Shown here in pieces: positions 1 to 64,000 of a stretch of 64,000 nucleotides of DNA. Position 1 is the first letter of the stretch. Each line of letters opens with the position of its first letter. Below the pieces are notes generated by a model that was not told where the DNA came from, made no database searches, and saw only the letters and a list, made by a program, of their open reading frames with translations. The DNA is taken from contig CAVTZU010000013.1 of assembly GCA_963739305.1 (NCBI GenBank), positions 64,001 to 128,000 of the forward strand, read 5' to 3'. This stretch comes from Candidatus Bathyarchaeota archaeon (GTDB taxonomy: Archaea > Thermoproteota > Bathyarchaeia > Bathyarchaeales > Bathycorpusculaceae). The translations under genes were made by a program, and so were the position numbers.

Positions 1-173
1 GTGGCAGTTCCGAAGTTGTCGAAGCCGTGAACGCTTTCCTGTTTCCACAGGAGTGGTATGGCAAAATGATTGGCAGAGAAAAAGTACCAGACAGAAACGG
101 CTGCGATGATAATTGCGGCGACGAAGAATGTGCCTATCAACAGTTTGGCGTGTTCTCGCAGACCCATCTTCAT
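1..173 (-). CDS. N-terminus of a secreted or membrane-anchored protein; runs off the window start
   Basis: Manual translation, not in the ORF track: MKMGLREHAKLLIGTFFVAAIIIAAVSVWYFFSANHFAIPLLWKQESVHGFDNFGTA, a basic start plus a hydrophobic anchor, open to position 1. Confidence 0.6.
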   Translation of the reverse strand, partial: MKMGLREHAKLLIGTFFVAAIIIAAVSVWYFFSANHFAIPLLWKQESVHGFDNFGTA

Positions 174-345
174 CTACAAGGTAGAAGAGTTATGTTTCAG
201 CACTTATGCTTGTTGTCCAGTACTTCGACTCACGCTTAATAAATCGATGTGATAATTGCCTGGTGAAAAAGTGAATTGTCGAGGTTCGCATCGTTGATGG
301 TGAAGTGAAGATTGTTAAGTAGACGAGGTTGCTAAAGTATGGAAC

Positions 346-678
346 ATGGCGTACGTGAGGAAGGATCAGGAAACAATAGATTTTGCATACGAATTTACAA
401 AAGTCTGGAGTGCTATTCCCAAAGCCCTCGAGAGCCTGGGTTGGAGCGTTGAGAGCGTCGATGAATCGGCTCATCGTGTCAGAGGGAAAACCAAAGGGCG
501 CCTCATGGGGTACGGTTCAATTTTGCTGATCGAAGCGTCGCCTGTTGATGAAGGAAAAACTAGGGTTTCTGTTGCTGCTGAAACGCCAGTTACGACGATT
601 ACGTCACTGGCTGACTTTGGGGACACGAGAAAACGGGTTGAGATATTCTTTCTAGAGCTCCGGAAACAGTTGCAGTAG
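346..678 (+). CDS. Hypothetical protein (110 aa, small alpha/beta fold)
   Basis: ATG start and normal composition; overlapping ORFs look spurious. Confidence 0.7.
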   Translation: MAYVRKDQETIDFAYEFTKVWSAIPKALESLGWSVESVDESAHRVRGKTKGRLMGYGSILLIEASPVDEGKTRVSVAAETPVTTITSLADFGDTRKRVEIFFLELRKQLQ

Positions 679-938
679 CCGACGGCGTCTTTATTCTGAT
701 GAGTGTGTTGGATTCAGGCCGCGAAGGAGAAAGTGTGGGGGGATGTGGTTAAAACGCAAGTTAGCGGCCTGAATCCTCATCCAATATGACTTACGTCATA
801 TTCCTACTTATAAGATTAACGGCCATAACCGCTTCTTTCCAAGTCACGCAAATCGAGGCTGAAGGCGTCGAATCCTCATGGCTCAGAGACGAAGACGAAG
901 TGGCTATATACAGGAAAGTAAAGTAGACTAGTTCCAGG

Positions 939-1015
939 GGGCCGGTAGTCTAGCTCGGTAGGACATCTGCTTGACGTGCAGAAGGTCGCCGGTTCGAGTC
1001 CGGTCCGGCCCACCA
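939..1015 (+). tRNA. tRNA-Val(GAC), intronless, CCA encoded
   Basis: Acceptor stem GGGCCGG/CCGGCCC, anticodon arm TCTGC-TT GAC GT-GCAGA, T-arm GCCGG-TTCGAGT-CCGGT, 3' ACCA; TATA-like TATATA about 30 nt upstream. Confidence 0.97.
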
Positions 1016-1189
1016 ATTAAAAACATTTCCATTGCTCTCGATGTTATTTGAAGAATTGACCTGTGAGAATTGCGTCAACAATTGTTTCAAGTGATTTTCA
1101 AAGGTTTTACTAAGATTGAAGCCTAGTTCACGAGTCTTTTCGACTAATTCCTCATCAACGTATAGAACAAGATTATGTTTGTTTGACAT
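950..1189 (-). CDS. CcdA-like/RHH small protein reading antisense into the tRNA; probable N-terminal fragment of a split (SSV-type) integrase
   Basis: MSNKHNLVLYVDEELVEKTRELGFNLSKTFENHLKQLL resembles CcdA-type RHH; the C-terminal WWAGPDSNRRPSARQADVLPS is the antisense of tRNA-Val. Confidence 0.55.
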   Translation of the reverse strand: MSNKHNLVLYVDEELVEKTRELGFNLSKTFENHLKQLLTQFSQVNSSNNIESNGNVFNWWAGPDSNRRPSARQADVLPS

Positions 1190-1369
1190 TTGCGTTTGCA
1201 CCCGGGCAGGGGCGAGGGGAAGTTCAATGTTATATGTTTGATGATTTGCGGGCAGAACTTAACGAAAAGGAAGATTTCGATATAACCCACAATGCGAATC
1301 TTGAAGCAAGAAACGATATTGCCAAAACCTAAATCAGAGGTCAAATCTAAGTAGTTTAGGTCACCAAAA

Positions 1370-1837
1370 ATGAGCGAGTCTGACGAGTATTATTGCCCAA
1401 ACCAATATTGCAAGATAGAGAAACTAACAGTTGGAGAGAAAGCGTGCCCAGAATGTGGAGCATATGCTCGAAAAATCCAAGGGAAGGACCTAGCCAAACT
1501 TCTACAACAGAAGCGCGCACTCTCTCTACAACAGGAAAGGGAACCAGCTCCCACGCTAGCATCCAAACAAGACGAAAGAATCCTCTTCTCCGATGAGATG
1601 ACGGACGATCAAATTCGTATGCTTATATCACAGGATATGTCGAACTTGGCAATCAATGAAGCCGGAACCGCCTGGATGAGTCCAGGCACACTTCTCTCCT
1701 TGAAAGCAACAGACCAGATGATAGGATCAGGGTTCAAGGCTCTAGTAGACCAGAATAAGATCATGATAAGGCAGAATGAACTCATCATCAGAGGTTTGAA
1801 GAAACTGGCCGCAAAAATGGACGAATCCCGTCACTGA
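1370..1837 (+). CDS. Hypothetical protein with N-terminal Zn-ribbon and C-terminal coiled coil
   Basis: CPNQYC...CPECG motif; helical C-terminus. Confidence 0.75.
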   Translation: MSESDEYYCPNQYCKIEKLTVGEKACPECGAYARKIQGKDLAKLLQQKRALSLQQEREPAPTLASKQDERILFSDEMTDDQIRMLISQDMSNLAINEAGTAWMSPGTLLSLKATDQMIGSGFKALVDQNKIMIRQNELIIRGLKKLAAKMDESRH

Positions 1838-2050
1838 TTGTGCATGCTACGTCCAATGATGCATAATTGCTGACACTTTATCGCTATAGCGTTTCTAGAC
1901 TGCAAACCAATCAAGCAATGTGCACTTCGTGCACACGACGAGCCTACCTCTTTCCAAACCTCTAGCGCGCGCGATAAAACTTCACCGTTTGGGTTTGGGA
2001 CAAGACTTTAATTCAAACTGATTCAAACTACAAAGTGGAGCCACGGGTTT

Positions 2051-2821
2051 ATGTGGAAAAAGAAAGAAGAGAAGAAAGAAGAGAAAGAGGAAGATTTGTT
2101 GAAGAAGCTATGTGGGAACGACACGAAATTGTATGATCTTCTCAGTCAGAGCTTGTATCTAGATCCTAAAGCGGCCATATCCAAAACGGATCTCAAGATT
2201 CTCGTCGAGGAGGCAGAGAAAAGTGTCGGGGATGAAGATTATCGAGAAGCAATGGCGAAATATAGAACGGCATTGGATAAGGCCATTTTTGAGGCCACTC
2301 AAAATCCAGGGGAAATGGGTACATACATTAAAGTCAGTCAAGACCTCGCGTCGAAGACTGCAAAAACGATAGAGAAAGCAAAAGAGAAGGGAGAGAAGGA
2401 AGGATTTGCGTCCCCTTCTCTTGAAGGAAGAATCAAATATTATGAATCTATGAGCGAAAGAATTGAAGATGTGATAAGAATAGCTTCTCTCTATTACAAC
2501 GAGATATTAGAAGAGTTGGGAGCAAGCGCGCGCTCGCAAGGACGAGAAGCAAGAAGAGGAATGAGACGAGACGCTGAGAGAGAAGAGGAAAGAGACGAGA
2601 TAGACGCAAAGGAGAGGCGAGAAGCAAGAAGAAAAGAGATGGGAAGAGGAGAGCGAAAAGAAGCTGAGAGAGAAGATAAGGAAATAGAGAAGAAAGAAAA
2701 GGAGAGAGGAGAGGCAAGAAGAAAAGAAGGAATAGACGCTGAGAGAGAAGAGAATAAGATAGAGGAGAGAGAAAAGGAGAGACGAGAGGCGAGAAGAAAC
2801 GAAAGGGAGAAAAAAGAATAA
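2051..2821 (+). CDS. Hypothetical helical protein with E/R/K-rich repetitive C-terminal tail
   Basis: 256-aa ORF with ATG start; tail built from EARR...DAEREE...KERREARR units. Confidence 0.8.
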   Translation: MWKKKEEKKEEKEEDLLKKLCGNDTKLYDLLSQSLYLDPKAAISKTDLKILVEEAEKSVGDEDYREAMAKYRTALDKAIFEATQNPGEMGTYIKVSQDLASKTAKTIEKAKEKGEKEGFASPSLEGRIKYYESMSERIEDVIRIASLYYNEILEELGASARSQGREARRGMRRDAEREEERDEIDAKERREARRKEMGRGERKEAEREDKEIEKKEKERGEARRKEGIDAEREENKIEEREKERREARRNEREKKE

Positions 2822-2864
2822 CTTGGACAAGACGCACACGCTAAGTGATGTTTGGGTTTGGGGA

Positions 2865-2955
2865 TAAAGTCTTATCCCCCGGCTAAATTTCCACAAGTCA
2901 GCCATCTTTTGAAAAATTCTTATGATAAATTTCTATATAAGAAAAAATGAAAAGA
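2865..2955. repeat. Dispersed ~90-bp intergenic element, copy 1
   Basis: TAAAGTCTTATCCCCCGGCTAAATTTCCACAAGTCAGCCATCTTTTGAAAAATTCTTATGATAAATTT...GAAAAAATGAAAAGA aligns end to end, with scattered substitutions, to 13202-13290. Confidence 0.85.
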
Positions 2956-3257
2956 CTACAAATGTTCTGCAATGCGTTACATAGAAGACCCAGTATGCCC
3001 CTACGACGATCAAGAGTACGAATATAGAGATGAGAATCATCCGCAGAATCCTGAACAATCAGGGTGAACTTGAAAGCAAGACGATGATTATTAAGGCATT
3101 TTTCTCTAAATTCCATTTTCCAAATCGATAGAATTTGTAGAATTTCTATTCTTTTTGTCTGTTTAGAATTTTGGAATTTTAGGAAAACACTGGACTAGCG
3201 AAGCGGAACCTTGCAAAGATCCTGAATTGCTTCAACGACAGCAATCGCACAGTAACA

Positions 3258-3296
3258 CAAACACGCAAACAACAAAACATCAAACACGCAAACAAC
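3258..3296. repeat. Pair of exact 16-bp direct repeats CAAACACGCAAACAAC
   Basis: Copies at 3258-3273 and 3281-3296. Confidence 0.8.
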
Positions 3297-3365
3297 GAAA
3301 CTTCGATGAAAACATCCTAGCGCGCGCGTTTGGAGTGTTTTCGGTTTTGTTCGAAGTGTAGGCGG

Positions 3366-3482
3366 GACGAATACTATTCAGCCACATTTAGCTCAATGAG
3401 CGAGGCCCGAAAGCTTGTTGAGGCTGGATTTGAGTACGTCTGCACCTATGAAGGTCTCATGGTCTTCAGAAAGCGCGAGTAG
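3366..3482 (+). pseudogene. Orphan C-terminal tail of a tyrosine recombinase/integrase
   Basis: Manual translation DEYYSATFSSMSEARKLVEAGFEYVCTYEGLMVFRKRE* matches the ...EAxKLxEAGFEYV...FRKRK tail I recall from Bathyarchaeia integrases; no catalytic domain upstream. Confidence 0.7.
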
Positions 3483-3544
3483 CGCGCGGGATCGTCGCTA
3501 CCTTCTTAAGTCAATAGAACCTACAACGAATGCTGTAGTAGCTT

Positions 3545-3790
3545 TTGAACAGGAGCAGCGGTGTTTTGACGAACATCACAAAAATGAGTAGGGCAGAAAA
3601 GGCGATTAATGAGATGCCACGTGGTTTCTGGATAAATTCTAGAAACCTTGCCAAGAACGCCTGCTTAGGTGTTGCGACCATGACAAATTATCTTGTGAAA
3701 GCAAGGAAACGAGGACTAGTCGAGAACAAGCACGTGGCGATCAGCAGTTATAGTCAACTTCACTTGTGGAGACGCAAAACCCTAGATTGA
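3545..3790 (+). CDS. Small winged-helix-like protein (start possibly the internal ATG, MSRAEK)
   Basis: INSRNLAKNACLGVATMTNYLVKARKRGLVE...LWRR is HTH plus wing-like. Confidence 0.55.
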   Translation: MNRSSGVLTNITKMSRAEKAINEMPRGFWINSRNLAKNACLGVATMTNYLVKARKRGLVENKHVAISSYSQLHLWRRKTLD

Positions 3791-3866
3791 TGGTTTTCCG
3801 AGAGGACCTCGTCCAAGAAAAACGTGCGCTACATTGGCCGCAACAACGTAAGGAGAAAGAATCTGC

Positions 3867-4052
3867 TCAGCGCGGGTGTGTATTATATGCTACAGTATCA
3901 TAATGAGGATTCTTAGTCCCGCATGTTCCGCAGAACTTCTCCGTTATAGCTACAAGTTTCTTGCATTCTTTGCAGTCATACATCAATTGCTTACCACAAT
4001 CCGTGCAGAACTTCTTCTCCAAGTTATCTGTTCCACATGAGCACCGAACCAC
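3867..4052 (-). CDS. Double zinc-ribbon small protein
   Basis: CSCG, CTDCG, CKEC, CGTCG. Confidence 0.8.
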   Translation of the reverse strand: MVRCSCGTDNLEKKFCTDCGKQLMYDCKECKKLVAITEKFCGTCGTKNPHYDTVAYNTHPR

Positions 4053-4213
4053 AGTCTACAACCCCATTATGAGTGTCTGTTCCGCGTTTTTAAGTCATTC
4101 TAAAATAGTCAACTAATGCTAAGACTTAATGGAGAGATTATCAACAGAAACTACTCGGAAAAGTCTAGTCGCAGCTACCCTTGCGTTCCTGCCTCCTGTG
4201 CCAAAAGAAGCAA

Positions 4214-4393
4214 TCAACAGTCCCGCACTTCCTTTTTCCTCGCTTCCCAGTATTCTTTTGCTTCCCCGTATTCCTTTTCTTTCTTGGCTACTCCCGATTT
4301 AACCCTACATTCTGGACATAAGCACTTGCCTGTGTATTGCACATACCGGGTGTAGAACATCTTCCCGCAATTCTCGCATCGGTGATCGCCCAT
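4214..4393 (-). CDS. Small Zn-finger protein (59 aa, below the ORF-track cutoff)
   Basis: MGDHRCENCGKMFYTRYVQYTGKCLCPECRVKSGVAKKEKEYGEAKEYWEARKKEVRDC*. Confidence 0.7.
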   Translation of the reverse strand: MGDHRCENCGKMFYTRYVQYTGKCLCPECRVKSGVAKKEKEYGEAKEYWEARKKEVRDC

Positions 4394-4523
4394 GATTTCG
4401 CCTTCCGTATAATGGTTATCTTCAAAGGATTTAACAGGTTCTACATTAGTACACTAGCGCGCGCTCTAAGATGAATCGTGAATTCAGCAATTTAATAAAT
4501 CCATTGGAATAACGCTCCTTCCA

Positions 4524-4760
4524 GTGATACCGTTGGGTTTCCCTGGTTTGTTGGAAGGTGTAATAATTGTGTTCGTGGGTGGATTCATGGCTCTAGCTGG
4601 ATTTGGAATGATTAGTTTGGGAAATCTGTTCTATTCATATCTTACTTGGCTAGTAGGAATTAGACCCTACTCATTCCCCATGGCGATAGCGCTTATTATT
4701 TTTGGTGTGGCTCTGTTACTTTTCGGAAAAAAAATGACCCAATACCAGCGAAAATACTGA
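4524..4760 (+). CDS. Small 2-TM membrane protein
   Basis: Two hydrophobic segments and a basic C-tail. Confidence 0.6.
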   Translation: MIPLGFPGLLEGVIIVFVGGFMALAGFGMISLGNLFYSYLTWLVGIRPYSFPMAIALIIFGVALLLFGKKMTQYQRKY

Positions 4761-4937
4761 GGTTAGCGCGCGCTAGTTGGGGAAGTAATCGTTTTGGCTG
4801 AAATACAGGACAGAATCTATAGCTAGAATCCGATGGCATCGTGCGCGTATAGCAAGTAGTAAATGAGATTTGCTGGCGAAGGCGTTATGGAAATGATACA
4901 TAGTAATTTTGCCTATAACTTTGAAAGGCGGCAAGTT

Positions 4938-5162
4938 ATGCCAAAATGTCCGAATTGCACAGCTCACATACCAAGGACCACAAAAGAATGGAACTTTGGC
5001 CGATTCACAGCAAAGATGTACAAGTGCACTAAATGTGGAAATCAATTTAGAGAATATTTCGTGGGAAGCGCGTTGCGATTTGTTTTGAGCGCGCACAACG
5101 GTGGTTTGGGAAAGATTAGAGTGAGGAAAGAAACGACGGACAGGTTCCAAACCTATCACTGA
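4938..5162 (+). CDS. Small Zn-ribbon protein, Cren7-like
   Basis: MPKCPNC...TKEWNFGRFTAKMYKCTKCGNQFREY; ATG at 4938 preferred over 4863. Confidence 0.65.
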   Translation: MPKCPNCTAHIPRTTKEWNFGRFTAKMYKCTKCGNQFREYFVGSALRFVLSAHNGGLGKIRVRKETTDRFQTYH

Positions 5163-5338
5163 CTCTCCTCTCTCGCACGCGCTTTTTTCTTTAAGTCCAA
5201 CGTTTTCAAGTATCAGGAGGGGCAGAGACCCGTATTCTTGCTTGCTTTTCTGGCACGCACGCTAGTTCCAGTCCTGGCTAGCTGCACGCAGAAAAAATAT
5301 AAGATGAATCCTGCGTATAGGACTATGGAGGAGTAGTT

Positions 5339-5860
5339 ATGCCTGAAAAGAAAAAGGGAACCCTCGCGATTAAGAAGGCAAAGAAGACTGTGCTTGCCGT
5401 TAGGAAACCTCAGCCCATTGTAATTCAAAACTTCAACGATCTGCTAGACGCCTTTCGAGATGAGTTCGGGGGTTACTTGTGGGATCCCTATAGGGGATTC
5501 GAGTGGCCTGTCGAATATGAACTGCCGATGCGAATACCATACGTTGACGTTATCGACTCTGTCAACGAGTACGTCGTGAAAGCGGAGCTTCCAGGGTTGA
5601 AGAAGGAAAACGTGCAGATTGAATTGGCGCCGAACGAGTTGTCAATCACCGCTAGAGCTGGTGTGGAGACGGAGGAGAAGGGAAAAACCTATTTGCACAG
5701 GGAAAGGGCGTTCTCCACGTTCCGCAGACGCATCGGATTCGGAGATAGAATAGACATAGAAAAAGCGTCAGCAAATATAGCTGAAGGTATCCTTGAAATA
5801 AAGCTTCCCAAGCTCGAGCCCAAGCCTGAAAAGAAAACCAAAAAGATAACACCACAATAA
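5339..5860 (+). CDS. hsp20: Small heat-shock protein (Hsp20/alpha-crystallin)
   Basis: PYVDVID...YVVKAELPGLKKENVQI...ERAFSTFRRRI...ASANIAEGILEIKLPK; GGAGG RBS; T-tract after stop. Confidence 0.95.
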   Translation: MPEKKKGTLAIKKAKKTVLAVRKPQPIVIQNFNDLLDAFRDEFGGYLWDPYRGFEWPVEYELPMRIPYVDVIDSVNEYVVKAELPGLKKENVQIELAPNELSITARAGVETEEKGKTYLHRERAFSTFRRRIGFGDRIDIEKASANIAEGILEIKLPKLEPKPEKKTKKITPQ

Positions 5861-6272
5861 ACCCTTTTTTCCATCTAGCTAGTTAACTGGAACGTTCAAA
5901 TAAGTAGCACTTGCTTTCTACATTATAGCGATCGGTCGATGCACGCGTGACTACTTCCATTTGTGGACTGTGATATCGAATTCTTGCCACATTGGATCAC
6001 CTTCTTGTGCCATTACTGTATTCAACATGTTCATCCATGCAAGCTTTTGAGACATGATCATGAAACTCCATTGACCTACCGCTTTACTTCTGTCTGCTTC
6101 AACTTCATCATGCCCAGAAGCCTTCAGGACCCCAGTTCTCCAGTGTTCGTTGTGAATATACCCTGACAGTCAGAACTATCCGCGCGCGACGGGCTGTGGT
6201 GAAGATTTATATCGGTGAGCACGTTTGCCTTATTTGTACTAGTAAAATTCTAACCTTGAATGGAGGGTTTGT

Positions 6273-7928
6273 ATGGCTTACTTGACAACAACTGCGACGG
6301 GACAACCAGTTTTGATTCTTAAGGAAGGTACGACCCGAAGCAGAGGAAAAGAAGCTCAGAGAAACAACATGCTGGCAGCTCGTGTGATTGGTGAAGTGTT
6401 GAAGACTACTTTGGGACCGCGCGGTATGGATAAGATGCTAGTTGACAGCTTGGGAGACATAACGATAACGAATGACGGTGCGGTAATACTGAACAAGATG
6501 GACGTTGAACATCCAGCGGCAAAGATGATGGTGGAAATCGCAAAGACACAGGACGACATGGTGGGCGATGGGACAACCACCGTTGTAGTGCTTGCAGCCG
6601 AACTGCTGAAAAAGGCTGAGGAGCTTCTAGAACAGAATATCCACCCGACAATAGTTGTGAGCGGCTATCGCAAAGCAGCGCAAAAGGCAGTTGACGTCAT
6701 AAACAACATCGCAATCCAAGTGGACATCGAAGACCGCGCAACACTCAAGAAAGTCGCGGTGACCTCAATGGCGAGCAAAGCGGTCGGCGCAGCAAAGGAA
6801 CATTTTGCAGACATCGCTATTGACGCTGTGAGACAGATAGCTGAAACGCGTGGAGACAAAATGCTGGCGGATATAGACAACATCCAAGTGATAAAGAAAA
6901 CTGGCAAAAGCCTCTTCGAATCCCAACTCGTCAAAGGCCTTGTGATAGACAAGGAAGTTGTTCACCCCGGAATGCCCAAAAAAGTCGAAAAAGCAAAAAT
7001 AGCCTTGCTCGACTGCGCTCTAGAAATCGAGAAAACGGAGATGAGCGCCGAAATAAGGATACACGACCCAGACCAGATGAAAGCGTTCTTGGAGCAAGAA
7101 AACAAGATGCTGCAGGACATGGTTGAGAAAATCAAAGCTTCGGGTGCAAACGTGGTTTTCTGCCAGAAAGGCATAGACGAAATGGCTCAACACTTCCTGG
7201 CAAAAGAGGGAATAATGGCTGCTAGAAGAGTGAAACAGTCAGACATGGAAAAGTTGGCAAGAGCGACAGGTGGAAGAATAACCTCAAATTTGGCCGATCT
7301 CAGCGCGAAAGACTTGGGTGCGGCAGGCATTGCCGAAGAGCGCAAGCTGGGCGAAGACAAAATGATCTTTGTCGAAAAATGCAAGGACCCACGCTCAGTT
7401 GCAATCATCATAAGAGCTGGACTCGAAAGAATGGTTGACGAGGCTGAAAGAGCGATGACTGACGCCTTGTCAGTTGTTTCCGACGTGATAGAGACTAACA
7501 AGATAGTTGCAGGCGGCGGTGCAGTGGAAGTCGAAATGGCTAAAGAATTACGAAACTACGCTACAAGCGTGGGCGGAAGAGAACAACTTGCAATAGAAAT
7601 GTTTGCTGACGCTGCTGAGGTAATACCTAAAACCTTGGCTGAAAACGCGGGACTGGAGCCCATTGACATAATCGTGGAATTGAGAGGTGCACATGCGAAA
7701 CCAGGGGGTCAATACAAGGGCGTGAATGTTTTCACAGGAAAGGTTGAAGACATGCGCAAAGAAGGCGTCGTCGAACCGATGATCGTGAAAGAACAAGCAG
7801 TGAAGTCAGCCACGGAATCCGCAGCAATGATACTCCGCATAGACGACGTGATAGCCTCAACCAAACCCAAAGAAGGACCTGGAGCAGGCAAACCACCTGG
7901 CGGCGGGATGCCAGAAAGCGAAGATTAG
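6273..7928 (+). CDS. ths: Thermosome subunit (group II chaperonin)
   Basis: [36 protein letters not shown]. Confidence 0.98.
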
Positions 7929-7940
7929 AAAGGTTTCCCA

Positions 7941-7952
7941 GTTTTCTTTTTT
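7941..7952 (+). terminator. Oligo-T archaeal terminator after the thermosome gene
   Basis: GTTTTCTTTTTT just after the stop codon. Confidence 0.55.
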
Positions 7953-8208
7953 CCAACTCTATTTTTGCATATCAAGAACTCAGTGTGATTGAATAGCGAT
8001 TCAGTCCACGCTACTAAGCACTTGCCTTTATTTCTCCTTTGAAAACTCGGTAGCACCTTTCTGAGCAGAAGCCTTGAAAATCATTATCTGGCATGAACAG
8101 TTTTCCACAAGTTTTGCACTTCTGTTTAGCCCTTTCCTGCATTCACTTCTTCCCCTAATCAGAATGTCATCTTGACTGGTTAAATGTTTAACCATAACGC
8201 GCGCTGAT

Positions 8209-8460
8209 TTAGTCGTCTTTGTATTCATCTTCAGCGAGTTCAACTGAAACGGTGTCCTTGTGTGTGGGGCGTTTCATCTTTTCTGGCGTCATCTCTCTTC
8301 CTTGCATGAACGCGTTTTCGGCGGCGGTAATGTCGTCTTCGTCCAGCATTTCTTCTCTCTGTTTGTGATCATAAATGTCCCCAGTTTCTTTCTCCTTCTC
8401 TTGTTCAGCGTGGTCAGTGTCGATGTGCTCAGTCTTCTTTCTTTTGCCTTGCGAATGCAG
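8209..8460 (-). CDS. Small acidic hypothetical protein (83 aa, apparent CTG start; absent from the ORF track)
   Basis: LHSQGKRKKTEHIDTDHAEQEKEKETGDIYDHKQREEMLDEDDITAAENAFMQGREMTPEKMKRPTHKDTVSVELAEDEYKDD*; the + strand ORF 8260-8469 is its shadow. Confidence 0.65.
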   Translation of the reverse strand: MHSQGKRKKTEHIDTDHAEQEKEKETGDIYDHKQREEMLDEDDITAAENAFMQGREMTPEKMKRPTHKDTVSVELAEDEYKDD

Positions 8461-8797
8461 TCACTCTAAGTAGTCAAACACGCATTGTGCAATATAAAGA
8501 GCGTGCGCAACAGGTCTATTTTGGAAAAGATGCTATTGAGAGTTGAAGAGGAATGTGAGAGAGCATGAGTAGTGAACAGAATCCACGCAAGAAACCAATA
8601 GAGAGTGTTCGTCGTGACAAAGCGAAAGGTCATCAAACGAGAAGAGCCCGTGGAGGAAAGAAACAGAAGAGAAGGTAAGATTCTAGACGTGACAACCAAA
8701 ACCTACGAGCGCGTGATAAGCATGCAGATCGAAAGTGTGCCAAAACACGCGCTTACACACTTAAGTTATTAATTCGATACCCTTATAAGTGAGTATG

Positions 8798-8815
8798 CTC
8801 ATAATATAGTATGAG
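8798..8815. promoter_or_regulatory. Inverted repeat CTCATA-N6-TATGAG next to a TATA-like element, upstream of the RHH gene
   Basis: Perfect 6-bp inverted repeat; CTTATAAG immediately upstream. Confidence 0.4.
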
Positions 8816-8944
8816 GATAAGCAAACACGATTGATGTACAATGATCACGGAAAGGAGAGCGATAGTTGGCATATGGCAATTTGCTTATTGGAAGAATACC
8901 TAACACGTGCGAATCGTGCACAAAACTGATATTAGGTAATAGAA

Positions 8945-9088
8945 ATGGGAAGAATCAGCGTGGAACTATCGGATGAGCTTGAAAAGCAGCTCAGGTTCAA
9001 AACTATCGAGAAATTTGGCGGGAGAAAGGGCGACTTATCCAAGGCTGTCGAAGAAGCAGTAAAAACGTGGATTGCCAAAGAAGAATAA
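8945..9088 (+). CDS. Ribbon-helix-helix (CopG-like) DNA-binding protein, 47 aa
   Basis: MGRISVELSDELEKQLRFKTIEKFGGRKGDLSKAVEEAVKTWIAKEE*. Confidence 0.85.
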   Translation: MGRISVELSDELEKQLRFKTIEKFGGRKGDLSKAVEEAVKTWIAKEE

Positions 9089-9282
9089 CCACGCTTATCC
9101 TTCATTTCCATTAACTTGATTTATAGTTAGCCTTAAGCGAAGAAGGCTCAGGGAAAACCAGCCCCCCAACACTTTCCAGAGAGATTTTTGCGAGGGGGAA
9201 CTAGAGCTGGATACCCTCTTCTGAGGGGGTTGCGCGCGCTAAAATCTTGAAACCCAAGAAAGGTTCCATGTTGAAGCAAGAG

Positions 9283-9449
9283 TCACTCGAACGATCGATC
9301 GACTTCAAGGTTTGTGGGCACAAAATGAAGCCTAAATGATTTTGCAGTCTTCAACATGCTTGTTCGTACTCCTTCTCAGCTCCATAATAAAGCAGATTGG
9401 CCGCTTCTCTCGCAACTCTTTTTCTTGAACTGATAGAATCGACTGTCAC
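9283..9449 (-). pseudogene. Truncated, frameshifted N-terminus of an archaeal predicted nucleotidyltransferase-type protein
   Basis: GTG start, MTVDSISSRKRVAREAANLLYYGAEKEYEQA, frameshift, then LKTAKSFRLHFVPTNLEV; matches the R..AREAA.LLY.G..KEY.QA...PTNLEV pattern recalled for this family. Confidence 0.6.
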
Positions 9450-9499
9450 GAATGCACCGAAAAACTCTGGGTTAAACGTCGGACCACCACGCGTCAAGC

Positions 9500-10750
9500 C
9501 TAGCGTTTGATGATCTGTTCATAAAGCCCCAGTGTTTTTTCAGCTATCTTATCCCACGTGAACTCGTTCAGGACTCTGCGTCTGCCGTTTTTGCCCAGCC
9601 ACTTTCTTTTCTCATCGTTTTCCAAGACGCTGTTTATGCCCCAAGCTATGTCTGATGGGTTGCTTGGATCTATGTGATAACCGCACTGTTCTTCGCCGTA
9701 ATACACGACTATCTCCCGCATACCGCTGATGCCAGCAGCACCGATGACAACTGGTCGCCCCATACTCATTGCCTCGAGAACCACTATTCCGAAGGGTTCA
9801 TAGAAGCTTGGGAAAACTGCGACATCGCAGGCTGCATAGTGAAGGATTCGTTCTTCCTCAGGTATGAATTCAAACCTGAGCTTCACGTAGTCACTCATTT
9901 TCGTAACCTTGACCAAATTCATCAGGTATTCCTGCAACTCGCCTAGACCCACAATCACAAGCTTCGCCTTTGGATTTTTCTCCAGAATGTGGGGCAATGC
10001 CATGATAAGCTTGTCAACGCCTTTGACACCAGCGAGTCTGCCTATGAAAAGAATCATGTACTCATCGTCTTTGATATCATACATCGCTCTCACTTTCTTG
10101 ATCTGCTCAGGAGTCACTTTTGCTGGATCATATTTCTTCGGGTCGACCCCGTTGTAGGCAACTTGGATTTTCTCTTTCGGAAATCCGAGGCCTACGAGCT
10201 CATCTTTCATTGCATAGGAAACTGTCACAATAAGGTCAGCTGCCTTGGCGCCGTGGAGTTCAATGTTGCTCACTGTAACTGAGCCTTTTCCAAACGTTCT
10301 TCCTTTCTCTGTTGAGTGAACATGGAACGCAAAAGGCAATCCTGCCTCTTTCTTGGCAGTCATTCCCCCTATAGCTGAAAGCCAGTCATGAGCAACGATA
10401 AGGTCGAACTTGGTGCCTTCTTTTCTTATCAACTCATTAACGAGTTTTGCAGCGCTAAGATAATTGTACACGAGGATTTTTGAGAACCACTGTATCCCAC
10501 TACCCCATTTCTTCAAGTCTTCTCCAACTACATCGGGCAACGAGTCAGAAATGTCAATGTGTTTGGGCCGATGAATTTCGATACCTCGCCAAATCTCACG
10601 CGTCGGTAGGCCACTTGCATCATCATTCATGGTGAAAACTGTAACGTCATTGTCCATGAGAACAAACTGGCGAGTTATTTCAGCCGAGTAGGTTCCCAAG
10701 CCACCGACGATCCTTGGGGGATATTCGCAGACCAGAACAGCAAGCTTCAT
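9500..10750 (-). CDS. Glycosyltransferase family 4 (glycogen-synthase-like)
   Basis: EYPPRIVGGLG, AHDWL, FIGRLAGVKG, PSFYEPFGIVVLEAM. Confidence 0.95.
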   Translation of the reverse strand: MKLAVLVCEYPPRIVGGLGTYSAEITRQFVLMDNDVTVFTMNDDASGLPTREIWRGIEIHRPKHIDISDSLPDVVGEDLKKWGSGIQWFSKILVYNYLSAAKLVNELIRKEGTKFDLIVAHDWLSAIGGMTAKKEAGLPFAFHVHSTEKGRTFGKGSVTVSNIELHGAKAADLIVTVSYAMKDELVGLGFPKEKIQVAYNGVDPKKYDPAKVTPEQIKKVRAMYDIKDDEYMILFIGRLAGVKGVDKLIMALPHILEKNPKAKLVIVGLGELQEYLMNLVKVTKMSDYVKLRFEFIPEEERILHYAACDVAVFPSFYEPFGIVVLEAMSMGRPVVIGAAGISGMREIVVYYGEEQCGYHIDPSNPSDIAWGINSVLENDEKRKWLGKNGRRRVLNEFTWDKIAEKTLGLYEQIIKR

Positions 10751-10819
10751 TGGTTTTCATCGTTGCCCGTTTCTTAATAGTCTCTCGCTATAATTGCGCG
10801 TGTGTTTCTTAAGGTTCTC

Positions 10820-11107
10820 CTACTCTTTTGCAAGGGTTATTTCTATTGTTGAAACCATCCGTGTTCTGTTTTCGCCTTCTCTTGCTGGCATCTCCTCTGT
10901 TCCTATGGCGATTCTGCTTACTTTTAGGTCTTTTAGGAAGCGATTTCTGGTTATTTCAGCCACATCAACAGCTGTACTGATCGCTTGTCCTCTTGCTTTT
11001 AGAACTACTTCCTTAGCATTGCCAGCCGATAGCCTTGTCATAACTGCTAGAACATAGTCCATTGGTGTTTTACTTCCAATGAAAACAATTCCCGATTTTT
11101 CCGACAT
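10820..11107 (-). CDS. albA: DNA/RNA-binding protein Alba
   Basis: [15 protein letters not shown]...[19 protein letters not shown]...VSTIEITL. Confidence 0.97.
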
Positions 11108-11364
11108 TTCCATCAATCCTTTCATCATTAATTGTAGCGTGCAACGTTGTTGTGTTCTTCCGGTCTCTCAACAACAGAACGCTGTTGCACTCATACTACG
11201 CATACTTCCTTATAAAGCGAAAAGACAGCAGAGTAGCCTGAGGATATTTTCACAGCTCCCAAATCCTAGATTCCGGTCTTAGACGAAGCATTTCACTTCG
11301 CATTTAGGTGAAGGTTATAATTCTTGTTTGTTGTTACTATTTGGTTCTGGGAAGGAAGATTTAT

Positions 11365-11517
11365 TTGAAACGATCTAGGAAAAAGCAGGCGAAAAAGGAA
11401 CGATTTTTGAAAAGAATGAAAAGTCGCGCAAAATGGAAACATGGAAGGAGTAACGTTGAGAAAGTGAGGAGACTGGAAATAGCACGCGCATTAGCCAGAG
11501 CGCGCGCAAAAAGTTAA
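11365..11517 (+). CDS. Small highly basic peptide (start uncertain; track ORF starts at 11308)
   Basis: LKRSRKKQAKKERFLKRMKSRAKWKHGRSNVEKVRRLEIARALARARAKS. Confidence 0.35.
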   Translation: MKRSRKKQAKKERFLKRMKSRAKWKHGRSNVEKVRRLEIARALARARAKS

Positions 11518-11552
11518 TTCCCTATTCTGACTATCTGAGTGTGGTGATCGCG

Positions 11553-11645
11553 TTGAGCACTGGAGCCAATAAGAAGAAACCAATGACTAAAAAGGAAAGA
11601 GAAGAGAAAAGAAGAAAGCACAAGGAAAAACGCTTGAAGAAGTAG
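11553..11645 (+). CDS. 30-aa Lys/Arg-rich microprotein
   Basis: GGTGA RBS, then TTG: MSTGANKKKPMTKKEREEKRRKHKEKRLKK*. Confidence 0.5.
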   Translation: MSTGANKKKPMTKKEREEKRRKHKEKRLKK

Positions 11646-11715
11646 TCTCAATCGTTACGCATTATTCATTCTCCGCGTGCTAACACTTTTATTTAGGCAC
11701 CCTTCAGTCTTGGAT

Positions 11716-11789
11716 GGGTTTCCAGGTTCAATCCAACAAATGCAACTGGTGCCTGTCAGTTTGCTACAGGGTTGAATCGTTGGAAACCC
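11716..11789 (+). ncRNA. Candidate structured small RNA (long irregular hairpin)
   Basis: GGGTTTCCA pairs with TGGAAACCC, TTCAATCC with GGGTTGAA, GCAACTGG with TCAGTTTGC; TTTTATTT about 25 nt upstream; pyrimidine tract downstream. Confidence 0.45.
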
Positions 11790-12220
11790 TCTCTTTCCCT
11801 TTGAGGAAACGTGCGCGCGAATAATTATTAAGCACTATGGACAATAAAACATTCTACAAGATCGTCGGAATAGTGAAATAAGAAAACAAAGAAGACTGAA
11901 AAATGACTTATAATCGAAGTAATCGAAAAAGTCGTAAGATTCATCGTAGGCACTCTAAGAAAAGGTGAATAGATTTGAGACAAAGCAAAAGAGTGGTTAG
12001 AGCATTTCTCTTTCACGTTGAGAATTCATGAAAGAGTGCCGGTAGCGTTGAACATATATTTTGGGACATCGATGTCTAGAATAGCGCGCGCTACGCGCAA
12101 ATGGACTTTCTACGGAAAACTAGTTATCAAGGCTGTATAGACTTTTCAGATTTGCCAAGCGTTGCGTGCGCTAGAGCGTATGAAGCATTTAATTAACGCT
12201 ATCTTCGTAATGATTCTATC

Positions 12221-13105
12221 ATGGAAAAACATGCGCGCGCATTGTTGTATCTATTTTGGCTTGAGCTAAAGAGAAGCATATTTGGAGTGAAGTATTTTGC
12301 AGAGGTTGATGTAACGGACAACTGTAATCTCAGATGCAAACATTGCTACCATTTTCACGGTAAAAACGAATTTAACAAACAAGAGCTTTCCACAGACGTA
12401 TGGGAACAAAGGTTCAAAGAACTGTACAAGTCCGGAATTAGACACATTCTTCTGGTTGGTGGGGAGCCTGCGCTCAGGATTGATGTTCTCATGCTTGCCG
12501 ACAGAATATTCCCTTTTGTCTATGTCATAACAAACGGAACAATAAAGATACCAGAAGAATTCAATCATAGGCTCTATGCTTCAATAGATGGGTCTCAAAA
12601 AATGAATGATTCACTCAGAGGAGACCGTGTTTTCTCAAAAGTGATGAAAAACTTTTCAGGGGATAAGCGTGTTGTTGTCAATATGACAATCACGAGTGAT
12701 AATTACAAAGAGCTTGAGGAAGTTATAGAAATTGCAAAAGAGAATGGTTTCAAGGGTGTCGTTTGTAACATATGCACAGGTGGAACGGACGTCACTGTTC
12801 CTCTGGTTGTGGGCGAAAAAGAGAGAAAAACTATAGTGAAAGAACTGAAACGAGTGAAGAAACTATACCCAAAAGATTTTCTTTTGACCAAAGCTATGAT
12901 AAAATGGTATGAATACCCCGACCATACTGGTCAATGCTTCTGGGGCGATGAAGTGTTACATTTCGACACTTCATGGAACAGAAGGAGGTGTTTTGGAAAC
13001 AATGCGGACTGCTCCAATTGTGGGTGTCTAGCGGGGACCTTTCAAAATCCTTTGAAAATGCTGAGGCATCCAAGAGAGATGATGAAAATAGGTATTTGTT
13101 CATAA
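12221..13105 (+). CDS. Radical SAM protein with C-terminal Cys-rich auxiliary domain
   Basis: CNLRCKHC, GGEP, TNG, SIDG; C-terminal C...C...CSNCGC. Confidence 0.93.
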   Translation: MEKHARALLYLFWLELKRSIFGVKYFAEVDVTDNCNLRCKHCYHFHGKNEFNKQELSTDVWEQRFKELYKSGIRHILLVGGEPALRIDVLMLADRIFPFVYVITNGTIKIPEEFNHRLYASIDGSQKMNDSLRGDRVFSKVMKNFSGDKRVVVNMTITSDNYKELEEVIEIAKENGFKGVVCNICTGGTDVTVPLVVGEKERKTIVKELKRVKKLYPKDFLLTKAMIKWYEYPDHTGQCFWGDEVLHFDTSWNRRRCFGNNADCSNCGCLAGTFQNPLKMLRHPREMMKIGICS

Positions 13106-13201
13106 GCGAAGCGCATGGCGCACACTCAAGCATTCTTTTGCTCCATTAACAACTTTGCTTTAGCGGCAGTATCGAAACGTCCTCACGTTGGTTGGTCGGA
13201 G

Positions 13202-13290
13202 TAAAGTTTTATCCCCTGGCTGAATTTGCACAAGTCAGCTGTCCTTTGAAAAATCCTTATTATAAATTTATATGAGAAAAAATGAAAAGA
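13202..13290. repeat. Dispersed ~90-bp intergenic element, copy 2
   Basis: TAAAGTTTTATCCCCTGGCTGAATTTGCACAAGTCAGCTGTCCTTTGAAAAATCCTTATTATAAATTTATATGAGAAAAAATGAAAAGA; same orientation as 2865-2955. Confidence 0.85.
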
Positions 13291-13395
13291 AAAATTGCCC
13301 TGCACTTAGCGCGCGCGTAACGTAAAGATTAATTTGCAGTTGCGGTTACGATTTCTGTGCAGGAATAGACTTATTAGCCAGGCTAAAGCCAAAAT

Positions 13396-15141
13396 TTGAT
13401 TAGGAGTGTAAGATTTTTGGATGGATCAAAGAAAAACAGAACTATCACCATCATCGCTGTAGCGGCGCTCATTCTTGTCTTCAGCTTCCCAGGATTCGCG
13501 TCAACAGTAAAAGCAGCGGGACCAGAAAATGGCTGGAGAGCGCGGCTGCTCTTCCATGGCCGTCCAGCATCGCTTAGAGGACTAGACCCGCTTTCTCCAA
13601 GTCAAATCATAGGCGCCTACAATCTTAATTCCGCAACAGGCGGCGCTGGAACGACGATAGCCATCGTCGACGCCTACGATGACCCGACCATCGCAAACGA
13701 CTTAGCTACGTTCAGCAGCTACTTCGGTCTGCCAGCAGCGACTTTTGTGAAGCACATGATGGCAGCCTCCATCAGTGTGAACAGCGGCTGGGCACTCGAG
13801 ATATCGCTGGACGTTGAATGGGCTCACGCCATAGCCCCGCAAGCAACGATACTGCTCGTAGAGGCCAAGTCAAACAGCCTTACGGATCTTCTTGCCGCCG
13901 TAAGCTACGCCACAAGCTACGCGGGCGTCAAGGCAGTCTCGATGAGCTGGGGAGGAACCGAATTCTACACAGAAGCATACTATGACTCATACTTCGCCAA
14001 GCCGGGCATCGTCTTCTTCGCGTCCAGCGGGGACAACGGAGCGGGCGTGATATGGCCTTCGAGCTCGCCGAACGTGGTTGGCGTCGGCGGGACAACCCTC
14101 AACCTTGACTCAAGCGGAGCGGTGACTTCGGAGACGGCGTGGAGCGGAAGCGGAGGAGGCGTGAGCGCATTCGAGGCCAAGCCAACGTATCAAACAAACT
14201 ACGGCATCACAACATTCAGACGTGCCGTTCCAGATGTCTCCTACGACGCAGATCCAAACACGGGCGTTCTGGTCTATGACAGCACGTCATACCAGGGTTC
14301 GTCGGGCTGGTGGGTGGTAGGTGGCACGAGCGCAGGAGCCCCACAGTGGGCAGCAATCCAAACTCTTGGGTTTTCAGCGAATAACAACAACTTCTATCAA
14401 GACGCGGCATCCTCAGCTTATGCTTCGTACTTCAGAGACGTTACAATCGGGTCAAATGGACACGCAGCAGGCTTAGGTTATGACTTGGTGACAGGCCTAG
14501 GCAGCCCAGTCACCACCAGCTTTGCTGCGTCGGTTACGTCGGACTTTTCGCTGTCAGCGTCACCTGCCACGTTGACTATCGGAAGCGGTTCCCTGGGAAC
14601 CTCGATTATAACAGTAACAGCCGTCAATGACTTCACAGGTACAGTGACTCTTTCAACGACTGCTCCGACCGGTTGGACGGCCGATCTCAGCCAAAACCTA
14701 ATTTCAACGTCGGGTCAATCAACACTGAACATAACTGTGCCAAGCAGCGCCAGCAGTGGAACATACTCGGTCACAGTGACGGGCACAAGCGGATCGTTAA
14801 GCCACACAATAAGCTTGACAGTGCAAGTCACCTCTTCAGACTTCTCGATCTCTGCGTCACCAGGATCATTGATGATCAGAAGCGGGTCCCACGGAATCTC
14901 AACGATAACAATAACAGCTCTGAACGGCTTCACGGGCACAGTCACGTTATCAGGAAGTGCTCCAACGGGGTTAGCCGCCAGCCTTAACCCAGTGTCTATT
15001 TCAACCTCAGGAAAATCCACACTGACAATAACAGTACAAAGCAACACCAGAGGCGGAACATACACTGTCACTGTAACAGGCATAAGTGGCTACCTAAGCC
15101 ACACCGTGAGCGTAAGAGTAACGGTCCTCGGACACCGCTAA
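13396..15141 (+). CDS. Secreted S53 (sedolisin/kumamolisin-type) peptidase with two C-terminal Ser/Thr-rich Ig-like repeats
   Basis: Signal peptide; EISLDVE, SMSWG, SSGD, RAVPDVS, GGTSAGAP, YDLVTGLGSP; duplicated DFSxSASP...GTYxVTVTG unit. Confidence 0.93.
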   Translation: MIRSVRFLDGSKKNRTITIIAVAALILVFSFPGFASTVKAAGPENGWRARLLFHGRPASLRGLDPLSPSQIIGAYNLNSATGGAGTTIAIVDAYDDPTIANDLATFSSYFGLPAATFVKHMMAASISVNSGWALEISLDVEWAHAIAPQATILLVEAKSNSLTDLLAAVSYATSYAGVKAVSMSWGGTEFYTEAYYDSYFAKPGIVFFASSGDNGAGVIWPSSSPNVVGVGGTTLNLDSSGAVTSETAWSGSGGGVSAFEAKPTYQTNYGITTFRRAVPDVSYDADPNTGVLVYDSTSYQGSSGWWVVGGTSAGAPQWAAIQTLGFSANNNNFYQDAASSAYASYFRDVTIGSNGHAAGLGYDLVTGLGSPVTTSFAASVTSDFSLSASPATLTIGSGSLGTSIITVTAVNDFTGTVTLSTTAPTGWTADLSQNLISTSGQSTLNITVPSSASSGTYSVTVTGTSGSLSHTISLTVQVTSSDFSISASPGSLMIRSGSHGISTITITALNGFTGTVTLSGSAPTGLAASLNPVSISTSGKSTLTITVQSNTRGGTYTVTVTGISGYLSHTVSVRVTVLGHR

Positions 15142-15250
15142 ACACCAAGACGCCCTCCCTCCTTTTTTTGTTTGGGCGAAAGAAAGTCTATTGGTTTCAT
15201 ACGCGTGCTATTCACGTCCCCGTGTAAACGCTTCCTGCTAATCGTATGCA

Positions 15251-17710
15251 TTATTCTGTCTCTAGCTGTTTGTTCACGCCAGGGAAAGGTCCCGTGACGT
15301 TCACCAATGTTTCCTCATCACGTTCTTCAGCCTTTGTTTTTAACGGGAGCGATATCACAAACTCAGATCCTCGTCCCGGCGTGCTTTTCACCGAAATCTT
15401 GCCGCCGTGGCCTTCTTCGATGAAGCGTTTGCATATCGGTAGGCCAAACCCCATTCCTTTCGCTTTTGTGGTAAACAACGGGGACCAAAGCTTGTTAAGC
15501 ACGTCGTTGGTCATACCAGTGCCCGTGTCGGAGAAGGAGATTTCGACGTTTTCACCTTTCAAACTGCTCCTTATTGTTAACGTGCCGCCTTCAGGCATCG
15601 CGTCCACGGCATTCTTAATCAGGTTAACGAAGACTCTTTTTAGCTTGTCAACGTCAACCCTCAATTTCGGTTCGCTTTCAGTCAGGTCCACGACCCGAAC
15701 GCTTCTTGGGACTTCTGCAGCCGCCAAGGATTCCTTCGTTATCACTTTCGGGTTAACGACGTTTAGTTCCAGCCTGATTTCTCTCGAGTATTCCAACAAG
15801 TCGTTAATGATCTTGTTCGAATGTTGAACTGCCTTTTCAACAGTGTCTAACATTTCATTAGCCTTGCCATCCAATCGTTGACCGTACTTCGTCTTCAGGT
15901 AGTACGATGCACCTGCAATGCCAGTCAACGGGTTACGCAGGTCGTGGCCAATCATCGCTGCCAACTCGCCAATTGCAGCCAACCTTTCCGCCTTCAGCAA
16001 GTTGCCCTGAGCTTCTTTTAGCTCTCGCGTTCGATCCGCAACCTTCAATTCAAGCTTGTTTGCGTAATCTTGCACCTGAACATTGGCATCGTGCAACTGA
16101 TAAATCAACTGGGCGTTTTCAATCGCTACCGCTGCCAGATGCAAGAAAAGTTCCAAGGGCGCCAGAGACTCCTTCGTGGGCCGTTTGCCGTCGAGCGGGT
16201 CGTCCACGCTCAACCGACCCACGATGCGTCCGTCTGCTAACCGAAGCGGGGCATACAACATGTCATTTGGGTTCCAATCAATCATATCTTCAGGCTTAAG
16301 ATGACTATCGACAATGCCATCAAGGCTTGTTTCCCTGACCCAAGGATCACTCCAAGGAAGATAGTAGAACTGACCTATTCTGAAGCGTTCATACTCAAGC
16401 CCGAACTGTTCTTGAACCACTCTACCTGGCGGCCTCTTATCCCACAGATGCGTTATCTCCTCGTCAGTTAACCCCACGGTCACCAAGTCATCTGGGCTTG
16501 CCATTTCCATGTTCTTGTCTCTAACAGAAATAACTACTCTGCGCCAACCTTGACTGTTGATAGCGTCAGCAATTGCATGCAGCCGTTCATGCACATCCAT
16601 AGAGCGTATCATTTCTGCTGCACTCTTCATAAGAGAAGCCTGCTGACCAATTCGTTTCCGAACCTCCTCATGAGCTTCCTTTCGCTCAGTGACATCCCGC
16701 AAGACAACGACGCGACAAGTCACATGACCACGCCAGTCGATGATAGGGGAAATACACACGTCAAAGGCTCGGATTTCATCTCCATTGCTTAGAACAAATT
16801 CCCGGCTTGTTGCAGTCGCCTCGACCTGATCTTCTTCCTGAACAGGGAAACCTTGAAATGCGTTATTTAAAAGACATCCGACAATCTGCGATCTGGAAAG
16901 GCTGGTCAATCTTTGCGCGGCAGGATTCAAATCAACGATGTGATTTGACCCGTCCAACACGATCAGAGCGTCAACCATGCTCTCCATGAGGCTTCCCCGC
17001 GCAACTGAAATTATGTCTCTAAGATGCAAACGAGTAGGATTGACTATTGCCAGTGCTGCGGTGGAAAGACAAGTAGCCAAAGCGGTCGGGTCAAATGCAA
17101 AATTCTTTGCAGAGGTCGAATCAAATATCAAGGCTATCATCCATGGAAAGGCCGCAGTCAATAACAGAGCAATTGCCTGACGATTATACGGACGGCGGGA
17201 GCGAATAAGCATCTCAACAGAAAAAAGAGAGGTGGCAAAGAGCACGGTATAGATGTATCCCAAGAAGAGAATGTATCCAGGAGCAAACGTCTCGTTTAAT
17301 GGGAAGAACGGGTTCAACGTGTTTAACGTGACTTGGCTGAAGAAAAGACCGGTCGCCTCGTTAGTCGCGACGAGAGCATAAAAAACAAGAGACACAACGC
17401 TTAGCAATGCGATGCTTCTACGAGTGACCCATTTCTCTCGATCGGTCTGCTGAAAAGCGTACACTGCCCACGCAACCGGGATGGTGACTATTCCAGTGTA
17501 CTTGACCTCTTCAAAAAAGAACTTCGTTGCGACATCGCTGCTTGCCGTATCCAATGCTTCACCTAACGTCCATATAATACCCGCCAAAACAAGCAAAGCA
17601 ATCGCCTTGGATCCCTTCCCCCCTCTACGCCAGACCCAAACATCAACAATTGATGAAAAAGCTGCTGCACCAATCAATAGGATCACGTGAGGAGCGAAAA
17701 CAAACGTCAA
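15251..17710 (-). CDS. Sensor histidine kinase (N-terminal 7TM, PAS, GAF-like, HisKA, HATPase)
   Basis: Multiple TM segments, LNPAA PAS motif, IGHDLRNPL, NLIKNAVDAM, DTGTGM, FTTK.KGMGFGL. Confidence 0.95.
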   Translation of the reverse strand: MTFVFAPHVILLIGAAAFSSIVDVWVWRRGGKGSKAIALLVLAGIIWTLGEALDTASSDVATKFFFEEVKYTGIVTIPVAWAVYAFQQTDREKWVTRRSIALLSVVSLVFYALVATNEATGLFFSQVTLNTLNPFFPLNETFAPGYILFLGYIYTVLFATSLFSVEMLIRSRRPYNRQAIALLLTAAFPWMIALIFDSTSAKNFAFDPTALATCLSTAALAIVNPTRLHLRDIISVARGSLMESMVDALIVLDGSNHIVDLNPAAQRLTSLSRSQIVGCLLNNAFQGFPVQEEDQVEATATSREFVLSNGDEIRAFDVCISPIIDWRGHVTCRVVVLRDVTERKEAHEEVRKRIGQQASLMKSAAEMIRSMDVHERLHAIADAINSQGWRRVVISVRDKNMEMASPDDLVTVGLTDEEITHLWDKRPPGRVVQEQFGLEYERFRIGQFYYLPWSDPWVRETSLDGIVDSHLKPEDMIDWNPNDMLYAPLRLADGRIVGRLSVDDPLDGKRPTKESLAPLELFLHLAAVAIENAQLIYQLHDANVQVQDYANKLELKVADRTRELKEAQGNLLKAERLAAIGELAAMIGHDLRNPLTGIAGASYYLKTKYGQRLDGKANEMLDTVEKAVQHSNKIINDLLEYSREIRLELNVVNPKVITKESLAAAEVPRSVRVVDLTESEPKLRVDVDKLKRVFVNLIKNAVDAMPEGGTLTIRSSLKGENVEISFSDTGTGMTNDVLNKLWSPLFTTKAKGMGFGLPICKRFIEEGHGGKISVKSTPGRGSEFVISLPLKTKAEERDEETLVNVTGPFPGVNKQLETE

Positions 17711-18062
17711 ACCCTGCTCACTGCTCCTTCACTGTTAACCAACGATCACGAACCTGATCGAAAACCGGGCAGCAAGCCTCACCGAGCCACTCTGAGGAAT
17801 GCTTTTCAGAAGTGCACTCTGGCCACTTGTATCTTATCACGAGATTATTACCCACCAACTTCTCTTGGAGTCTTTGAGGACAATTCCAACGTGAAATGTT
17901 CCGTTTGAAAATGCCGCGAACTAACTATAGACTTTATGAATCGCTAGTACGAATCAAGAATCGGCAACAAACCGATCATACGCTTTCTAAATGCACTTGT
18001 CTATGAAAATAGGGGCTGCATAGATTTTTTCAATGTCAAACATCAAGTCGAATGTCCATGCG

Positions 18063-18476
18063 CTACGTGGTTGATTCATAAGCGAGGCGACACAATCTGT
18101 CCGCTTCTTCGTTTTCTTCGCGAGGAACCCATCTAAAATCAATATCCAACCCCTTTATCAACTCCTTGGCTTTCGCATGCAAAGGCACTATCCGCGTGCC
18201 CTTCACCTTCCATTCGCCTCTCATCTGGCTCACAAGAAGCTTCGAATCAGACCGAAAGACTGCTTTCTCTTTATCTAACCCCAATTTTCTGACCGCCTGT
18301 AGGGCGTGAATGAGGGCAGAGTACTCGGCAACATTGTTCGTCATTTCTTTGCTCGTATCTAAAACGTCAGCGCCTTTTTCAACTACCTTACCATTTTTCT
18401 TTATCAAGTATGCAGCGCAACCGGTTCCTCCGGGGTTGATGGGCTCGCATAGACCGTCTGTCCAAACCTCTATCAT
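18063..18476 (-). CDS. rnhA: Ribonuclease HI
   Basis: VWTDGLCEPINPG, TNNVAEY, SDSKLLV.Q, WVPREENEEADRL. Confidence 0.93.
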   Translation of the reverse strand: MIEVWTDGLCEPINPGGTGCAAYLIKKNGKVVEKGADVLDTSKEMTNNVAEYSALIHALQAVRKLGLDKEKAVFRSDSKLLVSQMRGEWKVKGTRIVPLHAKAKELIKGLDIDFRWVPREENEEADRLCRLAYESTT

Positions 18477-18595
18477 AAGTCAAAGCCGAATTCGAAAAAT
18501 TCATCTAGTGCTATAAAGATTCCGCAGCCTTATTAGAAATAGAATGGCGCTTCATTCAAGTTCTTGAGAAGCACTTGACCCTTTGCCCATAATTC

Positions 18596-19111
18596 TTATT
18601 GAGAGCGCTCTTTTTTCTTTCTTTTTCGCTTCGTCCGTTGAAACTTGTCGACGATGTCAACCTGCTCTGTCGGAAAATACCACGGCATCGTTACGTAGGA
18701 GCTTGGGCGAACACCTCTTGACCTGTTTCCTTGGTTTTCACGCTTCTTTATCCTTGCAATCTCCCCTTTCCTTCTCCTAATGTCTGCGATCAATTGGTTC
18801 AGTTTCGTAACGAGCTTTTCTCCGTCCTCGCGTCCTAACGGAATCACGATGTCTCTACGATGAGGCAGGTCCAATTTGACGTTTCCTTTTTCGTCCAAAC
18901 GTACCCATCTTATGTCCGCAGGATGTATGTGAAGTGGAACAAAAATGCTAAGCAAACTGCCAAGGGTCTCCTTGAGGACAGGCTTGTTCTCAAGTGCTTC
19001 CTTGATTTCATCCTTGAAGCTTCCTTTCAAGTCTACCTTCAACAGATTCTCATAAAGCTTCACTGTGAAGTGAGGTCTGTCAAATTCTAGAACTGCCTTT
19101 GTTTGGGTCAG
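18596..19111 (-). CDS. Hypothetical protein (PH-like); frame extends upstream to a CTG after GGTGA
   Basis: Track ORF starts at 19063, but the frame continues LTQTKAVLEFDRPHFT up to CTG at 19111. Confidence 0.7.
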   Translation of the reverse strand: MTQTKAVLEFDRPHFTVKLYENLLKVDLKGSFKDEIKEALENKPVLKETLGSLLSIFVPLHIHPADIRWVRLDEKGNVKLDLPHRRDIVIPLGREDGEKLVTKLNQLIADIRRRKGEIARIKKRENQGNRSRGVRPSSYVTMPWYFPTEQVDIVDKFQRTKRKRKKKERSQ

Positions 19112-19325
19112 GTTATCACCTTCTCTGTGCGCAAGTACAACACTATTCTGTTAAGAATCCACAAGAGGTAATTAGACATTTTGAAGGCTGGGATGGCGTC
19201 AAGCGCAGGCGCACGATTATTCGGTCAATAGTTTTCGGTAGCTACTTAGCTGGTACTTCCTACAAATAGCGCCTTTGATAGCTTAAATACCCGAACCCAG
19301 CATACGTAAAGTACAGGTTTTAAAC

Positions 19326-19859
19326 ATGTCCCGGGCTTCAACTGGAAATTCTAGCCCAGTGCTTTGGACGGGCAAACCCTGGATAACTCCTGCTGCAGTG
19401 GCAAGAACCATAATTGTCATCGTTGTTGCAATCGCCGTGATCTTGCTTGAACTTATTTTCAAACTGGACTATCCACTCCTGAACTTGCCATTGACGTTGT
19501 GGACTGCTTTTGTGTTCTTTCTGATATGGGCGGCCAGCTTGGTTCATCTGCTTCTAGTTTGGGCCTCGAACACGTACATTCTCAGAAACGACAGTTTAGA
19601 AATAAGAACTGGAATTCTGGCTTCAAAGGCCTTCGTCGTCGCAGCCTCGGGGTTCGCAGACATGGAGGTCACAAAGTCGATTACCGGGAGAATCCTGAAC
19701 TTCGGAGACATAATCATTCGCACACAAGACGAGAGCGGAGCAGACAAGATAATGCATACAATTAGGAATCCAATGAAAGTGAGCGGTCAAATAAGAGAAG
19801 TAATGTCGAAACCCATGGTCAGAATAGAAGGAATGCCCCCGACAGAAACAAAGAAATAG
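19326..19859 (+). CDS. Membrane protein with bacterial PH (bPH_2/DUF304-like) domain
   Basis: LWTGKP, two TM segments, TYIL...IRTGIL...SITGRILNFGDIIIRT. Confidence 0.85.
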   Translation: MSRASTGNSSPVLWTGKPWITPAAVARTIIVIVVAIAVILLELIFKLDYPLLNLPLTLWTAFVFFLIWAASLVHLLLVWASNTYILRNDSLEIRTGILASKAFVVAASGFADMEVTKSITGRILNFGDIIIRTQDESGADKIMHTIRNPMKVSGQIREVMSKPMVRIEGMPPTETKK

Positions 19860-19950
19860 CGTTTTCATGCGGAGCTCAACATGCAAAGATTCCTTTTTTA
19901 AGTGCGAAACTGGAAAGACATTTTAGAAGGCTCAGAAAGACTAAACATCG

Positions 19951-20154
19951 TTGATCCGAGTGGGAAAAGAAACAAAACATACTGGCAAATGTTATGATTG
20001 CGGCGGTTCACTGGAACTCTACGAAATGGACCTGGACAAGTCTACAAAGATAATGTTATGCCAAACCTGCGGATTGTTCCACTTCTACAAGAAAGATTTC
20101 ATAGGCAACTACAAACTCACAAAAGTGTCCAAAAACCCTGAAGTCAAGCTTTAG
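19951..20154 (+). CDS. Small Zn-ribbon protein
   Basis: CYDCGG...CQTCG. Confidence 0.7.
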   Translation: MIRVGKETKHTGKCYDCGGSLELYEMDLDKSTKIMLCQTCGLFHFYKKDFIGNYKLTKVSKNPEVKL

Positions 20155-20203
20155 CCTGACCAAGTGGAAGCACTCATCAACATGCGCCAGGTTGGCATAA
20201 GCG

Positions 20204-20995
20204 TTGGACTTGATAGGAAACTTTCAGGAGATAGCCACACACCGGGGCTGGGGCGAAGAATTTCTCAACAATGCCGCAGTGAAGAACCGCGTTTGCGGCT
20301 TAATTGAACTTGACGTAACCAAGGCCCGGGAGCACATCCGCCGTCACGAGGAGAAGACTGGCGAGACCCTGTCCTTCATGGGTTGGATAATAAAATGCAT
20401 AGGACAAGCCGTCAGCGAAGATAAACAGGTGCAAGCCTACAAGAGGGGAAGAAACAAACTCGTGATTTTTGACGATGTCGACGTCAGTGTTGCAGTGGAA
20501 CGAAAAGTCGGCGGAGAGAAGATTCCTGTCCCTTACGTCGTGAGGAAAGCAAACGAAAAAACCTTCAAAGAGATACATAACGAGATCCGAGCTGCCCAGG
20601 CACAAGAAATGACCGGCCCAATACTGGGAGCCGAAAGAACGCCACGAGTCTTGAATGTCTTCCAGAAGCTGCCCAGTTCACTCAGAAAAATAGGCTGGTG
20701 GAAGTTCAGAAGGGATCCGTTCTTGAAGAAACGAACAATGGGAACGGTTGGCATAACAGCAGTTGGGATGTTCGGAAACATAGGAGGATGGCCCATCACA
20801 ATAGGATTTCATTCCCTGGAATTCGCGCTCGGAGGAATAACCAAGAAGCTGAAAATAGTTGAGGGCGGAACCGAAGTACGCGAGTACCTAAGTTTGACCG
20901 TGATTTTTGATGAAGACGTTACTTATGGCGCACCTGCGGCTCGATTCACTCAGCGGCTGGCCGAACTGGTGCAGGATGGTTTCGGGCTTGAATGA
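20204..20995 (+). CDS. Stand-alone 2-oxoacid dehydrogenase E2 (acyltransferase) catalytic-domain protein with a degenerate active site
   Basis: ELDVT, DVDVSVAVE, VVRKANEKTF.EI, GTVGITAVG, LSLTVIFDEDVTYGAPAARF; no lipoyl domain. Confidence 0.85.
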   Translation: MDLIGNFQEIATHRGWGEEFLNNAAVKNRVCGLIELDVTKAREHIRRHEEKTGETLSFMGWIIKCIGQAVSEDKQVQAYKRGRNKLVIFDDVDVSVAVERKVGGEKIPVPYVVRKANEKTFKEIHNEIRAAQAQEMTGPILGAERTPRVLNVFQKLPSSLRKIGWWKFRRDPFLKKRTMGTVGITAVGMFGNIGGWPITIGFHSLEFALGGITKKLKIVEGGTEVREYLSLTVIFDEDVTYGAPAARFTQRLAELVQDGFGLE

Positions 20996-21125
20996 AGTGC
21001 TCTGCTAAATTTCCTAATCATGCGCCCCGTTGAGCCAAATGGGTGGAAATTTCTTTGTAGAATTTGACGTGCGTGTTTTGACGACGATTCTTCGCTAGCT
21101 TTACCGTTTGTGGCTCTGCGTTTTT

Positions 21126-22031
21126 CTATTGACCAGCGATCATCTTCTTCGCGAATTCTTCAACAGAGGTGAGTCCGATGCCGAATGTACGAACGATCTC
21201 AGTCATGTCCATCGGTGAGTCGAACATATCGAAGGAAGCTAGCATTGGAAGCAGACTCTCAGGAAAGCCAGGCACAGGTTCACCTGGAGCAACGTGATTG
21301 ACAACGATCTTGCGATTCAGCAAACGCTCATAGACTCCAACAACATCGAGAAATGACAACGGTTCTGGACCACCAATCACTAGACGCTGATTCACTGCTT
21401 TGGGATTGCCAACACTAGCAATCATGATTTTTGCGACGTCTACGGCTGATATCCAAGAGTGTTTCCGGCGGCCTTCTCCCACTAAGGTTACGGGTTTTCC
21501 ATTGATTGCAGGTAATCCCACTGTGTTAGCAACCCAAAACTCCATGTAGGCATTTGGAGCAATAATAGTGTGTCTTAATCCGCTCTGGCGAAGGTATTCT
21601 TCGGTTTTTCCCTTTGCCTGCAGAAACGGTACGGGGCTGTTTGCGTCGGCGGTACTTGCTGAAACGAAAATGAACTGCTTGACTCCGGCTTCTTTGGCGG
21701 CGTCGATCAGATTGTGATTTCCCGCGAGATCCACTGTTTGCGGGTTGTCTGGACCACCTCGTTTCGCGGAATTTGCCGTGGTGATAACTACTTCGACTTC
21801 TTTGCAGGCAGGGTTGAGTGAGCTCGGATCTTTTAGATCTCCCATGATTATTTGGGCTCCAGCTTTAGCCAAAGGCTGGGCTTTCGATTGGTCCCGCACT
21901 AGACATCGCACGGGTTTGTTCTGCGCGAGCAACATCCTAGCGATGGCGCCTCCAAGGTCGCCCGTGGCCCCCGCGACAAGAATCGTGCTCCTATTCGTAA
22001 CTGTGTTTTTGCTAAAAGGATTTTTTATCAG
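21126..22031 (-). CDS. NAD(P)-dependent SDR/NmrA-like oxidoreductase (start uncertain; track ORF starts at 22133)
   Basis: ILVAGATGDLGG, GDLKDPSSL, NLIDAAKEAGVKQFIFVS. Confidence 0.9.
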   Translation of the reverse strand: MIKNPFSKNTVTNRSTILVAGATGDLGGAIARMLLAQNKPVRCLVRDQSKAQPLAKAGAQIIMGDLKDPSSLNPACKEVEVVITTANSAKRGGPDNPQTVDLAGNHNLIDAAKEAGVKQFIFVSASTADANSPVPFLQAKGKTEEYLRQSGLRHTIIAPNAYMEFWVANTVGLPAINGKPVTLVGEGRRKHSWISAVDVAKIMIASVGNPKAVNQRLVIGGPEPLSFLDVVGVYERLLNRKIVVNHVAPGEPVPGFPESLLPMLASFDMFDSPMDMTEIVRTFGIGLTSVEEFAKKMIAGQ

Positions 22032-22249
22032 TGACCCCCCAGGTTCATTTGGCTCTTCTGGCTTAAAGAGTTTATCGTCAATGGTGAATATGCACAGATT
22101 TGTACGTGTTTTGTGAATCAGAACTGCAAACAACTGAAAACTCTATTTCATTTGCTAAGAAAAGATGAACGGTGATTTGTCAAAAATCCTCGTTATGCTT
22201 AAGGTTTAATTGGAAGTGGGCTTCGATAATAGAATGAGAGGCGGGGATT

Positions 22250-24817
22250 GTGGAAAATGATTTGAAGCTTCCGATTTTCAAAGAACCTCTATTTGTCGGA
22301 AGAGAACCAGAGCTTCAGCAACTGCAACAGTTGCTCGATTCCTCACGTGCAGGAAAAGGAGCTACGGTCTTTGTCTTCGGCGAAGCAGGAGCTGGAAAAA
22401 GCAGACTCGTCAAGGAATTTCTGAAGACCGTCAGAGAGAAGGAAATCACCGTGGTGAAGGGATTCTGCATGAGCAAGACTCCTGTCCCGTATTTTCCGTT
22501 CATAGAAGCTTTCAATGCCCTCTCCTCGTCTGACCATGACCAAGACATCAGCAAGAGCGCGAAGGAACACTTGGGAATAATGGGATGGCTAAAGGGAAAT
22601 GAAATGGTAGCAGCTGAATCCATTGGGATAGCAGGATGGCTAAAAGGTCCAAAACATGATAAGACGACAAGAGAACAGCCGACACTGAGCGCTGAAATCA
22701 GGAAGGACATGACCTACGCGGCTGTGGCAAGAGCCCTGCATTCAATTTCTACAGATAAACCCTTGATTCTGTTCATAGATGACATTCATTGGGCTGACTC
22801 GGCCTCTCTGGCTTTGCTTCACTACATATCACGCACCATTGCCTCGTCGAAAGTTCTCATCGTAGTCACTGTGCGGCTTGAAGAAGCAAGTCAGGATGCC
22901 GACGGTCGTCCTCAACCTTTGGCTGAAACTCTGCAATTGATGCGGCGTGAAGACCTATTTGTCGAAATCAAAGTCCCCAGTCTGGACAAACCTGAAGTCG
23001 TGAAGTTAGCTGAACTGATGGTCAATGGACCGATTGAGGAAGAATTTGTTGAAAAACTTTCAAAAGACAGCCAGGGAAACCCACTTTTCGCAGTTGAATC
23101 TGTGAGGATGCTGATTGAATCTGGAAGTTTGGTCTGCAAGGATGGGACATGGTGTCTTACTACAAAGGAACTGAGCATACCGACAAAAGTGAAAGACGTC
23201 ATACTTTATCGGCTCAACCGACTGACAGCGATTCAGAGAAGAATGCTTGATCTGGGATCGGTAATCGGAGAAAGATTTGACCCTGCACTACTTGGGGCGG
23301 TTCTCTCTCAAGATAGGCTAGTCGTCTTAGAGACTTTGAACATGATCGCGCACTCAACTCTTCTAATTTATCCAATTGAGAATGTGTACAAGTTTGGCCA
23401 CGGGAAGTTTCGAGATGTGCTTTACGACGAAATATCTCATCCTTTGCGACGAGAATACCACGAAAGAATCGCAGAGAAAATCGAGAGTCTCACAAAGGAA
23501 ACCACAGAACTGCCAGTCAATGACTTGGCATTTCATTATGTTCAAGCAGGAAACAACGAAAAAGCAATTCAATATAGCATCGTTGCGGGTGAAGATGCCC
23601 TGAAAAGGTTCAGCAATACGGAAGCCATCAAGGCTTTCAATTATGTCCTGAAAACCACGTCAGAAAATCCAAGATACTCGGCAGAGAGGCTCGTCGCTTC
23701 GGAAGGCTTGGGCGATGCCTTCTCGGCTGAGGGCGCATTCGAGGAAGCGGCAAAAACGTTTGAGCATTTAGGCCGTATCGCGGAGTCGGGTGGAATAAGG
23801 CTTCGCGCACTCAGGAAGGCTATGACTGCATCTTTCAACAGGGGAGATTTCCTCCATGCATTAGAATTGGCGGATAAGACTGAGAAAGACTCTGCTTTTG
23901 ACAAGCTGGAGTACGCAAGGGTTCAAGTGTATAGGACAAAAACGAATAATTTCAGGGGTAACCTTCCCTTCGTTAAGGCTTTAAATGAATTGGAGAATTG
24001 TCTACAGATTTTCGAGGAGAAGAACTCCAGTCCTGACGTGGCCGATGCCTTGCTAGAAATTGGGACTCTTTACGTGACGGACTCACAAGGAGCAGAGGCT
24101 GTGCCTTTTCTCCAACGTGCTATCGATCTGTACGAGAGATTGGGAAACTCCCGAAAGCAGACTGAGGCATATTTTTGGGCTGGAAATGCGCAATTCACGC
24201 ATGGTTCTCATCAGGAGGCTCTTGACAATTGGGAAAAAACCATCAAGATTGGGGAGAAGATAGGCGACTACAACAGGATGGCATGGGCCAGACTGTATTC
24301 CGGCCTTTTGCACGAATCTATGGGAGAGCTTAAAGAAGCGCTCGAAGACTCCCTGAAAGGGATCGAATATGCTGAGAAAACAGATTCATACTATGTGCGG
24401 AGCATGATATATGCAAACATCGCTAGAGATTGCGCGAAACTCGGGGATTCCAAACGTCTAGAGGAATTCAGGGAGAAATTCACCAAATCATTTGTTGATG
24501 CGGGTAAGACGTCAAGCAAACTGGCAAGAGCCGTAGGTGTTCGCACGGAGGCTGTCCTGTTCGCGGTAGATGGTCATTGGGACGAAGCGAATAACCATTT
24601 TGAACACTGCCTTGAATTGTTTAAAGGAGCGGCAGCTGCCATTGTTCATGAAGCAATGGCCAGGGCTGATTATGCTTGGGCGCTTAGAAAGCAGGGAAGA
24701 ATTGTTGACGCAAGAAGGCAGATTGAAGAGACCAAGAAGTTGTATGAAAAGGTCGGAAGTAGATCTAATGTGGAGAGAATGGAGACAATGCTGGTCGAAA
24801 TCAAGGAGCCTTCATGA
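22250..24817 (+). CDS. STAND-class AAA ATPase with C-terminal TPR repeats
   Basis: FVGREPEL, Walker A GEAGAGKS, Walker B LFIDDIHWAD, GNPLF, F.HG.FRDVLY, then TPR-like helices. Confidence 0.92.
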   Translation: MENDLKLPIFKEPLFVGREPELQQLQQLLDSSRAGKGATVFVFGEAGAGKSRLVKEFLKTVREKEITVVKGFCMSKTPVPYFPFIEAFNALSSSDHDQDISKSAKEHLGIMGWLKGNEMVAAESIGIAGWLKGPKHDKTTREQPTLSAEIRKDMTYAAVARALHSISTDKPLILFIDDIHWADSASLALLHYISRTIASSKVLIVVTVRLEEASQDADGRPQPLAETLQLMRREDLFVEIKVPSLDKPEVVKLAELMVNGPIEEEFVEKLSKDSQGNPLFAVESVRMLIESGSLVCKDGTWCLTTKELSIPTKVKDVILYRLNRLTAIQRRMLDLGSVIGERFDPALLGAVLSQDRLVVLETLNMIAHSTLLIYPIENVYKFGHGKFRDVLYDEISHPLRREYHERIAEKIESLTKETTELPVNDLAFHYVQAGNNEKAIQYSIVAGEDALKRFSNTEAIKAFNYVLKTTSENPRYSAERLVASEGLGDAFSAEGAFEEAAKTFEHLGRIAESGGIRLRALRKAMTASFNRGDFLHALELADKTEKDSAFDKLEYARVQVYRTKTNNFRGNLPFVKALNELENCLQIFEEKNSSPDVADALLEIGTLYVTDSQGAEAVPFLQRAIDLYERLGNSRKQTEAYFWAGNAQFTHGSHQEALDNWEKTIKIGEKIGDYNRMAWARLYSGLLHESMGELKEALEDSLKGIEYAEKTDSYYVRSMIYANIARDCAKLGDSKRLEEFREKFTKSFVDAGKTSSKLARAVGVRTEAVLFAVDGHWDEANNHFEHCLELFKGAAAAIVHEAMARADYAWALRKQGRIVDARRQIEETKKLYEKVGSRSNVERMETMLVEIKEPS

Positions 24818-24912
24818 ACGGCGCTGGTCTCACGATAGTACGGACTGGTTGTTCGGTTTTTTGAGGCAACGTTGAAAGAGCTATGATTTTTTAATAAGTG
24901 ACTTGGTATTCG

Positions 24913-25116
24913 CTATTCGGTCAGTACGAGCGGTCCCAGCTTGAGAACTATCGAGCCGTCCACCTCAAGGAAACACAACGTATCACCAGGTCGCAACCCA
25001 AACTTCTTCCTGACCTCAGTGGGCACTGTTATCTGGCCTCGCGCCGTCATTTTTGATTGCCCCCTCAAAATTGCCTCAACGGAAGCGTGTTCTTCATTTC
25101 TTGTTTCTCGACTCAA
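24913..25116 (-). CDS. AbrB/MazE/SpoVT-family DNA-binding protein
   Basis: SKMTARGQITVPTEVRKKFGLRPGDTLCFLEVDGSIVL. Confidence 0.9.
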   Translation of the reverse strand: MSRETRNEEHASVEAILRGQSKMTARGQITVPTEVRKKFGLRPGDTLCFLEVDGSIVLKLGPLVLTE

Positions 25117-25269
25117 GGTTACTCAGCACTCTCCAGTCACTTTTGGAATGTTATTGCAAGTAAATCAATAAAAGACTTACTGTGTTGTATTATCATGCGT
25201 TTCTTACAATTTTTTAAGAACAGATTAGAATGTATAGTAATGACGAGGAAAAGTCGGGGGGTGAGGAAA

Positions 25270-25590
25270 ATGGAAAAGAAACCTGACGAAAAAGAACCAG
25301 TTAAGGTGAAGGAGAAGGCCAAGCTGTATCCGAAGCTTATGACGCCGGTAAGAGCCGCGATTGCACCTAGTCTCGCCAAGTCTGCTGCCCGAACAAGTGC
25401 TCGTACTAGTGCGCGAACAAGCGCACGAACAAGTGCCCGAACAAGTGCTCGCACAAACGCACGCACCAATGCTAGAACAAATGCTCGCACGAACGCGCGA
25501 ACGAACGCACGAACGAACGCTCGTACCAATGCGCGGACGAACGCCCGAACAAATGCTCGCACAAACGCGCGGACAATGACGCAGGCGTAA
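25270..25590 (+). CDS. Putative RiPP-like precursor peptide: 39-aa leader + (ARTS)5(ARTN)10 ARTM + TQA
   Basis: GGTGAGG RBS before ATG 25270; repeats use varied synonymous codons; lies directly upstream of the RRE-M50 peptidase. Confidence 0.8.
   Translation: MEKKPDEKEPVKVKEKAKLYPKLMTPVRAAIAPSLAKSAARTSARTSARTSARTSARTSARTNARTNARTNARTNARTNARTNARTNARTNARTNARTNARTMTQA
25387..25578 (+). repeat. 16 x 12-bp coding tandem repeat (GCN MGN ACN ARY)
   Basis: Counted directly: 5 ARTS, 10 ARTN, 1 ARTM; A, R and T are invariant at protein level. Confidence 0.97.
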
Positions 25591-25591
25591 A

Positions 25592-25613
25592 TGTCGTGAG
25601 CGCTCTCGCGACA
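25592..25613 (+). promoter_or_regulatory. RNA stem-loop immediately after the precursor stop codon
   Basis: TGTCGTGAG-CGCT-CTCGCGACA, a 9-bp stem with one G-U pair. Confidence 0.55.
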
Positions 25614-25688
25614 AATCGTTGCGTGGAGATAAACAACTTCACTAGTATTTTCTTTGTTTGTTTTCATTCAGAATAGAGAGGGGGGCGC

Positions 25689-28517
25689 ATGAGTACTGAC
25701 GTTGCGAGTAAGACAGACGTAATGTACGAAATCCTGTACAATCCCACAGAGTTCATTCCATTGCCTTCATCGCGGGTTAATGTAAAGACAACGATTGTTG
25801 ATAACAAACCCTCCTATTTGATGAAGAATCATGCAACTGGAACATACTACGATCTCGATGAGCTAACAGACTTGATCTGGAGTCTGACAGACGGCAAAAG
25901 AACAGTCAGTCAAATCGTCAAGGATGTTCAGGCTCAGAAACCGAAGGTGCAGGAAAAAACTGTTTTTGAAAACCTATTGTTTTTTGCTGATTCAAATCTT
26001 CTGGAGGAAAAATCTGAAGAGAAACCAAAGACGAGATTCAGAGTAGTGTCCTCCTTTGAAATGGCAATTACGTTGATTCGAAATAGCCACGGTTTCATCC
26101 ACTCTCTTCATTCACGCATACATCTGATTTTCAGGAGATGGTTACTTTGGGTCACGATCGGATTTATCATTGCGGCTGCAGTGTTGTTTGCTCGTGAATT
26201 TGTGTCGATCTATGGACAAAAAGCGAATTTCGAAATCATGGGGTCATCGGTTGTGGGCTTCTTCTTCTATTATTTTGTGCCTCTAGCTCCTGTGATTGCA
26301 ATTCATGAAATTGCCCATGCAATAACTCTTGTGCATTTCGGTGGTCAGGCTGGTGAGATGGGAACTGGCTTGTTTTACTTCAGTCCAATGTTCTATACGG
26401 ATACCACGGACGCCTGGGGGCTAACGAGAGGTCAGAGAATGCAGGTCTACCTAGCCGGAAACATTTCCACCTTGCTCATCGGAGCCGCTCTTGTTTTTGT
26501 TCATCTCTTTGTTCAGATTCCCGGGTTTGCCTCTCAAATCGTTCTCATGGTGTCTTTTTACTGTTTTTCAATGTCACTCATGAACTTTGCCCCTCCCTTC
26601 GAGACTGACGGTTATTACATACTCTCGGACGCCGTCAAGATGCCGAACCTTCGATATGACTCGTATGGCTATTTGGGCTCGGTTGTCAGACGTTTTTTCA
26701 GAAGACCTGTAAAGAAAGAAACTTCAGGGCTAACCAAAAGAAAAAAGCAGATCTTTTTATTATATGGACTTGTATCTGTGGCCTGGATCATATACATCAT
26801 TTTTCAAACGTCACTCTTCCTCGTCTATATGGGTCAAGACGTGACTGTTGCTCTCAGAAACATTGGTGGGGCAATCGTATCTTCCCAAGCGATACCGATA
26901 GCGGCAGTTGTGATTGCAACACTTTCTACCCTTTATTTCGGAATGCAACTCACAGGATACACGTTCGCTTTTTCGAGCGCGGTGAAAAAAGCCATGGCAA
27001 GACCTCTCACTCTTGAAGCCATCCATGATCGAGACTTAACTGTATTTGAGTATCTTCCTCCTGGCGTTCCAGAATTCCTCTGCAACCGTCTGAAGTCAAG
27101 AATGGAAAAGATCTCGAGGAAATTTACACCGAAGTTTGAGGTTAAACTTGTCGGACGGTCCTGCTTGGCTACATTGAGAATGGGCGGTACAAATTTGGCC
27201 TTAGTCCAAATCAAAGAGCATCTGAAACGGATTGAAAAAGAGTTTAACTCGGCGTATGAGAAACTTATACTAAGTCATAAGGACACGATTCAAAGATCGG
27301 TAGGTGTCCACTCCCCACAAAAGATTGGATTCACAAACGCTTTCAAACAATTTGCGACTGAATCATCAGAAGCGGGAAATTCCACTGCGTTCAACATTGC
27401 TCGAGCTTGTGAAAAAACTCAAGAAGAGACTCTCTTGTATCTTCTGCAATCGGCTTGTGGCACGGTTTGGAACATCGAAGTTCCGCCCTCCCAAGAATAC
27501 GAGTTTCAGAAAGAGTTGGCACCATCTTTACTTCTTGAAGACATGACTTTAACTGACCTTTACCACGACACTGAGAACTTCAAAAAACGCGTCATCTACG
27601 GTTTGGATTCGCTTATGGTTTTGGCAGTCGACACCGAAACTGCAATGAAGGAAGGACTTGCCAAACCGGATGAGTATCAATGTCTGAGTGTGTTAGAACC
27701 CATAAAGAGCCGAATCATTTTCGTAGGTCGAACTGACCCGATTGCCTACAAGTCAGAGGCATTCGCACCTATCTTTCTTACGTACACATGGACCGGCTAC
27801 ACGGACAATCTTTTGTGCGAGACCTGTCTGAAACTCGCAACAATCAAGCGAGCTCGTCTGCCTGATTCCAAAGAGATAGAAGAGTTAAGCATCGGCGAAT
27901 TAGCCGTTCTGTCGAAGGATCTCATGCTTTTCGATCAAACCAGGGATCTGGTTGATAGGCGAATTAAAAAGACTATGGAACAATTTGCCAAAATGAATCA
28001 AAGTCTTGCTGAAATGCAGCATACGGCAGAATCAGTGCAAATTTTCAAAATCGGAATGTTGGAAGCAGCTTTGCGTGTGAACACCGAGAATTTGACCTCT
28101 ATCCCCGGCAGGATTAGATGTTTCCAGAAAGATTGGAGTATAATGTGCAAGAGAATTGGGAAAGTGCAAGACCACGTTCAAAAGGCATACGATGAGACGA
28201 AGCCAGGCATCGAAAAGAGAAAACGCCATTTGCTGATGTTTTCTCCCTTCATCGTCATGGCGTCTGTTTTGCTCCTTGTTTTGGGCTTCAAACAAATGCC
28301 AACATCATGGTCGATTATATTATTCTCACTTTCGGCTGCGGTGCAGGTTGCCTATTGGACATTTTCCTATCGAGCGTGGAACTCAGCTCGCAAAGTTTCG
28401 AAGTATTCGGCCGAGGCTTTCAACTCAGTTCACACTGTTCTTCTAGCTCTGACAGAAGCCGTTTTCGGTTACGTGACGACCGAAGACGCTTTGACTCTGG
28501 ACGAGACATCAGTCTGA
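25689..28517 (+). CDS. PqqD/RRE domain - M50 (site-2 protease-like) zinc metallopeptidase fusion with a large C-terminal domain of unknown function
   Basis: YLMKNHATGTYYDLDELTDLIWSLTDGKRTVSQIV...SNLLE (PqqD-like); HEIAH; GEMGTG...PMFYTDTTDAW; VYLAG; NFAPPFETDGYYILSD; several TM segments. Confidence 0.9.
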   Translation: MSTDVASKTDVMYEILYNPTEFIPLPSSRVNVKTTIVDNKPSYLMKNHATGTYYDLDELTDLIWSLTDGKRTVSQIVKDVQAQKPKVQEKTVFENLLFFADSNLLEEKSEEKPKTRFRVVSSFEMAITLIRNSHGFIHSLHSRIHLIFRRWLLWVTIGFIIAAAVLFAREFVSIYGQKANFEIMGSSVVGFFFYYFVPLAPVIAIHEIAHAITLVHFGGQAGEMGTGLFYFSPMFYTDTTDAWGLTRGQRMQVYLAGNISTLLIGAALVFVHLFVQIPGFASQIVLMVSFYCFSMSLMNFAPPFETDGYYILSDAVKMPNLRYDSYGYLGSVVRRFFRRPVKKETSGLTKRKKQIFLLYGLVSVAWIIYIIFQTSLFLVYMGQDVTVALRNIGGAIVSSQAIPIAAVVIATLSTLYFGMQLTGYTFAFSSAVKKAMARPLTLEAIHDRDLTVFEYLPPGVPEFLCNRLKSRMEKISRKFTPKFEVKLVGRSCLATLRMGGTNLALVQIKEHLKRIEKEFNSAYEKLILSHKDTIQRSVGVHSPQKIGFTNAFKQFATESSEAGNSTAFNIARACEKTQEETLLYLLQSACGTVWNIEVPPSQEYEFQKELAPSLLLEDMTLTDLYHDTENFKKRVIYGLDSLMVLAVDTETAMKEGLAKPDEYQCLSVLEPIKSRIIFVGRTDPIAYKSEAFAPIFLTYTWTGYTDNLLCETCLKLATIKRARLPDSKEIEELSIGELAVLSKDLMLFDQTRDLVDRRIKKTMEQFAKMNQSLAEMQHTAESVQIFKIGMLEAALRVNTENLTSIPGRIRCFQKDWSIMCKRIGKVQDHVQKAYDETKPGIEKRKRHLLMFSPFIVMASVLLLVLGFKQMPTSWSIILFSLSAAVQVAYWTFSYRAWNSARKVSKYSAEAFNSVHTVLLALTEAVFGYVTTEDALTLDETSV

Positions 28518-28592
28518 AAGCTTTCAGATATTCCGGCAGATGATGCAAACGCGCGGTGAGCAAGTTTATAAGCTTTAGCAACAAGTATTTGT

Positions 28593-29375
28593 TTGATTCA
28601 GATGCCATTATCTGACCACAAGAGATTTTCAAAAACAACACGCAACTCTTCGGACACTCGTGAAGGATCCCTAAAAGAAGCGTTGTCCGAGCCTCGGAAA
28701 CCTGTCGGGGTTGATCGCGTGACAGATCTCATGAATTGTATGGATATTTCAAAGAAGGTTTATCATTCTTCAATTCTGCCCAAGAAACTTTCCAGTAGCA
28801 ATTCAGCCAAGACAAGAGTAGTTGGGGGAATTTCTAGAAATCTTGGTTCACATTCGTTCTCGGATAAACGATTGAAGCCCCGAGACTTCAACCTATGCAG
28901 AATCCCGAAAAAAAGCTCGAGTCTGCTGAGTAAAAGTGTTAATAGCTCTAGTTTTCTGATGGGAATTTTTACGCGAGAGGGACCCACATCAAAGTTTCCA
29001 TCAGCCTTTGTTGACAAGAACAAACTAGTAATGCACAAGCTGAATCGACCTCTTTCTCGAAAAGAAGTCAATTCAAATAATCAAAAACTCGGGCACTTTT
29101 CAAATGCTACTGCACTTCGATTGTTTGAAGCTTTGTCAAAGGAGCCAATGGAGTTTCTTCGTCTTCACACAAGTTTTGGAGTTTCAAAGCGGACCGTGAG
29201 GGGGTTCGTCAGAAATGGATGGTTAACAGAGACGTGGGGACGAGGAGGCGTGGGTATTCGGTTCAGACTTTCAGAGAAGGGAAGGAACTATCTAAAAAGC
29301 CTTGAGGAATATTCAAAGTACGAAACAAAACCGAATCTGCGAAACTTCATTCGTCTAAAAAATAGAGCCTTCTGA
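28593..29375 (+). CDS. Hypothetical protein with a disordered basic/Ser-rich N-terminus and a C-terminal winged helix
   Basis: LRLFEALSKEPMEFLRLHTSFGVSKRTVRGFVRNGWLTE...FRLSEKGRNYL; TTTATAAG upstream. Confidence 0.65.
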   Translation: MIQMPLSDHKRFSKTTRNSSDTREGSLKEALSEPRKPVGVDRVTDLMNCMDISKKVYHSSILPKKLSSSNSAKTRVVGGISRNLGSHSFSDKRLKPRDFNLCRIPKKSSSLLSKSVNSSSFLMGIFTREGPTSKFPSAFVDKNKLVMHKLNRPLSRKEVNSNNQKLGHFSNATALRLFEALSKEPMEFLRLHTSFGVSKRTVRGFVRNGWLTETWGRGGVGIRFRLSEKGRNYLKSLEEYSKYETKPNLRNFIRLKNRAF

Positions 29376-29641
29376 TGCCGTCCAATTCATGGGTAATTCT
29401 CCCTTCAGGGAGGAGGAGGCGGTCGCGGAGGAGGTGGCAGAACACTTCAAATCTTTCCCATTCACGCTGCGTACGGCCGCAACGATAACGCCGATGACAA
29501 ATGCAGGTGTCGGGTCAAGGCCTCTTCTGCATTCTGGAGTGTAACGCGCGCTTCAGATGGACCTTCCATATTTCTTTTTCCACGATCAGGAGGGATGGCA
29601 AGCCTTTAATGCGATTCTTTCGCGAATAGAGACATGAGAAG

Positions 29642-30535
29642 ATGAGCATGCCGAAACCGATTCTGGAAGGAATTCTTGTTCCCAGCGTTACCCCCTTCAC
29701 CCGCACTGGACGCATCGACGTCAGCTCATTAAGGGAATGCGTAAGCTTCTGGCTGGAAGGCGGCCTCTCAGGACTAGTTCCAATCGGCAGCAACGGTGAG
29801 GCTCCGTATCTTTCAAGACAAGAACGAGTAAGCATAATCAAAACAGTTGTCGACGAGACCAACGGAAAAGTCCCAGTGATTGCGGGCACAGGCAGCACCA
29901 GCACCAGAGAGACGATCCTGTTCACCAAGGACGCAGCCGACTTAGGCGCGGACGCCGCCCTGATAGTGACGCCATACTACTACAAACTGAACAGCCAAGA
30001 AATCCACGAGCACTACAAGAGCGTGTCTGAAGCCGTCGATTTTCCTATAGTCGTCTACAGCGTCCCAAAGTTTACAGGCGTGTCGCTGGAACCAGCCTTC
30101 ATCAACAAGCTTGCCTTGGAAAACAGGAAAGTGATTGGAGTGAAGGACAGCAGCGGAAACCTCGGTGCCATCACCGAAACCATAAGGCTGACAGGCAAAC
30201 GACTCTCAGTCTTGGCAGGCAGCGCCGACATAGTTTTGCCTACCTTATTGGCAGGAGGCAGCGGCGCAGTTGTGGCGGTTGCCAACGTGTTTCCCGCCTT
30301 GTGCAGCAAACTTTACATGGCTTTTAAGAAGCGAGACTACGAAGAAGCCTCCGCGCTCCAGAACCGCGTATCGTTCGCAAATGAAGTCCTGGTGAAAAAG
30401 TTCAACCAGCTTTCAGCCATCAAAGAAGCGATGAAGTCAAAAGGACTTCCCGCCGGATATCCTCGTAGACCAGCATTGCCCCTCGTCGGCACTGATAAGA
30501 AAACGCTCCTTGGCCTGTTGAAAGAAATAGGGTAA
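29642..30535 (+). CDS. dapA: Dihydrodipicolinate synthase family protein
   Basis: VTPF, GSNGE, VPVIAGTGS, VTPYYY, IVVYSVP, GVKDSSG. Confidence 0.9.
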   Translation: MSMPKPILEGILVPSVTPFTRTGRIDVSSLRECVSFWLEGGLSGLVPIGSNGEAPYLSRQERVSIIKTVVDETNGKVPVIAGTGSTSTRETILFTKDAADLGADAALIVTPYYYKLNSQEIHEHYKSVSEAVDFPIVVYSVPKFTGVSLEPAFINKLALENRKVIGVKDSSGNLGAITETIRLTGKRLSVLAGSADIVLPTLLAGGSGAVVAVANVFPALCSKLYMAFKKRDYEEASALQNRVSFANEVLVKKFNQLSAIKEAMKSKGLPAGYPRRPALPLVGTDKKTLLGLLKEIG

Positions 30536-30614
30536 CCTCAGGTTTTCAGCATGTACCAAAACAGATAAGAACTCGTATACAGACCATCAATGCACCAAGT
30601 GGAAGTGAGCTGCA

Positions 30615-30809
30615 ATGCCTGCTGAAATCCTTGATACCGAACACTTTGTGAAGCTGAGTGAAAAAGCAGAGTTCTGCGCCGTCAAACGGTTAAAGGAAGT
30701 CGTGAAGCTGAAGCTTCGAACGCCGAGCAAACTGTACACACTGAAGATTGAACCAATGAAGGCTGAAGAAGTCATCAAGAAGCTTCAATGCGAAATCCGC
30801 GAGATATGA
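30615..30809 (+). CDS. rpl38e: Ribosomal protein eL38
   Basis: MPAEI...VKR...VKLKLRTPSKLYTLKI...EEVIKKL.CEIREI matches the eL38 pattern. Confidence 0.85.
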   Translation: MPAEILDTEHFVKLSEKAEFCAVKRLKEVVKLKLRTPSKLYTLKIEPMKAEEVIKKLQCEIREI

Positions 30810-31123
30810 GCGCGTGTCCCAGAAACTGTCGTGATCTTCTAGTTTAGATTTTCTTTGGCGCGCGTCGTCAGTTTGCTTGTCAACAACGATCCCCGCGTAC
30901 ATTGCGAGATTTTGAGCCTTCAGAAGGTACCGTAAGCAGCAATGCATGCAAGCAACATGCAATCCTGCTGCAAGACAAGCCTAACAGGCCGTTCATATTT
31001 GGATCCAAATATTCATGGTACATTGAAACCTAGGAGGGGTACCGATCACCGCCACACCAGATCTCCAAACATTACCAAGCGTGTCCCTAATCAATGAGCT
31101 AAAGCGGCCGCGCGAATTTGTGA

Positions 31124-32545
31124 TCACTGCTTCTTCGTAAGGTATTCGTGAATGGCTCTCGCAGCCTTCTTGCCTGCTCCCATCGCGCTTATCACAGTGG
31201 CTTCACCCGTAACTATGTCACCGCCCGCGTAGACGCCTTCAATGTTCGTTTTCCCGTTCTCATCAGACACTATTGTACCCCATTTCGTCACTTCCAACCC
31301 CTCCGTCGTGCTCTGTATGATCGGATTCGGCGTCCTGCCCACTGCAACGATAACGGTGTCAGTGTCCATCACAAACTCTGAACCCTTCACGGGAACAGGT
31401 CTTCTTCTGCCAGACTGGTCCGGGGGCCCCAACTCCATACATACACACTCCATCGCCTTCACCCAGCCTTTCTCGTCCCCGAAGAACCTTATTGGGTTCG
31501 CCAAAAACTTGCAGAGTATCCCCTCCTCCTCAGCATTCTCGATCTCTTCTTTGCGAGCAGGCATCTCTTCTCGCGACCGACGATAGACAATGCACACTTC
31601 CTCAGCACCCAAACGCAATGCCGAGCGAGCAGAATCCATGGCAACGTTGCCGCCGCCGATAACGACCACATGCTTTCCGATTCTGATCGGCGTATCATAA
31701 AGAGGAAACGCGTACGCCTTCATCAGGTTCACGCGAATCAGAAACTCGTTTGCAGAATAGATCCCGCCAAGGTTCTCGCCCGGCACCCCCAAGAACGCTG
31801 GCAGACCCGCTCCGGTGCCAATGAAAACAGCACCAAAGCCTCTTTCCTTGAGTAGCTCTGGAATCGTGTAAACTCTTCCAACAAGATAACCCAAATGAAA
31901 GTCAGCCCCAAGCTTCTGGATGTAATCCGCTTCAGCCTGAACAATCTTCTTTGGCAATCGGAACTCAGGGATCCCGTAAACCAAAACCCCCCCGGGGACG
32001 TGTAAAGCTTCAAAGATCTCGACCTTGTGCCCCATCCTGACGAGGTCCGCCGCAGCGGTAAGCCCAGCTGGGCCGGCACCGACTATCGCTATTTTCTTGC
32101 CTGTTGACGGTGCCCTCTCGGATAGTTTTGTTCTTCCTCTGTCTCTTTCCCAGTCTGCCAACCAACGTTCCAGCCTGCCGATACTGACTGGTTCACCGAC
32201 TTTAGCAAGGATGCAGCACTTTTGGCACTGCTCTTCCTGCGGGCATACACGCCCACAAATGGCTGGCAAGCTATTCTTCTCTTTGATCTTCGCTATGGCC
32301 TCATCATACTTTCCTTCCCTCAACAGCTTGACGAATTCAGGGATGCTTATCTCAACCGGGCAGCCCGTGACACACTGGGGTTTTGGACACTGTAAACAAC
32401 GGTTCGCCTCTGCCTTTGCTTGCTCCTCAGTATAGCCGAGAGCAACTTCATCAAAATTCTTCCTGCGGTCCTCTGGCTTCTGCTTGGGCATCTGCTCTGC
32501 TTCTTTCTTTATCTTAGGTTTCGGTTTACTTTCTGCCACAGGCAC
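31124..32545 (-). CDS. sudA: NfnB/SudA (NADPH-dependent glutamate synthase beta-chain-like) subunit
   Basis: EANRCLQC..P.C..GCP, CGRVCPQE.QC, GAGPAG, YGIPEFRLPK, GGGNVAMD. Confidence 0.93.
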   Translation of the reverse strand: MPVAESKPKPKIKKEAEQMPKQKPEDRRKNFDEVALGYTEEQAKAEANRCLQCPKPQCVTGCPVEISIPEFVKLLREGKYDEAIAKIKEKNSLPAICGRVCPQEEQCQKCCILAKVGEPVSIGRLERWLADWERDRGRTKLSERAPSTGKKIAIVGAGPAGLTAAADLVRMGHKVEIFEALHVPGGVLVYGIPEFRLPKKIVQAEADYIQKLGADFHLGYLVGRVYTIPELLKERGFGAVFIGTGAGLPAFLGVPGENLGGIYSANEFLIRVNLMKAYAFPLYDTPIRIGKHVVVIGGGNVAMDSARSALRLGAEEVCIVYRRSREEMPARKEEIENAEEEGILCKFLANPIRFFGDEKGWVKAMECVCMELGPPDQSGRRRPVPVKGSEFVMDTDTVIVAVGRTPNPIIQSTTEGLEVTKWGTIVSDENGKTNIEGVYAGGDIVTGEATVISAMGAGKKAARAIHEYLTKKQ

Positions 32546-33365
32546 AGCTTCCTTGCAATTGATAGATGAAAGAGCTCAGTCTTTCCTCAGGCAGAAACAT
32601 TCTCTGCCTGTTCACCAACTCGTCAAAATCCACTGCGTGTCCATCAAATTCTGGGCCGTCAACGCATCCGAACTTCATCTTGCCGCTGACGGTAACTCTG
32701 CACACCCCACACATTCCCATACCGTCTATCATTACAGGCGTCAAAGTAACGATTGTGGGCACTTTGCAGGACCTCGTCAACTCTGCCACATTTCGCATCA
32801 TCACGATAGGTCCATAGGTAACGCAGCGATCAAACCTGCCTTTTTCAAGAACATCCTTGAGAAAATCTAGTCCTTCGAAGCCTTTGGATCCGTCATCGGT
32901 TGTAACATAGAACTCATCGCAGAGGAGCTTCATCTCTTCTTCGAAGAAAAGCAGGTCCTTGGTTCTGGCTCCAATGGCAACCGTCACGCTGTTTCCGGCT
33001 TCCCTAAGCGCCTTCACCTGAAGCAGCATAGGTGCGATCATTACACCGCCGCCGACGCATAGAACTTTCCCGAAGTTCTTCACCTCGGAAGGTTTTCCCA
33101 GAGGTCCCGTTATGCTCTGCACACAATCGCCTTCGTTGAGGCATCCCAACTGCCGGGTTGTCTTGCCGACCTCATTGAAGGCGAAGCATACTGTTCCCTT
33201 CTTTGGATCGTATCCGGCAAAAGTCAGAGGAACGCGTTCACCCTTCTCGTCGATCATTAACATGATGAATTGGCCAGGACGAGCTTTTTGAGCTATTTCA
33301 GGAGCATCAACCTCAAACCACTTGATCTTCGGTGCCAGCTCCCTCTTCGAGAGAATCTTATACAT
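32526..33365 (-). CDS. sudB: NfnA/SudB (sulfide/dihydroorotate dehydrogenase-like FAD/NAD-binding, 2Fe-2S) subunit
   Basis: ARPGQFI...GERVPLT, GPLG, GGG, MIDGMGMCGVCRV...CVDGPEFD. Confidence 0.93.
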   Translation of the reverse strand: MYKILSKRELAPKIKWFEVDAPEIAQKARPGQFIMLMIDEKGERVPLTFAGYDPKKGTVCFAFNEVGKTTRQLGCLNEGDCVQSITGPLGKPSEVKNFGKVLCVGGGVMIAPMLLQVKALREAGNSVTVAIGARTKDLLFFEEEMKLLCDEFYVTTDDGSKGFEGLDFLKDVLEKGRFDRCVTYGPIVMMRNVAELTRSCKVPTIVTLTPVMIDGMGMCGVCRVTVSGKMKFGCVDGPEFDGHAVDFDELVNRQRMFLPEERLSSFIYQLQGSCACGRK

Positions 33366-34575
33366 TGGTTCTCACCTCTACACTCACCATCTTCAAAGGA
33401 GGCAGGGACGCAATCTTCTTTTCAAACTCGGCGAGCTTCTGATCAAATTCGCCAACGCATCTCGGGTTAACCGTGAACAACTCGAAACGCTCAAGCAACC
33501 CCATTTTTTTCAACGAATTCTTGAGGACAGAAACGTTTCTTTCAGCCGTTTCCTTTCCTTCCTGAAGCTTACAGTCTTCCGGTGAACATACCGCGGCCAT
33601 TACACCGTCAAACCCGTTCTGCAAAGCGTTGAAAACATGAACTGGGTCTAAAGCCTTGAAGCATGGAACCTCCAACATCAAGACTTTCTTGTTCAACGGG
33701 CTTTCAGAGTCGTCTAATGCTGAGAACTCTGACCATTGACAAACGAAAACAAGAATGAGCGGCGATACTCCTTGCTTCTTGAGCTGCCTAGCAGCTTCCA
33801 CGTAACGTTTGAGTACGTTGTCAAACTCGAAACCCTTGACCTCAATCGCGTTATAAGGGCAGACCAATGCACAGGCTCCACAACCCTTGCACTTGTCCGC
33901 AAGAATCTTAGGAGTCGCCAATTGCTGTGCCTCTATTGCCTTGTAGGGACAGATGAACACGCACTTGTCGCAGCCTACGCATTTTGACGTGTCGTAAATC
34001 GCTTTCCTGGAGTATTTGATGACTTTGAAGGCGTCTTTGTGGAGCCCGAATTGCTCGAGCACTTTTCCGCCCAGAACCATTCTTCGAGTGTTTATCTTCG
34101 TGCCCTCCTTGAAGCGGCAGAAGTCATCCTCACATTGAAGCGAGACGATTCTCTTTATGCCACTTTTCAAGACTTTGAAAATGAACTCCGCTGGAATGCG
34201 TCCAGCACAGGGAACACGTAGAGGTATGTATTTCTCTATTCTCAAACCGTTTTCTTTGAGGATCTCCTGCACCTCGCCACTTGAAGGTGAGTTACCTCTG
34301 CACATCAGGACGAGCGTATCGCTCCTGCACTTTTCCTGCAAGACCTTAACGTGATTGAGCAAGCTTTCATAATCATAGTACATGATTTCCACTGCCATAA
34401 CAGGGCAAGCGCTGTAACATATGCCGCAGACCTGGCACTTTTGAAGGTCTATCTCAACCTTGCCGGTTTCTGGGTCACGTTTTATCGCTTCGTATGGACA
34501 TATCGAATGGCAGATGGAACACCTGCTACAAAGATCTTCGTTGATCATTATTGCTGCGGCACATTTCTTGCTCAT
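33358..34575 (-). CDS. Polyferredoxin with two MvhD/FlpD-like domains
   Basis: Four CxxCxxCxxxCP motifs; RVPCAGRI...CEDDFCRF and FVCQWSE...EVPC...GFDGV...CSPEDC. Confidence 0.85.
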   Translation of the reverse strand: MSKKCAAAIMINEDLCSRCSICHSICPYEAIKRDPETGKVEIDLQKCQVCGICYSACPVMAVEIMYYDYESLLNHVKVLQEKCRSDTLVLMCRGNSPSSGEVQEILKENGLRIEKYIPLRVPCAGRIPAEFIFKVLKSGIKRIVSLQCEDDFCRFKEGTKINTRRMVLGGKVLEQFGLHKDAFKVIKYSRKAIYDTSKCVGCDKCVFICPYKAIEAQQLATPKILADKCKGCGACALVCPYNAIEVKGFEFDNVLKRYVEAARQLKKQGVSPLILVFVCQWSEFSALDDSESPLNKKVLMLEVPCFKALDPVHVFNALQNGFDGVMAAVCSPEDCKLQEGKETAERNVSVLKNSLKKMGLLERFELFTVNPRCVGEFDQKLAEFEKKIASLPPLKMVSVEVRTNV

Positions 34576-34682
34576 TTACTCTGACTCCTCGGCTTTTTGT
34601 CTTTCAACCTTCCCTGAGACAATCGTTTTCGTGACTCTGAAAAGAATTATTCTGAACGATATATTGGTTTTGAGGGGTTTAG

Positions 34683-35615
34683 CTACTTTCTATAGTATGG
34701 TCTTTCGATGAAGGCGTATGCCTCAACCGCAGCAGTTATTCCTTGTCCAACAGCTACTCCTATTTGCTTGACGGGATGGTTTGCAACGTCACCCGCAGCA
34801 TAGACTCCTTCGATGTTGGTGTGCTGCAGCGCGTCAACGATGATGTTGCCATCTTTGTCAACAGCAACTCCGGCTTCTTTAGCTTGCTGGGAGTTAGGGT
34901 CCTCACCAATCTGGACGAAAACGCCGTCAGTCAAAACCTCTCCAGTTTCACCGCTTTGGTTGTTGATGATGATGACCTTCGTCACACTCTTCTCGCCAAG
35001 AATCTCCTTGACCTCGGAGTTCCAAAGAACCTCGATGTTTTTCATCATTTTCAAGTCCTGAGCCAAAGCATCTTCCGCCCTGAAGGTGTTCTTGCGGTGA
35101 ACGAGTTTGACGTCTGATCCGAGATGAGCAAGGTACAGCGCAGTTATGAGCGCCGTGTTCCCCCCTCCAACAACCACAACTCGCTTGTTTTTGAAAAATG
35201 GGCCATCACATAGCCCGCAGTAACTCACCCCTCTTCCACGGAACTCTTCTTCGCCCGGAACTCCAAGACGACGATACGTTGCTCCAGAAGCAACTATAAT
35301 CGCTTTGGCCTCGAACGTTCCCTTTTCAGTTTCAACTACCTTCTTATCGACTCCCAGGACCATTCTCACAACCCTTTCAAACTCGTTGATCTTCGCGCCT
35401 GTTTCCTTAGTTTGAGCAACCATTTTCTGTGCGAGCTCGGTGCCTTCGATATTTTGAAAACCAGGATAGTTCTCCACCCATGGCGCGTCGGCTGTAGTTC
35501 CCCCAGCTATTTTCTCTTCCAGAATGATCGTCTTGAGTCCGCTTCGAGCGCCATAAATCCCAGCGGCCATGCCAGCGGCTCCCGCGCCTATTATCAATAA
35601 ATCGCAGCTTTCCAT
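34683..35615 (-). CDS. trxB: Thioredoxin-disulfide reductase
   Basis: GAGAAG, VENYPG, GRGVSYCGLCDG, GGGNTA, GVYAAGD. Confidence 0.95.
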   Translation of the reverse strand: MESCDLLIIGAGAAGMAAGIYGARSGLKTIILEEKIAGGTTADAPWVENYPGFQNIEGTELAQKMVAQTKETGAKINEFERVVRMVLGVDKKVVETEKGTFEAKAIIVASGATYRRLGVPGEEEFRGRGVSYCGLCDGPFFKNKRVVVVGGGNTALITALYLAHLGSDVKLVHRKNTFRAEDALAQDLKMMKNIEVLWNSEVKEILGEKSVTKVIIINNQSGETGEVLTDGVFVQIGEDPNSQQAKEAGVAVDKDGNIIVDALQHTNIEGVYAAGDVANHPVKQIGVAVGQGITAAVEAYAFIERPYYRK

Positions 35616-35851
35616 GCTCTCTCAACTCTGAGACCCATTATTCTAACCACTCGTGGTTTATGAAATATTCGCAAAGCAAGAGGACTACGGGATATCTCTC
35701 TTATCGCAAACAATGTGCTTCTGCACTAACCTATGCTTCATGGTGTAAACATTCGGCTGGACTCTGAAAGCGAAAGGCTTCAACTGGAAGCTTGTTCCAG
35801 AATCCTTATAATCGAGGTTCAAAAGATGGTAGCTCAAGAGGAGAGAAAGAA

Positions 35852-37018
35852 ATGATCAGAAAAATCGCAGTTCTATCTTTGATCGTTCTGCTTGCCTCAT
35901 TCATCTACGTCACCGCTGCCGCAATGCCGCACGCATCTGCCGCTGCGCCAGTACAGTTGTTCATCGACCCTCCACAAATCGTTGATCAGACTCTAGTGCC
36001 AAACACCATGTTCAACGTTTCAGTCAAGGTAGCTAACATTCCTGCTGACCCCGGGGTCGTCGGCATTGAGTTCAACGTGACCTGGGATCCAACGATACTC
36101 ACTGGAATCAGCCAGCAGGAAATTATCTTCCACCAGGTGACGCCGACAAGTCAATGGAGCAACATTTGGGCTCTCACGGATGATGTCGAGACCAACTCCG
36201 TAGCGTATGCTTACACCTTCCAGAACATCGCCAAGGCCAAAACAGGCGGCTACGCACCGATAAACGGAAGCTACACCGTCGCAAACATCACGCTTCAGGT
36301 AGTAGGCGTCGGAAAATGCCCACTGCACTTCTACGTGTCAAAACTAGGAGACCCAACGGGCACCGCAATCGACCACGACACAACTGATGGATTCTTTAAC
36401 AACATAGTTCCACCCCCACCGCCAGCAGCTGCACTGCTCTCACTTGATCCAGCGAAAATCGTCAACTCTGGCCTCGTTGTCGGCACAACCTTCTCAGTAA
36501 GCGTTAATATCACAAACGCCACGAACCTCGGCGGCCTAGAATTCAAACTTGGCTTCAACGTAAGCGTTCTGAACGCGCTTTCTGTTAACGCCGGCGGAAT
36601 TCCTTTCACCGGAACAGCAACACAGATAGATAATTCGACAGGATTCATAATGTTCAATGCCACATCAGTCCCGTCTTTGAACATCACGGGCACTGCGGCG
36701 ATAGTTCAATTCAAAGTGATGGCAGACGGAGTCAAAAACTCGCTCTTGCACTTGTACAATGTGACGCTCGTCGATGGTGACGGCAATCCGTTACCGTTCA
36801 ACACGACCGATGGAAGCTTCACGAACACGAAGATCATCCCAGGCGACATAGACTCAAACGGAATCGTCGACATCTACGACGCAATCGCGGCTGCTCGCGC
36901 GTTCGGTTCGACTCCTGCATCCCCTAACTGGAACGCCGCGGCAGACCTTAACGGAGACGGACAAATAGACATCTTTGACCTAATAATAATCGGACAGAAC
37001 TTCCGTCAAAAAGCGTAA
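35852..37018 (+). CDS. Secreted protein with two cohesin-like domains and a C-terminal dockerin-like domain
   Basis: Signal peptide; FNVSVKVAN...FNVTWDPTIL and FSVSVNITN...FKLGFNVSVL; PPPPP linker; GDIDSNGIVDIYD...ADLNGDGQIDIFD. Confidence 0.88.
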   Translation: MIRKIAVLSLIVLLASFIYVTAAAMPHASAAAPVQLFIDPPQIVDQTLVPNTMFNVSVKVANIPADPGVVGIEFNVTWDPTILTGISQQEIIFHQVTPTSQWSNIWALTDDVETNSVAYAYTFQNIAKAKTGGYAPINGSYTVANITLQVVGVGKCPLHFYVSKLGDPTGTAIDHDTTDGFFNNIVPPPPPAAALLSLDPAKIVNSGLVVGTTFSVSVNITNATNLGGLEFKLGFNVSVLNALSVNAGGIPFTGTATQIDNSTGFIMFNATSVPSLNITGTAAIVQFKVMADGVKNSLLHLYNVTLVDGDGNPLPFNTTDGSFTNTKIIPGDIDSNGIVDIYDAIAAARAFGSTPASPNWNAAADLNGDGQIDIFDLIIIGQNFRQKA

Positions 37019-37066
37019 ACCTCTTTCCCTTTTTTCTTTTGCAGCTCATCCAAAAGACGAATCAGT

Positions 37067-38176
37067 CTAGAAACCGAGTGCCACTAACTCTGAAATATCC
37101 ATGATTTGGATTTTGCCTTCAGCACCAGTGGTCTTCACTGCATCCTCAAACGTCAAGAGGCAGTAAGGACAAGCGACTGCAAGAACGTCGGCCCCGGCCT
37201 CGACAGCATCTCTGACGCGTGTCTCAGCAAGACGCGGACCAGGAATGTCAACCCACATTCTTCCTCCTCCCCCTTCACAGCAAACGCTCCTCGCCCTGTT
37301 GCGGTCAAACTCTAAGAGCTTCACGCCGGGTACGCTTTCAATCACTTTCCTAGGCTCGTCGTAAACGCCGTTCTGCTTCCCCAAGAAGCACGGGTCATGA
37401 TAGATTACTTTCCTGTTCACTTCCTTGCTGAAAGCCAATTTCTTCTCGTCAATCAGTTTGGCAAGAAGCTGACTGTGATGAAGCGGCTCAAAAACAGTCT
37501 GATTGTACCTATTCTTGAAGGCATGGTATCCATGTGGACAGCTTGTCACAGCCTGTTTCACATCATACTTCCTGAAGGCCTTCATGTTCTCTTCAACGAG
37601 GAAATCAAAAAGGCCTTTTTCCCCCATTCCGTAAACTTCGCTTCCGCAACAGTTTTCTTCGTCGCATAGAACGCCAAAATTTAAGCCTGCTCTTTCGAAG
37701 CATCTTACTAGGCTTTTAGGCACGTTCTGAACTCTCGGGTCGTAGGCAGCGGTACATCCGACGAAGAACAAGACGTCTGCACCCTGTGACATTGGTTTGA
37801 CATTTAGGCCTTGCATCCATTCGGAGCGTTTGTTACGTATTCTTCCCCAAGGGTTACCGTTCTTGAAAATGCTTTCCAACGCATCCCTTATCGTAGGCGC
37901 GATCTGGCCCTCTTCAACCGCCATACCCCGAACGTCAATAAGAAACTCATACGGGTTCAGATCCTTTGGACAGCGGACGCCACACGTGCTACAAGTTGTG
38001 CAGCTCCAAACCTCATTCTGTGAATGAGGTGTCAACTTGCCTAACGTGGAAACTTCACGCATGTACTTTCTAATGTTCAGATTGGCTTTTCTTGCGACTG
38101 GACAGCTTCCAGTGCAAGTTCCACATTGAATACATTCAAGAAGTTTGTGCTTCTGCGTCAGCTCCTGAGCATTCAT
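37067..38176 (-). CDS. HdrD-like (Fe-S)-binding protein with CCG domains
   Basis: CIQCGTCTGSCP, CTTCSTCGVRCP, ENCCG, SCPHG, YHDPC.LG, CCEGGGG, ACPYC. Confidence 0.92.
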   Translation of the reverse strand: MNAQELTQKHKLLECIQCGTCTGSCPVARKANLNIRKYMREVSTLGKLTPHSQNEVWSCTTCSTCGVRCPKDLNPYEFLIDVRGMAVEEGQIAPTIRDALESIFKNGNPWGRIRNKRSEWMQGLNVKPMSQGADVLFFVGCTAAYDPRVQNVPKSLVRCFERAGLNFGVLCDEENCCGSEVYGMGEKGLFDFLVEENMKAFRKYDVKQAVTSCPHGYHAFKNRYNQTVFEPLHHSQLLAKLIDEKKLAFSKEVNRKVIYHDPCFLGKQNGVYDEPRKVIESVPGVKLLEFDRNRARSVCCEGGGGRMWVDIPGPRLAETRVRDAVEAGADVLAVACPYCLLTFEDAVKTTGAEGKIQIMDISELVALGF

Positions 38177-38276
38177 GTCGGTCCATCGCTTTTTAGTGAA
38201 ACGGGAGCATAAGGTTATTAAAGCGTTTTCCCGTGAATCATTCAAAATCGTTCATAGGCTAAGGAGATTTCAACCA

Positions 38277-40643
38277 ATGGAGAAGAAATCGCCTAGGATC
38301 GGTATTTTCGTGTGCGAATGTGGCGGCAACATAGGCGACGTCGTAGACGTCAAGTCGGTCGTAGAAACGATCAAGAACTGGCCTGATGTTGCAACTGCCA
38401 AATATCAAAAGTATCTGTGCTCTAAACCAGCCCAAGAGATGATACTCGACTCTGTGAAAAAAGACAACTTAGACAGAGTCGTCGTTGCCAGCTGCACACC
38501 ACGAATGCATCTAGGCACCTTTCAATCCGTCATGGAGAGATCTGGTCTAAACCCCTTCATGCTTGAATTCGTTAACATAAGGGAGCAGGACTCATGGGTT
38601 CACGGTCCTCATCCGTCGCCTGAAGCCACGAAGAAAGCCATAAGCCTGATCAAAGGTGGTTACGAAAGAAGCCGAGAGCTTGAGCCTCTCCAAACCATCA
38701 GCGAAAAAGGTTCGAGAGAAATCCTCATCGTGGGCGGTGGAATAGCAGGAATAACCTCAGCCCTTGAGCTTGGCTACTTAGGCTACAAGGTTCACCTCGT
38801 TGAAAGAAAGCCGAGCATCGGAGGAAACATGTCGAAACTGACAAAAGTCTTCCCAACCCTGGACTGCGCCCAGTGCATTCTGACCCCGAGAATGGCTGAA
38901 GTAGGAAGAAACCCGAACGTGACTCTCTACACTTATGGCGAGGTGCAGGAGCTAAGCGGAAGGCCAGGCAACTATGACGTTAAGGTCTTCATGAAGCCAC
39001 GCGGCGTAGATCTGCAGAAGTGCAGGAACTGCGGCGTCTGCGCGAAGGTTTGTCCGGTTTCGGTTCCAGACGAGTTCAACGAGTGCTTGTCACAGAGAAA
39101 GGCCGCCTACATCGAATTTCCACAGGCAGTCCCTTCAGTATACACAATCGACTTCAAGTCTTGTACTAAATGCGGAAAATGCGAGAAACTTTGCCCCGCA
39201 AAAGCAATAAGCCTAGCAGATCAGGGAAGCACCGTTAACCTCCACGTCGGCGGCATAATAATGGCAACTGGATACGAGCTGTATGACGCGAAGAAGCTTG
39301 AAACCTATGGCTACGGCACGTACAAGGACGTAATAACGATGATGGAGCTGGAAAGACTCGTTTCAGCCACTGGTCCCACAGGAGGTTACGTAAAGCGGGG
39401 AGACGGCACCGACGTGAAGAAGGCCGCAATCGTGCTATGCGCGGGGTCAAGGGACAAGAACTACGTTCCATACTGCAGTCGCATCTGCTGTATGTACGCG
39501 CTCAAACAGGCTTTTGTCCTGAAGAAGATGCACGGAATCGACGTAACAATCTATTACACGGACATAAGAGCAACAGGAAAAGGATACGAAGACCTCTACT
39601 GGCGTGACCAAGAAGCAGGAGTCGCTTTCGTACGGGGAAAAATCGCAGAAGTCTACAAAGACAGCAAAACGGGAAAGCTCGTCGCGTTGACTGAAGACAC
39701 AATATCCGGCGAGCTCATGGAAGACCAATTTGACATGATCGCGCTGGCAACACCCATGGTTCCACCCGGAGGACTGAAAGAACTTACTGAAAAAATGAAA
39801 GTCTCGGTTGGCGAAGATGGGTTCATAACGGAGAAACATCCAAAACTCGATCCTGTCGATTCCCTCACAGCCGGAATTTTCGCGTGCGGCTGCGCCCTAA
39901 GTCCGAAGGACGTTCGCGACACAGTCTCGGACGGTCTCGGAGCCTCGGCAAAGGCTGCATTGTTCCTCAAGAGTGATTACATAACGACATCCCCTGAAAA
40001 AGCCTTCGTGATAACTGACCTGTGCAACGGTTGCGGCGGATGCGTACCTATCTGTCCGACCAAGGCAATAACTTTGCAAGAAGGCAAAGCAAAAATCGAC
40101 CCGTTCCAGTGTACAGGCTGCGGCGCGTGCATACCAGTCTGCCCACAAGAAGCCATCGACTTCAAGAACGCCACGACCAAGCAAGTAATCGCCAGCCTCA
40201 AAGGCGTTCTCGCAGAGAAACAACCAGGTGAAGTCAGAGTCGTCGCCTTCGTCGACAAGAACGTCGGCTACACGGGAATGGACTTCTTAGGATTGGACCG
40301 TGCAAACTACCCTGAAAACGTTCGCATCGTGTCCGTACCAACGACCGCCATACTTGGCCTGAAACACCTGCTTTACGCGTTTGCCTACGGCGCCGACGGC
40401 GCGCTCGTCATCGAAGGAACCCAGGAGATCGATGAGAAATTTACGAAGAAGCGAATGATCGACCTCGGGCGCGAACTCGCGAAGTACGGCGTTGAAAACA
40501 TGCGAGTACGGTACAGCTACGTTCCCCTGCCAGTGTATAAAAAGGCCGCCGAATTGTTCATTATGTTCACAGATCGAATCAAAAAATTCGGCCCATTTCC
40601 AGAGGACAAACGCAACGCCATCAAACAAAAACTTGGCCTTTAA
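38277..40643 (+). CDS. hdrA: Heterodisulfide reductase subunit A fused to a degenerate MvhD domain
   Basis: CECGGNI, ASCTPRMH, NIREQDSWVH, GGGIAG, TLDCAQC, CAGSRD, YCSRICCM, ferredoxin motifs, C-terminal YPENVRI...GADG. Confidence 0.93.
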   Translation: MEKKSPRIGIFVCECGGNIGDVVDVKSVVETIKNWPDVATAKYQKYLCSKPAQEMILDSVKKDNLDRVVVASCTPRMHLGTFQSVMERSGLNPFMLEFVNIREQDSWVHGPHPSPEATKKAISLIKGGYERSRELEPLQTISEKGSREILIVGGGIAGITSALELGYLGYKVHLVERKPSIGGNMSKLTKVFPTLDCAQCILTPRMAEVGRNPNVTLYTYGEVQELSGRPGNYDVKVFMKPRGVDLQKCRNCGVCAKVCPVSVPDEFNECLSQRKAAYIEFPQAVPSVYTIDFKSCTKCGKCEKLCPAKAISLADQGSTVNLHVGGIIMATGYELYDAKKLETYGYGTYKDVITMMELERLVSATGPTGGYVKRGDGTDVKKAAIVLCAGSRDKNYVPYCSRICCMYALKQAFVLKKMHGIDVTIYYTDIRATGKGYEDLYWRDQEAGVAFVRGKIAEVYKDSKTGKLVALTEDTISGELMEDQFDMIALATPMVPPGGLKELTEKMKVSVGEDGFITEKHPKLDPVDSLTAGIFACGCALSPKDVRDTVSDGLGASAKAALFLKSDYITTSPEKAFVITDLCNGCGGCVPICPTKAITLQEGKAKIDPFQCTGCGACIPVCPQEAIDFKNATTKQVIASLKGVLAEKQPGEVRVVAFVDKNVGYTGMDFLGLDRANYPENVRIVSVPTTAILGLKHLLYAFAYGADGALVIEGTQEIDEKFTKKRMIDLGRELAKYGVENMRVRYSYVPLPVYKKAAELFIMFTDRIKKFGPFPEDKRNAIKQKLGL

Positions 40644-40844
40644 ACGTATTTGTTCAATTCTCGAGTTTTTTCAATGTTCGAACAGAATATCCTATGACAT
40701 GGACCCATCTGCCTGATCACGCTGACTGTGTCTGTCTCAAGTGAGACGCACAAATCATTATTTCCAATTTTCGTACATACCTCTGGATTCGCGGCGAAAA
40801 AAGGCGGGCGCCCTTTTTCCCGTTAAAAGATGGAGGGACCCAGC

Positions 40845-41241
40845 ATGAATTGGAAACTCGTAGCCGTGAAAACTATGCCTTTCGTTTTCTTTGCAGCGAT
40901 CTTCTTTTTGAAGACTATTTGGGGCGAAGTACCAGCCTGCTGCTAGCGGGTGTGTGCGCATGCAGATCCGCAAGCCCTTTTCTTTTTTCAGAAGCGCGAG
41001 AGAACGCATTTTCGAAAACGAAACGATACGGTTCCTGTTCTTTGTTGAACGAATGCCAAAGCACAGAGTGATGGAAAGCATTAACGTATTCTTTCTGGCT
41101 TCATTGAGCATCATCTGCTTTCTCGCAGGGTTAGGCGGTTTCATGTTGTGGGATTCCTACGGACTAATCGGATTCATATTGTATTACGTAGGTGCCCTCA
41201 TCGCAGTGTTAGAGCTGCTGCACTGCCTGTTTGACAGGTGA
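40845..41241 (+). pseudogene. Possible frameshifted small membrane protein (track ORF 40954-41241 would be its C-terminal part)
   Basis: GGAGG RBS + ATG 40845 gives a short hydrophobic frame; hydrophobic C-terminal part lies in another frame. Confidence 0.3.
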
Positions 41242-41319
41242 ATTCTGCTAGTGGAACGGCGTTTTGAAGAGTTCTTTTATACTCATGAGTCAAAGAATAC
41301 GTTTGAAGGAGCTGTCAAT

Positions 41320-41703
41320 TTGAGCACCACAGAGTGTCCGTTATGCAAACTGGACTTGAAAAAGGAGAAGATTTTCTATGACGACAGATCGTTCCTAGTT
41401 CTGAGAACGAAGGATCTAAAGGGACACAAGGAAAGAATCATGATCGTCTACAAGCCGCACGAGCACACAATATCCCACAAGGCCCTTGAACGAGCTTTGG
41501 ATCTTCTTTCCGACATGGGCAGAAAAGTTTTCAGCTACACGCCGAAGTTCGTAATAATGGACGCAACCTTCGCAACGATAAACGATCATTGGCACCTCGT
41601 TGGAACAGATCTTGATCCCAAAAGCAAAGATTTTGACCAGATCCTTTCCACCAGATGGATAAAAGTGGTGGACAACACAACGGCCGAAGAAAGCGAACCT
41701 TAG
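41320..41703 (+). CDS. HIT-like family protein
   Basis: CPLC, IFYDD, KPHEH, DHWHLV; TTG after GAAGGAG. Confidence 0.7.
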   Translation: MSTTECPLCKLDLKKEKIFYDDRSFLVLRTKDLKGHKERIMIVYKPHEHTISHKALERALDLLSDMGRKVFSYTPKFVIMDATFATINDHWHLVGTDLDPKSKDFDQILSTRWIKVVDNTTAEESEP

Positions 41704-41788
41704 ATATTTGCAAGAAGAATCAATTAATTCCACAAACCATAAGACTCCCAGGAACCACCTATAAATATCGACCGGATTGGGCTGTTGT

Positions 41789-42385
41789 ATGTCTTTCTTG
41801 AAGAAGTTCAAAGACAGACTAACTAAACCCAACGCTGCAGCATCGTTACAGCTGAACAAGAGTGGTTTTGCGTTGGGCGAAAACTTGGAGGGCACTCTGG
41901 TCGTCACCTCAAATGAGGAGTTTGACGCCAAAGAGATAAGGTGCGAATTCCAATGCGTCGAGACCAAAAGAACCATCTCCAATCAATATGATGCCGCACT
42001 CAAACGCACTGTTCCAAGGGAAGTTCAGGAATCCGTCACTCTGTATTCTGCAAGACCCCAACTGAGCGGTCCAATACACCTTACGCCGAGCTTCTCGCAA
42101 AACTATCAGCTTGCCACAATCATCCCTGCCACAGGGAGACCAACCTATCGCGGCGTTGACCAAAACGTCGTCTGGTCAGTGAAAGGTGTTATAGCGGTCG
42201 ACGGTCGACCTGACGTGGCGAGTTCAGTCATTGAAATTCAAGTGTCGCCTCCGAGTGTTTCTCCAGTGGTAAGTGAAAAAGAAATCGTTCGAGAAGTGGT
42301 CATGATCCCGTGCAAGTACTGTGGAGCGTTGATGGAGCAAACCGTCACAGTTTGCCCCAACTGCGGAGGAAGAAGAACCGGCTGA
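41789..42385 (+). CDS. Arrestin/SpoOM-like beta-sandwich protein with C-terminal Zn-ribbon
   Basis: LGENLEGTLVV..EEFDAKEIRCEF, VVWSVKGVIAVDGRPD, CKYCG...CPNCG. Confidence 0.8.
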   Translation: MSFLKKFKDRLTKPNAAASLQLNKSGFALGENLEGTLVVTSNEEFDAKEIRCEFQCVETKRTISNQYDAALKRTVPREVQESVTLYSARPQLSGPIHLTPSFSQNYQLATIIPATGRPTYRGVDQNVVWSVKGVIAVDGRPDVASSVIEIQVSPPSVSPVVSEKEIVREVVMIPCKYCGALMEQTVTVCPNCGGRRTG

Positions 42386-42537
42386 GTCCACTCGTTCTCG
42401 GTCTCCGACGTTTGCACTTCAACTCTTCCTGCAACGTCTATCATTGGCACTTTGGATGTAAAACGATTTTTCTCGAGCAAAAGCTATATGAAAACGAGTG
42501 CTAAACACAGTCCACATCTCTAGGAGAGTAAGGTGAC

Positions 42538-43326
42538 TTGGACATAATCATCTGTGCTAAACATGTTCCTGAAACAGCCGAAGCAGAATTGAAGATCGAT
42601 CCCACGGGCAAGAACGTGGACAAAACAGGCTTGGTCTACGATATCAATGAATGGGATGACTACGCGCTTGAGGAAGCCGTGCGAATAAAAGAGAAACAGA
42701 CTGGCACAGTAACCGCCATAACGGTGGGCGCGGAAGATTCGGACAGCACGTTGAGAAAGTGCATGGCCCGAGGCGCGGACAAGGCAATAAGAATGACTGA
42801 CTCAAAATTCAACGGTTCAGACGGCTACGCCGTCGCAAAAATACTTCACAGCGCAATAAAGAATTTACATTTCGACTTGATCCTCACCGGTGCCCAAGCT
42901 GGCGACGATGGAAGCGGAATGGTCGGGCCGATACTCGCTGAATTGCTCAAGATACCACACGTGACGATGGTTAAGAAAATCGAACTCGGCAACGGTGTCA
43001 TAAGGGTCAACCGGGAACTTGAAGGCGGCTTGGAGGAGCAGGTTGAAGTGAAGTTTCCTGCTGTTGTCTCTGTCCAGACGGGAATCAACGAACCTCGGTA
43101 CGTTTCCATCATGGGAATTCGCAAGGCGATGCAAAAAGAAATCAGACTAATGACTCTGATAGACACAGGGTTGACTGAAAACGATGTTGGACCTGGGGGT
43201 TCATGGACCACCATCGAGAAAATGTACGTTCCGCCCGTCGAGAAGCAAGCAGAATTTCTGAAGGGAACCCCAGAAGAAGTCGCCACAAAGATCGCTGAAT
43301 TACTTAAGTCGAAGGGGCTGATTTGA
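42538..43326 (+). CDS. etfB: Electron transfer flavoprotein beta subunit
   Basis: CAKHVP, INEWDDYALEEA, GADKA, GAQAGD, INEPRY. Confidence 0.96.
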   Translation: MDIIICAKHVPETAEAELKIDPTGKNVDKTGLVYDINEWDDYALEEAVRIKEKQTGTVTAITVGAEDSDSTLRKCMARGADKAIRMTDSKFNGSDGYAVAKILHSAIKNLHFDLILTGAQAGDDGSGMVGPILAELLKIPHVTMVKKIELGNGVIRVNRELEGGLEEQVEVKFPAVVSVQTGINEPRYVSIMGIRKAMQKEIRLMTLIDTGLTENDVGPGGSWTTIEKMYVPPVEKQAEFLKGTPEEVATKIAELLKSKGLI

Positions 43327-43327
43327 A

Positions 43328-44321
43328 ATGGCAAAGATATTTGTTCTGGCTGAACACAGGCAAGCACAGCTTCGAGATATCACTTTTGAAATGCTCACAA
43401 AAGGCCGAGAACTCGCAGCCAAGACTGGCGCAGAAGTTGTCGCCGTCCTATTGGGAAAAGGCTTAAGAGAGCACGCCAAAAATCTGGCAGAGTACGCCAA
43501 AACCGTTCTGTTGATTGAAGACGCAAAACTCGAGAACTTCAATTCTGAAGCTTACAGAAGAATACTCTCAGTACTCATTTCTGAACACAAACCGACGCTG
43601 GTCTTATTGGGACACACCTCGTACGGAGTGGACTTAGCTCCAAGGCTCGCCGCCGCCATGAACTTACCGCTAGCCACCGACTGCGTAGACTTGAACTTTG
43701 AAGGCGACGCGCTCACGGTCACGCGGCAGATGTACGGCGGGAAAGTGAACGTGAAAACAAACGTGAGAAAGGCAGAAACTTATGTAGCGACGCTTCGACA
43801 AGCCACTTTTGCACCCCAGAAGCCTGCGCCTCCTGAAAATGGGCAAATCATGGAGGTTCCTTCACCTCTAGCCGAGGAAATTCAGGAGAAACGATTCATC
43901 CAATACGTGCTGCCGCCTCCTGGAGGCGTCGATATCACGGCGGCCGAAAAACTCGTCGGTGTAGGGAGAGGGATCAAAGACGCAGCTAACATTCCAATGG
44001 TCGAGGAACTGGCGAAAACTATTGGGGCGGTTGTCTCATGCTCACGCCCGATCGTTGACAAAGGCTGGTTGCCCTCAGACCGCCAAGTCGGTACGTCCGG
44101 CAAGACCGTGAAACCGAAACTCTACATTGCTTTAGGCATAAGCGGGGCGTTCCAGCACGTACTGGGAATGAAGAAGCTCAGACCTCATCATTGCCGTAAA
44201 CAAGGATCCAAAAGCGCCTATATTCAGTTTCTCAGACTACGGCGTTGTCGAAGATATCTTCAAAATAATGCCCCCCCTTAAGACCAAGGTGTCTGAAATT
44301 CGTTCGAAGAAACCAGCTTGA
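43328..44321 (+). CDS. etfA: Electron transfer flavoprotein alpha subunit, single-base frameshift near 44174
   Basis: GVGRG, SRPIVD, QVGTSGKTVKP, GISGAFQH; the conserved SDLIIAVNKDPKAPIF...DYGVVED tail is in another frame ending at TGA 44321. Confidence 0.93.
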
Positions 44322-44338
44322 CGAGGAGGAAGAAAATA

Positions 44339-45493
44339 ATGGATTTCAAGTTGAACGATGAACAGAAAGAAATAGTCAAAGCAGTCCGGGAATTTTGCGC
44401 TAAAGAATTTACACCTGAACTGGCGATCGAGTTTGATCAGAAAGAAGACTTTCCAATGACCATTTACAAGAAAGCTGCTCAGCTCGGTTTCACAAGCATG
44501 CGGATACCCCAAGAATATGATGGTCAAGGATACGGCCTTATCGAAGATTGCTTAGTCGTTGAAGAGTTGTGCCGTGCAGACCCTGGGCTTGGAGTGGCGA
44601 TATCGCTTGGAAACCTGATGATTCCAGACGTGTTGTTGAAACACGGCAATGAGGAACAGAAGAAGAAGTACATTCCGCCCTTATCAAGAGGTGACACGCT
44701 GGCAGCAGCGGCCTTCACTGAACCCGAACACGGCAGTGACATCACAAGGATGGATTCAACCGCTGTTAAGTGCGGGAACGAGTGGGTCATAAATGGAGCT
44801 AAAGAATTCATCACAAACGCGCCGATAGCCGGCACCTTCATTCTACTCTGCCAATCGGACTGCAACGTACAACCATCGCATAGAGGACAAAGCATTTTCA
44901 TCGCCGAGAAAGGGACGAGCGGGTTGGAGACGACGATGCTTCACGGCAAGATGGGTATCAAACCATGCATCACCGGTTCGGTTTCAATGGCCGACGTCAA
45001 AGTTCCGGAAACTAACGTCATAGGAGAACTGGGCAAAGGCTTCTACTACACCCTTGAGCTTTTCGACGGAACGCGGATCACCGTGGCAGCTCAAGCCGTT
45101 GGCATGGCACAGGGAGCCTTTGACAGGGCACTTGCTTATGCGAAGACGAGAAAACAGTTCGGCCAGGCGATAATCAACTTCCAAGGCGTGGGTTTCAAGC
45201 TAGCGGAGATGGCGTGGAAAATAGAATCGGCGCGTTTGATGACGTACAAGGCAGCTTGGCTCTATGATAAAGAGAAGCCCAATCAGGTCGCGACATCAAT
45301 GGCCAAGGCCTACGCTAGCCGGGTCGCAATGGAAGTCACGGATGATGCAATACAGGTTTTCGGCGGTTACGGCTTTCTTGCAGACTACCACGTTGAACGC
45401 TATCATAGATGCGCAAAGATCACGGAACTTTATGAAGGAACAAGTGAAATTCAGAGGCTGACGATAGCAAATTGCCTAATGCGGCAACAGTAG
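44339..45493 (+). CDS. Acyl-CoA dehydrogenase
   Basis: AFTEPEHGSD, INGAKEFITN, RKQFGQ, QVFGGYG, ELYEGTSEIQ. Confidence 0.96.
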   Translation: MDFKLNDEQKEIVKAVREFCAKEFTPELAIEFDQKEDFPMTIYKKAAQLGFTSMRIPQEYDGQGYGLIEDCLVVEELCRADPGLGVAISLGNLMIPDVLLKHGNEEQKKKYIPPLSRGDTLAAAAFTEPEHGSDITRMDSTAVKCGNEWVINGAKEFITNAPIAGTFILLCQSDCNVQPSHRGQSIFIAEKGTSGLETTMLHGKMGIKPCITGSVSMADVKVPETNVIGELGKGFYYTLELFDGTRITVAAQAVGMAQGAFDRALAYAKTRKQFGQAIINFQGVGFKLAEMAWKIESARLMTYKAAWLYDKEKPNQVATSMAKAYASRVAMEVTDDAIQVFGGYGFLADYHVERYHRCAKITELYEGTSEIQRLTIANCLMRQQ

Positions 45494-45593
45494 CGATTTT
45501 TCAAACCCTTCTTTCTTTCAACGCGTCATAGCATTTTTCTTCAAAAGTCTTATTACATTTTCAAGAGTTCATTAGCAGTGAGGAGGAACATCC

Positions 45594-46784
45594 TTGACGC
45601 TTGAAAACCTGAAAAGAGTGGCAATCGTGGGCTCAGGTTCAATGGGCCACGGCATAGCCGAAATGCTTGCTATGAATGGCTATGAAGTTAGGATGATTGA
45701 CATAAACGACGAGCTTCTCCAGAACGCCAAAGAAAAAATCAGATGGAGCCTTGACAAGTTCGTCGAGAAAAAACGAATCAGAAAAGAAGACGCCGACGCC
45801 TCCTTCGCTAGAATCAAGACAACTACCAGCTACCAAGACGCCGCCAAGGACATAGATCTGGCGATTGAGGCAGTTCCCGAAAACATGGACCTCAAGAAAA
45901 AAGTGTTTTCCACCCTCGACTCAGCAGCTCCGCCGCACGCGATAATCGCCTCCAACACTTCAACTTTGAGCATAACGGAAATGGGGAACGCGACAAAACG
46001 CCCTGAAAGAGTCGCTGGAATGCACTTCTTCAACCCGCCGATCATGATGACGTTGGTAGAGGTAATAAGGGGCGGTAACACGAATCAAGAGACCATCACC
46101 ACGCTTTGCGAGCTTGCAAAGAAACTCGGAAAGACGCCCATAGTAGTGAGGAAGGACGTAAGAGGATTCATAGTCAACCGCGTCCTCGGAAGCGTCTTCA
46201 ACGAGGCATTCTGGGCTTTCCAACGCGGTGAAGCAACCAAAGAAGGAATAGACTCTTCAGTCAAGTACACAGGCGGTTTTCCAATGGGCTGGTTCGAGTT
46301 GGCCGACTTCGTCGGTCTAGACATAGCCTACGAGGTTGGAAGAATCCTGTATGACGCTTACGGCGAACGCTTCAAACCATGCGCAGAAGTCATAGATCCG
46401 CTCATCAAAGAAAGAAAGTTCGGGCAAAAGTCAGGAACAGGATTCTATGATTGGACCAAAGGGCGACCGAGGATACCCTTCAACATGCTCGACGAGTACG
46501 ATGTCGAAAGATCCTGGGCCGTAGCCGCCAATGAGGCCGCATGGATCATACACGATGACGCTGCGAACCCAGAAGACATCGACACCGGAATGAAACTAGG
46601 CACGTTCTGGCCGTCAGGTCCATGCGAATATGCTGACCGTGTCGGCCTAGACTTAATGGTCAGCAAGCTTAAAGAGCTATACGCGAAACATAATATGGAA
46701 ATGTATAAGCCCTGTCCCTTGCTGGAAGAATACGTCAGCAAAGGTTGGACAGGCAAAAAAGTTGGAAGGGGGTTCTACAAATGA
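45594..46784 (+). CDS. 3-hydroxyacyl-CoA dehydrogenase
   Basis: GSGSMGHGIA, IEAVPE, ASNTS, GMHFFNP, GFIVNR; duplicated C-terminal domain. Confidence 0.96.
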   Translation: MTLENLKRVAIVGSGSMGHGIAEMLAMNGYEVRMIDINDELLQNAKEKIRWSLDKFVEKKRIRKEDADASFARIKTTTSYQDAAKDIDLAIEAVPENMDLKKKVFSTLDSAAPPHAIIASNTSTLSITEMGNATKRPERVAGMHFFNPPIMMTLVEVIRGGNTNQETITTLCELAKKLGKTPIVVRKDVRGFIVNRVLGSVFNEAFWAFQRGEATKEGIDSSVKYTGGFPMGWFELADFVGLDIAYEVGRILYDAYGERFKPCAEVIDPLIKERKFGQKSGTGFYDWTKGRPRIPFNMLDEYDVERSWAVAANEAAWIIHDDAANPEDIDTGMKLGTFWPSGPCEYADRVGLDLMVSKLKELYAKHNMEMYKPCPLLEEYVSKGWTGKKVGRGFYK

Positions 46785-47935
46785 AGTTCGAGTTGACAGA
46801 AGAACAACTCCACGTCAAGAACGCTGTAAAAGAATTCTGCCAAAAAGAGTTCAAGCCAGAACTAGCGTTGGAGCTAGACAAGAAAGAAGAGTATCCGATG
46901 GATTTGTACAAGAAGGCCGCCAAATTGGGCTTCACAAGCATGATGTTCCCAGAAGAATATGGTGGGCAAGGCTTGGGTCTGCTCGAGGTCTGCTTAGCAG
47001 TCGAGGAAATGTGCCGAGGAGACTCGTCACTCGGAGTCGCGATTTCAAGCAGCAACTTCGGCAGTGAATTCATAATGGTCCATGGCTCCAAAGAGCAGAA
47101 GGAAAAATATCTGCCACCGATCTGCAGAGGCGACTTCATGTCCGCCGCGGCATTCACTGAACCGAACGTCAGCGGAAGCGACATAAACCGCATGGAAACC
47201 ACTGCAACTAAATATGGAAATGAATGGTGGATAAATGGACAGAAAACCTTTATCACAAATGCGACGGTAGCAGATTTCATCGTTGTTCTAACTCAAACAG
47301 ACACGAAGATCCGACCTACTCACCGCGGAGAAACGTTGTTTGTAGTTGAAAAAGGGACATCCGGTTTGGAAGCCACGAAACTGCACAACAAGATGGGAAT
47401 AAGAGCTTCAATAACCGGAGAACTCAATTTCAGCAACGTGAAAGTGACCGATTGGAATATGGTCGGTGAACTTAACAAGGGCTTCTATTATTCAATGGAA
47501 TTCTTCGACAAAACACGCGTCGGAGTGGCTGCTCAAGCTGTTGGCATGGCGCAGGGAGCTTGGGAAATTGCGTTCAAGTATGCCAAACAAAGAGAAGCCT
47601 TTGGCATGCCTATAATGCAGCACGAAGCCATAGGAATGAAATTGGCCGAGCTGGCAACAAAGATCGAAGCCGCTCGGCTGCTCACCTACAAAGCTGCGTC
47701 TCTCATTGATGAGGGAAAACTGGATGCTATGGCAACAGCCATGGCCAAGTACTATGCTGGTGAAATCGCGATGGAAGTCACAAACTCTGCGATTCAGACT
47801 TTGGGCGGCTACGGATACTTCGGCGAATACCGCGTTGAAAAATTCCACAGAGACGCGAAAATAACAGAAATCTATGAAGGAACAAGTGAAATCCAGAGGC
47901 TACAAGTGCTCAAGTATCTTCTCAGCAAGTATTAG
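46781..47935 (+). CDS. Acyl-CoA dehydrogenase (second paralog)
   Basis: AFTEPNVSGSD, INGQKTFITN, QTLGGYG, EIYEGTSEIQ; ATGA overlap with the upstream gene. Confidence 0.96.
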   Translation: MKFELTEEQLHVKNAVKEFCQKEFKPELALELDKKEEYPMDLYKKAAKLGFTSMMFPEEYGGQGLGLLEVCLAVEEMCRGDSSLGVAISSSNFGSEFIMVHGSKEQKEKYLPPICRGDFMSAAAFTEPNVSGSDINRMETTATKYGNEWWINGQKTFITNATVADFIVVLTQTDTKIRPTHRGETLFVVEKGTSGLEATKLHNKMGIRASITGELNFSNVKVTDWNMVGELNKGFYYSMEFFDKTRVGVAAQAVGMAQGAWEIAFKYAKQREAFGMPIMQHEAIGMKLAELATKIEAARLLTYKAASLIDEGKLDAMATAMAKYYAGEIAMEVTNSAIQTLGGYGYFGEYRVEKFHRDAKITEIYEGTSEIQRLQVLKYLLSKY

Positions 47936-47983
47936 AAGAACCGCGTGAAAAACATATATGCCCATAAAACAAACAAACAGTAG

Positions 47984-48781
47984 GTGGCAAATTTGAGTAA
48001 AGCATACGAAACCCTCAAGATAGAAAGAGAAGAAAACGTTCTTTGGATTATATTGAACCGACCTCACCGACTCAACACATTCAACGAGGTCTTGCTCGAA
48101 GAACTCGGAGACATGCTTAACACAGCTGAAAACGACCAAAGTGTCAAATGCGTCGTCATAACAGGCGACGGCGACCGAGCGTTCAGTGCAGGTGCAGACG
48201 CAAGCATGTTCCAAAAAGCAACTCCTGTCACGACCGAAGAATTCTGCAGGCGCGGACAGAAAACCTTTGGCAAAATCGAAGAGATGTCAAAGCCAGTCAT
48301 CGCCGCAATCAACGGTTATGCGCTCGGCGGCGGATTGGAACTAGCTTTATCGTGTGATCTCAGAATAGCAGCCGAGCATGCTGAACTTGGAAGCACAGAA
48401 ATCAATTTAGGCTTGATTCCAGGATGGGGTGGAACTCAGAAGCTTGTCAGAATCGTCGGCTTGGCAAAAGCAAAGGAAATGCTCATGTTGGGAAGCAGGC
48501 TCAAATCTGACGAAGCGCTAAGAATCGGCCTAGTGCACAAGGTTGTTCACTTTGATAAGCTCAAAGAAGAAGTAAGCGCGATCGCTAAGAAGCTTGCGGA
48601 GGGTCCTCCTGTCGCAATGAAATACGCCAAACACGCAGCGAACTTCGGTGCTCAAGTTCCCCTGGAGGTCGGGCTAAGATTGGAAGCAGCGCTGTTTGCG
48701 CTAGTGTTGTCTACTGAAGACAGCAAAGAAGGCGTAGAAGCCCTGTTTGGCAAGCGAAAACCGGAATTCAAAGGCAAATAG
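47984..48781 (+). CDS. Enoyl-CoA hydratase/isomerase
   Basis: LNRP, AFSAGAD, KPVIAAINGYALGGGLELA, EINLGLIPGWGGTQ. Confidence 0.96.
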   Translation: MANLSKAYETLKIEREENVLWIILNRPHRLNTFNEVLLEELGDMLNTAENDQSVKCVVITGDGDRAFSAGADASMFQKATPVTTEEFCRRGQKTFGKIEEMSKPVIAAINGYALGGGLELALSCDLRIAAEHAELGSTEINLGLIPGWGGTQKLVRIVGLAKAKEMLMLGSRLKSDEALRIGLVHKVVHFDKLKEEVSAIAKKLAEGPPVAMKYAKHAANFGAQVPLEVGLRLEAALFALVLSTEDSKEGVEALFGKRKPEFKGK

Positions 48782-48843
48782 CTTTAGCATTCCCTCTTAT
48801 TTTGTATTTCCTTGTATCTCTAGAAAGGAGAGGTGTATTTGAA

Positions 48844-50013
48844 GTGAGAAAAGTAGCGGTAATCGGAATCGGAAATTCCAAGTTTGGAGTGAGACAAGAC
48901 GTCAACATTTCTGAGCTTGCCTTTGAAGCAGTAAAACCTGCTCTTGAAGATGCAAGCGTAGAAGCACGCGACATACCTTTCGTGGCTCTCGGCTCGGTTG
49001 GAGCTGGCGCTTGGTATGAAGAACTGCTCCCTGCAGTAGTAGTTTCAGAGTACTGCGGCATGACAGGGGCAGGTCTCGTGCGTTGCGAAGCAGCATGCGC
49101 CAGTGGTAGCGCAGCATTTTTCACCGCTTACTCGGCTATAGCCAGTGGTCACGCAGACGTAGCCATGGCAATGGGTGTTGAAAAGATGCGGGAAATTGAC
49201 TCTGCAACAGCCATGGAATGGATAGGCCGTGCAGGCTACTATCTCTGGGAGTTTCACAATTTCGGCGTGACTTTCCCTGCTTACTACGCGTTGCATGCCA
49301 ACGCTCACATGGCCAAGTATGGAACAACCGAGGAAGACTTGGCGCTGGTCGCTGTCAAAAACCACAAGTACGGCTCAATGAACCCGATTGCGCATCTTCA
49401 AAACAGAGTCACAGTTGATGATGTCATGAATTCAATGGTCATCGCTTCGCCCTTGAAGCTTTACGATTGCTGTCCTTTGACCGATGGAGCTTCAGCATTG
49501 GTTTTAGCGTCTGAAGAAAAGGTAAAGGAACTCGGCGTCGACATGCCAGTGTGGGTGGCTGGAATCGGCTATTCTTCGGGAACAGCAAACCTCAGCAAGC
49601 GCAACAGTTTCGTAGGGTTGGAGGCAAGCGTCCAAGCTTCGCAAAGAGCATTCAAAGCCGCAGGAATAACGCCCGGTCAGGTTGACTTTGCAGAGGTGCA
49701 CGACTGTTTCACAATAGCTGAGATCATGGCCTACGAGGACATAGGGTTCTGCGGCAGAGGTGAAGGAGTCAAGCTTCTACGTGAGGGACAAACTGAAATC
49801 GGCGGCAAAATCCCTGTTAACATGGACGGTGGCTTGAAGTCAAAGGGTCATCCGATCGGGACAACAGGGTGTTCGATGATATATGAAATTGCGAAACAAC
49901 TGCGAGGAAAAGCCGAAAAAGGTAGGCAGGTTCCGTTGAAAAACAACATTGGACTCGCACATAACGTCGGCGGAACTGGTCACTATTGCTACGTCACCGT
50001 CCTCCGGAGGTGA
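48844..50013 (+). CDS. Thiolase (archaeal SCP2-type acetyl-CoA acetyltransferase)
   Basis: EAACASG, CCPLTDGA, AEVHDCF, GGLKSKGHPIG, HNVGG. Confidence 0.95.
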   Translation: MRKVAVIGIGNSKFGVRQDVNISELAFEAVKPALEDASVEARDIPFVALGSVGAGAWYEELLPAVVVSEYCGMTGAGLVRCEAACASGSAAFFTAYSAIASGHADVAMAMGVEKMREIDSATAMEWIGRAGYYLWEFHNFGVTFPAYYALHANAHMAKYGTTEEDLALVAVKNHKYGSMNPIAHLQNRVTVDDVMNSMVIASPLKLYDCCPLTDGASALVLASEEKVKELGVDMPVWVAGIGYSSGTANLSKRNSFVGLEASVQASQRAFKAAGITPGQVDFAEVHDCFTIAEIMAYEDIGFCGRGEGVKLLREGQTEIGGKIPVNMDGGLKSKGHPIGTTGCSMIYEIAKQLRGKAEKGRQVPLKNNIGLAHNVGGTGHYCYVTVLRR

Positions 50014-50019
50014 AGATAA

Positions 50020-50448
50020 TTGTCCTCAATGCCGTCGATAAAATCGAGAGAAATCAAGATAGTTCAGGAGATCCCGATAAGTAAAGAGCTCAAATTCTAC
50101 GAGGGACTGAAGCAAGGAAAAGTGTACGCAACCAAATGCAAAGACTGCGGCAAGATCTATTTCCCGCCAAACGTTGATTGCGCAGAATGCCTAACAACGG
50201 GACTTGATTGGGTTGAGCTGAGCAGTGAGGCGGAAATCGTGACCTTTACGCATGTGGTGGTAAGACCGACCACTTTCCAGCAGCAGAAGCCCTACACAGT
50301 TGCTATTGGCAGGTTGAACGAAGGTGTCAAGGTGCTTGCGTGGCTCACTGGCTTCAAGCTTTCAGAAATCAAAGTCGGAATGAAAGCCAAACTGGTGGCC
50401 AAGGTCACGCCTGAAGGAAACGCAACATACGAGTTCATCCGTCCGTAA
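50020..50448 (+). CDS. DUF35 Zn-ribbon/OB-fold protein (thiolase partner)
   Basis: KCKDCG..YFPP..DCAEC; directly follows the thiolase. Confidence 0.92.
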   Translation: MSSMPSIKSREIKIVQEIPISKELKFYEGLKQGKVYATKCKDCGKIYFPPNVDCAECLTTGLDWVELSSEAEIVTFTHVVVRPTTFQQQKPYTVAIGRLNEGVKVLAWLTGFKLSEIKVGMKAKLVAKVTPEGNATYEFIRP

Positions 50449-50559
50449 AGCGGATCAAATCAGCAACATGCCAATAAGAATCCAAGCTTCTGCCCTCTTT
50501 TCGCGACGTCCGCTCGAACGACGAGATCGCGCTGACGGGCGTTACGGCTACGACAACCT

Positions 50560-50937
50560 TCATTCAGAAGAGGCGATGACATCCATTTCGATAAGCCATT
50601 CTGGCGCTGGTAAGTGGGCCTGAACTGTTGTTCGTGCTGGAGGATGGTCTTTGAAATAGGCAGCATAGACTTCATTCATTTTCTTAAAATCCTTCATGTT
50701 TTTAAGGAAAACGCCCACTCTAACTACGTTGCCTAGAGACATGCCTGACGCAGCAAGTATTGCCTTCAAGTTCTCTATTGTCTGCTTTGTCTGAATCTCG
50801 ACGTCACCATCAACTACTCTTTTGGTTTTGGGGTCGAGAGGAGCTTGTCCTGAAACGAAGAGAAAACTCCCTGCCTTTATGGCTTGAGAATAGGGGCCAA
50901 TTGGCAACGGGGCTTTTTCGGTCTTGATGACGTTCAA
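50560..50937 (-). CDS. ridA: RidA/YjgF enamine-imine deaminase
   Basis: APLPIGPYSQA, FVSGQ, MNEVYA.YF, PARTTV, IEMD. Confidence 0.95.
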   Translation of the reverse strand: MNVIKTEKAPLPIGPYSQAIKAGSFLFVSGQAPLDPKTKRVVDGDVEIQTKQTIENLKAILAASGMSLGNVVRVGVFLKNMKDFKKMNEVYAAYFKDHPPARTTVQAHLPAPEWLIEMDVIASSE

Positions 50938-51138
50938 ATCGATTTCCTCACTTTTCTAGCGTAACTAGCTCGAAACCAATTAAAGCGTTTTCCAAGAGAG
51001 ACTTTCAAAGGTCAACTCGCGAGTCCGTTTTTCCTAGGTCATGGAGATATACAGATTAGAAGCGAGGTCTTTTCAACCTTGTCGGCGGATACCGCTGAGC
51101 GAATTCAAAGAGAGGATAAAAAGGAAACAGCGTAAACG

Positions 51139-52279
51139 CTATGCAGTCTCTTCCTCTTTGACTACGATCCCTCTCTTCTTCATCTCACCGATGAATCTCT
51201 CAAACAATCGTTCGTTCATTCCGAGTTTTTCAGGAGGGATAACTCCTTTTTCCTCGATTGCCTTCTGCGCTAATAATTGTGCCACGATGGAAGTCGAGTA
51301 AGCTGTTGTTCTGGCCATCGAGGTAACTTGGCGCTCCTTGTCATAATGATCAAACACATGATAAACATGTCCAATGTGTCTTCCATCTTTTTTGCCGCTC
51401 ACTTTGACGCGGATTACGACGATGTCGGGAATTTTCCTTTTCAATTTCCGAGCAAAGAGGTCCGCGGTGACTTCTCTGGGTTCGACTTTCGCTTTGCCAA
51501 TTTCAATGGCATCCGAATCAAAGAACCCCAGTGCCTTGAGGAGCTTTATCTTCTCTACGTGTCCCGGGTACCTCAACGTCTTTTCCCACATATCTTTGGC
51601 TTTTATCGTATAGAGCAGTGTTCTCAAACCATCCGTGTAGAAAGCCTCCAGCTTGCCGACGCCGGGGAAGTCTAGTTCTTCGAGTCCGCTGAGAGGTTCC
51701 ACTTGAATGATTTTCCCATCCTTCAGAATGTTCACCTTCCGAACGTACATGTCAATGAGGTCCTTCACCGACCATGTTATCACGTAACCTAATGGTGGCA
51801 CAGGAGTTTCTGGGAGTCCTCCATTCAACATGTACGCCTCTTCTACTTGGTCGAGTTTGCTGACTCCACGACCAACAAGCATGCTGCAGAGTCCTGGGCT
51901 CATTCCGCAATCTGGAATAATGCTAATACCCGCTTTGGAAGCGGCGTTGTTCAAAGACATCACATCTTCTGGCATGTAAGAAACGTCAACCATATCCACC
52001 TTGGCCGCGATAGAGGCCTTGCATGCTCGATATCCAAACTCGCCTGGCAATGCTCCCACAACCACATCGAAATTCTTCAGTCTTGTCGACAATTCCAAAT
52101 GCTTCGTCGCGTCGGCTTGTATCCAACCAAGATTCTTCAGACCAATATTCGAGATCGCATCTTGAGCATTGTTTTTATTTACATCCGCCAAGCACGATTT
52201 CAGCCGAAGGTAGGCTTTCAGCTAGATCCCTTGCGACGACTGTTCCTATGTTGCCGCAGCCTAAGACAACGATTTTCAT
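51139..52279 (-). CDS. Saccharopine dehydrogenase / lysine 6-dehydrogenase family protein, single-base frameshift near 52192
   Basis: ATG 52279 gives MKIVVLGCGNIGTVVARDLAESLPSAEIV (Rossmann motif) in a different frame from LADVN...; DCGMSPG, EAFYTDGLRTL, KTLRYPGH, SMARTT. Confidence 0.9.
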
Positions 52280-52296
52280 TTGGACACCGCAATGAT

Positions 52297-53166
52297 TTAT
52301 GAAAGACTCTCTTTATAGCTTCTCGCCGCGACTATTCTAGTCGCTAGCGCGCGAGGCGACGATGTCTGCAGACTCTTTATCCAATCCATTGTCTTCTGCA
52401 CCAATTCATCTTCTTTTCCCTTGAAAATGTGGTTCGTTGATTTCAAGATCACTAGACTTCTTGGATCATTTGCAGAGTTGAACACTGCCTCAGCCTCATC
52501 GACACCCACTATTTCATCTTTCTCGCCGTTCACGACAAGAAGAGGAATCCCCGACAGTTTTGACGCGGCTTCACACTCATCAAGTTTCATCAACTTCTCC
52601 CGCACATCTTTAGGACGCAGGTTGACACCGTAGACCTGCAGCTTGAAGATTTTCGAGACATTGAAGAGCTTGTCAATTCGAGAAAGGACAAGAAACCCGA
52701 ACAGACCAAGCCTGCCTTGAGTATTTCTAATGAATTTTCTAACGTTGTAATCGTGGTTCTTCGGAACCGACCACAGAGCGAGACCTCTGACTCGTTTTTC
52801 GTTGCGCAATGCATAGAGTGAGACTGCACCGCCTAGGCTATGTCCCACCACATAGATTCTGTCCTTGATTACATCCTCTCTTGAAGCGAGATAGTTGAGG
52901 GCGCACTCAACATCTTTCTGCTCCTTGACACCATAATCGAAGCTGCCTTTGCTCTCACCGACACCGCGAAAATCGAAAATCAAGGCAACAAAGCCGTTTT
53001 GGGCTCCGGCTCTTGCGAGCTGAGTGTAGATCTTCAGCTGGTGAAAACCTCTTGCGTTCAGGCCGTGACAGATCAGCAGCGCAGGAGCCGATGCAACGTC
53101 CGGAGAGTAGACTTCACCATAGAGCTCTGCGTCTTCACAATTGATCCACGTCTCCTCCTTCTTCAC
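52297..53166 (-). CDS. Alpha/beta hydrolase
   Basis: ICHG, FDFRGVGESKG, GHSLGG, NGEKDEIV, NHIF. Confidence 0.92.
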   Translation of the reverse strand: MKKEETWINCEDAELYGEVYSPDVASAPALLICHGLNARGFHQLKIYTQLARAGAQNGFVALIFDFRGVGESKGSFDYGVKEQKDVECALNYLASREDVIKDRIYVVGHSLGGAVSLYALRNEKRVRGLALWSVPKNHDYNVRKFIRNTQGRLGLFGFLVLSRIDKLFNVSKIFKLQVYGVNLRPKDVREKLMKLDECEAASKLSGIPLLVVNGEKDEIVGVDEAEAVFNSANDPRSLVILKSTNHIFKGKEDELVQKTMDWIKSLQTSSPRALATRIVAARSYKESLS

Positions 53167-53388
53167 TGCCCGTCCGACCTATGAAATCGTTTTTTCCCAA
53201 TGAGTGTGGCAACTACTCACTCATAAATTCCCCTCTTTTTTCCAAGTCTTCAAGTGAGGGTTCTAGATGGAATGTGAACTGAATCAAGTGAGAAAAAACC
53301 ATGCTAAGTATGGAAAAAATAGTTTGATATTGCTCTTCGGTGGAAAATATTATTACTGTTACGGTGCTAGTTAACAAGGGGGACTCTG

Positions 53389-55146
53389 TTGTCTTCTAGA
53401 AGAAAGAAGGTTGAAAAACCGGTTGAGAAACCAACCGTCCCAGAAGAACAGCCGAAGATTCAAGGTACGGAAAAACCATGGTTCAAGTTCTGGCCCGAAG
53501 GCGTTCCCAAGCACATAGATTTCCCCGAGGTCCCGCTTCACGAGCTGCTCCAAAAGACCGCCCGGGAGTTTCCTGAAAAAACTGCGATAGCCTACTTCGA
53601 CAAAGAAATGACTTACCGAGAACTCAATAATCTGTCCGACAAGTTTGCAGCAGCTCTTGACGGATTAGGCGTCAAGAAGGGTGACAAGGTTGCCATCTTC
53701 CTGCCCAACATTCCTCAATTCATAATCTCATACTACGGAATCATAAAAACTGGCGCGATCGAAACTGCAATAAGCCCGTTGTACAAGGAACGTGAGGTTG
53801 AACATCAACTGAACGATTCTGAAGCTGAAACGATCGTCGTTCTCGACGCGCTATATCCCATTTTGGAAAGAGTTCTAGCGCACACTAAGATCAAGAGAGT
53901 GATTGTGACCAGCTTGAAAGAGTATATGCCTTCAGCCAAGGCTTTTCTCGGTTCATTGTTGAAGAAGATTCCGTCACATAAGGTCGAACGTTCGTCGAAC
54001 ATCTTCTTCTTTCAGGAACTGCTAGGCAAGTATGGGGCAAAGCCTCCTGAAGTGGAAATTAACCCGAAAGAAGATTTGGTGGCCCTCCAATACACGGGAG
54101 GAACTACAGGTCTCGCAAAGGGTGCAATGTTAACTCATATGAACCTAGTATCAAACGCCGTGGCCTGCACCGAGTGGCTGAGGGGGACGGTGGGTTCAGA
54201 AACCTATCTGACGGTTCTGCCTCTCTTCCACATTTACGGAATGACCACCGGTATGAATTCGCCAATACACCAAGCAGCGAAAATGGTGATGCTTCCTCGT
54301 TTCGATGCAAAAAACACGTTGGAGGAGATTCAAAAACAAAGAGTCACGGTCTTTTGCGGGGCACCCACGATGTACGCACTGCTGTTGTCGCATCCCGACG
54401 TTTCGAAATACAATTTAAAATCCGTGCGGTTCTGCATCTCGGGTTCAGCACCACTACCTCCTGAGGTTCAAAAGAAATGGATGGACGTCACCGGTGGTGT
54501 TCTAGTTGAGGGTTATGGGTTGACAGAGTCATCTCCAGTGACCCACTGCAACCCGTTGGACAAATCTTTGAAAACCGTAAAAATCGGCTCAATTGGACTG
54601 CCTTGGCTTGAAACAGACGCAAAGATAATGGACATGGAAACAGGTCAAACTGAGCTTCCAGTTGGCGAGACGGGAGAACTGGCGGTCAAAGGTCCGCAGG
54701 TCATGAAAGGCTACTGGAAGATGCCTCAGGAATCAGCTGACGTCCTTCGAAACGGTTGGCTCTACACGGGCGACATTGGAAAAATGGACGGCGACGGATA
54801 CTTCTACATCACCGATCGCAAGAAAGACCTGATCAAGTACAAGGGCTACAGCGTGTACCCACGAGAGATTGAAGACGTTATTTATGAGCACCCAGCTGTG
54901 AAGCTGTGCGCGGTCATAGGCAAGCCAGACCCAGTGGCAAGTGAAATCCCCAAAGCATTCATAGTGCTGAAAGAAGGAAAAACGGCGACGGCGGACGAGA
55001 TCAAACAATTTGTCAACAGCAAACTGGCACCCTACAAAGCTATTAGAGAAGTTGAATTTCGAACCGAGCTACCAACTACCTTGGTAGGCAAAGTGCTCAA
55101 ACGAGTTCTCATGGAGGAAGAACGAAAGAAGGTTGAAAAGAGCTAG
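53389..55146 (+). CDS. fadD: Long-chain fatty acid--CoA ligase
   Basis: YTGGTTGLAKG, LPLFHIYG, EGYGLTE, WLYTGD, DRKKDLI, VGKVLKR. Confidence 0.95.
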   Translation: MSSRRKKVEKPVEKPTVPEEQPKIQGTEKPWFKFWPEGVPKHIDFPEVPLHELLQKTAREFPEKTAIAYFDKEMTYRELNNLSDKFAAALDGLGVKKGDKVAIFLPNIPQFIISYYGIIKTGAIETAISPLYKEREVEHQLNDSEAETIVVLDALYPILERVLAHTKIKRVIVTSLKEYMPSAKAFLGSLLKKIPSHKVERSSNIFFFQELLGKYGAKPPEVEINPKEDLVALQYTGGTTGLAKGAMLTHMNLVSNAVACTEWLRGTVGSETYLTVLPLFHIYGMTTGMNSPIHQAAKMVMLPRFDAKNTLEEIQKQRVTVFCGAPTMYALLLSHPDVSKYNLKSVRFCISGSAPLPPEVQKKWMDVTGGVLVEGYGLTESSPVTHCNPLDKSLKTVKIGSIGLPWLETDAKIMDMETGQTELPVGETGELAVKGPQVMKGYWKMPQESADVLRNGWLYTGDIGKMDGDGYFYITDRKKDLIKYKGYSVYPREIEDVIYEHPAVKLCAVIGKPDPVASEIPKAFIVLKEGKTATADEIKQFVNSKLAPYKAIREVEFRTELPTTLVGKVLKRVLMEEERKKVEKS

Positions 55147-55169
55147 CTAGGTTTCATTTTCAAGGACAG

Positions 55170-56708
55170 CTACACTGGTTCGTTTATCTTTTTTCCCGTT
55201 TTTCTTGTCCACTCCGCGATTGGCACTGCAAACTGTTTTTCAACTTCAGGCCTGTGGATGCTGTTGTACGTGCAGAAACACCTCACTTTACCGTCTGGCG
55301 TCACATAGTGAATTGCGCATTTCTGAACGCGGTCGAGGTCCATGTTCCAAACGTCTTGGAAGTGCATTATTCCGACCATGACAATTCGCCGCATCAACTC
55401 CCCGAGTGCCTTGTAGCTTCCCTTCGTGATGACGCCCCTAATCAAACCTCTCACGAAGTCGGATTTGGCCATAGGCAAAAGCTTCAGCATGTTCATTTTT
55501 GCCATCGTTTTCTTGCCTTTAGCTCCAGAATAGTAGACATCCCAGAATACTTCAGCAAACTTGTCAACGTCTACGTAATGCATTATAGGTTTGTATGAAC
55601 CATCTTTGTCGACAACCAGGAACGTTGCCGCTCCACACATCGGATGCATGGTGAACTCAGGATAGATTCTGTTTTTCACCTGTCCCAATCCTTTGGAAAC
55701 TGGAACAGGCCAGTTCACTGGTCTCCAGTCAAATCGTCCGATCGTGCCTTTTGTCTGTTTCTCAATCTCGTTTATCGTGTCAGGAATCGTTATTCGCATC
55801 TTGCGCATCTCTTCTCTGCGGGCTTTCCCAGCCATCGAAACAGGTTGAATGTTGACGCAGCGGACAACATCATGATTCTTGACGGCAAAATCTAGGATTT
55901 CGCCAATATCTTGGTCGTTGACGCCTTTGGCGTAGGTTACCACAAGAACGATCGAGTCTAAACCAAGCTTCCTTGCGTTCTCAAGGACTTTCATCTTTAT
56001 CGGGAGCATGCCACCTCTGGCTCGAGTTTTTCTGTATATCTCATCTCTTAACCCGTCGAATTGCAGGTAAAGCGTATTGAGACCTGCGTCAAGCAATTTC
56101 TTGAAGTAATCAACGTCTTCGGCGACACGGATCCCGTTGGTGTTGACCTCTACATGGTCTATTCCGGCTTTCTGTGCTTCTCGAATCAAGTCTGGCAAGT
56201 CGTTCCTCAGAGTGGGTTCTCCACCGCTAAACTGCAGTGCGTTACAAGCCCATGGACTGTTTGCCCTGAGCAGCTTGATCATGTCAACAATTTGCTCGTA
56301 AGTGGGTTCGTACACGTAGTTGGTCGCGCCAACATAGGCAAAACAAATTGGACACGCCATGTTACATCTGTTGGTAACGTCAATTATGCCCAAGATCGTC
56401 GGCGTCTTGTGCTGCGGGCAGATCCCACAATCGAATGGGCAACCTTCCGTCGTCTTGCTCTGCGGGTTTTCTAAGCCGCTACCCCAATACTTAGCGTTGT
56501 ACCAACTGTCGTAGAACCACTTGAAAAGCTCTGCATCTCCCCAATAGATATCATCAAACTTCCCATGCTCAGGACACGTTTTTTCCAGGTAGATAACGCC
56601 GTCTTCCTCGTAAATGCGCATCGGAATCTTCTTCATGCACTCTGGGCACAAGCTTGACGAGATTGTCTCGAACTTCTGGGATCTCTGAGTCTCTGGCATC
56701 TTCAACAT
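55170..56708 (-). CDS. tes: Tetraether lipid synthase (Tes/GDGT-MAS family radical SAM)
   Basis: N-terminal SLCPEC...KTCPEHG, GCPFDCGICPQH, DVTNRCNMACPICF, SGGEPT, YLQFDG, HPMCG, MHFQD...RVQKCAIHY...FCTYN. Confidence 0.9.
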   Translation of the reverse strand: MLKMPETQRSQKFETISSSLCPECMKKIPMRIYEEDGVIYLEKTCPEHGKFDDIYWGDAELFKWFYDSWYNAKYWGSGLENPQSKTTEGCPFDCGICPQHKTPTILGIIDVTNRCNMACPICFAYVGATNYVYEPTYEQIVDMIKLLRANSPWACNALQFSGGEPTLRNDLPDLIREAQKAGIDHVEVNTNGIRVAEDVDYFKKLLDAGLNTLYLQFDGLRDEIYRKTRARGGMLPIKMKVLENARKLGLDSIVLVVTYAKGVNDQDIGEILDFAVKNHDVVRCVNIQPVSMAGKARREEMRKMRITIPDTINEIEKQTKGTIGRFDWRPVNWPVPVSKGLGQVKNRIYPEFTMHPMCGAATFLVVDKDGSYKPIMHYVDVDKFAEVFWDVYYSGAKGKKTMAKMNMLKLLPMAKSDFVRGLIRGVITKGSYKALGELMRRIVMVGIMHFQDVWNMDLDRVQKCAIHYVTPDGKVRCFCTYNSIHRPEVEKQFAVPIAEWTRKTGKKINEPV

Positions 56709-56923
56709 CCCGAATTTTCAGGTACTACGTAAGCGTAGGGGCCGTTTATAAAGCATGAAGTGAGCGAATGCACACCTAGTGAAAGGCACGGAACCAAGGC
56801 TGAAGTGTCGTCATTAAGACGCAAAACTCACGAAGCGTGATGACAACCTGTTATAATATGCCAAAACCGCTCTTCAAGGCATCACAGCTTGGGTTTTTGA
56901 TCCTTTCAGATGCGACCTGACCG

Positions 56924-57448
56924 CTATCCATCAGTTGTCTCGTATTTTATGACTGAGAATATTTCATACTCGTTCCCGAGAGTCTCTCTCCCGTGAAGAT
57001 ACTCCAGCTCTATCAAGAATCCCATGCCAACGATTCTTCCGCCCAGTTTCTTGACGAGCTCCACATTCGCTTTGACCGTGCCGCCGGTAGCCAACAAATC
57101 ATCGATTATCAAAATCTTCTGACCGGGCTCGATGGCGTCCTTATGAATCTCAACAGTGTCGGCTTCGTATTCTTTTTGATAAGTGAAGCTAACAGACGTT
57201 GAAGGCAATTTCCCCTTTTTTCGTATAGGAACGAAGCCGGCCCCAAGCTCGTAGGCCAACGCACCTCCCAATATGAATCCTCTGGCCTCGCTCGAAACTA
57301 TCACATCAATATCTTTTCCTCGATAATGATCAGCCATCCGCTTGATGACTTCCCTGAAAGCTTTCTTGTCCTTTAGGAGTGTAGTTATATCCCAGAAAAC
57401 GACACCCTTGAATTCAGGTATCCGTCTTATCTTTGCCTTCAAATCCAC
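56924..57448 (-). CDS. apt: Adenine phosphoribosyltransferase
   Basis: FWDITTLL, EARGFI, IRKKGKLP, IIDDLLATGGT. Confidence 0.96.
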   Translation of the reverse strand: MDLKAKIRRIPEFKGVVFWDITTLLKDKKAFREVIKRMADHYRGKDIDVIVSSEARGFILGGALAYELGAGFVPIRKKGKLPSTSVSFTYQKEYEADTVEIHKDAIEPGQKILIIDDLLATGGTVKANVELVKKLGGRIVGMGFLIELEYLHGRETLGNEYEIFSVIKYETTDG

Positions 57449-57482
57449 TATTTCACTCCTCTTTTCTCTTTGACTTGCTCCA

Positions 57483-58268
57483 TCAGATCAGTGCGCTCTG
57501 CAGTGCATTCTTGCACTCACAACCTCTTTGTTCAGGCATAATTGAAATTGCCTGGATGATTATCCGCTTGACCTTTTCTATGTTTGCCTTCATGATTTTT
57601 CGGACATCGCCCGCGCTGACCGGATGGTCCTTCCAAACATCGTAGTCAGTCACTGTTCCTATGCACGCGTAGCAAATTTCGGCTTCTCGAGCGAGGACGC
57701 ATTCAGGAACAAGAGTCATGCCCACAACGTCTGCTCCCCACATTCTGTGCATTCGAGATTCCGCCTTCGTCGAGAATCTGGGTCCTTCGATGCAGACATA
57801 AGTTCCAGTTCTGTGCGCGTCAATTGCCAGACTTTCTGCGGACTTTATAAGAGTATGTCTCAACTCTGAGCACATCGGCTCGGCCACTGATATATGGCAC
57901 ACTCTTTTCCCCGCGTAAAATGATTCTTCTCGTTTGGTTGTTCTGTCTATGAATTGGTCGATGAACACGACATCTCCAGGCCTGAAATCTTCCCGCAAGG
58001 AACCAATCGTCGAGGGCGCAAGTATCCTCTTAACGCCGAGCTTCTTCAGAGCGAATATGTTCGCTCTGGAGTTCACGTCAGTCGGTCTAATCGTGTGCTT
58101 TTTCCCATGTCTGGCCAAAAAGGCCATTCTTTTTCCTTCTAGTTCGCCAAGAGTAATGGCGTCAGAAGGAGAACCATACGGAGTGCGCATCTTTATGTCC
58201 TTGGCGTTCCTGAGAAGTTTCGGGTCGTAGAAGCCAGTTCCGCCGATGATCGCGATTTCTGCTTTCAT
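57483..58268 (-). CDS. mtnP: 5'-methylthioadenosine phosphorylase
   Basis: IIGGTG, TPYG.PS, LARHG, DQFIDRT, EGPRFSTKAE, VGMT..PE, VTDYD. Confidence 0.95.
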   Translation of the reverse strand: MKAEIAIIGGTGFYDPKLLRNAKDIKMRTPYGSPSDAITLGELEGKRMAFLARHGKKHTIRPTDVNSRANIFALKKLGVKRILAPSTIGSLREDFRPGDVVFIDQFIDRTTKREESFYAGKRVCHISVAEPMCSELRHTLIKSAESLAIDAHRTGTYVCIEGPRFSTKAESRMHRMWGADVVGMTLVPECVLAREAEICYACIGTVTDYDVWKDHPVSAGDVRKIMKANIEKVKRIIIQAISIMPEQRGCECKNALQSALI

Positions 58269-58384
58269 GAAAGCCTAGTTCAAGTCTTCAATTTATAAGA
58301 ATAGCGACTTGAACCATTCGGCCCGCTTTAGTGTGCATCAGAAAATATATCTCGCAATAGCGCGAAGAGAATTCGGAGATCAGG

Positions 58385-59147
58385 ATGAAGAAGCACGTAC
58401 AGCCGCACATTAAGTGTGGGATTGGGGACGTTGCAAAGTATGTTTTGGTGTCAGGAGATCCTGGAAGAGTTGAGAAAATAGCAGCTCTCTTCGATCAGAA
58501 CCGCAAAGTTGCCGATTATCGTGGGTTTGTGACGTATACTGGGAGCACTGATGGAATAGGAATATCTGCGTGTTCGACTGGAATCGGCTGCCCGTCAGCT
58601 GCAATAGTCGTTGAGGAGCTTGCAAGAATCGGAGCGGAAACCTTCATCCGCGTCGGGACAGCAGGCGCCCTTCAGCCAGACGTCAAGATGGGTGACCTAG
58701 TTGTCGCGACTTCTGCTGTTCGCGCAGACGGAACTTCGAAGAAGTACGTACCGATAGAGTTTCCGGCAGTCGCAGATTTCACCGTAACGACAGCGTTAAA
58801 TACAAGCTGCGCAAGAGTTCAAACAAAAGGTTCACTTGGGTCCAGTCTTGACTACAGATGCTTTCTACGGCGATATCAACGATCTGAAGCTCTGGAACAG
58901 ACACAACGTTTTATGCGTTGAGATGGAATCCTCCGTGATTTTCACGCTTGCCCAACTTAGGAAGCTGAGAGCCGGAACGATCTTGGCAGTGGATGGTAAT
59001 CCGTTGATGGGTACTGGAAAAGGAGAAATTGAGCATGGTGAAAGAACCGGGGAAATGGATGAGCGCGTGCAAGCGGCGATCAAGAAAGAATCGCGGATAG
59101 CCATCGAAGCAATAAAGATTTTAGAAAACGACGTCGGAGACCAATAG
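58385..59147 (+). CDS. udp: Uridine/purine nucleoside phosphorylase, single-base frameshift near 58800
   Basis: SGDPGRV, STGIGCPSA, IRVGTAG in the first frame; TTDAFY, VEMES in the second; joined by an extra A in GCG TTA A ATA CAA. Confidence 0.88.
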
Positions 59148-59292
59148 TCAGAGAAAACTTGACAGATAGACTAAAGAAACATTCTTTGTTTTCCAGATTT
59201 CTTTTCCCAATTGAGATCAAAATTCAACTCTTGCCATTCGATTAGTGAAACCAAGAGATCGGTCGATTAGGTTTGTGAATTTCAGCAATCTT

Positions 59293-59946
59293 CTAGCGAA
59301 GGCTTGCCAGCTTTTCGCTGAACTCTTCTAGGCTGTGAACAAAGGTTTCTTCTTTGCACTGACCCGTCCTGTCCAAGTAGAAGGCACATATGCCCAATTT
59401 GCGGGGAACTTCATAGTCGAAAACTCGATCATCTCCCACATGGACCATTTCCTGCGGTTGGATCGCACAAATGCTGCACACTCTTCGGAAAACCTTGACC
59501 GATTTCTTCACGAGGCCGAAATCAGAAGTTGAAGAGAACACAGACTCAAAATACCGTCCAGTGTCCGTTCTCTCAATCTCAAGATCTACGAATTCTCTTC
59601 TAGCGTTTGAGACTATAATCTGTCTGAGTCCTTTTTCCTGAACCTTCTTCAAGGTTGCAAGCACTTCAGGGAATGTTCGAATTCTGTCCACGTAACGACT
59701 CAAGAGTTCTTTCGGGGAAACGTCTAGCTCGAACTTCTTTATCCAATAACGCAAGTCATACCAATCAAGCCTCTCTCTGCCGACCTTGTCGTACTGAAGT
59801 TTCACATCGGTCTTGGCATCTTCAAATGAAATGCCCTTTTTCAAAGCATAAAGGCGAGGGATACCCTCAAACCAAACCGAATCGACAAAAGCAGCGTCGG
59901 TAATCGTTCCATCCAAGTCAAACGATATGATTCTCGGGTTATTCAT
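59293..59946 (-). CDS. HAD-superfamily hydrolase
   Basis: FDLDGT, VSNA, HVGDD...D. Confidence 0.93.
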   Translation of the reverse strand: MNNPRIISFDLDGTITDAAFVDSVWFEGIPRLYALKKGISFEDAKTDVKLQYDKVGRERLDWYDLRYWIKKFELDVSPKELLSRYVDRIRTFPEVLATLKKVQEKGLRQIIVSNARREFVDLEIERTDTGRYFESVFSSTSDFGLVKKSVKVFRRVCSICAIQPQEMVHVGDDRVFDYEVPRKLGICAFYLDRTGQCKEETFVHSLEEFSEKLASLR

Positions 59947-60005
59947 TAGCGCTTAGACTTCCACGGATAACTTTAGATCCCACTGCACGAGCACTGCTGT
60001 GTAGT

Positions 60006-60509
60006 CTAGGGTGCTTGCCATTGCTCGTTAAAGAAAATCTCGGACTTCGCTTTCCTCGGCCTAGCTGATGGAGTTTCATCGGGTACGCCGATTGGCAGTA
60101 TTGCGACAACTTTCAGTTTTCCCGGAATCTTGAGCAGACGTTTAATTGCGTCTTCGTCGAAAGCGCCTATCCAGCAAGTGCCATAGCCAAGGTTGGTGGC
60201 CGCGAGCACCATGTGCTCAAGGGCTATCATCGTGTCTTTTTCGTGCCATCTTTGCGACGCATCAGGATCAGCTGCAGCTACCACGATAGCGGCCGCATCG
60301 TTCAAGAACGTTTGATTGTTAGCGGCTTGTGCGAGACTCTTTTTTCGGTCCGTTTCCTGAACTATTACAAACCGCCAAGGCTGTCGATTCCCAGCCGAAG
60401 GCGCGAGTCGCGCAGACTCGAGGATTATCTGCAGTTTTTCATCTGGAATTCGGTCTGGTTTGAATTTTCTGACGCTTCGTCGAGCTTTGATGGTTTCTAC
60501 AACGTCCAA
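60006..60509 (-). CDS. Nitroreductase family protein
   Basis: RRSVRKF, APSAGNRQPW, LGYGTCWIG. Confidence 0.95.
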   Translation of the reverse strand: MDVVETIKARRSVRKFKPDRIPDEKLQIILESARLAPSAGNRQPWRFVIVQETDRKKSLAQAANNQTFLNDAAAIVVAAADPDASQRWHEKDTMIALEHMVLAATNLGYGTCWIGAFDEDAIKRLLKIPGKLKVVAILPIGVPDETPSARPRKAKSEIFFNEQWQAP

Positions 60510-60622
60510 TTGAGTTCTCCTCTTTCCGATGCACAGGCACGCAGAGCTTATTACTTTTTCGACTTCTTTCGATCGTTCGTCAAAATCTATATGAAACCCC
60601 TTGGTTGCTGTAGATTGGTGAG

Positions 60623-62911
60623 ATGGCTGGAGTGCGCCTTAAAGTCAGGGTAACGGGCATCGTTCAAGGTGTAGGCTTTCGCCCGTTTGTTTACAGGATC
60701 GCTGTGCAAAACGGGTTGAGCGGTTACGTTAGGAACCGAGGGGACGCAGGCGTAGAAATACTTCTAGAAGGCAGGGAATCGCGCGTCAGAAAATTCCTGA
60801 TCGAATTGAAAACCCAGAAACCGCCTCTCGCGCAGATTCATGAAGTCCTGACTTCGGAACTCGAAGGTGAAGACAAATACCTGAGCTTCAAAGTTGAAAA
60901 GAGCTCTAACGAGGCCAAGCTTTCTGGGTCAATCATTCCCCCAGACATAGCCACATGCAACGAATGCTTGAGAGAGCTTCGAAACCCCGAAGATCCAAGG
61001 TTCGAATACTTCTTCATAACCTGCACGAACTGTGGACCGCGCTTCACGATAATAGAGAAGCTACCGTACGACCGTGAGAACACGACAATGAGAGAATTTC
61101 CAATGTGCGGTTTTTGCGTTCAAGAATACAAAGATCCCTTGAACAGAAGATTTCACGCACAAACCGTAGCGTGCCCCGAGTGCGGCCCAAAAGTTTGGCT
61201 GACCAACGCGAAAGGTAAGACAATCAAACACAAGGACCCGGTCCGAGAGGCCGGAAAGCTTCTTCATGAAGGCAACATCCTTGCAATAAAGGGATACGGC
61301 GGATTTCACGTTGCGGCATCAACGACAAAACATGAACCATTAACAAGGTTGAGAGATGCCAAACACCGAAAACAAAAACCCTTTGCAATAATGGCCAGAA
61401 GCCTCGAGGCCGCGAAGACTTTCGCACACGTCAGCTCCAGAGAAGCAGGCCTCCTCACCTCCTATTCCTGCCCAATCGTGCTGCTCAACAAGAGAAGCGA
61501 CCACTGTCTGTCTGGGCTGCTGGCTCCAGGACTGCATAACATCGGCGTAATGCTTCCTTACACAGGTCTCCATCACATGCTTTTCGACAAAGTCGATGAC
61601 CTTGCTTTCGTAATGACTAGCGGCAACCCGCCAAATCAACCAATAATCAAAGACAACGATGAAGCTTTGAAAACGCTAGCCGACACTGTTGATTACTTCC
61701 TCTTTCATGATCGCCGGATAGCTCACAGATGCGATGACTCCGTTTCCCGCGTCCACGACGAAAAGCAAGTAATCATAAGACGTTCGCGAGGCTACGCTCC
61801 CGCTCCAATAATCTTGAACGAAGAAGCAAGACATTGCTCACTTGCCTTGGGTGGAGAACTGAACAATACCGTTTGTCTGCTCTACAAGAATAAGGCTTTC
61901 ATGTCCCAGCACATCGGCGACGTGGAAAACGTAGAGACCAAGGATTTCTTGGAGAAAGCTGCTAGCCACCTCGTCTGCCTCACAAACAGCCGAGTTGAAA
62001 CCGTCGTGTGCGATCTGCACCCTAAGTTCACGACGACAAATCTCGCGCATGAATTAGCCGAATTGAATGGCTGGGAATTTGTTCAGATCCAGCATCATTA
62101 CGCTCACGTTGCGGCTCTGATGATGGAGCACGACGTGAAAGAGATGATTGGCATATGCTGTGATGGCTACGGATACGGCTTGGATGGTGAGGCATGGGGT
62201 GGCGAAATTCTGTTTTGCAGCAGGAAAGAATCGGGGTTCGAGCGCCTCGCACATCTGCAGAAACAGCCTCTTGTTGGTGGAGACCTAGCGACGCGTTATC
62301 CGCTGAGGGTGGTAGCAGGAATTCTCAACGGCTTTGCTCCTGTTGAAGAATGGCTTTTCGAGAACGAGCAGCATTTCCCTTACGGCGAAAAGGAAATTGA
62401 AACACTCTTGCAACAGTTAAAGAATTCGAAGGGTCTAACTCAAACAACAAGCTGCGGCAGGGTGCTAGATGCAGCTTCAGCCATTCTTGGAATATGTTAC
62501 GAACGAACATACGAGGGAGAACCATCGATGAAGCTGGAGTCAGCAGCGATCAATGGGAAAGACATTTTGAACCTGAACCCGATACTCGATGGCGACACTC
62601 TTGTCACGACTCATATGCTTCGAGAACTGTTTGAAAGACGAAAAGAGTATTCCGTAGAGGACCTGAGTCGATCTGTACACGCGTACTTGGCAAAGGGGTT
62701 GGCTATGCTGGCCCTGGAAAAAGCTGAGGAAACCGACGTTGAAGTTATCGGTTTCACCGGCGGAGTTGCATACAACGAAATTCTGACAGCTAACATGCGA
62801 AGAATCATTGAAGATGCAGGCGTCAAGTTTCTTGTTCACGAAGCAGTACCGCCAGGAGACGCCGGCTTGTCTTTTGGTCAAGCTGCTGCAACCTGCTTCT
62901 TCCCGTCTTGA
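60623..62911 (+). CDS. hypF: Hydrogenase maturation carbamoyltransferase HypF
   Basis: VQGVGFRP, PPDIATC..C, CTNCGPR, HAQTVACPECGP, DLHP, QHHYAH, PPGD.GLS.GQ. Confidence 0.97.
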   Translation: MAGVRLKVRVTGIVQGVGFRPFVYRIAVQNGLSGYVRNRGDAGVEILLEGRESRVRKFLIELKTQKPPLAQIHEVLTSELEGEDKYLSFKVEKSSNEAKLSGSIIPPDIATCNECLRELRNPEDPRFEYFFITCTNCGPRFTIIEKLPYDRENTTMREFPMCGFCVQEYKDPLNRRFHAQTVACPECGPKVWLTNAKGKTIKHKDPVREAGKLLHEGNILAIKGYGGFHVAASTTKHEPLTRLRDAKHRKQKPFAIMARSLEAAKTFAHVSSREAGLLTSYSCPIVLLNKRSDHCLSGLLAPGLHNIGVMLPYTGLHHMLFDKVDDLAFVMTSGNPPNQPIIKDNDEALKTLADTVDYFLFHDRRIAHRCDDSVSRVHDEKQVIIRRSRGYAPAPIILNEEARHCSLALGGELNNTVCLLYKNKAFMSQHIGDVENVETKDFLEKAASHLVCLTNSRVETVVCDLHPKFTTTNLAHELAELNGWEFVQIQHHYAHVAALMMEHDVKEMIGICCDGYGYGLDGEAWGGEILFCSRKESGFERLAHLQKQPLVGGDLATRYPLRVVAGILNGFAPVEEWLFENEQHFPYGEKEIETLLQQLKNSKGLTQTTSCGRVLDAASAILGICYERTYEGEPSMKLESAAINGKDILNLNPILDGDTLVTTHMLRELFERRKEYSVEDLSRSVHAYLAKGLAMLALEKAEETDVEVIGFTGGVAYNEILTANMRRIIEDAGVKFLVHEAVPPGDAGLSFGQAAATCFFPS

Positions 62912-63069
62912 GCATCATTCTCCATGGCCGGATGAAGAGTCGCAAGGCTGATGGAAGTTTAAGTGCTAATGTAGCATAGTTTCACCTTTGAATATCTGTT
63001 TCCAACGTCACTAGCTTTATCAGCGTCCATTTCCAAGCACTTTCAGAGACTTGGAGTCAAGAAAAAAGT

Positions 63070-63306
63070 ATGTGTTTGGCTATACCAGCAAAGGTTGTAA
63101 GCCGGAAAGGGGACAAGGCTCAGGTAGACTTTGGTGAGGGAGTCCTCAGAGAAATCAACGTCACTTTAGTAGATGCAAGAATCGGTGATTACGTTTTGGT
63201 ACACGCAGGCTACGCCATTCAGGTTCTTGACGAGAAGGAAGCTTTGGAAACTCTAAGCTTGTGGAATGAGATTCTTGGGGGAGAAGCCGCAACCCAAAAA
63301 CCGTGA
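63070..63306 (+). CDS. hypC: Hydrogenase maturation chaperone HypC
   Basis: MCLAIP, GDYVLVHAGYAI. Confidence 0.97.
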   Translation: MCLAIPAKVVSRKGDKAQVDFGEGVLREINVTLVDARIGDYVLVHAGYAIQVLDEKEALETLSLWNEILGGEAATQKP

Positions 63307-63322
63307 ACCAAGTTGGAATAAG

Positions 63323-64000
63323 ATGGCTGAAGGACTGAGGCTAAGAGATCCAGACTTAGCGAGGAGAGTCTCCAATAAAATTCATGAAATCGCAGCGGAC
63401 AAGGGCGTTGTCAAAATCTGTCATGTCTGCGGCACGCATGAATGGACAATCACTCATTATGGATTAAGAAGTCTTCTGCCGAAGAACGTGGAAGTCATAG
63501 CTGGGCCTGGCTGTCCAGTATGCATTGTTCCAGCTTCAGAAATAGACGAAGCAGTTCAACTCGCACTGAGAGGAATAGTGATAACGTGTTTCGGAGACCT
63601 TTTCCGCGTTGCGGGTTCCACGAAGTCACTTCTTGATGCCAAGGCTGAAGGTGCAGATGTTCGCGTCGTCTACAGCATCGCCGATGCTGTAGAAATGGCA
63701 AGACTAGAACCGAACAAAGATTTCGTGTTCTTTGCTATAGGGTTCGAAACAACTTCACCTTCTACAGCGGTGGAGATTGCTGCAAAACCGCCTGAAAACA
63801 TCAGTTTCTTGGTTTCTCACCGTACTATTCCGCCTGCCATGAAGCTACTTGTAGAGATGAAGGATTTGGAGTTGAGCGGCTTCATCGCGCCTGGTCATGT
63901 CAGTACGATCATCGGTTTGAAACCATATGAAATCTTGGCGGAAAGATATAGAATGCCCGTTGTAGTGGCAGGGTTTGAGCCTCTAGACCTTATGTTCGGC
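63323..64000 (+). CDS. hypD: Hydrogenase formation protein HypD (partial, runs off the window end)
   Basis: Manual translation: HVCGTHE, GPGCPVC, GFETT, PGHVS; follows hypC. Confidence 0.95.
   Translation, partial: MAEGLRLRDPDLARRVSNKIHEIAADKGVVKICHVCGTHEWTITHYGLRSLLPKNVEVIAGPGCPVCIVPASEIDEAVQLALRGIVITCFGDLFRVAGSTKSLLDAKAEGADVRVVYSIADAVEMARLEPNKDFVFFAIGFETTSPSTAVEIAAKPPENISFLVSHRTIPPAMKLLVEMKDLELSGFIAPGHVSTIIGLKPYEILAERYRMPVVVAGFEPLDLMFG

What the first reader, a model, noticed from the sequence alone, without database searches (positions are those of the whole stretch)
26980..28517. Unexplained ~500-aa C-terminal region fused to the RRE-M50 peptidase
Seen: after the M50 transmembrane core there is a ~400-aa soluble region (AIHDRDL...FKKRVIYGLDS...EPIKSRIIFVGRT...TWTGYTDNLL), a long coiled-coil-like stretch and two final TM helices. 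I recognise no family here. Inference: since the locus has no separate tailoring enzyme or transporter, this region may be a new modifying activity, an export/pore module or an immunity function.
Basis: inference. Interest (0 to 1): 0.7.

Follow-up and report, generated by a model that had tools for sequence, protein, structure and literature searches.

The report
Orphan domain on archaeal peptide protease
The last 510 residues of this archaeal membrane protease form a conserved domain of no known family, always fused to the protease and always encoded beside a small gene for a positively charged tandem-repeat peptide, so it probably handles or modifies that peptide.

Summary
ORF 25689-28517 (+) encodes 942 aa: a PqqD-like RRE, a six-helix HExxH site-2-type metalloprotease core, then residues 431-942. 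These matched nothing in Pfam, NCBIfam, PDB sequences, Foldseek PDB/BFVD or the ESM Atlas.

The region folds confidently (pLDDT 90.5): an alpha/beta platform, a long antiparallel helical hairpin running into TM7, then TM8 and a terminal helix. It was found only in Bathyarchaeia and only fused to the protease.

The surroundings are more informative. In 56 of 59 testable loci a small gene lies beside the protease. It encodes a conserved K/E-rich leader ([YF]PKL motif) followed by variable cationic tandem repeats (here ARTS/ARTN x15). An AbrB-like gene and a winged-helix gene were present in 35 of 35 loci with enough flank. No enzyme or transporter recurs.

Shorter relatives that lack the region sit with cNMP-binding and cyclase genes and have no repeat peptide.

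Conservation peaks in an acidic sub-domain (586-730). The TM hairpin is poorly conserved and missing in a divergent subclade, which argues against a pore.

Best reading (0.4): a cytoplasmic module that handles or gates the substrate. A new tailoring enzyme remains open.

The parts
25689..28517 (+). Whole gene, 942 aa: RRE + site-2-type intramembrane metalloprotease + orphan C-terminal region
   Evidence: ORF list and translation. Single copy in the own genome.
25761..26003 (+). PqqD-like RiPP recognition element (about residues 25-105)
   Evidence: Pfam PqqD E 2e-4 on residues 47-93. Foldseek TbiB1 5v1v_A E 3e-3, target TM-score 0.71. PDB profile search TbiB1 E 3e-4.
26127..26963 (+). Six-helix membrane core of the metalloprotease (residues 147-425)
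   Evidence: NCBIfam daptide_HExxH E 1.9e-44 on residues 42-411, below its cut-off. Hydropathy. AF2 helices. Weak Foldseek matches to SpoIVFB and MjS2P.
26304..26318 (+). HEIAH zinc-binding motif (H206, E207, H210)
   Evidence: Sequence. Invariant in 79 homologues.
26583..26612 (+). N299-x2-P302-x4-D307-G308, second S2P signature
   Evidence: Sequence. P302, D307 and G308 invariant, N299 at least 90%. The motif definition is recalled from the S2P literature.
26997..27278 (+). Alpha/beta unit 1 (residues 437-530), beta-alpha-beta-beta-alpha, basic
   Evidence: AF2 model of 437-850, pLDDT 90.5, pTM 0.87. Net charge median +6. H446, D447 and R448 at least 90% in 52 sequences. E516 and F519 invariant.
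27279..27443 (+). Helical insert (residues 531-585), poorly conserved
   Evidence: AF2. Block conservation 0.56-0.58.
27444..27878 (+). Alpha/beta unit 2 (residues 586-730): conservation hot spot, consistently acidic
   Evidence: Near-invariant S588, W594, E597, D618, E629, F631, K632, K633, G638, D640, P671, R675, G680, R681, T682, W701, D706. Net charge median -8, range -13 to -1 in 79 homologues.
27891..28226 (+). Antiparallel helical hairpin or stalk (residues 735-846). Only its base is conserved (E737, N798, E800).
28227..28292 (+). TM7 (residues 847-868), continuous with the stalk helix
   Evidence: Hydropathy maximum 2.5, at least 1.5 in 79 of 79 homologues.
28302..28391 (+). TM8 (residues 872-901), moderately hydrophobic
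   Evidence: AF2 helix. Hydropathy 1.39 here, at least 1.5 in 66 of 79 homologues.
28413..28490 (+). Terminal amphipathic helix (residues 909-934)
   Evidence: AF2. A similar terminal helix is kept in the subclade without TM7-8.
25271..25590 (+). Repeat-peptide gene, 106 aa: K/E-rich leader with LYPKL, then (ARTS)x5 (ARTN)x10. Putative cognate substrate.
   Evidence: Sequence and ribosome-binding site. 12-nt tandem array. Differences between units lie almost only at third codon positions of this frame (read by eye). Homologous leader+repeat ORFs beside the fusion gene in 56 of 59 testable loci.
24913..25116 (-). AbrB/MazE-like small protein (67 aa), divergent from the peptide gene
   Evidence: Pfam MazE_antitoxin E 1.3e-8. 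Present in 35 of 35 loci with enough flank. Ortholog found only in the 2 of 401 sampled genomes that carry the fusion. Divergent from the peptide gene in 48 of 52 loci.
28593..29375 (+). Winged-helix protein (260 aa)
   Evidence: Weak Pfam hits here; HVO_A0261_N E 1.4e-6 in the L005 homologue. Present in 35 of 35 loci with enough flank.

Best explanation
Residues 431-942 are a Bathyarchaeia-specific cytoplasmic accessory module. It is permanently fused to an RRE-guided, site-2-type intramembrane metalloprotease. The protease's cognate substrate is probably the peptide encoded next door, which has a conserved leader followed by cationic tandem repeats.

Proposed working (inferred):
1. The N-terminal RRE captures the leader through its [YF]PKL-containing strand.
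2. The alpha/beta platform hangs under the cytoplasmic mouth of the protease. It is tethered at one end by TM6. At the other end it is tethered by a long helical stalk, which is re-anchored in the membrane by TM7-TM8.
3. The conserved acidic second half of the platform (586-730), together with the polar cluster at the base of the stalk, binds and positions the basic repeat region or a small ligand. This controls access to the HExxH site.

This is the role that PDZ domains play in RseP and the CBS domain plays in SpoIVFB. The stalk and the TM hairpin are scaffolding, not a channel.
For: Shown:
- The region was found only fused. All 19 representative hits of at least 888 aa place it at residues about 390-443 onward. 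The four shorter hits that I read look like gene fragments.
- It was found only in Bathyarchaeia.
- It is rare there: 2 of 401 sampled genomes of the class, counting the window's own.
- Hydropathy gives six helices in the protease core. K/R-rich loops (300-352, 426-440, 838-847, 898-905) lie on the RRE side. So the region is cytoplasmic and next to the RRE and the active-site face (the topology itself is inferred).
- Conservation is concentrated in 586-710 plus E737, N798 and E800. The stalk and the TM hairpin are the least conserved parts.
- Sub-domain 586-730 is acidic in all 79 homologues (median net charge -8). Its neighbours are basic or neutral.
- All 57 repeat cores scored are net cationic.
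- The region co-varies with the substrate type. Long-form genes sit beside a leader+repeat peptide gene in 56 of 59 testable loci. They sit beside AbrB-like and wHTH genes in 35 of 35 loci with enough flank.
- Five short-form RRE-S2P loci (protein about 441 aa, 35-39% identical, without the region) have none of these genes. They carry a cNMP-binding gene (5 of 5) and a class III cyclase gene (4 of 5) instead.

From established knowledge (recalled): soluble domains appended to S2P proteases are, where studied, regulatory or substrate-filtering (the PDZ domains of RseP, the CBS domain of SpoIVFB).
Against: - No binding was shown.
- Net charge of the acidic sub-domain does not track the charge density of the cognate repeat core (Spearman rho -0.11, p 0.40, n 57).
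- About ten polar residues stay near-invariant down to 20-30% identity: E516, S588, D618, E629, K632, R675, R681, T682, E737, N798. That is at least as typical of an active site as of a docking surface.
- No coordinates were available, so I could not test whether these residues form one pocket or surface.
- The full-length model has pTM 0.56, so the position of the module relative to the protease core is not established.
- That the repeat peptide is the substrate rests on gene neighbourhood alone.
Confidence: 0.4

Rival explanations
1. The alpha/beta region is a new tailoring enzyme that acts on each repeat unit of the peptide before or while the protease removes the leader. It may be a divergent palm-type, nucleotide-using fold. 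The module would then be a minimal RiPP pathway in one polypeptide.
For: - No other enzyme recurs in 35 loci with enough flank.
- Near-invariant acidic residues (E516, E597, D618, E629, D640, D706, E737, E800) and basic residues (K632, K633, R675, R681) persist in the most divergent members.
- Foldseek gave bPAC at probability 0.51 and adenylyl cyclase C2 at 0.35.
- Pfam Cas10-Cmr2_palm2 appears below threshold in 5 of 52 members (best E 0.078).
- Every repeat unit, whatever its length (4-12 aa), keeps one K or R after a small or aliphatic residue. This is a possible common target.
Against: - No catalytic motif of any known family is present.
- A profile comparison with a Bathyarchaeial class III cyclase gave probability 0.07.
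- The first hairpin, where cyclases and GGDEF domains carry an acidic metal ligand (position recalled), reads VGRS here.
- Repeat units vary widely in sequence and length, which is awkward for a sequence-specific enzyme.
Confidence: 0.25
2. The region is a sensor. It would be a degenerate cyclase-like or other ligand-binding domain that switches the protease on or off in response to a nucleotide, metal or metabolite. It would replace, in fused form, the separate cNMP-binding protein and cyclase that accompany the short-form protease.
For: - Short-form RRE-S2P genes lie beside a cNMP-binding gene in 5 of 5 loci and a class III cyclase gene in 4 of 5 loci. Long-form loci have neither (0 of 92).
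- There are weak cyclase-like fold leads.
- A polar cluster lies at the junction of the platform and the stalk (E737, N798, E800). That is where a conformational signal could pass to the membrane.
- The CBS domain of SpoIVFB is a precedent for nucleotide sensing in an S2P protease (recalled).
Against: - No sequence similarity to cyclase or cNMP-binding domains was found.
- The short-form loci come from one other family of Bathyarchaeia, and four of the five are close relatives by their cNMP-binding gene (94-100% identical; L096 72%). They amount to about one independent observation.
- This reading overlaps the best explanation and differs only in what is bound.
Confidence: 0.15
3. The region is an export conduit. 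The stalk and TM7-TM8 would oligomerise into a CorA-like funnel and pore through which the processed cationic peptide leaves the cell, as protease and exporter are joined in peptidase-containing ABC transporters.
For: - The architecture resembles CorA/ZntB: a cytoplasmic alpha/beta domain, a long helix continuous with a TM helix, and a C-terminal TM hairpin.
- No transporter gene recurs in the loci.
Against: - No GMN-type motif is present. The TM7-TM8 loop (KQMPTS) has no invariant residue.
- TM7-8 and the stalk are the least conserved parts.
- P0102, P0106, P0107 and P0109 keep the alpha/beta part and the stalk but have no TM hairpin.
- There is no energy-coupling domain. Moving polycations out against an inside-negative membrane potential would need one (established bioenergetics).
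Confidence: 0.07
4. The region gives self-protection. Its acidic surface would sequester the cationic peptide at the membrane so that the peptide does not bind the producer's nucleic acids.
For: The sub-domain is acidic in all 79 homologues and the repeat cores are cationic in all 57 scored. No separate immunity gene is evident, unless the AbrB-like protein serves as one.
Against: A one-to-one sequestering site cannot protect against a peptide made in excess. Strict fusion to the protease is more simply explained by a role in processing. Nothing bearing on this reading was tested.
Confidence: 0.08

Closest known systems
Daptide leader peptidase MpaP/DapP (NCBIfam NF041824) and YydH/LiaK epipeptide proteases (NF058609)
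   Same: An N-terminal RRE is fused to an HExxH intramembrane site-2-type protease. NF041824 matches residues 42-411 at E 1.9e-44 and NF058609 at E 1.3e-9. The daptide preprint describes RRE domains fused N-terminally to an intramembrane site-2 protease that removes the leader (passages read).
   Different: The score (152 bits) is far below the family cut-off of 300. No aminotransferase, methyltransferase or oxidoreductase lies nearby. The peptide is a cationic tandem repeat, not a hydrophobic peptide ending in Thr. The profile of that family is 379 positions long, so it does not cover the 510-aa C-terminal region.
SpoIVFB (S2P with C-terminal CBS domain) and RseP (S2P with PDZ domains)
   Same: A site-2 protease core carries an appended soluble domain that regulates or filters substrate access (recalled). 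SpoIVFB and MjS2P are the weak Foldseek matches to the core.
   Different: No CBS or PDZ signal was found in Pfam. The appended region is four to five times larger, has its own helical stalk and re-enters the membrane.
CorA/ZntB divalent-cation channels (2-TM-GxN type)
   Different: There is no GMN motif and no Pfam CorA signal at E up to 1. The score is no better than for spectrin repeats. The TM hairpin is absent in a subclade.
Peptidase-containing ABC transporters (PCAT) of class II bacteriocins and lanthipeptides
   Same: One polypeptide joins the leader peptidase to a second function needed for the same peptide. The gene cluster is minimal: peptide, processing protein and regulators.
Multi-copy repeat precursors: fungal Kex2-processed repeat proteins, the ustiloxin precursor, thiovarsolin precursors
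   Same: A leader is followed by many tandem copies of a short unit, each containing a basic residue (search listings and abstracts only: PMC7329392 and PMC6511847).
   Different: Those are eukaryotic secretory or actinobacterial systems with other proteases and known tailoring enzymes. Here the units are 4-12 aa with a single K or R and no spacer, and it is not known whether the array is cut into units at all.

Membership tests
RRE-fused site-2-type RiPP leader peptidase (architecture shared by DapP/MpaP and YydH) | N-terminal PqqD-like RRE | tested here: met
   Pfam PqqD E 2e-4, below the gathering score. Foldseek TbiB1 target TM-score 0.71. PDB profile search TbiB1 E 3e-4.
RRE-fused site-2-type RiPP leader peptidase (architecture shared by DapP/MpaP and YydH) | HExxH in a TM helix plus NxxPxxxxDG (motif definitions recalled) | tested here: met
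   H206, E207, H210, P302, D307 and G308 are invariant in 79 sequences.
Daptide protease NF041824 (equivalog) | Score at or above the curated cut-off (300 bits) | tested here: not met
   152.3 bits.
Daptide protease NF041824 (equivalog) | Neighbouring daptide enzymes and precursors ending in Thr | tested here: not met
   No such genes in the window's locus or among the recurrent neighbours. The peptide ends ...ARTMTQA.
Pfam Peptidase_M50 (PF02163) | Gathering score 27.2 bits | tested here: not met
   11.1 bits, E 0.24. Three of the 83 homologues carry the precomputed PF02163 label.
CorA / 2-TM-GxN channels | Conserved G-M-N motif after the first TM helix (recalled) | tested here: not met
   The TM7-TM8 loop reads KQMPTS and has no invariant column.
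CorA / 2-TM-GxN channels | Fold match clearly above unrelated helical proteins | tested here: inconclusive
Class III nucleotidyl cyclase / GGDEF / Cas10 palm domains | Sequence-profile match | tested here: not met
   No Pfam hit in 52 members apart from Cas10-Cmr2_palm2 at E 0.078 or worse in 5. hhalign against a Bathyarchaeial cyclase gave probability 0.07.
Class III nucleotidyl cyclase / GGDEF / Cas10 palm domains | Fold match over most of the domain | tested here: inconclusive
Class III nucleotidyl cyclase / GGDEF / Cas10 palm domains | Pair of acidic metal ligands at the end of beta-1 and in the beta-2/beta-3 hairpin (recalled) | not testable with these tools
   No model coordinates are given out. 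By secondary structure, E597 ends a strand and E670 precedes a hairpin in unit 2. The hairpin of unit 1 reads VGRS.
Peptidase M16 non-catalytic domain | Fold match | tested here: inconclusive
S2P regulatory domains (PDZ, CBS) | Pfam PDZ or CBS match | tested here: not met
   None at E up to 1.

The most novel reading that the evidence does not exclude
The alpha/beta platform is a previously unseen enzyme, possibly a very divergent palm-type nucleotide-using domain. It would modify every unit of the neighbouring cationic tandem-repeat peptide while that peptide is held by the fused RRE and intramembrane protease. The four-gene module (repeat peptide, RRE-S2P-enzyme fusion, AbrB-like protein, wHTH protein) would then be a new class of ribosomal peptide natural product confined to Bathyarchaeia, with recognition, tailoring and leader removal in one polypeptide.
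Probability: 0.2. Interest if true: 0.85.

Novelty: new variant of a known kind. Interest (0 to 1): 0.68.

Why it matters
RRE-fused intramembrane proteases are a recently recognised way of maturing ribosomal peptides (daptides, epipeptides). Little is known about ribosomal peptide products or site-2 protease substrates in uncultured archaea such as Bathyarchaeia.

This locus gives four things:
- a well-folded 510-residue domain with no detectable relatives outside one archaeal class;
- an obvious candidate substrate family, with conserved leaders and fast-changing cationic repeat cores;
- two tightly linked DNA-binding proteins;
- a natural comparison set, the short forms without the domain, which keep different company.

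Together these make the domain's function directly testable. They also define a gene module that I did not find described in the papers searched (searches; passages 35, 84, 87, 88).

Tried and rejected
- **Complex prediction.** Residues 1-930 with the AbrB-like protein, using the alignments A1 and A4. The verdict was 'no answer' (score 0.00, mark 0.32). It is not evidence either way.
- **Expression.** No RNA holder was listed for window 25200-28600, and I did not lay reads.
- **ESM Atlas.** No usable hit for residues 437-850.
- **BFVD Foldseek.** Nothing at E 0.001 or better.
- **PADLOC.** No defence-system family for the protease, the AbrB-like or the wHTH protein. There were only weak hits for the neighbouring STAND ATPase.
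- **Internal duplication.** Alpha/beta units 1 and 2, and each unit against the RRE, gave hhalign probability about 0.1, so nothing was detected.
- **Charge matching.** There is no correlation between the acidic sub-domain and the cognate repeat core (rho -0.11, n 57).
- **Other candidate module members.** A roughly 100-aa membrane protein (5 loci) and a roughly 1100-aa TPR-DUF11 protein (6 loci) lie near some relatives. They are encoded elsewhere in this genome, the latter with 15 matching places, so I dropped them from the module.
- **Context of the TM-hairpin-less subclade.** P0102 was searched in 401 genomes of the phylum. Only the ordinary long form turned up, in G000 and G118, so the gene context of that subclade remains unknown.
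- **Earlier findings of this scan.** Two look-ups returned nothing.
- **Model coordinates.** They are not available to scripts, so conserved residues could not be mapped in space.
- **My automatic repeat filter.** It dropped four true cases that are rich in L or F (L051, L052, L060, L061). I added these back by reading the ORFs.
- **Leader HMM.** It was seeded from 37 ORFs picked with a [YFL]PK[LFM] pattern, so its 42 hits are partly circular.
Full report
**The observation.** The finding's coordinates (26980-28517) are residues 431-942 of one 942-aa ORF, 25689..28517 on the + strand.

- Pfam gives weak PqqD (residues 47-93, E 2e-4), DUF3267 and Peptidase_M50 matches.
- NCBIfam aligns residues 42-411 to the daptide intramembrane metalloprotease model at E 1.9e-44. 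The score is 152 bits against a cut-off of 300. The YydH/LiaK model matches at E 1.3e-9.
- HEIAH (206-210) and N299-x2-P-x4-D307-G are conserved. H206, E207, H210, P302, D307 and G308 are invariant in 79 homologues.
- Foldseek on the full-length AlphaFold2 model (pLDDT 80.6, pTM 0.56) finds the lasso-peptide RRE TbiB1 (E 3e-3, target TM-score 0.71). It also finds SpoIVFB and MjS2P weakly.

Nothing recognisable covers residues 431-942:
- No Pfam or NCBIfam family matched except a sub-threshold hit on the TM hairpin.
- Pfam gave nothing credible on 52 homologous C-terminal segments scanned singly.
- PDB sequence or profile searches gave nothing for the alpha/beta part.
- The ESM Atlas gave no hit.

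**Anatomy.** Folded alone with 72 aligned sequences, residues 437-850 give a confident model (pLDDT 90.5, pTM 0.87). In order, the parts are:
- Unit 1 (437-530), with beta-alpha-beta-beta-alpha topology.
- A poorly conserved helical insert (531-585).
- Unit 2 (586-730): a strand, three helices, a beta-hairpin and a long helix.
- Two very long antiparallel helices (735-782 and 799-867) joined through a short strand.
- TM7, which is the continuation of the second long helix.
- TM8 (872-901) and a last amphipathic helix (909-934).

TM7 is hydrophobic in 79 of 79 homologues. TM8 reaches the 1.5 hydropathy threshold in 66 of 79 and scores 1.39 here.

The protease core has six hydrophobic helices. 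The K/R-rich loops lie on the RRE side. I therefore infer that the whole region is cytoplasmic. It would sit next to the RRE and the face of the membrane where HExxH and D307 lie, tethered at both ends.

**Distribution.** A word-indexed search found 83 homologues of the region at 31-69% identity. Most are 924-982 aa and six are shorter (522-644 aa). An exhaustive HMMER scan of 1.84 billion cluster representatives found only 46 hits:
- 19 are at least 888 aa, and in each the match starts at residue 390-443.
- 27 are 66-637 aa. The four of these that I read (P0090, P0098, P0107, P0109) begin or end in mid-domain, as gene fragments do.

All 13 loci in one-genome-per-species contigs are Bathyarchaeia. 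The gene is rare even there. It was found in 2 of 401 sampled genomes of the class, counting the window's own. It was not found in the one same-genus genome (89% complete) or in 103 same-family genomes. The own genome has one copy.

**Fold comparisons.**
- Foldseek against PDB gave no row at E 0.001 or better, with either the full model or the C-terminal model. BFVD gave none either.
- M16 peptidase domains recur among weak Foldseek rows in three searches (probability 0.57 or less).

I take 'ferredoxin-like, perhaps palm-like' as a lead only. No internal duplication is detectable by profile comparison.

**Conservation.** In the widest alignment (72 sequences, down to 20% identity) these residues are 96% conserved or better: E516, F519, S588, W594, P600, D618, E629, F631, K632, G638, P671, R675, G680, R681, T682, W701, L716, E737 and N798.

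The hot spot is 586-710 plus the base of the stalk. The body of the stalk and the TM hairpin are the least conserved parts. Unit 2 (586-730) is acidic in all 79 homologues, with median net charge -8 and range -13 to -1. Unit 1, the stalk and the cytoplasmic loop 301-352 are basic.

Four divergent family members (P0102, P0106, P0107, P0109) keep the alpha/beta part and the stalk. They end in the amphipathic helix and have no TM hairpin.

**Surroundings.** Upstream of the gene, on the same strand, lies a 106-aa ORF (25271-25590) behind a GGTGAGG ribosome-binding site. It reads MEKKPDEKEPVKVKEKAKLYPKLMTPVRAA..., then (ARTS)x5 (ARTN)x10 ARTMTQA. The 12-nt units differ almost only at third codon positions of this frame (read by eye). 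So the peptide, not the DNA repeat, is under selection.

Tandem Repeats Finder on the related loci then showed an array next to the protease gene in most of them. Translated in the right frame, each is a homologous small ORF with three parts: a K/E-rich start, a [YFL]PK[LFM] motif, and tandem units. The units differ from locus to locus:
- 4 aa: APAK/APAR, MKPT, ATGR, ASTR, APSR, TPTR, GKAP, ARPK
- 5 aa: AATRA, KAATV
- 6 aa: KERIAA, GLGAKS, PRGELK
- 7, 8 and 10 aa: TRKPVSM, APKVGLKA, AMRLTPNQxx

I examined 92 loci: the window, 13 genome contigs and 78 metagenome contigs. Several are near-duplicates, so they are not independent. Of these, 59 hold the 3' end of the gene and at least 600 nt beyond it.
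- 48 were flagged automatically with a convergent downstream basic-repeat ORF. 38 of the 48 also match a leader HMM.
- 4 more (L051, L052, L060, L061) have one on inspection.
- 4 (window, L001, L018, L019) have the array upstream on the same strand. In the last three it is cut by the contig end.
- 3 are not resolved: L034 lacks its 5' end, L066 has Ns, and none was found in L053.

That makes 56 of 59. All 57 cores scored are net cationic.

Two more genes belong to the module.
- **An AbrB/MazE-like protein of 60-76 aa** (window 24913-25116, minus strand; Pfam E 1.3e-8). It stays 67-91% identical even where the protease has fallen to about 40%.
- **A winged-helix protein** (window 28593-29375).

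Both are present in 35 of 35 loci with at least 1000 nt upstream and 1500 nt downstream. In the 401-genome class sample, an AbrB ortholog at 71% identity or more occurs only in the two genomes that have the fusion. Every other hit is 48% identical or less over most of the protein. The peptide gene and the AbrB-like gene are divergent neighbours in 48 of 52 loci, a median of about 170 nt apart. This suits a transcriptional regulator. No enzyme or transporter recurs. PADLOC sees no defence family.

**A natural control.** Proteins of about 430-445 aa match the N-terminal 430 residues at 35-39% identity over nearly their full length and stop there. In the class sample this short form occurs in five genomes of another family. 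Those loci hold only about 1.5 kb on each side.
- They have no repeat array, no leader-HMM hit, no AbrB ortholog and no wHTH gene.
- A cNMP-binding gene is adjacent in 5 of 5, and a class III cyclase gene is present in 4 of 5.
- Neither of these genes occurs in the 92 long-form loci.

Presence of the C-terminal region therefore goes together with the repeat peptide, AbrB and wHTH set. Four of the five short-form loci are close relatives (their cNMP-binding genes are 94-100% identical; L096 is at 72%), so this counts as about one observation.

**How it most likely works.** What is shown:
- the domain architecture;
- a confident, conserved orphan region found only fused to the protease;
- the conserved acidic sub-domain;
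- the four-gene module.

What is inferred:
- the cytoplasmic location;
- that the repeat peptide is the substrate captured through its leader by the RRE, by analogy with daptide and other RRE-dependent systems (passages of 10.1101/2023.03.08.531785);
- what the region does with it.

I rank the readings as follows.
1. **A substrate-handling or gating module (0.4).** It fits the position next to the RRE and active site and the charge complementarity. It also fits the poor conservation of the stalk and TM hairpin, the co-variation with substrate type, and the precedent of appended domains in other S2P proteases.
2. **A new tailoring enzyme, perhaps palm-like (0.25).** The dense invariant acidic and basic residues and the lack of any other enzyme speak for it. 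The absence of any known motif and the diversity of the repeats speak against it.
3. **A ligand sensor related to the cyclic-nucleotide context of the short forms (0.15).**
4. **Self-protection by sequestration (0.08).**
5. **An export pore (0.07).**

**Novelty.** The protease half is a known kind. The C-terminal region, the leader plus cationic-repeat peptides and the AbrB/wHTH linkage are not in the papers I could search:
- full-text searches;
- passages of the daptide preprint;
- passages of the RRE-Finder paper, the 2025 RRE structure paper and the 2025 archaeal RiPP survey.

I did not see the supplements of these papers. I file the finding as a new variant of a known kind, with a moderate chance that it is the core of a new archaeal peptide class.

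Noticed in passing
window 25271-25590 (+): A 106-aa ORF with a K/E-rich leader (…KAKLYPKLMTPVRAA…) followed by 15 tandem tetrapeptides, (ARTS)x5 (ARTN)x10. Units differ almost only at synonymous third positions. Homologous leader+repeat ORFs, with quite different units of 4-12 aa, accompany nearly every relative of the protease gene.
   Followed up: yes
window 24913-25116 (-): An AbrB/MazE-like 67-aa protein ending in the invariant …LKLGPLVLTE. It is much better conserved (67-91% identity) than the protease it accompanies and is divergent from the repeat-peptide gene in 48 of 52 loci. Its tail is hydrophobic with a Gly-Pro break; whether it is itself a protease substrate is unknown.
   Followed up: partly
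window 28593-29375 (+): A 260-aa protein with an S/K/R-rich, probably disordered first half and a C-terminal winged helix. Relatives in more distant loci have a second HTH at the N-terminus instead and lie upstream on the opposite strand.
   Followed up: partly
L096-L100 (genome handles G289, G309, G111, G329, G128): A short-form RRE-S2P (about 441 aa, no C-terminal region) forms a conserved module with a 145-aa cNMP-binding protein (5 of 5 loci), a class III adenylyl/guanylyl cyclase (4 of 5) and a 188-aa protein of no Pfam family (3 of 5). No candidate substrate peptide was seen in the 1.5-kb flanks.
   Followed up: partly
window 22250-24817 (+): An 855-aa STAND-type ATPase (AAA_16, E 4e-29) with TPR repeats lies directly beside the module in this window only. 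No similar sequence lies beside the module in the 13 genome loci checked.
   Followed up: partly
own genome, e.g. G000:C20:89103-92378; loci L004-L007, L011: A family of roughly 1100-aa TPR + DUF11 proteins has 15 matching places in this genome and lies next to the module in 6 related loci. It is probably a lineage-expanded family rather than part of the module.
   Followed up: partly
window 30615-30809 (+): A 64-aa ORF matching ribosomal protein L38e (Pfam E 2.9e-6, just above the gathering score), an archaeal/eukaryotic ribosomal protein. Together with DHDPS (29642-30535), it shows that the module is flanked by housekeeping genes rather than lying in an obvious mobile island.
   Followed up: no
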